In this document: in pieces, positions 1 through 32,000 of the stretch | How positions within the stretch are numbered: the first letter of the stretch is position 1 | Layout: the number at the start of each line of letters is the position of its first letter | Assembly: GCA_964648855.1 (NCBI GenBank) | Contig: CAZYLT010000005.1 | Span: 30,001 to 62,000 of the forward strand | DNA from: an uncultured archaeon | Lineage (GTDB): Archaea; Asgardarchaeota; Thorarchaeia; Thorarchaeales; Thorarchaeaceae | Length of the DNA: 32,000 nucleotides | Direction: 5' to 3' | Notes under the pieces: generated by a model | The model's database searches: none | What the model saw: only the letters and a program-made list of their open reading frames with translations | What the model was told of the DNA's origin: nothing | Program-made: the position numbers and the translations under genes

Positions 1-1584
1 TTTGAGAACCGGATGGCTGACCTGGCCTCAAACCTTCTTGTTGATTCCTTCAAAGAAAACCCTGAGGCGATTTTCAATGCTCTTTCAGTGCTAACGGAAA
101 TGAGCGAGAGTGATATCTCACAGGAGCTAGCTTCAAAGGGAGTACGAACAGGAAACGATTTGATAGAAGGATTCTCAATCGAAACTCCAGAAGAGGAAGA
201 TGACGGTGAATTAACTCTATCTCGAGAAGAGATGGAAGAGATTTCCAGGTCACTACGCAGGTTGGAGAAGATTGAACATACATTAGAAAAGCCAGTGAAA
301 GGAATGCTGCGCGCCAGAGGGTTTAGTTCATCAGAGATCGACAAGGTTTCCATTCAGACTCTGACCAAAAATCCTAGGGAACTGATTGCTACTGAATCCC
401 AAGTTATTGCTGAACTGAAAAAGAAATTACGCTTACCTTCGCCCGAAGAGATATCACAGTTGTTGGAGCTAAGGGCAGAATATGCGGATAAGAATCTGGG
501 TCAAATTGGATCTACCGCTGCACGAATGGGTCAGAAACTCCAATATGGCGAAACTGTGGAGAAACTCAAATATGATCTGGTGTGGCATCTAGTAATTTCA
601 CTGTTGAAGAACCTAGCCAGAGTCATTGAGATGTACATTCGTTCAAAGCATGATTTGGTTCGGATTAAGGCTATTCTCAAGAGCATTTACGAGGAGTCAG
701 AAATAGAACTGCAATTCCTCCGCGAAGAAATCCTCATGGATCTTGCATCTGACAGACTGCTAGAAACCAAGCGCGTACATCCGGACCTTGACGCCTCGAC
801 AATAAGATCTTGGTACCACGCAAGGCTTCAGGGAATAGATTTGAGCACTGCTGTATCAGAGGTTGAGAAGAGCCCTTCACCAGTTTTCAAGGGCATAGTT
901 GAGAAACCTCTGCAAACAGGGGCCCTCAAAATAGACAATTATGCTATTGCGTTTGACCTGATGCAGAGATTCCTTACTAAACAACGCCAAGAGAAATTGG
1001 AGCGAGAGGCTTTGATGATTGAAACAAAGAAGAGAGAAGCAAAGCTCCTTGAGTCTAAGAAAGACGAGTTGGATGTGATGAACTATGTTTCAACCAAAGC
1101 ATATACTGCCTTCCGTGCAATTGGTAGAGTAGGTAAGAGAGGTTTGGAGTGGAACTCAAACGATGACACCAAGCTGGCGAATTTGCTGTCCTTCTACATA
1201 AGGCGCAATCGAGGACGCACTATTTGTGCTGTTTGCGGAGAAGAGGTATCTGAAGGCTACTGCCCTCAACATGGCTCCGCAAATGTCCGAGATTCGAATG
1301 ATATCGATAACTTGAGCAATTTCGTTAGACAGGCTGTTTCAGACATCAAACAGGGTCTGACTGGAACTAAGAGTGAATCAATGACATGGGATGAAGCCCG
1401 TTCTCTTGTGAAAAGAGAAATCTCCAAGCTAAAGCAAAAGAGTAAACTCACAGGAAAAACTAATGTCAATAATTTGCTGCCCGGAGAAATCAACTATATA
1501 GTCGGCCCTGCAATCGCAAAGATTATCGGACGCTATTTCAACGACTCATTGAAATATGCTGCCCGTGGTGCAGATATCGCATAG
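1..1584 (+). CDS. Large helical/coiled-coil hypothetical protein (probably 5'-truncated by the window) with a C-terminal zinc-ribbon-like motif
   Basis: Frame is open from base 1 (ttt gag aac cgg atg); 523 aa from the first ATG; E/K/L-rich amphipathic helices; CAVC-x8-CPQH motif near 1225-1272. Confidence 0.75.
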   Translation, partial: FENRMADLASNLLVDSFKENPEAIFNALSVLTEMSESDISQELASKGVRTGNDLIEGFSIETPEEEDDGELTLSREEMEEISRSLRRLEKIEHTLEKPVKGMLRARGFSSSEIDKVSIQTLTKNPRELIATESQVIAELKKKLRLPSPEEISQLLELRAEYADKNLGQIGSTAARMGQKLQYGETVEKLKYDLVWHLVISLLKNLARVIEMYIRSKHDLVRIKAILKSIYEESEIELQFLREEILMDLASDRLLETKRVHPDLDASTIRSWYHARLQGIDLSTAVSEVEKSPSPVFKGIVEKPLQTGALKIDNYAIAFDLMQRFLTKQRQEKLEREALMIETKKREAKLLESKKDELDVMNYVSTKAYTAFRAIGRVGKRGLEWNSNDDTKLANLLSFYIRRNRGRTICAVCGEEVSEGYCPQHGSANVRDSNDIDNLSNFVRQAVSDIKQGLTGTKSESMTWDEARSLVKREISKLKQKSKLTGKTNVNNLLPGEINYIVGPAIAKIIGRYFNDSLKYAARGADIA

Positions 1585-1598
1585 ATTCGCGCATTGGA

Positions 1599-1913
1599 CT
1601 AGTTCACAACATCCGAAATCCACTCTAGGTATGCTTTTGCCCCCGATTCAATGTCAAATACAACGAATTCTGGGACCTCGTAGGAGTGGGATTCTTCAAC
1701 GATTGCTTGTAAGTCCCTGATGTGTTTCCCGACTGTCTTCATAACCAAAATTGATTCTATTGATCTTTCCACCTTGCCTTTCCAATGAAATATGCTATGA
1801 ACATTTTCGATTACGTTGACACAGGCCGCCTTTCTTGATTCTGCAATTACCAATGCCAGTTTGTATGCTTCTTCTACAGGGCAGGTAGTTAATGCAAGCT
1901 TGTATTCCGTCAT
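1599..1913 (-). CDS. cutA: Divalent-cation tolerance protein CutA
   Basis: Motifs TTCP..EA, AACVN, SIFHWKGKVE, MKT, HSYEVPE, YLEWI; start reassigned to ATG at 1913 (104 aa), which removes the overlap with the divergent gene. Confidence 0.93.
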   Translation of the reverse strand: MTEYKLALTTCPVEEAYKLALVIAESRKAACVNVIENVHSIFHWKGKVERSIESILVMKTVGKHIRDLQAIVEESHSYEVPEFVVFDIESGAKAYLEWISDVVN

Positions 1914-1981
1914 ATATCCTATAGTGCAAGAGATACATATATACAGAATGCTGGAATCGAAACAAATGTCTGGTGACATTA

Positions 1982-3382
1982 ATGGGCAAGAAGTTTTATC
2001 CACAGGGTGTGATGCCCGCCCTCGTGACTCCATTTACCAAAGATGGAGACATGATGGAGGAGAATTTTCAGCAAGTAATTGACTATACAATCGAAAAAGG
2101 TGTTACTGGGGTTGTTCCCGCAGGAACCACCGGCGAGTTCGTATACATGAGAACGGAGGAACGAAAGAAACTCCTACGCCTAACGGTAGACTATGTCAAT
2201 GGCAGGGTTCCAGTAGTTGCCGGGACAGGTCAGAATAGCACAAGAGCGACCATAGAACTGACCAAATATGCTGCTGATATCGGTTGTGACGCAGCACTGG
2301 TAATTTCCCCATTCTACCTTCGACCAAGTGATAAGGGCTACTTTGAACACTATCAAGCGGTCGCGCTAAAAGGGGGACTACCTGTTATTGCATACAATAT
2401 TCCTCAATGCACGTTGGGATGGCTGCAATCAAATGTACTTGAAGACTTGGCTGAGATTGACACCATGGTTGGCGTTAAGGATAGTAGCGGCAACATCGGT
2501 CATACAGTAGAGCTTATTCAGAAGCTTAGAGGAAAGATGTCAGTAATCATAGGACATGATGAGTGCTTTCTATCAGCTGTTGCTGCAGGGGCTGATGCTG
2601 CAATAATGGCGTCGGCAAATATCATGCCACACTTGTGGCTGGATATAATGAAGGAAGTGAAAGATGGCAATTTTGGCAAAGCAAGAGATTTGCAGCTCTC
2701 AGCTCAGACCTTTGCACGAATTGTCACACGCCACGGCGGCGCTCCTCCAGTAAAGGCTGCGCTAAGAATGATGGGCATAGATGCGGGAATTGCAAGAATG
2801 CCTTTGAACAGTGGCGGCACACTCACCGTCGAATTGAAGGATGAAATTAGGATCGAACTCGAGAAGCTTGGTCTTATCGAAAAGAAGGATCATAAGGAGC
2901 TCAAGACTGATCTTGATGTTCTTAAGGCAATAGAGAAGCAAGGATTCAAGATTTCAAATCCAGAGATGATAAAGACTTCACGCATTCATAATGATATAAT
3001 TTCAGTAGGGGTTGCTGTAGGCGCAAAGACGGGAGATCTTGGTCGTGCTTTTGCCAGGTTACTAACAACTCCCCGAAATGGTCATGAAGCCCTGACGATA
3101 ATTCTCGAGCCAAACCTTGCCGTAAAGCCTAGTAGTATCATGTGGCCTGCAAGGAGAATAAAATCAATGCGCCAGGCTTCCATGTTTTATGGACCGGTCC
3201 AATCCGGCGCTGGGAAGGCAATTTCTAGGCTCTTGCGAGATAATAGAATTCCTAGTGAGGCGTTGAATAGCCAGGCCATACTGATTGTTGCAGACATTGA
3301 CTTGAATTACAGGGATAGGCGAGCAGTGACACACGCAACAGAAGAAGCAGTACGTACTGCATTAGAGGAGATTTGGAGGTAA
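1982..3382 (+). CDS. DapA/NAL-family class I aldolase fused to a degenerate formaldehyde-activating enzyme (Fae) domain, paralog 1
   Basis: PALVTPF, GTTGE, PFY, YNIP, KDSSG (Schiff-base Lys codon 2477-2479); C-terminal AF..L..GH..L..LEPNLAVKP..IK..RQA.MFYGPVQ matches the Fae core; GGTGA SD at 1972-1976 supports ATG 1982. Confidence 0.88.
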   Translation: MGKKFYPQGVMPALVTPFTKDGDMMEENFQQVIDYTIEKGVTGVVPAGTTGEFVYMRTEERKKLLRLTVDYVNGRVPVVAGTGQNSTRATIELTKYAADIGCDAALVISPFYLRPSDKGYFEHYQAVALKGGLPVIAYNIPQCTLGWLQSNVLEDLAEIDTMVGVKDSSGNIGHTVELIQKLRGKMSVIIGHDECFLSAVAAGADAAIMASANIMPHLWLDIMKEVKDGNFGKARDLQLSAQTFARIVTRHGGAPPVKAALRMMGIDAGIARMPLNSGGTLTVELKDEIRIELEKLGLIEKKDHKELKTDLDVLKAIEKQGFKISNPEMIKTSRIHNDIISVGVAVGAKTGDLGRAFARLLTTPRNGHEALTIILEPNLAVKPSSIMWPARRIKSMRQASMFYGPVQSGAGKAISRLLRDNRIPSEALNSQAILIVADIDLNYRDRRAVTHATEEAVRTALEEIWR

Positions 3383-3387
3383 AGAGA

Positions 3388-4860
3388 ATGACCGATTTCA
3401 GGTTTAAAGGTGTATATCCAGCGCTTGTGACTCCTTTCGATGCAAATGGCGTCGAAGAGGAAGAGTACAGAAATCTGATTGATTTCACTATAAAATCAGG
3501 AGCCACCGGCATAGTGCCATGTGGTACAACTGGTGAGTTCACATCAATGCGATTCGAAGAAAAACTGGATGCAATTGAAATTGCCTGTGACGCCGCTAAG
3601 AACCGTGTGCCAGTTATTGCTGGAACTGGCGCCGCGCATACAGGGGACGTAATCAAGTTAACACGAAGAGCCGCTGAATATGGCGCAAGTGCTGCTCTTG
3701 TGGTCACACCCTACTTCCTCAAACCCAGTAACAAAGAGGTATTCGAGCACTTTGAAAAGGTTGCTAATAACTCTGATATCCCAATATTCATGTATAACAT
3801 ACCTCAAGTAACTGGAGTTCCCATGCATTGGACCCTAGTTGACGGTCTTCGGGAAATCGATGGAATCATCGGAATGAAGGATTCGAGTGGAAACCTAATC
3901 AATCTCACAACAATCCTCGTAAGAAGACCAGACGATTTTCAGGTAGTGGTCGGGCACGATGAGGTCGCATTACCGGCCCTGGCAAGTGGATGCGATGGTG
4001 CTATTCTTGCAAGTGCAAACATATTCCCTGATAGATACATCAGGATGCAGAATGCTCTAGCAGCAGGTGACCTCCGAGAGGCTCTAATCACCCAAAGGAG
4101 TATACAACGGACAGTCAGAATCATCGTAAACAAGGGTGGTGGGCTTGCTGTCAAGGCTGCACTCAACATGATGGGCATACCCGTTGGAAAAGCTAGACCT
4201 CCTTTGATTGAAGGCGATGTCTTGAGTTATGAGGATATTGATGAATTACGTACCTGCCTAGAAGACTTGCAGCTGATTCCTCGAGGACGCGTAACATTCA
4301 GAGCAGGTGAGAATTCCATTGTGGCTGAAGCATATCCAAAGGCAGTTGGCCTGGTTCCAGACTCTGTAGATGATATCTCATTGTTACATGGTGAGTCGCT
4401 TTGTGGTGGAGGTACAGAGGTTGCCCATGTTGACTTGATTGTGGGGCTACGAGATGGACCTATGAAAGAAACACTGAAGAATGCTGGAAAGATCAAGGAT
4501 GGCTTTCATTCCTCCAACATCATTAAGAGTTTAGAACCGACTACTGTCTTTGCACCAACAGTTACTGTGACAACCGAGAAACACCAGAAGCTCATCTATG
4601 ATGTTGCACAGAAAGCCGTTTCTGATGCTGTTTCCCGATCAATCACTGATGGCGTAATTCCAGAGGAGCTAGTCGATGATCTCATATTGGCTGTGAATGT
4701 TTTTGTGCATCCTGATGCAACCAATCCAAGGCGGGTTCATATCAACAACTTCAGAGCAGTGCGTCATGCATTACGCAGAGCAATCGAAGGTAGACCGTCA
4801 AGGGCCGAGATTGAAGCCCGGATTGATTCCGCTAGGCACCCATTCGCCTACAATCCATAA
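3388..4860 (+). CDS. DapA/NAL-family class I aldolase fused to a Fae domain, paralog 2
   Basis: PALVTPF, GTTGE, PYF, YNIP, KDSSG (Lys codon 3877-3879); C-terminal GESLCGGGTEVAHVDLIVG ... VFVHPDA ... RAIEGRP ... ARHPFA is a clear Fae signature; GGAGGT SD at 3375-3380; 5 nt after the paralog 1 stop. Confidence 0.9.
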   Translation: MTDFRFKGVYPALVTPFDANGVEEEEYRNLIDFTIKSGATGIVPCGTTGEFTSMRFEEKLDAIEIACDAAKNRVPVIAGTGAAHTGDVIKLTRRAAEYGASAALVVTPYFLKPSNKEVFEHFEKVANNSDIPIFMYNIPQVTGVPMHWTLVDGLREIDGIIGMKDSSGNLINLTTILVRRPDDFQVVVGHDEVALPALASGCDGAILASANIFPDRYIRMQNALAAGDLREALITQRSIQRTVRIIVNKGGGLAVKAALNMMGIPVGKARPPLIEGDVLSYEDIDELRTCLEDLQLIPRGRVTFRAGENSIVAEAYPKAVGLVPDSVDDISLLHGESLCGGGTEVAHVDLIVGLRDGPMKETLKNAGKIKDGFHSSNIIKSLEPTTVFAPTVTVTTEKHQKLIYDVAQKAVSDAVSRSITDGVIPEELVDDLILAVNVFVHPDATNPRRVHINNFRAVRHALRRAIEGRPSRAEIEARIDSARHPFAYNP

Positions 4861-5193
4861 GACAGGTCTTTCCCATATAATTGAAGTCTGTTCCAATTGG
4901 CATTAATCGATGGAGCGATATTCGGTCTCTTCAACCGAGTTAATGCAAAAATCAAACATTTGTCCATTTGTTAAGTCTGCTGCATGCTATCATGTTCTCT
5001 AGTTGCCTATGAATAGTACGTCCTGTCATGCCCATTGAAGACTTCTCTAGAAAGCCCAATGGAATGCAATAAACGGGGATTTCAACAGCCTCACTTCCGT
5101 CTATTCCTATATATAGCTGGGTGTGGACTGCATTCATGCGTCTAGCATCCTAACGGCGATGGCGTCACCACCGCATCCGTGGAATGAAAAAAT

Positions 5194-5415
5194 ATGGTTG
5201 AGACCTGCATAATCCAGCTGAAGGAGCTACCCTCACGCAGTTTACAGAGTCAAGTGCGAAGCTTCATCAATGGACAGAAGGTGTCAGTTATGGACTCATC
5301 TGGACGACTCTATGAAGTAGGAATCAAACAGAACAAGCTGGTTTTGATATCCGATGACATCTACTATGCCTACAAAACTGACGGGGATTGTGGGTTGGGT
5401 TCTGTGTCCTACTGA
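5194..5415 (+). CDS. Small hypothetical protein (73 aa)
   Basis: ATG-started ORF with plausible alpha/beta composition in an otherwise empty region; TATA-like tatatata at about 5108-5115; no recognised family, no clear SD. Confidence 0.5.
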   Translation: MVETCIIQLKELPSRSLQSQVRSFINGQKVSVMDSSGRLYEVGIKQNKLVLISDDIYYAYKTDGDCGLGSVSY

Positions 5416-5601
5416 TTGAGCAAAGACGGGTCTCAGCCACCCTCTCATTTTAGAATCTAAGAAACAATGTGGCAAGTTTCAGCCTGCTCTTGGGTCTTCA
5501 TAGCCTCGTGGCTCAGACAGGGGTAGCGTCTTCATCGACCGCTAAATAATTGGAAGAAAGATTACTTATCAATATGTGGCACTATGCGAACATTCGGCTA
5601 A

Positions 5602-6122
5602 AACATTCATCTTCTGGAATCAAAGCTGACCATCGAGTTCTGGGTGGAGGTGTAGGGTGCTAATTATGGTAGTGCCATTGGTATCTGCGCTGCTGCAAGA
5701 GACCCCCGCATCGATGCTTTATGTCTTCGTGCACCTGTTTATGATACGTTATGGTTCGCCCAATCACCTGGATTCGCCCTGCAGCTAATCACATCGTGGA
5801 AACGGGTCCAAGTCAAGTAAGAGGTATTGCTGAGCGTGACACTCAAGGCCTGATTCTCAAGACTCTGGTTGATGACGCAAAGATACACAATCCAATGAAC
5901 GCGATATCTAAGATCTCTCCTCGTCCATTATTCATCATTCACGGTTCCGATAATCAAGGCATCGACTTGGCTGGAGTCAAGCGTCTTTTTAAAGCGGCTG
6001 GTGAGCCAAAGGACCTAGCTGTTGTTGAAGGTGCTGACCATGTATTATCTGACCCCACTGCGTATGAGATTACAATGGAATCCACGGTTTATTGGTCTTC
6101 AAATATATCCAAAGCAAGATAG
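5602..6122 (+). pseudogene. Decayed alpha/beta-hydrolase pseudogene
   Basis: One frame reads LLESKLTIEFWVEV*GANYGSAIGICAAARDPRIDALCLRAPVYD (nucleophile-elbow region, in-frame TAG 5653-5655), then shifts frame near 5768 into WIRPAANHI...ISPRPLFIIHGSDN...VEGADH; N-terminal part not recognisable. Confidence 0.8.
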
Positions 6123-6222
6123 GGCCGTAATTAGAGAAGGCGAAACAATAATACCCAGGGCACATGATAGGTTATTGCTAATGAAGGAAATTTGCTTCCT
6201 TCCAAAGCCGAGGTGACAAGAC

Positions 6223-7362
6223 TTGGATCGCAGCAGAATGACACAGCTCGCACAGCAACTTGTTTCCATAAACTCAGAGAGTCCTCCTGGCAGGGAAGAG
6301 GATGTGGCCAACTTCCTGAAGGAGTATATGGAGAACCAAGGAATCTCCTGCAGGAGCGTGGGCCCTACTTCTCGCCCGAACCTGTTATTTTCAACCCATG
6401 ATGGCGAAACTGCAGACCTCGTATTGCATGGGCATATGGATACAGTACCGGCTGGGAATATTGAGCAGTGGTCATATGACCCTTTCTCGGGAGCCATTGA
6501 GTCTGGTAGGTTGTATGGTCGTGGTGCGTGTGATATGAAGGGGCCGCTTGCTACCTTGGCTGAAACTATGATCTGCTATAAGGAGGAGAAACACCACACA
6601 CCACTTCTGATGCTTGCCACCTCTGATGAGGAAAGCGGATGTTCTGGAGCAGAGGAGATTGCTAACAGCGGGATTCTCAAAGGTGTTAGATATGGCGTCT
6701 GCGCAGAACCTACGTCACTAGACATTTTGGTTGGAGAAAAGGGCATGCTATGGACAAAGATATCGGCAAGAGGAAAATCAGCTCATGGGTCAAGGCCGGA
6801 AGAAGGCATTAATGCCATTGAGTGGTGTGTGAGAGCCACTTCGTTGCTCATTGAACAGGATTACCCTTACGAACCTGATAACGTCATGGGCGAGATGACC
6901 GTTAATCTTGGAATTATGAAGGGCGGCGTCAAAATCAATGTTGTTCCAAGTGATTGTGAATCACATCTAGACATGCGATTGGTAAAAGGCCAAACAATCG
7001 AGGGAATTATGGGAATCATGCAACAGGTTCTAGATGATGCCCAATTATCTGATAGGATTGAAATCGAATATATCCATGGAAAGCCTGCAGTGATCACCCC
7101 ACATGATTCCCCAATTGTTGAAATGGTAGTATCAGCTATCGAGTCCAATGTTGGGTTCAAAGGCAGTATGAAAGCCGCAACATATGGCACCGATTGCTCC
7201 GTTTTGCAGCCAAAAATTGGAATAACTAATGTCATATGCGGACCAGGGTCAATTGAACAAGCCCATCAGCCAGATGAATTTATAGAGATAGAACAAATGA
7301 AGCAGGCGGTAGAGGTATACTTGGATGTAGCTCGCCAATTCGATTCTCATGAACAGGAATGA
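6223..7362 (+). CDS. M20-family metallo-amidohydrolase (ArgE/DapE-like deacylase)
   Basis: HGHMDTVP, LYGRGACDMKG, SDEESG, AEPT, GKSAHGS.PEEGINAI, GG.KINVVP, GPGSIEQAHQPDE; GAGGTGA SD before TTG 6223. Confidence 0.92.
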   Translation: MDRSRMTQLAQQLVSINSESPPGREEDVANFLKEYMENQGISCRSVGPTSRPNLLFSTHDGETADLVLHGHMDTVPAGNIEQWSYDPFSGAIESGRLYGRGACDMKGPLATLAETMICYKEEKHHTPLLMLATSDEESGCSGAEEIANSGILKGVRYGVCAEPTSLDILVGEKGMLWTKISARGKSAHGSRPEEGINAIEWCVRATSLLIEQDYPYEPDNVMGEMTVNLGIMKGGVKINVVPSDCESHLDMRLVKGQTIEGIMGIMQQVLDDAQLSDRIEIEYIHGKPAVITPHDSPIVEMVVSAIESNVGFKGSMKAATYGTDCSVLQPKIGITNVICGPGSIEQAHQPDEFIEIEQMKQAVEVYLDVARQFDSHEQE

Positions 7363-7384
7363 ATTCTTTCGATTCTCTTAGGGT

Positions 7385-8182
7385 CTAGCCTTGCTTATCA
7401 CGAATCTTGGCACATCGTTTTGCTATTAGGCATGCAATTGAACCGGCTCCTAATCCATTACCAATATTCACGACTGCCAACCCTGGCGCGCAGGACTGCA
7501 ACATCGATGCTAGTGCTGTTTCTCCGTTTCCCCCGTATCCATATCCAATCGGTACCGGAAGCCCAATTACAGGAATATCAATTAGAGAAGCAACCACTGT
7601 GGGCAGAGCGCCCTCCATGCCTGCCACAACAACTACTGCGTCAACATCATTCTTGATAACTTCCTCCATAGGCTCAACCAAACGATGAATTCCTGCAACA
7701 CCTACATCATAGAATTTCAAAACCTCAACGCCCGTAACGCGAGCAATCATTTCTACCTCTATCGAAAATGGGATGTCTGATGTTCCTGCTGTGACTACGG
7801 CTATCTTCCCATTGATTTGGGGGGGCGACCAGTTCTCTGAGTAAACGAGTGCAGTATAATGACCCGATTTTCCAAGTATCTCCAAAGTGTAATCAGAAAA
7901 TTCCTTCTCTAGGTTACTTCTTTTTTCATCATCCACTCGTGTTGCCATTGCAACTCCATGTGTTGAAACTATGTTGTTCATAATGCGTATGAACTGCTCA
8001 GTGCCCTTTGTGTCAGCCAATACTACTTCCGGAATGCCACTCCTACTCTCCCTCTCTGTGTCTAAAGCTGCAAAATCGCTAACTCGCATAAGGGATAGAT
8101 TCCGCAATAACTGCTCCGCATCTTCGAGAGAGATTCTCTCTGCTACTAGGTCTTCGAGTAGCTTTTTGATATTGCTGGTCAT
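7385..8182 (-). CDS. larB: Nickel-pincer cofactor biosynthesis protein LarB (PurE-related carboxylase)
   Basis: D..R..RSGIPEVV, TAGTSD, DVGVAGIHRL, AGMEGALPTVVA, PVIGLP..GYG, MLQSCAPGLAVVNIGNG.GA; start moved to ATG 8182 with GAGGT SD. Confidence 0.9.
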   Translation of the reverse strand: MTSNIKKLLEDLVAERISLEDAEQLLRNLSLMRVSDFAALDTERESRSGIPEVVLADTKGTEQFIRIMNNIVSTHGVAMATRVDDEKRSNLEKEFSDYTLEILGKSGHYTALVYSENWSPPQINGKIAVVTAGTSDIPFSIEVEMIARVTGVEVLKFYDVGVAGIHRLVEPMEEVIKNDVDAVVVVAGMEGALPTVVASLIDIPVIGLPVPIGYGYGGNGETALASMLQSCAPGLAVVNIGNGLGAGSIACLIAKRCAKIRDKQG

Positions 8183-8286
8183 TTTTCTACCTCGTTTTCT
8201 TGCGGTCAACCCTCTCATGAGAAACCTTAAAGTTGACGTTTGATACGATGAAGCTCTGTATAAATGGACGATGAAGGTCATCAGAC

Positions 8287-8802
8287 ATGCAGATTGAAAC
8301 TATCCTAGAAACTTTGCTCACTCCCCCCGTTGTTTATGTTCTGTTTCTCATTATTGTCACCGTCATTGCAATTGTCGGGCGGAGCGTTCGTAGGCGAAGG
8401 GCTATGGATCCAAGAATCAGGCAAATTGACAAATTACAGTCTGCAATTCAAAAAGATAAGGATCCACCTGCACTACAAGTAAAAACAAGACAAGACATTA
8501 TAACCGAGATATTTGAAAAGAAAATGAATGCTGTCGGCATGACCCCTTCAGAAGATTCAGGGTATATCCCCACATCTCAAACGCCTCTCGCCAATTATCT
8601 CAAGAAATACAATATTTCTGATGATATTATTGATGCAATTCAAACAGGGCTTGATGAAGAAGAATCCGAGGCGGCTGTTCGTGGAATAATTAGAGCTGCA
8701 GCTGATACACCTGACGTAAACCTAGATGGAATCTTCTTGGAGAAGGCTGAAGAAATAGCTGTTGAAGAGTGGAAACGCAGGAAAGGCACAATGTTTCGTT
8801 AG
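8287..8802 (+). CDS. Single-pass membrane-anchored hypothetical protein
   Basis: N-terminal hydrophobic helix VVYVLFLIIVTVIAIVG followed by RSVRRRR (positive-inside), then a soluble helical domain. Confidence 0.8.
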   Translation: MQIETILETLLTPPVVYVLFLIIVTVIAIVGRSVRRRRAMDPRIRQIDKLQSAIQKDKDPPALQVKTRQDIITEIFEKKMNAVGMTPSEDSGYIPTSQTPLANYLKKYNISDDIIDAIQTGLDEEESEAAVRGIIRAAADTPDVNLDGIFLEKAEEIAVEEWKRRKGTMFR

Positions 8803-8814
8803 GTGAACAAAATA

Positions 8815-9537
8815 ATGACTGACCTGGTCTACATGCGCGATAATTATGTGAAAGAATTTGAAGCAGTCGTTAAGACGGTTACCAAGGACTCAATTATCAC
8901 TGACCGAAGCGCCTTCTATCCTGAAGGCGGTGGTCAAGTCGGAGACAAAGGCTTCTTCGAGAACAGTGATTCTAGGATGGAAGTGGTGGATACTAAGCGA
9001 AGGAATCGTGAAGTACACCATATCTCGAAAGATGAGGTCCCTTTTGATCCTGAAGATAAGGTGCGGGGCGTTCTCGATTGGGACCGAAGATTTGAGCTCA
9101 TGCGGTTTCATACTGCACAGCACCTGATATCTCGCTATCTCCAAGTGAATTATGACTTGGAAACAGTTGGCAATCAGATTAAACCTGGTCAAAGCAGAGC
9201 GGACTATTCTCCCATAGATGAATTCACTGATGAAATGATTGTGGATTTAGAGAAAGGGATTGGGGACCTAGTGAGTGAAGAACTGGATGTGGAAATTGAA
9301 TTTATGCCTCGCGAAAAGGCGATTGAGTTCCTTGAAGAGAGAGGCTATCAGACACGGTATTTGGATATGGTGCCCAAATCAGTGAAGCAATTCAGGATTC
9401 TTCTCATTGGTGACTATGACGCTTCATCATGCGCTGGCACACATGTCCGAAACACCCGTGAAATTGGCGGTATCGCCATCGATAAAACGAAAAATGTTGG
9501 GTCCGGCAAGCAAAGAATCTACTTCTCACTAACTTGA
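8815..9537 (+). CDS. alaX: Alanyl-tRNA editing protein AlaX-M
   Basis: FYPEGGGQVGDKG, DWDRR..LMRFHTAQHL (HxxxH), CAGTHV (CxxxH); AGGTGA SD at 8801-8806 supports ATG 8815. Confidence 0.92.
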   Translation: MTDLVYMRDNYVKEFEAVVKTVTKDSIITDRSAFYPEGGGQVGDKGFFENSDSRMEVVDTKRRNREVHHISKDEVPFDPEDKVRGVLDWDRRFELMRFHTAQHLISRYLQVNYDLETVGNQIKPGQSRADYSPIDEFTDEMIVDLEKGIGDLVSEELDVEIEFMPREKAIEFLEERGYQTRYLDMVPKSVKQFRILLIGDYDASSCAGTHVRNTREIGGIAIDKTKNVGSGKQRIYFSLT

Positions 9538-9606
9538 AAAGGGATAGGTATTCGCTTTGCCAATATCTTTAACCGAGTATATGATTCATACCTAGGTGTG
9601 ACACCA

Positions 9607-10899
9607 ATGAAGGCTCTTGTATTGACTGCTGGAAAAGGGAGAAGACTCCGTCCACTCACAACTGGCCGGTCGAAATCAATGCTAATGCTTGCAGGCCGAC
9701 CCGTTCTAGACTACATATTGAGCAGTTTAGAAGAACATGGAATCAATGATGTTGTTGTGGTTGTTGGTCACGGTCGTGAAGAGATAATCGACCATTTCCA
9801 GCATGGCGGCGACCGCGGCCTCAAAATTCGATATGTAATCCAGCATGAACAGAAGGGCGTAGAACATGCTATTCTAACTGCCCGTGATGAAATTGAAGAT
9901 GGCGAACAATTCCTACTTGTAAATGGTGACGTTCTTGTGGAGCCTGATATGGTAAAGCGTACCATAACTAACCACAAAAACATGAACGCTGACATTACGA
10001 TGCTTGTCACACTGGTTCCAAACCCTGAGCAATTTGGCACCGTAAGGATAGGCAAGAACGGTGTAGTGGAACAGCTTGTGGAGAAGGGTGGACCAGATAG
10101 GTATGTAAGCAATTATGCAGTTGCAGGTGTATCTGTATTTAGCACTGACGTCCTTCCTGTTTTGGAGGAAAAAGGAACAATGGAGAAGACTGTAGAAACT
10201 ATGATTTCCTCCGGGAAGAAGGTTGCTGCTGTTGTGTGGGAAAAGGAATGGGCCGAATTCACTTGGCCTTGGGACATTCTCAAAGCTAATCGGATAATAA
10301 TGGACCGCGAGCTTCGGGGAAGAGGCAGCTTCATAGCAGAATCGGCAAGAGTGCATAATACTGTGGTTCTGGAGGGCCCTGTTTACATTGACGAAGAAGC
10401 AGTTATACGGCCGGGCACTACTGTCAGAGGTCCTGTGTACATTGGAAAGAAAGTCTATGTCGGCAACAATTCTCTGGTTCGTGACTATACTTGCCTTTGT
10501 GATGGTGTCCATATAGGCTATGCAGTAGAAGTGCGCAATAGCATGGTATTCAATGGTGTGGATGTTGGGCGAATGACCTACCTAGCGGATTCAATAGTCG
10601 GTGTAGATTCTTGCATAGAAGCGGGCGCACAGATGTGGAATTGGCGACCGGGCAATGAACCGCTATATCTTGAGGAAAATGGCGATAGGATTAAGATTCC
10701 ACTAAAGAAATTCGGGGCAGTCATAGGTGACAATGTTGTCATCGGTGTCAATTCATCAATCTATCCCGCGAAGAGACTAGGTGGAAATAGCGTCATTGCT
10801 CCAGGATGCATAGTTGACAGGGATATCCCTCCAAAAAGTGCGGTTTCAACGAAGCAAGAACTCGTCATTTCTGAACTTGACGAAACAAAATCCTGTTAG
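9607..10899 (+). CDS. Bifunctional sugar-1-phosphate nucleotidyltransferase/acetyltransferase (archaeal GlmU-like)
   Basis: LTAGKGRRLRPLT..RSK.ML, NGD, EK motif; C-terminal hexapeptide left-handed beta-helix repeats ending KFGAVIGD. Confidence 0.88.
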   Translation: MKALVLTAGKGRRLRPLTTGRSKSMLMLAGRPVLDYILSSLEEHGINDVVVVVGHGREEIIDHFQHGGDRGLKIRYVIQHEQKGVEHAILTARDEIEDGEQFLLVNGDVLVEPDMVKRTITNHKNMNADITMLVTLVPNPEQFGTVRIGKNGVVEQLVEKGGPDRYVSNYAVAGVSVFSTDVLPVLEEKGTMEKTVETMISSGKKVAAVVWEKEWAEFTWPWDILKANRIIMDRELRGRGSFIAESARVHNTVVLEGPVYIDEEAVIRPGTTVRGPVYIGKKVYVGNNSLVRDYTCLCDGVHIGYAVEVRNSMVFNGVDVGRMTYLADSIVGVDSCIEAGAQMWNWRPGNEPLYLEENGDRIKIPLKKFGAVIGDNVVIGVNSSIYPAKRLGGNSVIAPGCIVDRDIPPKSAVSTKQELVISELDETKSC

Positions 10900-10933
10900 A
10901 GCACTAATCAGACGCGATAGGTTCTCCTAACGT

Positions 10934-11803
10934 ATGAGCATCTTTAAAAGCCAAACTCGAGAGCTTCGCGATGACCCGGGAAAAACACCTAGGAGAGTAA
11001 TGACTATTAGCCGGAAGAAATGGGGCAAATCAGCAGCTAAGACAGAACGTGTCATTAGAGATGCTGTGCCTAAAGAAGAAGTCCTGGACGAGATAAATGA
11101 ATACCTGAAGAATGCCAAGTCGGTCACAAGATTTGACCTTGCAAACAAGTTTGGTATCAGGGCTAGCGTTGCAAAAAGGATTTTGAAAGAGCATGAGCAT
11201 GAAGGACGCCTGATTCCATATATCCGTGAGAGTGGCTTTGTTGTCTACACCACTCCTGAGGAGATGGAAAAACGTGAGCGCGGAGTACCCATCATGACTC
11301 AGGATGTTCTCGAAGAAGTTGCTGCTTCAACTCCCAAAGAATCTGTAATTGATGAGGAAATGGAGGCGGCATTGGCTGCGGCATCATCCGTGGGACCGGT
11401 AAAGCCCAGCAAATTAGCAAGAAAGAGAAGAGAAGCTGGTGAGAAAAAGGAGCGGAAGGATGTTCGTCCTGAAGTTGTTGTAGAGCCATTAGAGGAAGAA
11501 CCTACTCCCGAACCTGAGAAGGAGCCCAAGAAGGAACCTGAGAAGGAGCCCAAGAAGGAACCCAAGAAGGAACCTGAAAAGGAACCTGTGAAGAAGATGG
11601 AGAAGCCAACTCTTCAAGATATTGATGGCATTGGACCCAAAACTGCAGAGGGCCTAAAAGCGGCCGGGGCACCGACTGTATACCGTCTATCTACAAAGGA
11701 TCCCGAAGAACTCTCCGAGAAGGTTGACGGCTTGGGACTAAAAACTGCAGAAAAAATCATTGAAACTGCAGACAAATTATGGACCAAATACAAAAATCAA
11801 TGA
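10934..11803 (+). CDS. rps25e: Ribosomal protein eS25 with a long low-complexity linker and C-terminal helix-hairpin-helix domain
   Basis: KKWGK...K.VT.FDLA.KFGIRASVAKRILKE...EG.L......VVYT resembles the eS25 winged helix; C-terminal LQDIDGIGPKTAEGL and VDGLGLKTAEKII are tandem HhH motifs. Confidence 0.75.
   Translation: MSIFKSQTRELRDDPGKTPRRVMTISRKKWGKSAAKTERVIRDAVPKEEVLDEINEYLKNAKSVTRFDLANKFGIRASVAKRILKEHEHEGRLIPYIRESGFVVYTTPEEMEKRERGVPIMTQDVLEEVAASTPKESVIDEEMEAALAAASSVGPVKPSKLARKRREAGEKKERKDVRPEVVVEPLEEEPTPEPEKEPKKEPEKEPKKEPKKEPEKEPVKKMEKPTLQDIDGIGPKTAEGLKAAGAPTVYRLSTKDPEELSEKVDGLGLKTAEKIIETADKLWTKYKNQ
11510..11593 (+). repeat. Coding tandem repeat, 7 x 12 nt (EPEK/EPKK)
   Basis: gaacctgagaag gagcccaagaag gaacctgagaag gagcccaagaag gaacccaagaag gaacctgaaaag gaacctgtgaag. 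Confidence 0.95.
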
Positions 11804-11838
11804 GATTTGTCTTGGGCAGAGATTTATGGATACTTTGT

Positions 11839-11870
11839 GAAAGGAGGGAGGATTCTCCTCCCATCCCTTC
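11839..11870. terminator. Stem-loop between convergent genes (possible bidirectional terminator or 3' stabiliser)
   Basis: GGGAGGA-ttc-TCCTCCC perfect 7-bp stem (11846-11862), extended imperfectly by GAAAGGA/TCCCTTC. Confidence 0.55.
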
Positions 11871-11880
11871 TAATGAGCTT

Positions 11881-12546
11881 TCATCTCAGCTCGGCTATTT
11901 GCTTATCAACATCTTCGAGCTGCGTATCCAATTCTGCTTCCTTTGACTTGTACTCCTCTTCCGGAATATAGCCTCTCATGTAATCGAACCGAAGATCTGT
12001 AAGAGCAGCTTTCAGACGGTCCTTCTGTTGCAGAAGGAAATCAAGCTGATCATCGCCTTCTTCTGTTGGCTCTTCAGGTACTGTGTCTGGAATCGCCTCA
12101 GGCTCTGCTATGGCTTCGGGTTCGGAAGGAGCCATGCTTTCAGGCTCAGAAGTAATTTCCGGTTCAAGCTCTGATTCTGGCTCGGGTTGAGAAACAGGAA
12201 CAGGTTCAGGCTCAATAGGAGTTACGGGTTCAGAAGTAATCTCTGGTTCTGGTTCCGGCTCAGGTGCAGGTTCTGCAGCTGGTTCTGGCTCCGGCGCAGG
12301 TTCTGCTTCTGTGGATGTTGTGCCGGTCGGTTTAACACTCTCCATCTGTTCCATGTTTTTTCGTAGCTGGTCTATCTGGTTAGCAATCTCTCCAAAACTA
12401 TCATTTATTGTCTGGTTGATATTCATCTTCATTTTTGTCAAGTTCTCAGCCAGCTCATCTGCCAGTTTCTTTGTTTCAGATACTTTACTGGCAAAATTCT
12501 TGATTGATTCCAATTGTTCCAACATTTCGCTAATATCAAATGACAT
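11881..12546 (-). CDS. Coiled-coil / Pro-Glu-rich linker / C-terminal helical-hairpin protein (steadiness-box- or SHOCT-like)
   Basis: Heptad-rich N-terminus, about 95-aa EPEP linker, C-terminal L..L..DYMRGYIPEEEY..KEAEL hairpin; AGGTGA SD supports ATG 12546. Confidence 0.75.
   Translation of the reverse strand: MSFDISEMLEQLESIKNFASKVSETKKLADELAENLTKMKMNINQTINDSFGEIANQIDQLRKNMEQMESVKPTGTTSTEAEPAPEPEPAAEPAPEPEPEPEITSEPVTPIEPEPVPVSQPEPESELEPEITSEPESMAPSEPEAIAEPEAIPDTVPEEPTEEGDDQLDFLLQQKDRLKAALTDLRFDYMRGYIPEEEYKSKEAELDTQLEDVDKQIAELR
12143..12249 (-). repeat. Dispersed 23-nt duplication within the Pro/Glu linker (EPEITSEP x2)
   Basis: ggctcagaagtaatttccggttc (12143-12165) and ggttcagaagtaatctctggttc (12227-12249), 3 mismatches. 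Confidence 0.8.
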
Positions 12547-12643
12547 TTTACTCACCTAGTTCTGAAGCCGTCATCTCATAGATTCTCTGCATGTTCTTAA
12601 CCTTTGTCGTGACTGACTCAACGCCCATAGCACCCGTACTATC

Positions 12644-13504
12644 CTAATTCTCCTTCTTGTCCGACTTCCCCTCTAGAATTGCTTTCCTGATAATCTGAAT
12701 CAGCCTATCTCGGTAAGAAACGTCTATAGCAACTAGTTCGTATGTCGATACGCCGAGAATCTGACCAACTCTTTCGGGTGTCAGAGCCGTAGGGAGGTCC
12801 TGCTTGTTGGCTATGCCAATTAGTTTTGCATCCGGGACTTCTTCCTTTACCAAAGAAACGAGTTTCTTGCTTCTCAATACGTTTTCTAGGGTGCTGTCAG
12901 TTACAACAACAACAACCTGTGCATTTGCTATCATCTTTGCCCAGAGAATACTGAACCTTGATTGTCCAGCCAAGTCCCATAAAACAATGTTGGCATTTTC
13001 GACCTCTTCGGGCAGTTTCTTGATACTAACACCGATTGTAGGATCATGCACCAGTGGCAACGTTTCTCCTCTGAGAAGCCGCAAAGTGGTTGTTTTCCCA
13101 ACACCTGCATATCCTAGGATTGCGACTTTAACCATGGTGACCGCAATCTCATCAACCTTTTCGCCAAATCCGTCGAGAGGCTGATGTTCCCTTGCCAAGT
13201 CAATGTACTGGTTGACAAAGAGGTCAATTAGCTGGCTGATTTTTTCTTCTATCTGCTCAGCATCATCTGCTTTATCTGCGATGAAAACAAAAGTGAACTC
13301 TTCCCTAATTGCATAGAAGAATCTGGATACCGAGAGATTCATAAATTCAGGCTTTTCATCCAAATCAACTGAATTAAGAAATTCGGTTAGACCGATTAAG
13401 AACTCGATTAGGCTGTTCTTGGATTCCACTTGTGTATATTCTTTGGAAAAAACGATATTGCCATCGCTTTCCAGTACATAGACGCTTCTAATCAACAGGC
13501 TCAC
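12644..13504 (-). CDS. Longin-domain / Ras-superfamily (Arf-like) small GTPase fusion
   Basis: N-terminal IRSVYVLESDGNIVFSKEY...FFYAIREEFTFVFIAD longin pattern; G1 GYAGVGKTT, G2 PTIG, G3 WDLAGQ, G4 ANKQDLP; true start may be TTG 13495. Confidence 0.9.
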   Translation of the reverse strand: MSLLIRSVYVLESDGNIVFSKEYTQVESKNSLIEFLIGLTEFLNSVDLDEKPEFMNLSVSRFFYAIREEFTFVFIADKADDAEQIEEKISQLIDLFVNQYIDLAREHQPLDGFGEKVDEIAVTMVKVAILGYAGVGKTTTLRLLRGETLPLVHDPTIGVSIKKLPEEVENANIVLWDLAGQSRFSILWAKMIANAQVVVVVTDSTLENVLRSKKLVSLVKEEVPDAKLIGIANKQDLPTALTPERVGQILGVSTYELVAIDVSYRDRLIQIIRKAILEGKSDKKEN

Positions 13505-14603
13505 CCCAATGTTGGGTTAAGAGTTCCAAGTATCTTGCTGCTATATCTGAAGCTACTTCCTTATCAAGCAATTTGCGAGATATGACTGCTAACGCGTAAA
13601 TCGGCATGAATGACTCAATTGTGGGATTAGTGATGAGTGCCCAGAGACCCTCATGCTCGAAAAAGGTAACCACCCTATTCGATTGAAGGTCCCAAAGAGA
13701 TGACTGAACTACCGATTCAGGAAAGGCGGTATTTTCTGATATTTGTTTAACCGACATTGGTTTCTCCCTGAGACTACTTAGAACAACGTAGTCAATGCTA
13801 TCAGCCAAGATTGATGCTATAATCTTTCTATCTTCTATTATGGGTGAATTTGAATCTTCCACAGGAATTGTTGGGTTGTAGCCCTTTTCAGGCGGAGGCG
13901 GTGAAAAGAACTTCTTTACCGATTGCCGATATTTCTCGATTGAATCGGGATATTCTACGCTTGCAGTTTGGAGCGACTCGATAGGTGGGGCTCTATAGCA
14001 AAAGATGTCCTTCAGAAAAAAGACTGTTTCTTGTGTCTTCTTTACAATTTCAACTTTGGCCAGACCATTGTTGATTAAGGGTGCGAAAGCATCTCGAATG
14101 TTGATATCATCACTCTGGGTTTGTCCCTTCAACCACATGGAGAGCTTTGCTGCGGTTTGGATGGATTCCTGCTGCATATTTTCAAGGACCAATGCTGTGG
14201 ACGGAGTCAAGAACACTTCTGCAGTCCGTTGTTCCTCTGTTCTCTCTGGAAGAACACTCTTCTTTCTCAGAATCTCTCCAAGGTCAACCAATTCCGGATT
14301 TCTGTTCAATAATTCAAGAATCAATCTTCCCATGCCTCTCACCAATCCTCTTACTTGGTCAGGAGTAGTTTCCTCGGATAAAGCGAAACAGACAGTCGTT
14401 TCAGGATGGTCAAGTAGTTTGAATGAGAGGACTCTTAGTTCATCTATCTCTGAAAACTTGATTTGTTCTTTCTTACCCTTCTGCTGGTCAAAAAAGACAA
14501 GATTGAGAATTTTCTCATTCAGAGATAGACCCGGTGGGTATCTCTTCTCAACTAAGAACCCCTGAAAATCATCTAAGCGTACCACAAAGATAGCATCAAT
14601 CAT
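13488..14603 (-). CDS. uDENN/longin-like N-terminal domain protein with winged-helix domains
   Basis: N-terminus IDAIFVVRLDDFQGFLVEKRYP fits the uDENN/NPR2-type I..I...hD...G..h...YP pattern; C-terminal VLSSLREKPMSVKQISENTAFPESVVQSSLWDLQSNRVV is a wHTH; overlaps the GTPase start. Confidence 0.65.
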   Translation of the reverse strand: MIDAIFVVRLDDFQGFLVEKRYPPGLSLNEKILNLVFFDQQKGKKEQIKFSEIDELRVLSFKLLDHPETTVCFALSEETTPDQVRGLVRGMGRLILELLNRNPELVDLGEILRKKSVLPERTEEQRTAEVFLTPSTALVLENMQQESIQTAAKLSMWLKGQTQSDDINIRDAFAPLINNGLAKVEIVKKTQETVFFLKDIFCYRAPPIESLQTASVEYPDSIEKYRQSVKKFFSPPPPEKGYNPTIPVEDSNSPIIEDRKIIASILADSIDYVVLSSLREKPMSVKQISENTAFPESVVQSSLWDLQSNRVVTFFEHEGLWALITNPTIESFMPIYALAVISRKLLDKEVASDIAARYLELLTQHWGEPVD

Positions 14604-14741
14604 TTGAGTTCCCTGCTTTCGAGAGGTTGCTTAATGATAAATATTTGTCCTCCATCTCTACAGTCTAGTTATCTATTGCTTATATCTTTGCGCGCTAGAA
14701 AGTGTGAAAAGGAAACAAACCAACATGAGGACCGAAGGAAC
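14604..14741. promoter_or_regulatory. Divergent promoter region between the uDENN-GTPase genes and the ESCRT-II-like gene
   Basis: 138-nt AT-rich gap with TATA-like elements (ttaatgataaatattt, cttatatc) between head-to-head genes. Confidence 0.45.
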
Positions 14742-17072
14742 ATGAGCACGCCTGATGTCAAGGCAATCGTGCCAGTAATGGCAACCAAACAATTGAGCCC
14801 AGTTGGCGGTATACCCATGTTACAAGCAATACCCATGGATTACTCTCTTGCTGCATCTGTCATTAGGTATTTGCAGAATACAAATCCAGAGGACTTGGAA
14901 TTCATTTTGAAAGCGTATCTTCCAATCGCTGGAGTATACACTACAAAAGCTGGGCAGTATTTTGGTTTAGAACCCATTGGAGCAAACATGATTCAGAATA
15001 TACTGCCGCATGTTAGTTTGCCAGCCTTCCCAAGTAGTATCTCGGAGGCTAATACAATCACTGAGGCAACTCATGCTTTGGAGAACACACTGAGATGGTT
15101 CGATGAGAACGATTTCACACATGTCGAATCAATTGCAGGTGTGATTCCTCGTGACGCCGCCAAGGCTATTTTCGGTATGATTGAATGGCCGGACAAGGGT
15201 GCAGAGGAACCCTATTCAGTTAGATTTCCTTCCCCACTGGATTCTAATGATCTTATATCGACGGCCTCAGTGCTGGGAAGGAGAATTGACGCCCTTCATG
15301 GCATATACGACGAACTGAGTGCTCTAGAAAGAAATCTGGGTAACAAGATTGAGAATCTTGTTCAGAATGCCTCGAAGGAAGTCATAACGAGAACCGAGCG
15401 GCTTGACCAGAGAATTTCGGTTCTGAGAGATGACATTGAAAAGATATCTCCGAAAATCGAGTATCTCGAATCCGAAGAGAATCCAGATGCTGCAAAAATC
15501 AAGGCTATGAAAAACACTTTGCAAAATAGAGAAGCAGCTCTTGAACGGGACCAAAAAAGAAGGGAATCTGTCGAAGATAGGATAGGCGAATCAGTAAAGC
15601 ATCTAGAAGAACTACAAACCCAACTTAGTGGCAAGTTGCAGCATACACTCAATGTAGTATCCAACGGTGTTGAGGAATTCTCAGATTTTGCAGTACCGCC
15701 TCAATCTGAGGGCATAGATGGCGAGATACTCCTCTTTCTATTACCACTTCTCCTGTTTGGGCAATCACATAAAGGTCGCTTGCTCATCGACATTCATTCA
15801 TGCGGCAGTCTGCTTGATACTGAGGATAGAGTTGGCATGCGAAGAGACTTCGTGGATCCATTTGAATCCCTTAATGCGCGTTTTGTTACATTCATTTCTG
15901 AGGTATCAGAAACAATAGGTGGTAATGTTTCCATACGACGCTCCTTACTCAAATATGCAGAGGAATACAACCTACTCGCCTTGAGTGAGACTCGAAACAT
16001 GCTGATGGACGGATGTAAACTTCTAGTTTCTGATGGTCTTCTGAAAGATTCATTGGTTGAAGAAGTCAGAAACCTATTGGACTCCATTCCTGTGGCAGAT
16101 GGCATTCGCGCAGAAAGCATCCGAATGGTCCCTTATAGATCAAAAGATGAAAGTGTCGCGACTGTCAGATTTCAAGTTCGTAGTGATTCTGGCCAGGCTA
16201 TCTGTGATGCAATTGTAGAACTTGGAGGACTCCGCCTCAAGACAGACAAAATGGGATTGGTCAGTGTGGATTTACCTCGTAGCAATTATGAGGGACATGT
16301 TCGTGCTGATGGTTTCGTGGAGCGGAAATTCGAATTCAACCTCAATACCTCACAGGACCTGGCAATTCCCATAATACTTGAATCATTGCCTTATGAGGAA
16401 TTGATTTCCCGATCACTCGATAGGCTGGTCAAGAGAACGGAGAATCTTGAATCTATACAATCGCGGTTGAGGAAGGCCTTCGAAGATTATGGTAGCAAGT
16501 TGGTGAAGATTCCGATCTACCGAACCGCGCTCACTGAATTGCTCACTGAGTTAGGATATGAGCCAGAGGCGTGGATTTCCAAGGCGAAAAAGGAGAGTCA
16601 AATGGTGGGTCGATTGCTCAATAAAAGCGCCAGGGAAGACTCAATTCGTAGGGACCTGCTAAGAATCGCAAGAGCTTCAAAGGAATCGGGTGGAATCATA
16701 TTGCTGTCGGAACTCATCACACGCCTTCATGATTTTGGATGGGAGATAGATGTAGATGATTTGGACGAGATTCTGAAGAATCTATCTGATGAAGGTGTCA
16801 TTCAAGGTGTATCTGCACTAGAGGGCGGAGCGAAGCTAGTGAAGTTCATCCCCGTTGGTTTGACCAGTGACCCACGAAGAATTCTCTCTCTGGCATCTAG
16901 GCATAACGGGAAGTTATCGATGGAACAAATACTTGTTGAATTGAATTGGACAGAGGAGCGAGCTCAAAATGCTCTCGAATTGCTGGTCAGCGGTGGTGTG
17001 GCGAAGATTCAAAGAAGTTATGCAAAGAGTACCACCTATTGGTTTCCAGGCTTGATAACTCGAAAAGAATAA
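14742..17072 (+). CDS. Multidomain protein: coiled-coil region + Ig/transthyretin-like (carboxypeptidase-regulatory/PEGA-like) domain + ESCRT-II Vps22/Vps36-like (EAP30) domain
   Basis: C-terminal ~225 aa show Vps22/SNF8 hallmarks: P.YR..L..LGYEP, GGIILLSEL, IDVDDL, P..L..D...IL.LA....GKLS, LNWTEERAQNALELLVSGG, YWFP; central VRSDSGQAI.DAIV....KTDKMG.V...LP..Y..V.ADGF; start moved to ATG 14742. Confidence 0.85.
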   Translation: MSTPDVKAIVPVMATKQLSPVGGIPMLQAIPMDYSLAASVIRYLQNTNPEDLEFILKAYLPIAGVYTTKAGQYFGLEPIGANMIQNILPHVSLPAFPSSISEANTITEATHALENTLRWFDENDFTHVESIAGVIPRDAAKAIFGMIEWPDKGAEEPYSVRFPSPLDSNDLISTASVLGRRIDALHGIYDELSALERNLGNKIENLVQNASKEVITRTERLDQRISVLRDDIEKISPKIEYLESEENPDAAKIKAMKNTLQNREAALERDQKRRESVEDRIGESVKHLEELQTQLSGKLQHTLNVVSNGVEEFSDFAVPPQSEGIDGEILLFLLPLLLFGQSHKGRLLIDIHSCGSLLDTEDRVGMRRDFVDPFESLNARFVTFISEVSETIGGNVSIRRSLLKYAEEYNLLALSETRNMLMDGCKLLVSDGLLKDSLVEEVRNLLDSIPVADGIRAESIRMVPYRSKDESVATVRFQVRSDSGQAICDAIVELGGLRLKTDKMGLVSVDLPRSNYEGHVRADGFVERKFEFNLNTSQDLAIPIILESLPYEELISRSLDRLVKRTENLESIQSRLRKAFEDYGSKLVKIPIYRTALTELLTELGYEPEAWISKAKKESQMVGRLLNKSAREDSIRRDLLRIARASKESGGIILLSELITRLHDFGWEIDVDDLDEILKNLSDEGVIQGVSALEGGAKLVKFIPVGLTSDPRRILSLASRHNGKLSMEQILVELNWTEERAQNALELLVSGGVAKIQRSYAKSTTYWFPGLITRKE

Positions 17073-17130
17073 GACATAGAACCTGACTCTTCGGTCCTAC
17101 CAAAAACGGGTCTGTTCGAGTTGTAAAAGA

Positions 17131-17916
17131 ATGAACAAACTTTCACACATAGTGTTCGCTATTTCATTATTCGTAGGGCTGTATTCACTCATCTATGGCT
17201 TCAGTGTTTGGCAATCGGACCTGGGACGAATTAGAGAATTGCTGACTTATTACATCGCAGGTGGTTTAGGCCTAAGCGTTTTCTCAACACCTGTTCTGTA
17301 TTGGAAAGCTCCTCACCGAAACAAAGGTCGTTCTATTGGAAATCTCGGCGCGGTGTCCGCTCTCTTCTTTGTCATATTCTGTATTGGCTCTCTCATTGGC
17401 TCAGTCATCTATCAATGGTACTCGGGCGTTCCGATGATAGGCAACCTCTCAATTTCTATCGGTGCATTAATCACTCTTGTAGGTGCATTGATGCCTGATT
17501 GGGATATCCCATTCCTAGGAATATCTCGCCATCGTAACTTGGTTTTTCATTCCTTCATCTTGCCCCTATTGATTGTTTTAGGAAGCCTGCTCAATGTAGC
17601 ATTTAGCGTGATTTCAGCTTCGTCTCTGGCAATCGGTGCGCATATCGAGTATTACGTGACAGCGCTCTTTCTCGTTGGTTACGCAAGTCATCTCTACTTG
17701 GATATATTTCCAAGCAGTGCCAGTCCTTTGGAAATCGTCTGGAGGGCTGCTAACCCAACAGACCAAGCACCGACGGGTTTGAAACCTCTAGGTTCAATAA
17801 AAATCAGCAAGAGAGGTGCACGAGGCTGGCTTGTTGGAAACGCTACCCTTCTTGTGATAATTGCATTAGCACTATTTGGTCTGTATTTCTATAATCTGAG
17901 GGTAGTGGCTCCATAA
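17131..17916 (+). CDS. Integral-membrane metal-dependent hydrolase, YdjM/DUF457-like
   Basis: N-terminal SH, LMPDWD, RHRNLVFHS, GYASHLYLD motif set; about 7 hydrophobic helices. Confidence 0.8.
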   Translation: MNKLSHIVFAISLFVGLYSLIYGFSVWQSDLGRIRELLTYYIAGGLGLSVFSTPVLYWKAPHRNKGRSIGNLGAVSALFFVIFCIGSLIGSVIYQWYSGVPMIGNLSISIGALITLVGALMPDWDIPFLGISRHRNLVFHSFILPLLIVLGSLLNVAFSVISASSLAIGAHIEYYVTALFLVGYASHLYLDIFPSSASPLEIVWRAANPTDQAPTGLKPLGSIKISKRGARGWLVGNATLLVIIALALFGLYFYNLRVVAP

Positions 17917-17955
17917 AAACGCTGAGAACTGGATGCGAAAGCCCCTTTCTTTGAA

Positions 17956-18255
17956 CTACCAATCGTCATCATCATCAAAGAGGTAGTCTTCTGAATCTTC
18001 AATCAGATCGAATTCATCCTCTTCGAAGTCCTCGTCATCATCCTCAAAGAGAAAAGTTTCGGGGTCAACATCTGTTGAAAACTCGTCATTCTCTGAATCG
18101 ATGCTAGGTTCAGTCTTCTTTTTCTTTTTGAGCACTTCGGGCGCAAGACAAATCACGTCTACAACATCGAAATACTTGCATTCAGGACAGCAGTTGTTCT
18201 TATGGTCGCATGTCGTGAAAGACGCGCAAAGCTTGCAGCATTTTAGTTCGGACAT
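17956..18255 (-). CDS. Small Cys-rich protein with Lys patch and acidic tail
   Basis: CCxxC-x5-C-x5-CCxxC-x9-C, KKKKK, D/E-rich tail ending DDDDDW; GGGTG SD-like site supports ATG 18255. Confidence 0.75.
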   Translation of the reverse strand: MSELKCCKLCASFTTCDHKNNCCPECKYFDVVDVICLAPEVLKKKKKTEPSIDSENDEFSTDVDPETFLFEDDDEDFEEDEFDLIEDSEDYLFDDDDDW

Positions 18256-18407
18256 AGTATTATGCACCCGATAATCATTGTACTTCTAGGCCCCATGAAG
18301 TAGCCAAATAAGCGTCTCCTTATGTAGTTTAAAAACTGCACAAATCAATATGACGTTTTGGTTAATGTTATATCTAGAGCACTACCAAGAGGTCTTGTGA
18401 ACTCATT

Positions 18408-20138
18408 ATGGGCAATCTTGAAGAGTATGTACGTAAGATGGTACTGGAAAATGCGGTAAAATATGACGGCAGCCCGAGTGTTAAGTCCGTAATGAGTGCA
18501 ATAATGGGAACTAGAGCGGATCTTCGGCCTCGTGCGAACGAGATAAAGGACTTGGTCGCTGTAGTGGTCGCAGAAGTCGAAAACATGTCCCTCGAAAAAC
18601 AAAGAGAACTTCTTCTTGAGATAGATCCCGATGCTCTGACCGAAGAACAGGACCCCATCGAAGAAGAGGGAATGCCAGAATTGCCTGGGGCTGACCGATG
18701 GGAGAATATCGTTATGCGACTTGCTCCTTTCCCTTCAGGCCCTCTACACATTGGCAATGCCCGAATGGTGATTCTGAATGACTATTACGTCAAGGCGCAT
18801 GATGGAAAGTTAATACTTGTTTTTGATGATACTATAGGATCTGCAGAAAAAGTTGTCGAGCCGGCGGCATATGATCTCATCCGTGAGGGACTGGAATATC
18901 TCAATGTTGAGTGGCATGACACGGTTTACAAGTCCGATAGGCTCGATATCTTCTACGAGTATGCCGTGGATCTTATTAAGAAACATGAGGCCTACATTTG
19001 CGATTGTGACGCAAAGATTTGGAGGACTGAATACAAAATAAATCAGAAATCTTGTCCCTGTCGTCATCTCGATGTTCATCAGAATCTTGAACGATGGGAA
19101 AAGATGCTAGATGGCACATATGCTGAGAAGGAAGCGGCTGTACGAATAAAGACGGGAATGGATGACCCTGACCCAGCAATGCGGGATCACGTAATTCTAC
19201 GTATCTCTGAAACTGAACACCCGCGAGTTGGGTCGAAGTATAGAGTATGGCCACTCCTTGAGTACTCATGGGGAATAGATGACCATGAGTTAGGAATCTC
19301 CCACATCATTCGAGGAAAGGATCTCGTCAAAGAAGGCAAGATCGAACAGCATATTTGGAACATCTATGGCTGGAAGCATCCTGAATTGATCTACTATGGT
19401 CGACTTAGATTCCAAGATGCTACTCTCAGCAAGAGCAAGTCACGACAGGAGGTAATTGATGGAGCCTATACTGGATGGGACGACCCTCGAACTTGGAGCC
19501 TTCAATCATTGCAGAAACGGGGTATTGACCCTCGTGCTTTACGGAAGGCTATGCTTGACTTGGGCCTAAGTGTTGTAGACATAAGCATCTCAATGAAGCC
19601 AGTATATGCAGAGAATAGAAGCTTGAAAGATGCTGAGGCTCCCCGAGTATTCTTCGTGGAAAATCCGGTCTGGCTCACCACTGTCGGAATACCGGAGGGC
19701 ATCGAATATGCAGAGGCGCCGGTCCATCCAGATTTTCCCGAGAGAGGTTTCAGGAATATCCCGATTAGAGCAGACGGCATAGACGAAAAACTAGGTATTC
19801 CTCAGAAAGACTTCGAAAGATTAGATAAAGGCACTCTCTTCAGAATGAAAGACCTTGCGAACTTCATCATGAAGAAGGGTGAAAACCTAGAAATCCACTT
19901 CAACGATCTGGATGTGCATACTATTCTTGATGCAAATGCCCCGATTGTTCACTGGGTTCCCGAAATTGGGAATGTTCCCGTTCAACTAACAATGATTGAT
20001 GGATCTATTGTTATGGGTCAAGCTGAACCGAGTATTCGGGACCTACCAGTTGGGACTTTCCTGCAATTTGAGAGGGTAGGATTCGCAAAGATTTTCGATA
20101 GAGATGGCGTCATAAAGGCAGCGTTCTCTCACAAGTAG
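18408..20138 (+). CDS. gltX: Glutamate--tRNA ligase (archaeal type)
   Basis: MRLAPFPSGPLHIGNAR, FDDT, CDC...CPCR zinc site, DPAMRD, HPRVG.KYRVWP, SHIIRGKD, LSKSK, GWDDPR, QFERVGF. Confidence 0.97.
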   Translation: MGNLEEYVRKMVLENAVKYDGSPSVKSVMSAIMGTRADLRPRANEIKDLVAVVVAEVENMSLEKQRELLLEIDPDALTEEQDPIEEEGMPELPGADRWENIVMRLAPFPSGPLHIGNARMVILNDYYVKAHDGKLILVFDDTIGSAEKVVEPAAYDLIREGLEYLNVEWHDTVYKSDRLDIFYEYAVDLIKKHEAYICDCDAKIWRTEYKINQKSCPCRHLDVHQNLERWEKMLDGTYAEKEAAVRIKTGMDDPDPAMRDHVILRISETEHPRVGSKYRVWPLLEYSWGIDDHELGISHIIRGKDLVKEGKIEQHIWNIYGWKHPELIYYGRLRFQDATLSKSKSRQEVIDGAYTGWDDPRTWSLQSLQKRGIDPRALRKAMLDLGLSVVDISISMKPVYAENRSLKDAEAPRVFFVENPVWLTTVGIPEGIEYAEAPVHPDFPERGFRNIPIRADGIDEKLGIPQKDFERLDKGTLFRMKDLANFIMKKGENLEIHFNDLDVHTILDANAPIVHWVPEIGNVPVQLTMIDGSIVMGQAEPSIRDLPVGTFLQFERVGFAKIFDRDGVIKAAFSHK

Positions 20139-20221
20139 TAATTTTTTCAAATATCAGCGGTGTATTTTGTCAGCCAAAGAGAACAAATAGTGGTTCGCCT
20201 TTCATCAGGTTGGTGTTCGCG

Positions 20222-20962
20222 TTGGCAAAGAAGAAGTTCAAGCTAACAAAATCTAAGTTCCGCATTTCAGGAAAGGATTCCAAGCTTAAGATTGATGACA
20301 AGAAGGCTAAGGAATATCATTTTCGTGTGAAGGTTTCTGAGGAGGAGACGCGAAATCTCGCTGCTGAAACCGCCAGTGACCTCTTCGAAGTTTCAAAAGA
20401 TAAGGTAGAAATGAGGAAACCTGCTCTAAAATATGATTTCTACTGCATCTATGATGCTGAACTAAATCTCAAGTTTTTGAGGAAGCGCATGCAAGAAGTT
20501 GGCGTCCAAGAACAGTTAATGGGGGCTATGGTGGGAAAAGAGATCTATACACCAAGGAAAGGAAAAGATATTCCTGGAAAAGCAGTATTTCTGGAAATGA
20601 TTGAGCTATTCGAGATCGAAAATGACGCCTCCTTTATTCTTGATGGCGTCACGGGATTCCCAGCAAAAACTCTCGAGAAGCTGCTTAAGGGTCCTGGTAA
20701 AAAGAAGGTTACTGCATCTTGGAAAAAGAAAGCAAGAATAGCCTCGGGCAAATACAAGTCTCTAGAAAAAGTGGTGAAATCAGTAGCTAAAGATGCCAAA
20801 AAGGTGCCTAAAGGGACAAAACGGGTTCTTGAGCACACACTCACATTCAAGACGTTAAAGGGATTCTATGTTCCAACCTACTATGTTAATATTTCTGCAG
20901 GTGGGGAGAAGCGTAAGTTTAGGATCAACGCTGTTAATGGAAATGTCGCCCTGAAGGTATGA
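20222..20962 (+). CDS. Highly basic hypothetical protein with an apparent internal duplication
   Basis: Lys-rich ORF; two modules ending FILDGVTG and FRINAVNG, each preceded by a Y-rich strand (LKYDFYCIY / FYVPTYYV); start uncertain (TTG 20210 or 20222). Confidence 0.75.
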   Translation: MAKKKFKLTKSKFRISGKDSKLKIDDKKAKEYHFRVKVSEEETRNLAAETASDLFEVSKDKVEMRKPALKYDFYCIYDAELNLKFLRKRMQEVGVQEQLMGAMVGKEIYTPRKGKDIPGKAVFLEMIELFEIENDASFILDGVTGFPAKTLEKLLKGPGKKKVTASWKKKARIASGKYKSLEKVVKSVAKDAKKVPKGTKRVLEHTLTFKTLKGFYVPTYYVNISAGGEKRKFRINAVNGNVALKV

Positions 20963-21002
20963 ACATCCGGTTTCTCTTACTATTGCGGCTCTCCTCATCG
21001 TC

Positions 21003-22586
21003 CTATGTTCTGGATGAATCTAGCCCCCATCCGCCTCCCCCTGGCGTTTCAATTCGTACAATAGTGCCTGCTGGAATTCTGATGGTCGTCTTACTTTGAA
21101 GGATATGGGTGTTTCCTTCAAATGTCAGGAAATTCCCTCCGCATGCTCCGTTCTTGCCCCCAGCGAGGCCCCATGGTGCCCTATGTCGACGTTCTGATTG
21201 TATGGAGATGGTGCAATCCTCTCCGAGCACTTCAATTTCTCTAACAAGACCATCGCCCCCTGCCCACATCCCATTTCCACCGCTATTCCGCCTAATACTG
21301 TATTCAAGAACCCTGAGCGGATACTCTGACTCCAAGGACTCTATGGGCGTGTTCAGAGTATTGGTCATATGCGAATGAATCCCGCTGGCTCCATTCTCCC
21401 CTTTACGAGCACCCACACCGCCCCCTAGCGTTTCATAAAATGAAAATGGTTTCTGCTTGCCGGAATCTATCCCTCCTATTGTAAGGTTATTCATGGTTCC
21501 CTGACTTGCGGCGGGAACAATGTCTAAAGATATCCTGCTAATGGCACCCATGACTGTATCCACGATTCGTTGAGTGGTTTCAACATTTCCCGCTGATACT
21601 GCAGCAGGATATTCAGGATTCAAGAGGGAATTCTTTGGTACTGTTACCTTGATTGGTTTCCAACACCCTTCATTTGTTGGAATATGTCCACCAAACAGTG
21701 CGATGAAGACAAAGTAAACAGCTGAAATTGTTGAAGCAAAAGGGCAATTGATATTCCCCTCTACCTGTTCTGAGGTTCCTCTGAAATCAACCCCTACTGT
21801 TGAACCGTCAAATTTCACCTCAACAGATATCGGAATGTTCCACTGTCCCATTCCATCGCTGTCCATGTAATCTGTGAAGCAACCTACCCCATTCCCGAAC
21901 TCAGATAGTGCCTTTTGCATTAGACTTTCTGAATAGCTCTGAAGCTGTTCAAAGAGCAAATCTAGTCTTGACCAGCTAACTTCTCTGGCTAGCTCATTGA
22001 GGCGTCTTCTACCGACAATATTAGCGGCTAACTGTGCTGACAAGTCCCCCAGTCGTTCATCCGGTGTTCTTGTGGTTTTCATTAGATCGCTAATCGCATT
22101 ACGATTAATCTTCTGAGCTTCAACGACCACCCGTGGCGAGATTAGAATGCCTTCATCATCAATGGATTCTGCCATTCCGGGCATTGAACCGGGGCTCACA
22201 CCTCCTACGTCTGCATGATGGGCTCTATTAGCTACATATGCTGCTACATTATTGCCATCAAAAATCGGTGCTACCAGAGTTAAATCCGGTAGATGAGACC
22301 CCCCTGTGAAGGGGTCATTGTGAAGCACCATTTCACCATCAGACAGACTGCTACCCAACTGATCTATGCAGGATTTCACCGATAGGGGCATGGCACCCAG
22401 ATGGACAGGAATATCCTTTGACTGTGCAACAAGATTCCCCCTTGAATCAAAGATTGCAGAGCTACAATCACGACGCTCTTTGATATTGGGACTAAACGCT
22501 GTTCGTTGTAGACTCAAACTCATCTCCCGAGCATAGGAAATCATTGAGTTCTTTAGCACCTCAAATGTGACAGGGTCGTCTATCAT
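21003..22586 (-). CDS. Hydantoinase B / 5-oxoprolinase subunit B
   Basis: DPVTFEV, RTAFSPNIKERRDCSSA, IPVHLGAM, NDPF.GGSHLPD, RAHHADVGG..PGSM, SQGTMNN, HSHMTNT.NTP.E, ETPGGGGWG; ATG 22586 overlaps the upstream TAA (TAATG). Confidence 0.95.
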   Translation of the reverse strand: MIDDPVTFEVLKNSMISYAREMSLSLQRTAFSPNIKERRDCSSAIFDSRGNLVAQSKDIPVHLGAMPLSVKSCIDQLGSSLSDGEMVLHNDPFTGGSHLPDLTLVAPIFDGNNVAAYVANRAHHADVGGVSPGSMPGMAESIDDEGILISPRVVVEAQKINRNAISDLMKTTRTPDERLGDLSAQLAANIVGRRRLNELAREVSWSRLDLLFEQLQSYSESLMQKALSEFGNGVGCFTDYMDSDGMGQWNIPISVEVKFDGSTVGVDFRGTSEQVEGNINCPFASTISAVYFVFIALFGGHIPTNEGCWKPIKVTVPKNSLLNPEYPAAVSAGNVETTQRIVDTVMGAISRISLDIVPAASQGTMNNLTIGGIDSGKQKPFSFYETLGGGVGARKGENGASGIHSHMTNTLNTPIESLESEYPLRVLEYSIRRNSGGNGMWAGGDGLVREIEVLGEDCTISIQSERRHRAPWGLAGGKNGACGGNFLTFEGNTHILQSKTTIRIPAGTIVRIETPGGGGWGLDSSRT

Positions 22587-24613
22587 TATGAGCCTCTCCT
22601 TATCCAAAGTGACCCTCTGGGAGTCTGTTTCGCTTTCCATCCAGGTGCAATGTATATTGTCGTATCTTCTTGTTCAACAATCATGGGCCCCAGATATTCA
22701 TCATCCTTACACAGTTCTTCGCGGTGATATACTGCGGCTTCCACAGTTACACCTGACCTCAATGTGACTGCCCTGTTCCCTCTGGTGCCAGAGTCATCAC
22801 CCGGGTAGGGTATTGAGAATTCTAGCTCCTCGTGAGGAAATTTGGCAGTGACCCGAGCAGTAATCCACTCGATTCTTCGATCCTGCAGCGTATATCCAAA
22901 CTCTGTTTGATGTCTTCTCTCAAACTCTGCAGTAGAAATCTCTACCAACTTCATGGCTTCAAAAGGAATAGATACATTGAGCTCGTGTGATTGACCTTCG
23001 TACCTCATATCGATGGCCCATTCAACAGCAATTTTGTCCTCTGTGGCTCCTTGTCCCCGCAATTGCGAAATCCCCTCACTTGTCAAGCGATAGAGTATTT
23101 CTAGTGTATTTTCCTCATTTTCGGATTGCGCCTTGAGCTTCATTGTCTTCATTAAGTCAACCCGCAAATCTGCAACCAGTAAGCCGAGTGCAGATGTGAT
23201 TCCGGGCCTGGGAGGCACAAGAATTTGATTGATATCCAATTGATCTGAAATGTCAACTGCCTGTGTTGGTCCTGCTCCCCCAAAGGGAATCAATACAAAA
23301 TCTCTTGGATCGTGTCCCCTAAGTACTGTCATTTCCCTGATAGCTTGTACCATATTTGTTGTTGATATACGGATGATCCCCAATGCGGTTTCCATCGTTG
23401 TCAAGCCAAGTGATTGCGCCATAATTGAAATCGCTCGTTGTGACAATTTGGGCTTGAGTTTCATTCTCCCTCCAACAAAGAAGTCAGGGTTTATTCTTCC
23501 TGTCAGGAGAGTAGCATCGGTCACGGTCGCAGCGGAGCCTCCTCTTCCGTATGCTGCAGGGCCAGGCTCGGCTCCGGCACTCTGAGGACCTACATGCATT
23601 ATTCCAGCTCCATCAATCCACGCGATGCTTCCTCCTCCCGCTCCAATGGTTAGTACATCAACTGACGGGGTTCGTAAGGGCAGACCGCCTATTTCATTGC
23701 TTGATCTAATGCGTACATCTCCAGTGATAGCACTGATATCGCAGCTAGTGCCACCCATATCCAGAGTGATTGCCTTTGCTATCCTTTCCCTTTTGGCAAT
23801 CTCCCGTCCTCCAATGACACCTCCTGCTAGCCCAGAGAGTGCCAGCCCAACTGATTTTCCTCTGACTTTTGAAGCAAGAATGGTTCCTCCATTTGACTGC
23901 ATTACCGCAAATTGTGCGTTTGGACATAATTTGACTAGTGACTTGGATAGATTCTCCACATAATCTATCACCAATGGTCCCAGGTAGGCCTCCAGAACGG
24001 TTGTTGATGTGCGTTCGTATTCTCGGAACTCCGGAAGCACATCTGACGACGCTATAGCATAGCATTCGGTGTTTCTTTTGACCTGTCTTAGAATAGCCTG
24101 CTCATGACTGGGGTTCTCATATGAGAAGAGCAATGAAATAGCCACGGCATCGGGTTCTCTCGATTTTATCCACTCAACTACCCTATTGATTTCAGCCGAT
24201 TCTATCTTCTTGATGACTTGACCACTCGAACTCAGTCGCTCGTCAATCCCAATCCGATTTTCTCTCTGCACGAGTGGTTCAGGGCGTGCAGGATTCAAAG
24301 TGTAAATCTCATCGCGATTTTGCCTGGCTATTTCCATGATATCCTCCATTCCCTTGGTTGTGATAAGGCATACATCAGCACCTCTTCTCTCAAGCATTGC
24401 ATTGGTGGCGACTGTTGTGCCATGAACAATTAACCCAATTGACTTGGGATTTGTGTTGCTCTTGGCTAGTAATTCCTCAATCCCTCGTATCACCGCCCTA
24501 TCCTGAGAGGATGTGCTGGATGGTAATTTGTGGCTGTGCTGTTGACCTGATTCTGAATCCACTATCATTATATCAGTGAAAGTACCGCCAACATCAACAC
24601 CAATCAATTTCAT
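22586..24613 (-). CDS. Hydantoinase A / 5-oxoprolinase subunit A (ATP-binding, actin-like fold)
   Basis: GVDVGGTFTD, HGTTVATNA, EYERTSTT, DMGGTSCD, IGAGGGS, GPQSAGA.PGPAAYG.GG, FGGAG, DMRYEGQ. Confidence 0.95.
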   Translation of the reverse strand: MKLIGVDVGGTFTDIMIVDSESGQQHSHKLPSSTSSQDRAVIRGIEELLAKSNTNPKSIGLIVHGTTVATNAMLERRGADVCLITTKGMEDIMEIARQNRDEIYTLNPARPEPLVQRENRIGIDERLSSSGQVIKKIESAEINRVVEWIKSREPDAVAISLLFSYENPSHEQAILRQVKRNTECYAIASSDVLPEFREYERTSTTVLEAYLGPLVIDYVENLSKSLVKLCPNAQFAVMQSNGGTILASKVRGKSVGLALSGLAGGVIGGREIAKRERIAKAITLDMGGTSCDISAITGDVRIRSSNEIGGLPLRTPSVDVLTIGAGGGSIAWIDGAGIMHVGPQSAGAEPGPAAYGRGGSAATVTDATLLTGRINPDFFVGGRMKLKPKLSQRAISIMAQSLGLTTMETALGIIRISTTNMVQAIREMTVLRGHDPRDFVLIPFGGAGPTQAVDISDQLDINQILVPPRPGITSALGLLVADLRVDLMKTMKLKAQSENEENTLEILYRLTSEGISQLRGQGATEDKIAVEWAIDMRYEGQSHELNVSIPFEAMKLVEISTAEFERRHQTEFGYTLQDRRIEWITARVTAKFPHEELEFSIPYPGDDSGTRGNRAVTLRSGVTVEAAVYHREELCKDDEYLGPMIVEQEDTTIYIAPGWKAKQTPRGSLWIRRGS

Positions 24614-24711
24614 TTTGGACGCAGTTTTAGAGATGCCTACCTTACTAAGAAATATTGCCCCTTCATAACTATTAATTTGCCAAATACTTGCTAAATATGA
24701 GAGGAACTGTC

Positions 24712-25905
24712 ATGCATCCAGAGTATTCTTCGGTTTTGGTGAGGTTCGGTGAAATCGGAATCAAGTCTCGCCAAACGAGAAAGAGAATGGTTTCCCTATT
24801 AGCAAAAAATATCGAGAGTGCATTGGATGAGAAGGGTATTTCATTTCTAGAAGTACGACGGGAATATGGGCGATTGTTTGTTGAAACTAAGAATGCTGAA
24901 GATGCTGCGAAGACTGTATCTAGAGTATTTGGAGTAGTATCGACTTCTCCGGTTGTAGAGTGTCATGCAAATCTTGAAACTATCTTAGAAGTGGGTGTAA
25001 ATCTAGCTCAAAAACTCTTTCAGAAGAAGGAATCATTTGCCGTACGAGCAAGGAGAGTGGGGACGCATGATTTCTCCAGTCAAGATATTCGAGAGCAACT
25101 TGGCGAACGTATTATGGAAGAGCTAGAAGCGTATAATCTAGATGTTGACTTGGACAACCCTGATCAAAGCGTATCAGTTGAGGTCCGAAACAATAGAGCA
25201 TATCTCTTCGACAACATAATTACCGGTGTTGGTGGCATGCCTACTGGCACACAGGGTAAAGTTGTATGTACTATTTCAACAGGGCTTGATTCCCCAGTTG
25301 CAGCATTCAAGATTATGAAGCGAGGATGTATTCCGGTTTTCATGCATCTAGATAATTCTCCGCACTCGGATGACGGATGTGTGGATGTGGCTATAGCCCA
25401 GGCCAAGACACTGGCATCATACATACACAATCATGAAGTCAAGATGTATATCGTTCCCCACGCGCCAGACTTGGAAGAAGCAATGGAGAAAGGTCCAAGA
25501 AGAATGACATGCATTTTCTGCAAGAGAAACATGTTGCGACTTGCGCGAGAGGTGGCTCTCATAGAGGACGCTGACGCCATCTCGACAGGCGAAATAATAG
25601 GAGAACAAGCCAGCCAGACGACGGCAAATTTGAAAGCTATAGGTGGTGCTATCTGCGACCCGCCAGTTCTGAGACCATGTGCAGGTGACGACAAGACTGA
25701 CATACAGCGATGGGCTGCAGAAATTGGAACCTACGACTTTTCAAGAGAAGGTGTGACTTGCTGTACACTGCCTCCCGATTATCCAATCCTAAAGGCAGAC
25801 CCGAGAAGAGTTGAAGAGTCTGAAAGTGATTTTGACTTATCAATACTCAAGTCTGAGATAGAAAATGCAAGAGTCGTAGTTTTGAAGAAAGCACGCCAAG
25901 ATTAG
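24712..25905 (+). CDS. thiI: tRNA 4-thiouridine sulfurtransferase ThiI (THUMP + PP-loop)
   Basis: VRFGEIGIKS, SFAVRARRVG.H.F.S, VDLDNPD, G.GGMP.GTQGKV, STGLDSPVAA, CIFCKR, TGE..G.QASQT. Confidence 0.93.
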   Translation: MHPEYSSVLVRFGEIGIKSRQTRKRMVSLLAKNIESALDEKGISFLEVRREYGRLFVETKNAEDAAKTVSRVFGVVSTSPVVECHANLETILEVGVNLAQKLFQKKESFAVRARRVGTHDFSSQDIREQLGERIMEELEAYNLDVDLDNPDQSVSVEVRNNRAYLFDNIITGVGGMPTGTQGKVVCTISTGLDSPVAAFKIMKRGCIPVFMHLDNSPHSDDGCVDVAIAQAKTLASYIHNHEVKMYIVPHAPDLEEAMEKGPRRMTCIFCKRNMLRLAREVALIEDADAISTGEIIGEQASQTTANLKAIGGAICDPPVLRPCAGDDKTDIQRWAAEIGTYDFSREGVTCCTLPPDYPILKADPRRVEESESDFDLSILKSEIENARVVVLKKARQD

Positions 25906-25940
25906 CAACAAGAAACTTATTGGTACTTTATTGTATATTG

Positions 25941-25955
25941 GAAAGCCTTTAAATA
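25941..25955 (+). promoter_or_regulatory. Archaeal BRE-TATA promoter of the histone gene
   Basis: gaaagcc followed by tttaaata, about 60 nt upstream of the histone start. Confidence 0.6.
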
Positions 25956-26015
25956 GAGATATGAACGAATAACGATTTATGCGGGCTTTTTTATGGTCCG
26001 GGGATTGTGAAAAAC

Positions 26016-26252
26016 TTGCCACGTTCACGAAAAGATAGAATACTACCAGTAGCACCTGTTGACAGACTGATTCGCAAAGCGGGCGCCGATCGAGTAAGCG
26101 ATAAAGGCGCAGAGAGATTAGCTCAGATTCTTGAGGAAGTAGGCGAATTTCTTGCAAATATTGCATACGAGCTTACTGAGCATAGCGGTCGTAAGACTAT
26201 TACTGATAAGGACATAGATTTGGCTTACAAGCAGTGGAAACGCACACTTTAG
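26016..26252 (+). CDS. Archaeal histone (HMf-type fold) with a short basic N-terminal extension
   Basis: LPVAPVDRLIRKAGADRVS..G...LA..LEE...A.....HSGRKTI...DI.LA; start TTG 26016 or GTG 26007. Confidence 0.95.
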   Translation: MPRSRKDRILPVAPVDRLIRKAGADRVSDKGAERLAQILEEVGEFLANIAYELTEHSGRKTITDKDIDLAYKQWKRTL

Positions 26253-26341
26253 ACTCCTGTGGATTCGGATAGGTTTCTAAAGCTTCTGCATTACTCCATT
26301 TATAGATTAACCGAGTAGTTTAGTTCAAAGGGTGCGGAATA

Positions 26342-27037
26342 GTGAATCAAAGTGCCATTCCGGTAGCTGAAAATACTGTTTTGCTTAGTATTCATGACAT
26401 ATCCCCGCTATACGAAGATGACTTCATTAGGCTCTATGATGTTCTTGCAGATTTGGGCATTGATGAATATACACTTCTTCTTACACCCTTTCTGAATATG
26501 AAGGCATCAAATAGATTCGAGAAGTATCCGCTCTTCTCGGAATTCATAGAGTCTTTAGGGCTAGAGATCTCTATCTATGGCTATTCTCATTTGACCAAAT
26601 CTGGCAAGCCAGCAGAATTTCATCGGATGCCCTTGGAGCAAATGAAATCTCGAATCAAGTTGTCTTCATCACTTCTGAATAGGAGTTTTGATTTGCCCCT
26701 AGTTGGTTTCATACCTCCTGAGTGGGTGGCTCCAAGAAACTTGAAAGCCGCAGTAGCTTCTGTCAATTTGAAATATTGCTGCATTGATAATAGAATTATT
26801 CCGGTAGCACATGGTGACCACTTTGAAACAGTACACCATCTTTTGAGCCACGAAAATGGACATCTTTCATTGACAGATGCCTTGATTGAATTAGAGGTTG
26901 GCGGCCCAATTCAACTTTCTCTCCATCCACGAAACTGGAATGTGAAAAAGGTGATTGATTTACTTGAAGACATGAAAGATCGTCTGGATTATCGATTCAT
27001 GGGATACTGGGCGTTCCTGGAAAGCCGAGTAGCATAG
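26342..27037 (+). CDS. DUF2334 / polysaccharide-deacetylase-like protein
   Basis: LSIHDISP, EISIYGYSH, EF..M, GFIPPEW, LSLHP motifs. Confidence 0.8.
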   Translation: MNQSAIPVAENTVLLSIHDISPLYEDDFIRLYDVLADLGIDEYTLLLTPFLNMKASNRFEKYPLFSEFIESLGLEISIYGYSHLTKSGKPAEFHRMPLEQMKSRIKLSSSLLNRSFDLPLVGFIPPEWVAPRNLKAAVASVNLKYCCIDNRIIPVAHGDHFETVHHLLSHENGHLSLTDALIELEVGGPIQLSLHPRNWNVKKVIDLLEDMKDRLDYRFMGYWAFLESRVA

Positions 27038-27434
27038 GATAGTTCTCCTAAATGGTTCAAACAGCGTAGATATATCAAGTTCCACGAAATTGTTTTCTTA
27101 CGCATGAGTGCCATAGAACACTCCTTATCAAGATACGAAGAATGTGGACCTGGTTATTGATGTCAATAGGTTTCTGTTCAAGATATGGGCGTCTTCTTGA
27201 TTTTGAAATGGAAAGATTAGCTGCCAGAATCTTCTATAATGAAATGTGCTTCTCGGAGGGAGCATTCGATAAATCGAATCTTATTGGACTGAGTCGAATA
27301 CCATATAGTCAAATCAAGTTCTTATACCCAGTTCTTGATAATTTTGATTTGGCTGCAGAGGAACTTGGATCCCCGCTTAGAACGAAAAAGGCTTGGTTTC
27401 CAACCCTAGATACTGTCATCGGAGGTCATCACAA

Positions 27435-30400
27435 ATGAAACGATATAGTCTAATTCCAATCATTATTGTAGTATTGCTAGCTTTTCCAGCTTACCATAAT
27501 CCTGCAAATAATGCTATTGCCAACGAACAGAGTTTTGAGACTCCGAATGACGAAACTATGAGTCTTGCTGAAACTGGATCGCGATCTGGAACAGGTCCTG
27601 CGCTCGATGTTTCATATTACGGGACCGTCACAAATTCATACGATGACACATTTACCCTGGATTCCGATTCATCTGCAACTGGCACCGTCACACTTTCAGA
27701 TGGATGGAGCGGCAGCAATCTACAAACAGACATTGATTCTTTGTCCCTAACCACAAATGACAGGCTCAATAATTGGGACCTTGATAAATATCACGCTGAG
27801 AAGTGGCTGGTTGCGGGGAAAGGGGATCTCAATGTGGTTGTTCCTGACTCTTGGACCCTTAGCAAGGACATCGGCGAAACGACATCGGGTTCTCAGCACC
27901 CTCTGGACGGAATATTTAGAATGGACGATCGCTCAGGTAGCGGATATGATGGAACTATGGGCTGGGAGTTCGAAGCTCACTGGTATGCGAATGAAACTCT
28001 TAATGCTGGGGACAAGATATACATCAGCCAGCTTGCATCTGCTCCATACCGAGAGCTGTATTCTGCTGAAGTTAGCTTCAGATATAATGTTGATTCAATA
28101 TCCTCAATGCAGGACGAAGTCTACATCTTTGTGAGTATTGGCGGTTATCAAACCAAGATTCATGTCTTTGAGAGTGGTGATACCGATTCATGGTTACAGC
28201 AAACAGTCAGTCTAACACCCGACCAAATATCTGCTATTAATCTTCCCGATTCCCTGTTGGTTGAAATAGGAATAGCAACCGATCTGAGTGGGTCACAAGC
28301 GTCCGAAAGAATCTATAGAGTTCTAATTGATGATGTTCAACTATCGCTAGACGTGAGACCCTTCCCTGGGCAAGTAGACTTGAAGGCAAATGGGACCGCT
28401 GTAGTCGGCTGGAATCCTGGTAGTATCTATGTATACGAACCAGATGACGACACCAGGGATGCTTGGGATGAATATGATGAAGGTATCAGTCTAGATGGAA
28501 ACTACCATGTTGGCTCTTCTGCTGATCCCACAGTTGGGGTATATGGTACCATATGGAACAACGCAAAACCGAATCAAATTGGTATTCAGTTTCCGGTGAA
28601 TATACCTCAGGGTGCAGTGATTACTTCTGCCTTTCTTGAAGTGGAACCCGAATCGCTGGCCTCGTCAGGTGATCCCGACATGAGGGTATATGTATCCGGT
28701 TTCGACAGCGACGGAAGTGCAGTATCTAACTTCTCATCGGGGCTTCCTGAAATTGAGGACAGGTACGAATGGGTTGATACAAGTGTGGACTGGCAAGTGG
28801 GGGCGAGGTGGCTCTCCGATGTCAGGATTCAGCAAAGGTCGCCCGAATTGGGTTCCCTTGTTCAAAGCGTTATATCTGACTCACGATGGAGCTCGAATAA
28901 TTTTATCGTGGTTATGCTCGACTACATGTATTCTGATTCTTACCAAGCAAGAAATAGCATTAAAGGTGCATATGGTTCGCGTTTCTCTCAGGATGAACTA
29001 CCACGTCTTTTCGTTGAATACAAGGTACCGCTTGCTGAAGACGAGGTTTACACATATTCTTATGAAAAAGATGTCACTATCGACCATACCCAAGTTGCGG
29101 CTGACTTGACAGACTTTCCAGTCATGGTCGAATTATTCGATTCGGATTTGAAGACAAAAGTACAGCCAGATGGCGATGATATTGCTTTCAAATCGGGGGA
29201 AACACCGCTTGATTTTGAGATTGAATATTTCAACAAAGATTACAACTCCTCTCATGCTCACTTGGTTGCATGGGTTAAGATTCCAAATCTTTTGAGTACA
29301 GCCGGTACAACGATTACAATGATGTATGGTAGTTCCGATGCAAGCTCAATGAGTTCATCGCGTGTATGGGACTCATATGCCACAGTTCACCATATGAACG
29401 AGGACCCCAGTGGTACCATCTATGATAGTACCTCAAACAATCATCTAGGAACCTCTTACGGAACGCAGGGTTCAGAGGATGCGGTAAACGCTCAGATTGA
29501 TGGTGGTATAGACTTTGACGATGAGCAAAATGATGTTATTGGGATTGGGCAGATCTATACTGATGATTGGTCTGGATTCACCATGAGTGCGTGGGTGCGT
29601 GAAGATGAGAGCCATGATTGTCGAGTGTTCTCTAAGTCAGATACCACATCACCGTCCGAGCATATAATCACGATGAGGATTGGTGGCCAAACTCCAACTT
29701 TCAGGATTTCGACTGATGGTACAGGCGGCTCGGGCAATAGCTATAATGGAGATACTGATTTGATACTAGGTCAGTGGCACTTTCTTGTTTGGCGATGGAG
29801 TGCTGCTGATGCCAGAATCTACGCTTACTTAGATGGTAATCAAATATTGAATGTCAGCCACGATGGGGATACTATTCAAGATGCTGTAGAAGTATTCACA
29901 ATAGGCAATAACGACCTTACAAATTCTAGATACTTTGATGGCGTCATAGATGAAGTAAGGCTCACTACAGCTGTGAGAGATGAAGCCTGGATAGATACTG
30001 AATATAATAACCAGAAGAACCCATCGACATTCCTGAGTGCATCCAGTGAGCGCGACCTCCGTGACGCATGGGAGAATGATGATAGTGCAACCATGACCTT
30101 CACAACGAGTTCGACAGAACCAATAACAATGGATGCAACCATGACCATGGACATCGAGGGCTCTGGTCAGACTCTTGATGAAGATTTGAATGATGGTACT
30201 ACATTCTACGCAACAAACGGTACCAATTACGTGGATTGGACTGCTAACGTACTCGTTTCGCCACCAAATAACACTGAAACAATGAATGTGGAGATCAACT
30301 ACCCCTTTACCCAATGGAATCCAACAAAAGTCATCAATCCGTTGGGAGCTGAAAAGACATATGGCACCGATTGGGATTATACTGCAGGAACGCTAACCAT

Positions 30401-32000
30401 CTACTATCCAGCTGTCGATGTATATGGCGTATGGGTTCTTGAGTTTGTTAGCTGGAACTATGTTGAAGATTTACAGTTGGGCGTCAGTGGTCAGCCATTA
30501 TCAGACTCCGCAACTCTGAATATCAACGATGATTTGAAATTACGTGCGACCACTCCATGGATACAAAATGCGAGAGCTGGTCTGGTATTGACCGATCCAA
30601 CAGGGGCTGTCTGGCATACTGATTACAACACAACTGGGGCTCCTGGTACAACGTGGGATGTACCTTCCTTCCAATATCGATTCCCTCTAACAGTACCGTC
30701 CTCCCAAGTAGGTGGCGACGTAACCGATTTCCCTGTGAAGGTAAGCTTTACAGATTCAAATCTCCAAGATACAAGCAAAGTACAAGCATCCGGCAATGAT
30801 ATCGTCTTTGTGCAAAACGGAATAGTTCTTTCTCACCAAATTGAGCTGTTTGACCAAACCAATGGTGAACTAGTTGCATGGGTCAAAGCGAATTTGTCCG
30901 GCTTAGTTGATACAAATCTATTCATGTATTATGGGAATCCAATTGTGGGTTCTTGTGAGAATCCTGAGGATGTCTGGACAAACAGCTATGATGCAGTGTG
31001 GCATTTGGATGAGGATGTGACCGATGAATCAACCGGTGGTATCCATTATGACTCTACGAGTTCGAATCTTGATGGAACACAAAATGGCAACTCTCGGATA
31101 GCTGGAAAATCTGGGGGATATGCACAATCATTCGACGGAACAAATGACTGGATTGTGATTGACTCTAGTTTGGGATATGATCCAACAGGCGACCTCTCAT
31201 TCTCCGGATGGTTCTATCTCCCTAGTGATTTCAGCAGCTCCTCATCGAGTCTCTTGCTCATGGAGAAGTACCTGAATGGAGACGACAACTTTCATATTGC
31301 ACTTGCAGGTTCTGATTACTCAGAGAGCGGTGTGACTGCTGGTAGCTTGGTCATCGGCATGGAGCTTGGTACGGATGAATATGCAAAGTGGACAAATGAT
31401 TATACATTCTGGGCCTCAGGCTGGTATCATTATACAATCACTATTGACTCTGATAATGTAGCAAATACAAAGCTCTATGTCAATGGTGCAGACGACACTG
31501 CTACAGGGAGTGCTGGCTCAGGAGGTACTCCTAATCCCGCAGATTTGGACTTCTCTGCTGATTGGGGAATTGGCGGAAGGTATGTAGAAGAAACTGCTGA
31601 ATTTCCAAGCAGTGAGGAATTCTTCAATGGAAGAATGGATGAGGTGCGAATCTCCAGCACTTATCGCTCAAGTTCTTGGATAAAAACTGAATATAACAAT
31701 ACAAATAACCCAACTGTTTTCGTACAAAGGGCAAGCGAACAGCAGAAGACCTCTCCTGAACACACATTCACTAAGACTATCGACTCATCTGCCATTGCAG
31801 GAGAATGGACCGCAAGTGTATACTACAACGACAGTGGAGCCTCTGTATCCGAAGCAACAGGACTCTATGAACGCAACTTCATCGTGAAACACGACAGTTC
31901 CCTTACGTTACTTTCGCCAACCGATGCTACATCCGATAAGACCTCTCTCAAAGTCGCCGGAGAACTTCTGCAAATAGAAGTACAGCTCACAGATGATATC
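27435..32000 (+). CDS. Giant secreted/surface glycoprotein with a DNRLRE/CBM96-like domain and two DUF2341 + LamG (concanavalin-like) modules; 3'-truncated by the window
   Basis: GGAGGT SD at 27421; signal peptide MKRYSLIPIIIVVLLAFPA; frame open for 1522 codons to the window edge; two copies of TDFPV.V...D..L...VQ..G.DI.F...LVAWVK...MYG...F.G..DEVR.....R...WI.TEYNN. Confidence 0.92.
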   Translation, partial: MKRYSLIPIIIVVLLAFPAYHNPANNAIANEQSFETPNDETMSLAETGSRSGTGPALDVSYYGTVTNSYDDTFTLDSDSSATGTVTLSDGWSGSNLQTDIDSLSLTTNDRLNNWDLDKYHAEKWLVAGKGDLNVVVPDSWTLSKDIGETTSGSQHPLDGIFRMDDRSGSGYDGTMGWEFEAHWYANETLNAGDKIYISQLASAPYRELYSAEVSFRYNVDSISSMQDEVYIFVSIGGYQTKIHVFESGDTDSWLQQTVSLTPDQISAINLPDSLLVEIGIATDLSGSQASERIYRVLIDDVQLSLDVRPFPGQVDLKANGTAVVGWNPGSIYVYEPDDDTRDAWDEYDEGISLDGNYHVGSSADPTVGVYGTIWNNAKPNQIGIQFPVNIPQGAVITSAFLEVEPESLASSGDPDMRVYVSGFDSDGSAVSNFSSGLPEIEDRYEWVDTSVDWQVGARWLSDVRIQQRSPELGSLVQSVISDSRWSSNNFIVVMLDYMYSDSYQARNSIKGAYGSRFSQDELPRLFVEYKVPLAEDEVYTYSYEKDVTIDHTQVAADLTDFPVMVELFDSDLKTKVQPDGDDIAFKSGETPLDFEIEYFNKDYNSSHAHLVAWVKIPNLLSTAGTTITMMYGSSDASSMSSSRVWDSYATVHHMNEDPSGTIYDSTSNNHLGTSYGTQGSEDAVNAQIDGGIDFDDEQNDVIGIGQIYTDDWSGFTMSAWVREDESHDCRVFSKSDTTSPSEHIITMRIGGQTPTFRISTDGTGGSGNSYNGDTDLILGQWHFLVWRWSAADARIYAYLDGNQILNVSHDGDTIQDAVEVFTIGNNDLTNSRYFDGVIDEVRLTTAVRDEAWIDTEYNNQKNPSTFLSASSERDLRDAWENDDSATMTFTTSSTEPITMDATMTMDIEGSGQTLDEDLNDGTTFYATNGTNYVDWTANVLVSPPNNTETMNVEINYPFTQWNPTKVINPLGAEKTYGTDWDYTAGTLTIYYPAVDVYGVWVLEFVSWNYVEDLQLGVSGQPLSDSATLNINDDLKLRATTPWIQNARAGLVLTDPTGAVWHTDYNTTGAPGTTWDVPSFQYRFPLTVPSSQVGGDVTDFPVKVSFTDSNLQDTSKVQASGNDIVFVQNGIVLSHQIELFDQTNGELVAWVKANLSGLVDTNLFMYYGNPIVGSCENPEDVWTNSYDAVWHLDEDVTDESTGGIHYDSTSSNLDGTQNGNSRIAGKSGGYAQSFDGTNDWIVIDSSLGYDPTGDLSFSGWFYLPSDFSSSSSSLLLMEKYLNGDDNFHIALAGSDYSESGVTAGSLVIGMELGTDEYAKWTNDYTFWASGWYHYTITIDSDNVANTKLYVNGADDTATGSAGSGGTPNPADLDFSADWGIGGRYVEETAEFPSSEEFFNGRMDEVRISSTYRSSSWIKTEYNNTNNPTVFVQRASEQQKTSPEHTFTKTIDSSAIAGEWTASVYYNDSGASVSEATGLYERNFIVKHDSSLTLLSPTDATSDKTSLKVAGELLQIEVQLTDDI

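Follow-up and report, generated by a model that had tools for sequence, protein, structure and literature searches.

The window analysed here, a stretch of 32,000 nucleotides within which all coordinates are given, comes from a Thorarchaeota (Asgard) genome and raises the question of what is made by two neighbouring genes that each encode an aldolase barrel of the DHDPS family joined to a formaldehyde-activating (Fae) domain. The features of the locus are listed below, with residue numbers that refer to protein A or protein B.

1982 to 3382, forward strand: gene A, encoding the upstream subunit type of 466 amino acids, a DHDPS-like class I aldolase with a truncated Fae domain devoid of the His; start codon ATG at 1982, stop codon TAA at 3380-3382
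2003 to 2812, forward strand: DHDPS-family barrel of A, residues 8-277 (Pfam DHDPS, 1.4e-73); Schiff-base Lys166 at 2477-2479, Cys143 at the position of DapA Arg138
3002 to 3367, forward strand: Fae-like domain of A, residues 341-462 (Pfam Fae, 9e-25, profile positions 14-135 of 159); EPN at 376-378, RQA at 397-399, YGPxQ at 403-407
3375 to 3379, forward strand: GGAGG, within the 3' end of gene A and 8 nucleotides ahead of the ATG of gene B
3388 to 4860, forward strand: gene B, encoding the downstream subunit type of 490 amino acids, a DHDPS-like class I aldolase with a Fae domain that has the His/Asp motif and the C-terminal tail; start codon ATG at 3388, end at 4860
3403 to 4212, forward strand: DHDPS-family barrel of B, residues 6-275 (Pfam DHDPS, 2.3e-71); Schiff-base Lys164 at 3877-3879, Val141 at the position of DapA Arg138
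4390 to 4845, forward strand: Fae domain of B, residues 335-486 (Pfam Fae, 1.4e-32, profile positions 2-158 of 159); His347 at 4426-4428, Asp349 at 4432-4434, NN at 453-454, RHPF at 483-486

There are only 5 nucleotides between the two genes (3383-3387), and the position of the GGAGG element is consistent with a function in coupled translation of A and B. An Rfam scan of the window found nothing. The barrels are matched along their whole length by PF00701 (247.6 bits for A and 240.3 bits for B; cut-off 22.1), and the C-terminal domains are matched by PF08714 (88 and 113 bits; cut-off 27). With the Fae model TIGR03126, B passes the cut-off of 118.05 with 121.5 bits and A falls below it with 78 bits. 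The source genome has no further Fae domains. The motifs GTTGE, YNIPQ and KDSSG are found in both proteins. An earlier note on this DNA described adjacent, co-oriented fusions 5 nucleotides apart, and in this respect it was correct, including the co-occurrence of DHDPS and Fae domains that profile searches recover in A and in B. It also knew of no characterised DapA-Fae fusion, and full-text searching of the literature likewise gave no publication that describes a fusion of Fae with DHDPS or DapA.

One candidate function for the pair is that of genuine lysine-biosynthesis DapA with an extra domain. Both proteins exceed the cut-off of the TIGR00674 dapA equivalog model (214.4 bits for A and 236.1 bits for B; cut-off 206.15), and this is the reason why their orthologues are named 4-hydroxy-tetrahydrodipicolinate synthase in databases, as the earlier note had predicted for automatic annotation. 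In addition, the solved structures that are nearest to A and B by sequence are DHDPS enzymes. The pair has the fold of DapA (EC 4.3.3.7) and, in an alignment with E. coli DapA, NanA and YagE, shares the Schiff-base lysine (K161 of E. coli DapA), Tyr133 and the G-x-x-G-E loop for the pyruvate carboxylate. However, Arg138 of DapA, the residue that binds the carboxylate of aspartate semialdehyde, is replaced in both proteins, and Arg is found at this position in none of the 238 family members examined, which carry Cys or Val instead. The alignment also places Ser two positions after the Schiff-base lysine in A and B, where DapA has Ala.

The same positions resemble those of NanA and of the 2-keto-3-deoxy-acid aldolases YagE and YjhH, which have a non-Arg hydrophobic residue at position 138 (Leu in NanA and YagE), a hydroxyl residue at the lysine +2 position (Thr in NanA and YagE) and an xDE sequence at positions 187-189 (HDE in A and B; compare YDE of NanA). 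The pair nevertheless differs from NanA and YagE in that its overall sequence is nearer to DapA and it has TT at positions 44-45, where they have ST or SG, and it differs from NanA, YagE and YjhH in being fused to Fae, arranged in tandem and putatively heteromeric. Trp148 of B shows no variation and is found in the B type only. A complementary role for Tyr107, which is Tyr in Thorarchaeota A and Phe in Thorarchaeota B, was considered and dropped, since the pattern fails in other lineages.

The genomic context also argues against a DapA function. No DapB above the cut-off was found in any of the 16 Thorarchaeota genomes, and neither Asd/ArgC (Semialdhyde_dhC) nor homoserine dehydrogenase (Hom) was found in the source genome, which is 94.6% complete. 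Semialdhyde_dhC is present in four of the 15 Thorarchaeota relatives. A third DHDPS-family gene was ruled out as the true DapA because it is KdgD-like and lies under every cut-off. Thus the missing Arg138 and the missing DapB/Asd context outweigh the database name, and the proposal that A and B are lysine-pathway enzymes is already largely refuted and highly improbable. Judged by their sequences and genome context, A and B are not DapA but mislabelled, uncharacterised proteins. The DapA name is attached to hundreds of database entries that come from Asgard archaea, from Bathyarchaeia and from Anaerolineae and cannot be DapA, and therefore lysine biosynthesis that is read from these entries in metabolic reconstructions is wrong.

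The Fae domains of the two proteins have undergone different losses. The domain of A keeps EPN, RQA and YGPxQ, and has lost its His/Asp motif and NN...RHPF tail, with the last ~25 residues missing. Conversely, the domain of B keeps the His/Asp motif and the NN...RHPF tail, and its central EPN/GP motifs are deleted or changed. This pattern is consistent among the 115 A-type and 110 B-type orthologues from Thorarchaeota. Of the 115 A proteins, 112-115 have the EPN/RQA/YGPxQ motifs, which B has lost by deletion or replacement, and the Fae His is retained in none of 120 A-type proteins. The His/Asp motif and the tail are found in 109 of the 110 Thorarchaeota B proteins and in all seven B-type proteins from other lineages. 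Neither A nor B has the full Fae set (AH-x-DL, (E/A)PNL..KP, RQA..(F/Y)GP-x-Q and NY..HPF), and a single fusion of the Loki type has all of it. The roles of these Fae residues are presumed from alignment.

The Fae domain of B aligns with Fae of Methylobacterium extorquens (PDB 1Y5Y/1Y60) over residues 8-168 (6e-23), with AH(I/V)DL and the C-terminal HPF in common, and His347 and Asp349 of B align with the AHIDL motif of the Methylobacterium protein. That enzyme assembles identical, complete subunits into a homopentamer, and its pterin is reportedly bound between adjacent subunits. In contrast, A and B each lack the full motifs, and a heterodimer-type interface is modelled between them. Modelled as a complex, the two Fae domains give an ipSAE of 0.87 versus 0.01 for the best control. 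Among solved complexes 58 of 80 reach the mark used, as do two of 110 mismatched pairs, but the model may pass partly through memory of the Fae homopentamer because that structure is already solved. At least 79% of the contacts agree among model runs, and the pLDDT of the partner is at least 84. The modelled interface consists of exactly the motifs that each side has retained, namely residues 347, 349 and 482-486 of B and the EPN/RQA/YGPxQ motifs of A. These observations suggest that the Fae domains of A and B are probably complementary halves of one predicted site at the A-B interface, which makes one heteromeric enzyme more likely than two parallel enzymes. Contrary to part of the earlier reading, the two proteins are not equivalent paralogues.

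A tree of Fae domains supports the origin of the pair by a single duplication, as it contains an A-type clade (98% support) and a B-type clade (99% support), with the Loki single fusion outside both. The A/B split is unresolved at depth in the tree of DHDPS domains. The pair is carried by Thorarchaeota, a lineage labelled Korarchaeota, unclassified archaea and many Anaerolineae, and the order of A followed by B is kept in Thorarchaeota, the Korarchaeota-labelled lineage, Chloroflexota/Anaerolineae, one Spirochaetota MAG and the unclassified archaea. Undivided single fusions are found in Asgard archaea of the Loki type, Bathyarchaeia and Methanofastidiosia. What is new here is the complementary decay of the two Fae domains, the location of their motifs at one modelled A-B interface and the single-duplication origin. 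If the pair is indeed a heteromer, it is a clean natural case in which an active site between subunits becomes an obligate heteromer through duplication and complementary loss.

The favoured explanation is that A and B form a single heteromeric enzyme, wherein a pyruvate-type aldolase and a composite Fae site together link a pterin-bound C1 unit to a 2-oxo acid. We infer the heteromer, its substrate, its carrier and its direction, and consider the chances of this reading to be evenly balanced. It draws on the domain architecture, the loss of Arg, the retention of the lysine, the complementary Fae decay, the single duplication and the gene order, all of which are observed. In one lineage, a class I/II aminotransferase is located directly upstream of A, which is also in favour of this reading. 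Each subunit would provide a barrel of the DHDPS/NAL superfamily, acting as a class I 2-oxo-acid aldolase with a Schiff-base lysine, together with half of a pterin/formaldehyde site of the Fae type. The two halves would make a complete site only where the Fae domains of A and B meet. The aldolase lysine would form an enamine of pyruvate, and this enamine would attack formaldehyde to yield 4-hydroxy-2-oxobutanoate or, in reverse, formaldehyde would be cleaved off. The composite Fae site would interconvert formaldehyde and a methylene group on a tetrahydropterin carrier, so that formaldehyde would never be released in free form. For Thorarchaeota the probable carrier is H4MPT (tetrahydromethanopterin), and for the bacteria that have the pair it may be tetrahydrofolate. 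It is only the architecture that suggests the interconversion of pyruvate plus formaldehyde and 4-hydroxy-2-oxobutanoate, and the evidence at hand does not select formaldehyde or pyruvate over other substrates.

The best available frame for such a fusion is archaeal Fae-Hps (5,6,7,8-tetrahydromethanopterin hydro-lyase / 3-hexulose-6-phosphate synthase), an analogy that the earlier note had already drawn. In this protein, which is also found in anaerobic archaea, Fae is fused to a C-C lyase that releases or consumes formaldehyde, as is proposed for the pair. However, the partner in Fae-Hps is an Hps domain of the OMPdecase/HUMPS fold rather than a class I DHDPS/NAL barrel, Fae is N-terminal rather than C-terminal, and the substrate is a sugar phosphate where that of the pair would be a 2-oxo acid. 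The division of the Fae site over two paralogous subunits is likewise a difference from Fae-Hps.

Perhaps the two domains instead act independently, such that the barrel is either a scaffold or a common aldolase for sugar acids or 4-hydroxy-2-oxo acids (KDG, HOGA or NAL type), Fae detoxifies free formaldehyde, and the fusion serves co-expression or assembly rather than channelling. The active-site signature shared with NanA and YagE would fit this model, as would a genome that has Mch and no Fae domains beyond those of the pair. The Schiff-base lysine is retained in all 115 Thorarchaeota A proteins and in 106 of the 110 B proteins, the other four having Ser in its place, and lineage L019 has lost the lysine from both subunits. 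Thus the aldolase chemistry is dispensable in some carriers, and independence of the domains gains from the fact that Fae is kept in these same proteins. Nevertheless, the large majority of A-type and of B-type proteins conserve the catalytic aldolase residues, and the fusion, including its linker, is conserved in two domains of life and through the duplication.

There is also no obvious source of formaldehyde for a detoxifying Fae in the genome. An Hps gene is absent, as PF00215 matches only PyrF and, weakly, Rpe. Thorarchaeota genomes have only the two fusion-type Fae matches and no Fae-Hps, which other Asgard families do carry. This leaves the fused aldolase as the obvious formaldehyde partner, and we consider independent action of the two domains to be unlikely. 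Participation of Fae in an RuMP/Hps pathway was rejected, given that Hps is absent and the non-oxidative pentose route (Rpe, transaldolase) is present.

The identity of the pterin carrier bears on the coupled heteromer as well. The earlier note linked the fusions to H4MPT, and this part of its proposal is favoured in Thorarchaeota by Mch in the source genome and by Ftr in 12 of the 15 relatives (Ftr was not found in the source genome itself). Mtd was not found. A canonical beta-RFAP synthase is found in one of the 15 relatives searched, and neither in the other 14 nor in the source genome. Moreover, Mch is present in none of five bacterial carrier genomes, which argues against strict H4MPT dependence. 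Together, the absence of Mch in the bacteria and of beta-RFAP synthase makes an obligatory H4MPT carrier doubtful outside Thorarchaeota and not secure within them.

In a more specific version of the heteromer model, the pair acts in nature as a methylene-pterin:pyruvate hydroxymethyltransferase, which amounts to a 4-hydroxy-2-oxobutanoate synthase or lyase. Such an enzyme would join the methyl branch of the Wood-Ljungdahl pathway to C3/C4 metabolism and would supply the carbon skeleton for amino acids of the homoserine family in Thorarchaeota, which are without Asd and Hom, through a Fae site split by duplication and complementary decay. To our knowledge, chemistry of this kind that forms 4-hydroxy-2-oxobutanoate is so far found only in engineered pathways. 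In work on an engineered homoserine cycle, a screen of aldolases for promiscuous activity as 4-hydroxy-2-oxobutanoate aldolases reportedly included YagE and YjhH. We regard this version as tentative.

A link to homoserine had also been suggested in the earlier note, and it agrees with the observation that Thorarchaeota are mostly without Asd and Hom. However, Hom is kept in all five bacterial carriers, which speaks against the pair being a general substitute for the homoserine route, and ThrB is missing from all 16 Thorarchaeota genomes. The latter absence is itself uninformative, because Asgard genomes with Hom and a canonical ThrC lack ThrB as well. In Thorarchaeota, the ThrC-like gene carries a fused PadR domain, and its score falls far short of that of canonical ThrC. 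Thus the link of the fusion pair to homoserine is only circumstantial, and an anabolic role in homoserine formation is not general, given Hom in the bacterial carriers and the lack of ThrB in Thorarchaeota.

If the proposed chemistry is true, the pair would be a new natural link that forms C-C bonds between pterin-bound C1 units and pyruvate, and the Wood-Ljungdahl methyl branch would have a direct connection to C3/C4 metabolism in Anaerolineae and in sediment archaea that are very abundant. This would bear on the C1 metabolism of sediment microbes, on reconstructions of Asgard physiology and on synthetic assimilation of formaldehyde or methanol.

Apart from the pair itself, the gene neighbourhoods are not conserved. 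A strongly conserved TIM-barrel protein, X428, neighbours the pair in three phyla and is present in one of the five bacterial carriers. It has no match in Pfam, NCBIfam or Atlas, and its AF2 model (pLDDT 73.7) gives generic TIM-barrel matches only (TM ~0.3). Another neighbour, Y311, has no detectable homology to X428. In the Thorarchaeota relative G336, X428 comes after an ECF-type vitamin-transporter S component, and in L019 an archaeal riboflavin-pathway reductase adjoins the pair.

Such neighbours are among the features that would fit an aldolase and Fae that are coupled but use another donor, such as 2-oxobutanoate, 2-oxoisovalerate or a different 2-oxo acid. In that case the pair would be a class I counterpart of PanB in the transfer of hydroxymethyl groups and would function in cofactor or other biosynthesis rather than in homoserine formation. 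The architecture and the composite Fae site would suit any hydroxymethyl transfer, and the retention of Hom by the bacterial carriers points in the same direction. PanB, too, takes a hydroxymethyl group from a methylene-pterin and attaches it to C3 of a 2-oxo acid, and the analogy to the proposed activity is functional, as PanB is metal-dependent, uses no Schiff base and is unrelated in sequence. There is no consistent cofactor-pathway context, however, and A and B have kept intact the GTTGE and YN motifs that bind pyruvate, the characteristic substrate of the DHDPS/NAL superfamily. The genome has PanB itself, so ketopantoate synthesis is already covered, and replacement of PanB by the pair was rejected for this reason. 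We consider a different donor unlikely, and slightly less probable than independent domains.

Genes A and B are a real, conserved and mis-annotated pair that encodes a putative two-subunit aldolase-Fae enzyme. The genes are co-oriented with a spacer of 5 nt, and a GGAGG is located 8 nt upstream of the gene B start:

ATG 1982 to TAA 3380-3382, plus strand: gene A, 466 aa
ATG 3388 to 4860, plus strand: gene B, 490 aa

The coordinates and the description of paired fusions in the earlier note prove exact on reading of the ORFs, and the HMM comparison suggested there matches both domains by Pfam in gene A (DHDPS 1.4e-73, Fae 9e-25) and in gene B (DHDPS 2.3e-71, Fae 1.4e-32). An automatic dapA label had also been anticipated, and both proteins do pass the NCBIfam dapA equivalog cut-off, with orthologues named 4-hydroxy-tetrahydrodipicolinate synthase; the NCBIfam Fae cut-off is passed by B only. 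Database names across the family are either '4-hydroxy-tetrahydrodipicolinate synthase' or 'formaldehyde-activating enzyme'. Orthologues bear Thorarchaeota or Promethearchaeota names, which marks the window source as a Thorarchaeota-type Asgard; an Arf-family GTPase and an ESCRT-II EAP30 domain are also encoded in the window.

The motifs of Fae are divided between the two proteins. B aligns with Methylobacterium Fae (PDB 1Y5Y) over residues 8-168 and retains AHVDL and the C-terminal HPF. A aligns over residues 17-139 only and has SVGVA where AHIDL stands; its Fae domain is not complete. By residue counts in a multi-lineage alignment, the Fae His is retained in 109 of 110 Thorarchaeota B proteins, in 7/7 other B proteins and in none of 120 A proteins; the B proteins that retain the His also retain the Fae Asp, which only 3 of the 120 A proteins have, and the C-terminal NN...RHPF tail is confined to B. 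Nearly all A proteins (112-115 of 115 from Thorarchaeota) retain the central EPN, K/R-P, RQA and YGPxQ motifs, which are deleted or replaced in B. All Fae motifs are present in the Loki-type single fusion, in which one undivided gene stands for the pair.

A complex model of the A and B Fae domains gave an ipSAE of 0.87 (best control, 0.01), a measure whose mark is met by 58/80 solved complexes and 2/110 mismatched pairs. At least 79% of contacts were common between runs and partner pLDDT was at least 84. The confident modelled interface residues (374-382, 396, 404 and 407-408 of A; 347, 349, 357-362 and 482-486 of B) are exactly the retained Fae motifs. The model shows these motifs facing each other over a Fae-type interface, which is a predicted geometry and not binding. 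Because the Fae homopentamer structure is solved, this pass may partly be memory of its interface. Whereas known Fae is a homopentamer, here the motifs are divided between A and B and modelled as an A-B interface, and a putative heteromeric aldolase-Fae enzyme is well supported.

In a tree of Fae domains with canonical Fae as root, the fusion Fae domains form one clade (support 99), within which the A domains (98) and the B domains (99) separate into clades of their own; the Loki single fusion is outside both. This topology indicates one duplication and then complementary loss. Deep nodes of the DHDPS-domain tree are unresolved, but for three lineages the A barrels cluster together, as do the B barrels. 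The A-then-B order, with overlapping or closely spaced genes, recurs in a Korarchaeota-labelled lineage, in three other archaeal assemblies, in at least 10 Chloroflexota/Anaerolineae MAGs and in one Spirochaetota MAG. Single undivided fusions are found in Promethearchaeota (Loki), Bathyarchaeia, Sifarchaeum, Borrarchaeum and Methanofastidiosia. The Fae family as a whole is small, with 416 clusters (50% identity) in a set of 1.8 billion proteins, and no description of an aldolase-Fae fusion was found in the literature searched.

Judged by their active-site residues, A and B are not DapA despite their database names. In an alignment with E. coli DapA, NanA and YagE, the position of DapA Arg138 is Cys in A, Val in B and Leu in NanA and YagE, and Arg is absent there from all 115 Thorarchaeota A, 110 Thorarchaeota B, 12 other-lineage and 1 Loki-type sequences counted. 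Two residues past the Schiff-base lysine A and B have Ser, where NanA and YagE have Thr and DapA has Ala. A and B resemble NanA and YagE in the non-Arg residue at 138 and in this hydroxyl residue. Positions 187-189 are HDE in A and B, YDE in NanA and DDA in DapA. Tyr133 is retained in every Thorarchaeota A and B sequence. The genome itself (94.6% complete) yielded no DapB over the cut-off, no Asd/ArgC domain and no homoserine dehydrogenase, and DapB was found in 0/16 Thorarchaeota genomes. A third DHDPS-family gene of this genome was set aside as KdgD-like.

The Schiff-base lysine is retained in 115/115 Thorarchaeota A and 106/110 Thorarchaeota B proteins, and is replaced by Ser in the remaining four. 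Another archaeal lineage (L019:3544-6449, GCA_003560875.1) has lost the lysine in both subunits and has a degenerate GTTGE loop, and it keeps the pair and the Fae motifs. These losses count against obligatory aldolase chemistry. The L019 pair is flanked by an archaeal riboflavin-pathway reductase gene and by MtnA-like and class II aldolase-like genes.

The enzyme would catalyse an aldol reaction with formaldehyde as the aldehyde partner, coupled to a pterin, by the same logic as Fae-Hps, where a formaldehyde-handling lyase is joined to Fae. Formaldehyde coupling is likely. Pyruvate is the usual donor in the DHDPS/NAL superfamily, and because of this rule the product would be 4-hydroxy-2-oxobutanoate, the compound put forward in the earlier note. 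The pair extends the theme of Fae fusions, and the C1-C3 reaction, which we infer to be plausible, would be new.

This genome has no Fae domains other than those of A and B. No Hps was found in it, the PF00215 matches being PyrF and, weakly, Rpe, whose gene adjoins a transaldolase/FSA gene. Among 400 Asgard genomes scanned, Fae matches occur in 78/85 of this family, nearly always exactly two with E about 1e-30, and other Asgard families have canonical Fae-Hps-sized genes with E about 1e-70. Mch is present in this genome, and Ftr, which was not found here, is present in 12/15 Thorarchaeota relatives; Mtd was not found, and canonical beta-RFAP synthase was not found here and was found in only 1/15 relatives. 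H4MPT use in Thorarchaeota is therefore plausible rather than secured. Mch occurs in 0/5 bacterial genomes that carry the fusion, which argues against strict H4MPT dependence.

In one lineage the gene immediately upstream of A encodes an aspartate-type aminotransferase, and among 15 Thorarchaeota relatives searched Hom occurs in two and Asd/ArgC in four. This neighbour and the scarcity of Hom and Asd lend circumstantial support to 4-hydroxy-2-oxobutanoate as product. Auxotrophy would account equally well for the Thorarchaeota gaps in Hom, Asd and ThrB, the last of which was found in none of the Thorarchaeota searched. Hom is kept in 5/5 bacterial carriers searched, and the Thorarchaeota ThrC-like gene, a fusion of PALP and PadR, falls far short of canonical ThrC in score. 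Together with the ThrB gap, these observations count against a general homoserine-route role.

Two protein families that neighbour fusion genes in other lineages, and a ThrC-family gene of Thorarchaeota, are located as follows:

G000:C37:9369-10661 (= L104:1498-2790), minus strand: X428, own-genome orthologue on another contig
L010:4683-5963, also L034, L042 and others: X428, members of the same family
L024:103-1050; L026:1-936; L057:1826-2755: Y311, about 311 aa
L105:2150-3652 (G336, a Thorarchaeota relative) and equivalent loci in relatives: best ThrC-family match of Thorarchaeota, about 500-aa PALP with C-terminal PadR DNA-binding domain

X428 (about 428 aa) has no Pfam, NCBIfam or Atlas match. 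It adjoins the fusion in Loki-type, Bathyarchaeia and two Anaerolineae loci, and mean column identity is 72% over Asgard, Bathyarchaeia and Anaerolineae; the own-genome orthologue has 62% identity and lies on a different contig from A and B. Among 26 Asgard genomes, which are not phylogenetically independent, 16 have X428 and the fusion, 2 X428 only, 1 the fusion only and 7 neither. In Thorarchaeota relatives the distance from X428 to the ThrC-like/PadR gene is 1-2 kb, and in one other Asgard genome X428 lies 2 kb from Hom. In G336, the one annotated locus, it follows an ECF S-component gene, and the PALP-PadR gene is beside both and divergent from them. X428 is modelled as a TIM barrel that carries a helical domain at its N terminus; no solved structure is closely related to the model. 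Only 1/5 bacterial carriers has X428, which we consider the best candidate partner of the fusion. Y311 has no Pfam match and no detectable homology to X428. It is located just upstream of the aldolase-Fae genes both in a Chloroflexota bacterium and in a Methanofastidiosia archaeon, and the two proteins are 60% identical.

Other features of the window are as follows:

1599-2033, minus strand: CutA1 gene, divergent from gene A
5751-6122: 123-aa ORF resembling only the C-terminal part of an alpha/beta hydrolase (HGxxD...H)
10934-11803: eS25-like protein with HhH motifs
11881-17072: cluster of eukaryote-like signature domains

The longest CutA1 ORF shares about 50 nt with the start of A, and therefore the true CutA start is probably further inside. 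Within window 4861-6122, about 890 bp 3' of gene B lack an ORF of at least 100 aa, and the ORF that follows at 5751-6122 may be a gene remnant. The 11881-17072 cluster encodes an Arf/Roc-type GTPase, an EAP30/Vps36 domain that ends an 822-aa protein, and a CdvA/Mis12-like coiled coil.

Follow-up and report, generated by a model that had tools for sequence, protein, structure and literature searches.

Two genes on the forward strand of a Thorarchaeota genome, here called P1 and P2, follow one another within the window, that is, the whole stretch of 32,000 nucleotides that was analysed. A Pfam profile search of both open reading frames gives the same order of domains, a PF00701 DHDPS domain (E 1.4e-73 for P1 and 2.3e-71 for P2) and then a PF08714 Fae domain (E 9.2e-25 and 87.9 bits for P1, 1.4e-32 and 113.3 bits for P2, each above the Pfam cut-off of 27). 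No description of a DHDPS-Fae fusion was found in the literature. The start codons adopted in Table 1 are those that match the N-termini of orthologues; a GTG at 1973 is a possible alternative start of the P1 frame, and the P2 frame is open from a TTG at 3373. At the junction, the last codons of P1 include a Shine-Dalgarno-like GGAGG (3375-3379), the stop codon TAA (3380-3382) comes directly after it, and a spacer of 5 nt leads to the ATG of P2 at 3388. Such a layout would allow translational coupling of the two genes.

Table 1. Features of the P1/P2 locus, numbered from the first letter of the window.
Feature	Positions	Strand	Basis or residues
P1 gene, DHDPS-family aldolase with Fae-like domain, 466 aa	1982..3382	+	ORF and domain search
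P1 class I aldolase barrel	2003..2812	+	GTTGE, Tyr (YNIP, 2393-2395), Schiff-base Lys (GVKDSSG, 2477-2479)
P1 Fae-like domain	3002..3370	+	GHEAL (3080-), LEPNLAVKP (3104-3130), RQASMFYGPVQ (3170-3202) retained
P1/P2 gene junction	3375..3387	+	read directly off the sequence
P2 gene, DHDPS-family aldolase with Fae domain, 490 aa	3388..4860	+	ORF and domain search
P2 class I aldolase barrel	3403..4212	+	GTTGE, Tyr (3793-3795), Schiff-base Lys (GMKDSSG, 3877-3879)
P2 Fae domain	4390..4845	+	GE..EVAH (His 4426-4428), VFVHP (His 4708-4710), NNF, ARHPF (His 4837-4839)

The Fae motifs were called by alignment to the Methylobacterium extorquens Fae 1y5y and to canonical Asgard Fae, and this alignment upholds most of what a preliminary description had read from the two genes. 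P1 does retain GHEAL, LEPNLAVKP and RQASMFYGPVQ, and it has lost the EVAH histidine, the VFxH strand and the C-terminal HPF tail: DIISV stands in place of EVAH, with a serine codon (3002-3004) at the position of the histidine, ADIDL replaces VFxHP, and the HPF arm is lacking since P1 stops at position 135 of the 159 in the Fae profile. Indeed, no histidine of the Fae signature is left in the P1 of this genome. The converse claim, that P2 keeps the GE..G.G.EVAH strand (CAT, 4426-4428), VFVHP and ARHPFA (CAC, 4837-4839), is correct down to the codons. The further claim that P2 has lost PNLxxKP and QAxxFGP stands for the loop, which is deleted (SLEPTTVFAP), and for most of the helix, where LIYDVAQ replaces QA..FGPAQ, but not for the residue aligned with Gln88, which is still present (VAQ) in the P2 of this genome, yet in just 10% of P2 proteins generally. 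Against the NCBIfam Fae model TIGR03126 (equivalog_domain, cut-off 118.05), P2 scores 121.4 and P1 78.0. This genome, like its family, has no Fae domains other than those of the pair and no canonical Fae-Hps, and the Fae features, namely His22 of EVAH together with PNLxxKP and FGPxQ, are found complete only when P1 and P2 are taken jointly. Since each Fae domain keeps the parts lost by the other, the two proteins probably function only jointly; and because Fae-type domains occur in the Thorarchaeota in this pair alone, any account of formaldehyde or one-carbon (C1) metabolism in these organisms must include it.

The same split of motifs runs through the 71 sequences of P1 type and the 59 of P2 type, which come from at least 8 phyla. 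Near-invariant in P1 are P62, G89 and Q92 (99% each), and in P2 E15 (100%), H26 (98%), F123 (100%) and H168/P169 (100%). None of the 71 P1 proteins has the C-terminal HPF arm, 52 of the 59 P2 proteins have a deletion of the PNL loop, and G89, P90 and Q92 are universally lost from P2; canonical Fae has G89 and Q92 at 100% and P90 at 93%, and a complete single-gene fusion, described below, has all three at 100%. The sole universal differences between the paralogs are the C-arm with E15, A25, F123 and N138, present in P2 only, and the PNL loop with GP.Q, present in P1 only. Not every P1 has a dead face, since His22 (98% in P2) persists in 17% of P1 proteins, from Thermoplasmata, Bathyarchaeia and Brocadiia, and the VFxH histidine in 73%. 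In this regard, the earlier proposal that each copy had retained one face of the Fae cleft agrees with the reciprocal loss of segments, but in its clean version it is limited to Thorarchaeota.

Constraint on each segment, expressed as mean column entropy in bits, is divided in the same manner. The hairpin has an entropy of 0.92 in P2 and 1.82 in P1 (0.67 in canonical Fae), VFxHP 0.55 and 1.56, and NNY 0.68 and 1.90; conversely, GH..L has 0.64 in P1 and 2.51 in P2, the PNL loop 0.66 and 1.65, and QA..GP.Q 0.70 and 1.68. The segments that each paralog retains are as tight as those of canonical Fae, and the partner's copy of them is relaxed. P2 alone shows constraint on the hairpin, VFxHP, NNY and the C-arm, and P1 alone on the PNL loop and the helix QA..GP.Q. 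Moreover, the entropy profile of P1 shows no correlation with that of P2 (r = 0.05), although P1 and P2 correlate with the complete type at 0.41 and 0.48, respectively. Of the nine columns conserved in P1 only, eight lie within block 52-94 (hypergeometric p = 1.5e-4, for a block picked post hoc), and the runs of P1-only and P2-only sites are weakly clustered. A site-by-site 2x2 test of retention gave complementarity no higher than expected (18 sites kept in both, 15 in P2 only, 9 in P1 only and 5 in neither; Fisher p = 0.75), and the P1/P2 correlation of entropy on conserved columns gave no reciprocity above chance (r = -0.16, p = 0.22). In other words, the reciprocity goes beyond chance at the level of segments only and not at that of single sites.

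That the two genes would always be found together had also been predicted, and within the window's family this is the case: 71 of the 79 Fae-bearing genomes carry P1 directly followed by P2, and wherever only one of the genes is seen, it sits at the edge of a contig or the assembly is poor. Seven genomes of the family have neither gene, two of them being 90% and 93% complete, such that the two genes appear to have been lost jointly. Beyond the family, the pair is present in Bathyarchaeia, Thermoplasmata (Methanomassiliicoccales being among the carriers), Chloroflexota, where it is commonest in Anaerolineae, Thermodesulfobacteriota and Brocadiia, always with P1 before P2. In these other phyla P2 lies downstream at 47 of the 61 P1 loci, and all five genomes in which P1 has no P2 nearby carry P2 elsewhere. 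The P1/P2 junction is overlapping or of 4-5 nt at most loci, and the P1 and P2 subtrees mirror one another. There is strong support for P1 and P2 forming an obligate pair.

Loki-, Hod- and Heimdallarchaeia, as well as Bathyarchaeia, have a single-copy fusion from which no Fae motif is missing. Since this complete form exists, both sets of losses are derived, and the duplication is an ancient one that extends across domains of life rather than a recent degeneration. In the tree, the branching order of P1, P2 and the complete type is a polytomy (AU p = 0.48 for a P1+P2 clade). The preliminary description had regarded the duplication as subfunctionalisation that resolved a mismatch of symmetry between the two folds; with complete single-gene DHDPS-Fae fusions being common, this argument is not needed, and a D5 decamer would be compatible with the DHDPS and Fae folds alike. 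In one lineage (L045) both barrels have lost the Schiff-base lysine, GTTGE and YNIP, and the complementary sets of Fae motifs are still there, which suggests that selection maintains the function of the paired Fae part. GCA_003560875.1 carries a pair without this lysine.

Both barrels in the window have the Schiff-base lysine, the YNxP tyrosine, the GTTGE threonines and the GxDE motif, and hence the equivalents of DapA Lys161, Tyr133 and Thr44/45; 68 of 69 P1 and 58 of 59 P2 proteins have the full catalytic set of the aldolase. Scores against TIGR00674 (DapA) are 214.4 for P1 and 236.0 for P2, with a cut-off of 206.15, and databases name the proteins 4-hydroxy-tetrahydrodipicolinate synthase. 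In DapA, Arg138 binds the carboxylate of aspartate-semialdehyde. At this position P1 has a cysteine (2408-2410) and P2 a valine (3808-3810), and the arginine occurs in none of the 155 fusion proteins examined. No true DapA was found in this genome and, this being so and Arg138 being missing, the DapA annotation is wrong, a lysine-enzyme label that these genes carry in hundreds of genomes. Judged by their residues, the barrels are pyruvate-type Schiff-base (class I) aldolases of the DHDPS/NAL family, and not DapA. Two further lines were followed and set aside. Asymmetry at Tyr106/107 of the aldolase tight dimer was considered as evidence of a heterodimer, but the combinations vary (YF/YY 20, YY/FY 8, YF/YF 8, FF/YY 8 and others), and the pattern in the window is the reverse of that of the majority. 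The pair was also considered as a replacement homoserine route; homoserine dehydrogenase is missing in this assembly but present in a sister genome.

A composite Fae active site shared by P1 and P2 is the most economical reading of these sequences. Within it, Fae-type domains would pair across the P2-P1 interface into one formaldehyde/pterin site, to which P2 would bring the EVAH beta-hairpin that carries the catalytic histidine, the strand VFxHP, the helix NNY and the HPF arm at the C-terminus. P1 would add the strand with GHEAL, the loop with PNLxxKP and, with the Gln88 element, the QAxxYGPxQ helix. The reciprocal faces, being idle, would have drifted or been deleted. We put at about even the chance that P1 and P2 are, in this manner, subunits of one conserved hetero-oligomeric enzyme. 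By analogy with Fae-Hps, the site may exchange a one-carbon unit, as formaldehyde or methylene-pterin, with the aldolase barrels, and a candidate reaction is the reversible addition of formaldehyde (HCHO) to pyruvate to give 4-hydroxy-2-oxobutanoate, a PanB-like hydroxymethyl transfer. More tentatively, and with less than even confidence, it may be suggested that both the pair and its complete single-gene relative move a C1 unit between a methylene-pterin (of H4MPT or THF) and a pyruvate-type 2-oxoacid, the Fae-type domain freeing or capturing formaldehyde beside a Schiff-base aldolase and, in the two-gene form, the Fae site spanning the paralogs.

An alternative is that the Fae site of P2 is self-sufficient, possibly by way of P2-P2 contacts, and that in P1 the Fae-like domain takes no part in catalysis but serves as a pterin-binding, regulatory or structural partner (a pseudoenzyme subunit); P1 and P2 may even then assemble through their aldolase barrels. 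The retention by P2 of the catalytic histidine, GE, VFxHP, NNY and C-arm would agree with this, as would its passing the NCBIfam Fae cut-off that P1, at 78 bits and in this genome devoid of signature histidines, does not reach. Nevertheless, we hold it unlikely, as what P2 has dispensed with, the PNL loop in most cases and G89/P90/Q92 in all, is kept at 93-100% in canonical Fae, and its preservation in P1, at 97-99% across at least 8 phyla, is hard to explain without a role in a working site.

It is similarly improbable that Fae chemistry has gone from both domains, with the Fae pair repurposed for the binding of another ligand or carrier, or as a scaffold for oligomerisation, and the real chemistry left to the barrels. 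Both domains do score far below canonical Fae (E ~1e-30 versus 1e-70), and beta-RFAP synthase, of methanopterin synthesis, was found neither in the window's own genome (94.6% complete) nor in five other pair-bearing genomes (two Anaerolineae and one each of Methanomassiliicoccales, Brocadiia and Thermodesulfobacteriota). Moreover, the conserved neighbours are not C1 enzymes: two highly conserved proteins beside the pair, of 428 and 316 aa, have no sequence match in Pfam, NCBIfam or the PDB, their structural models give only a generic similarity to TIM barrels, and the Atlas was uninformative. Set against this are the catalytic histidine, the Gln88 element and the HPF of the C-arm, each of which is held at 98-100% in one partner or the other, and the L045 lineage, which gave up its aldolase residues and retained its Fae motifs. 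A pterin C1 carrier is, in addition, available, because MCH, FTHFS and FolD are all found in the window's own genome; given that no beta-RFAP synthase was detected in the six pair-bearing genomes, this carrier may differ from H4MPT. Neither Hps nor Phi was found in this genome.

That P1 and P2 are independent homo-oligomers of separate, diverged function that merely share an operon is very unlikely, for although each barrel, with its full catalytic set, could act alone and the genes are unlinked in five genomes, both are present wherever the assembly permits checking, were apparently lost jointly, keep a fixed order with tight junctions and mirrored trees, and would leave no homomer with an intact Fae site.

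If the proposed C1 transfer is correct, the pair and its relative would connect C1 with C3/C4 metabolism in a way that is widespread among anaerobes (Asgard archaea, Bathyarchaeia, Thermoplasmata and Anaerolineae) and undescribed so far, and the two TIM-barrel-like neighbours would possibly be partners in it. An aldolase that used formaldehyde in this way would be a natural counterpart to engineered formaldehyde-assimilating aldolase routes. Likewise, the composite site, if confirmed, would be a clear case from prokaryotes in which paralogs share out an active site at their interface, for which a living unpartitioned relative and a lineage that maintains only the Fae half offer material for comparison.

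Fae itself was reportedly described by Acharya et al. in 2005 as a stand-alone homopentamer of ~170 aa, with all motifs in each chain. Its coenzyme binds between neighbouring subunits. Like the M. extorquens enzyme (1Y5Y/1Y60; PF08714; TIGR03126), P1 and P2 jointly keep the His22 hairpin, PNLxxKP, FGPxQ (Gln88), VFxH and the HPF arm; unlike it, they divide these motifs over two paralogs, each with the Fae part behind an aldolase barrel, and the cofactor is uncertain. Fae-Hps (NF009833), of methanogens and most other Asgard archaea, is similar in that it joins Fae to a TIM barrel of aldolase type, which would make or use formaldehyde, and it occupies the same genomic Fae slot, other Asgard families carrying Fae-Hps and the window's family only P1/P2. 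Its barrel is, however, an OMPDC-type Hps placed C-terminal of Fae, whereas that of P1 and P2 is of the class I DHDPS/NAL type and N-terminal of Fae, and the motifs are split between two paralogous chains; both proteins end with the Fae domain, and NF009833 matches them over the Fae part only, with 63 and 93 bits for a cut-off of 274. With the DHDPS/NAL class I aldolases (DapA, NanA and the KDG aldolases; PF00701) both barrels share the catalytic motifs, and from DapA they differ in the substitutions at Arg138 and in the extra Fae domain. PanB (ketopantoate hydroxymethyltransferase) is metal-dependent, of unrelated fold and without a Fae domain, such that no homology is claimed, and the likeness is one of function only: it moves C1 from a methylene-pterin to the carbon beside the 2-oxo group of a 2-oxoacid. 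Finally, passages of the account of DHSc/DHSp (PMC7581365) describe two paralogs that are each impaired alone and associate as a heterodimer in which one interface site works and the other is dead. Fold and chemistry differ from those considered here, and the DHS arrangement rests, in these passages, on a crystal structure and assays, that of P1/P2 on sequence alone; the logic is nonetheless the same as that proposed for P1 and P2, in that the paralogs co-occur and each is without a different part of the ancestral site.

P1 and P2, the two paralogous fusion genes of the window, lie on the same strand and their products share 34% identity. Each consists of a barrel matching PF00701, the DHDPS-family class I aldolases (E 1e-73 in P1, 2e-71 in P2), which is followed by a PF08714 Fae domain (E 9e-25 and 1e-32, respectively). 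In an alignment of both Fae domains with the M. extorquens enzyme (PDB 1y5y) and with canonical Fae proteins of Asgard archaea, that of P1 is seen to retain GHEAL, LEPNLAVKP and RQASMFYGPVQ, with DIISV in place of EVAH and ADIDL in place of VFxHP, and it ends some 25-30 residues early, such that the HPF arm is missing. The Fae domain of P2 retains GE..G.G.EVAH, VFVHP, NNF and ARHPF, the PNL loop and FGP being gone. Every motif claim of the preliminary description, which had read this complementary degeneration as a composite site in an obligate heteromer, is thus borne out, and the two P2 histidine codons that it named are correct (CAT 4426-4428 and CAC 4837-4839).

Features of the P1/P2 locus and of associated genes (window coordinates unless a contig or locus is named; G000 is the window's own genome)
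Feature	Position	Strand	Remarks
P1 gene	1982-3382	+	466 aa; ATG at 1982 agrees with ortholog N-termini
P2 gene	3388-4860	+	490 aa; frame open from TTG at 3373
P1/P2 junction		+	P1 stop TAA 3380-3382; P2 ATG 5 nt on; GGAGG 3375-3379
End of large protein	13-1584	+	upstream; 523+ aa; CxxC..CPxH motif; no Pfam match
CutA1 gene	1599-1886	-	divergent; ORF overlaps P1 start region
Third DHDPS-family gene	G000:C15:16233-17090 (L005)	-	GNTGE and VGVKY; 5-dehydro-4-deoxyglucarate dehydratase-like, not DapA motifs
428-aa family	G000:C37:9372-10631 (= L044:1498-2790)	-	also L041:6694-7977, L079:1681-2946
316-aa family	L080:2006-2953	+	plus 20 other loci, e.g. L073, L084, L093, L087

The losses are best read against a single-gene aldolase-Fae fusion of 495-496 aa, termed here the complete type, in which one chain carries all the Fae motifs (GE..E[VL]AH, EPNxxVKP, [QH]A..YGPAQ, VFVHP, NNY and ARHPF). 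Loki- and Hodarchaeia carry it in abundance, and 19 further loci come from Bathyarchaeia and one Heimdallarchaeote. Since canonical Fae and the complete fusion have all the motifs in common, the losses in P1 and in P2 are, on sequence grounds, derived. In a tree, all the fusions form one clade apart from stand-alone DHDPS proteins (98), within which clades are recovered for P2 (99) and for the complete type (100), the placement of P1 being compatible with a third; the three meet in a polytomy. The P1 and P2 subtrees are mirror images of each other, pair for pair.

Residue retention was compared in 71 P1, 59 P2, 28 complete-type and 29 canonical sequences. P2 proteins keep E15, A25, F123, N138 and H168/P169 at 100%, and H26 (His22) and H125 at 98%, while the C-terminal arm is absent from P1 in 71 of 71. 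P1 proteins keep P62, A84, G89 and Q92 (Gln88) at 99% and P90 at 97%; 52 of the 59 P2 proteins have a deletion of the PNL loop, and retention of G89, P90 and Q92 in P2 is only 0-10%. Mean column entropy follows the same division. P2 matches canonical Fae in the tightness of its hairpin, TLxxP.V strand, VFxHP, NNY and C-terminal arm, segments that are loose or absent in P1. The opposite is true of GH..L, the PNL loop and the QA..GP.Q helix, for which P1 is the tight paralog and P2 the loose one. This segment-wise reciprocity is seen both in the whole set and in the 31 Thorarchaeota pairs alone, and P1 and P2 show no correlation of entropy profile with each other (r = 0.05), as against 0.41 and 0.48, respectively, with the complete type. 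At the level of individual sites, complementarity does not rise above that of independent loss (both 18, P2 only 15, P1 only 9, neither 5; Fisher p = 0.75). The signal lies in the co-occurrence of the two genes and in the way P1-only sites concentrate in one block, 8 of the 9 falling in columns 52-94 (p = 1.5e-4, for a range set post hoc). The absence of the histidines from P1, as originally described, holds for the Thorarchaeota proteins, which are the most reduced form of P1, but not for other lineages: His22 survives in Thermoplasmata, Bathyarchaeia and Brocadiia, with Gln instead in Chloroflexota, and the VFxH histidine is present in 73% of P1 proteins.

As for co-occurrence, the genome of the window contains no Fae domains other than those of P1 and P2, and 400 genomes from the phylum, scanned for Fae, fall into two groups. 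In the window's family, 78 of 85 other genomes have Fae matches, nearly always exactly two (E about 1e-30), and 7 have neither gene; in other Asgard families the match is a canonical Fae-Hps (E about 1e-70), encoded by an ORF of about 400-450 aa. In genomes of the window's family the two matches share contig and strand at a distance of about 1.4 kb, with a truncated type (profile about 10-135) upstream of a full type (2-158); singletons all come from contig edges or poor assemblies, and an intact tandem ORF pair is present in 30 of the 30 loci retrieved. Beyond the family, about a dozen 50%-identity clusters of this architecture were found among 1.84 billion representative proteins, and a scan of one genome per species gave 80 loci, in Chloroflexota (the majority), Bathyarchaeia, Thermoplasmata/Methanomassiliicoccales, Thermodesulfobacteriota, Brocadiia, Baldrarchaeum and Heimdallarchaeota. 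A P2-type gene lies downstream on the same strand at 47 of 61 P1-type loci, overlapping or abutting in 31 of them; it is split or partial at three, and six loci run past a contig end. At the other five, where P2 is not nearby, a P2-type gene is found elsewhere in the genome in every case. The expectation that the two genes always co-occur is therefore upheld, and P1 and P2 are very probably an obligate functional pair.

Fae is reportedly a homopentamer which holds methylene-H4MPT between adjacent subunits; His22 is said to be the proposed acid catalyst, the side chain of Gln88 to flip upon binding and the C-terminal arm to turn rigid. The most economical reading of the P1/P2 pattern is that a single Fae-type site would form from a P2 face plus a P1 face, because otherwise neither protein would possess an intact site, yet their halves are canonically constrained across phyla. 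This presupposes that, in the cleft between Fae subunits, one set of segments faces the other. The original observation stands; of its interpretation, the obligate pair is well supported, while the structural claim at its centre is one that we infer from sequence. The further argument that the split resolves a symmetry mismatch between pentamer and tetramer is not required, since the complete fusion carries the same two folds in one gene, and a D5 decamer, in which two Fae rings are bridged by aldolase dimers, would fit both.

In both proteins of the window the barrel retains the Schiff-base Lys, the YNIP Tyr, GTTGE and GxDE. Public records name close Thorarchaeota relatives '4-hydroxy-tetrahydrodipicolinate synthase'. 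This DapA label is unsupported, since the position of DapA Arg138 is Cys in P1 and Val in P2, and the one other member of the DHDPS family in this genome is KdgD-like, with GNTGE and VGVKY motifs; no gene resembling a true DapA was found in the assembly (3.1 Mb, 94.6% complete, the window being its contig C5). Homoserine dehydrogenase was likewise not found there, probably through an assembly gap, and is present in a sister genome (G386). At one locus (L045:4544-7449, GCA_003560875.1), both barrels lack the Schiff-base Lys (ALADSSG, GILDATG), GTTGE and YNIP, and the operon still has the complementary Fae motif sets; in this lineage it thus seems to be the paired Fae part that selection maintains. 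On its upstream side, that operon is coupled to a gene for an archaeal RibD_C reductase.

By analogy with Fae-Hps, the natural partner of the Fae domain might tentatively be an aldolase that produces or consumes formaldehyde, for which a candidate reaction would be pyruvate + HCHO <-> 4-hydroxy-2-oxobutanoate. In the genome of the window neither Hps nor Phi was found above cut-off; MCH is present, as are FTHFS and FolD, adjoining each other on contig C1. beta-RFAP synthase was found neither there nor in five other pair-bearing genomes, and the C1 carrier could therefore, at low confidence, be H4MPT, THF or neither.

The gene neighbours of the pair differ among loci. On one metagenomic contig (L036:2279-8471), a class I/II aminotransferase lies upstream, and a B12-binding corrinoid protein and a URO-D-family methyltransferase lie downstream, which suggests a C1 or methyl-transfer setting. 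Two families recur. The first, of 428 aa, finds no sequence match in Pfam, NCBIfam or the PDB and is 61-70% identical among Asgard archaea, Bathyarchaeia and Anaerolineae. In at least 16 loci it immediately precedes either the complete fusion or P1/P2; in the window's genome it is unlinked. AF2 models it poorly (pLDDT 54), with a TIM-barrel-like fold whose best structural match is glutamate mutase E (Z 10), a match no more prominent than those to other barrels. The second, of 316 aa, occurs at 21 loci in all, often with a gap of about 4 nt before a downstream P1, has a mean column identity of 71% among 12 members from Chloroflexota, Thermoplasmata, Bathyarchaeia and Baldrarchaeum, and is modelled by AF2 (pLDDT 76) as a TIM barrel weakly like class II FBP/tagatose-bisphosphate aldolases; neither Pfam nor NCBIfam gives a match for this family, which was not found in the window's genome. 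Between P2 and an M20 peptidase gene (6223-7362) lie about 1.36 kb (4861-6222) with short ORFs only, the longest of which (5751-6122, 123 aa) has no Pfam match; the window has no Rfam match. This stretch may represent a gene in decay or a spacer of unusual length.

No description of a DHDPS-Fae fusion was found in the literature. The pair is of interest both for C1 metabolism in Asgard archaea and for how enzyme paralogs evolve, and the L045 pair, with its Fae sets retained on barrels that have lost the three motifs named above, offers a useful natural experiment. The parts are from known families, Fae and the DHDPS/NAL aldolases, and their architecture parallels that of Fae-Hps. In the trypanosomatid deoxyhypusine synthase, as outlined in PMC7581365, it is established that two impaired paralogs share one interface site; the logic is the same as that proposed for P1 and P2 on the basis of their sequences.
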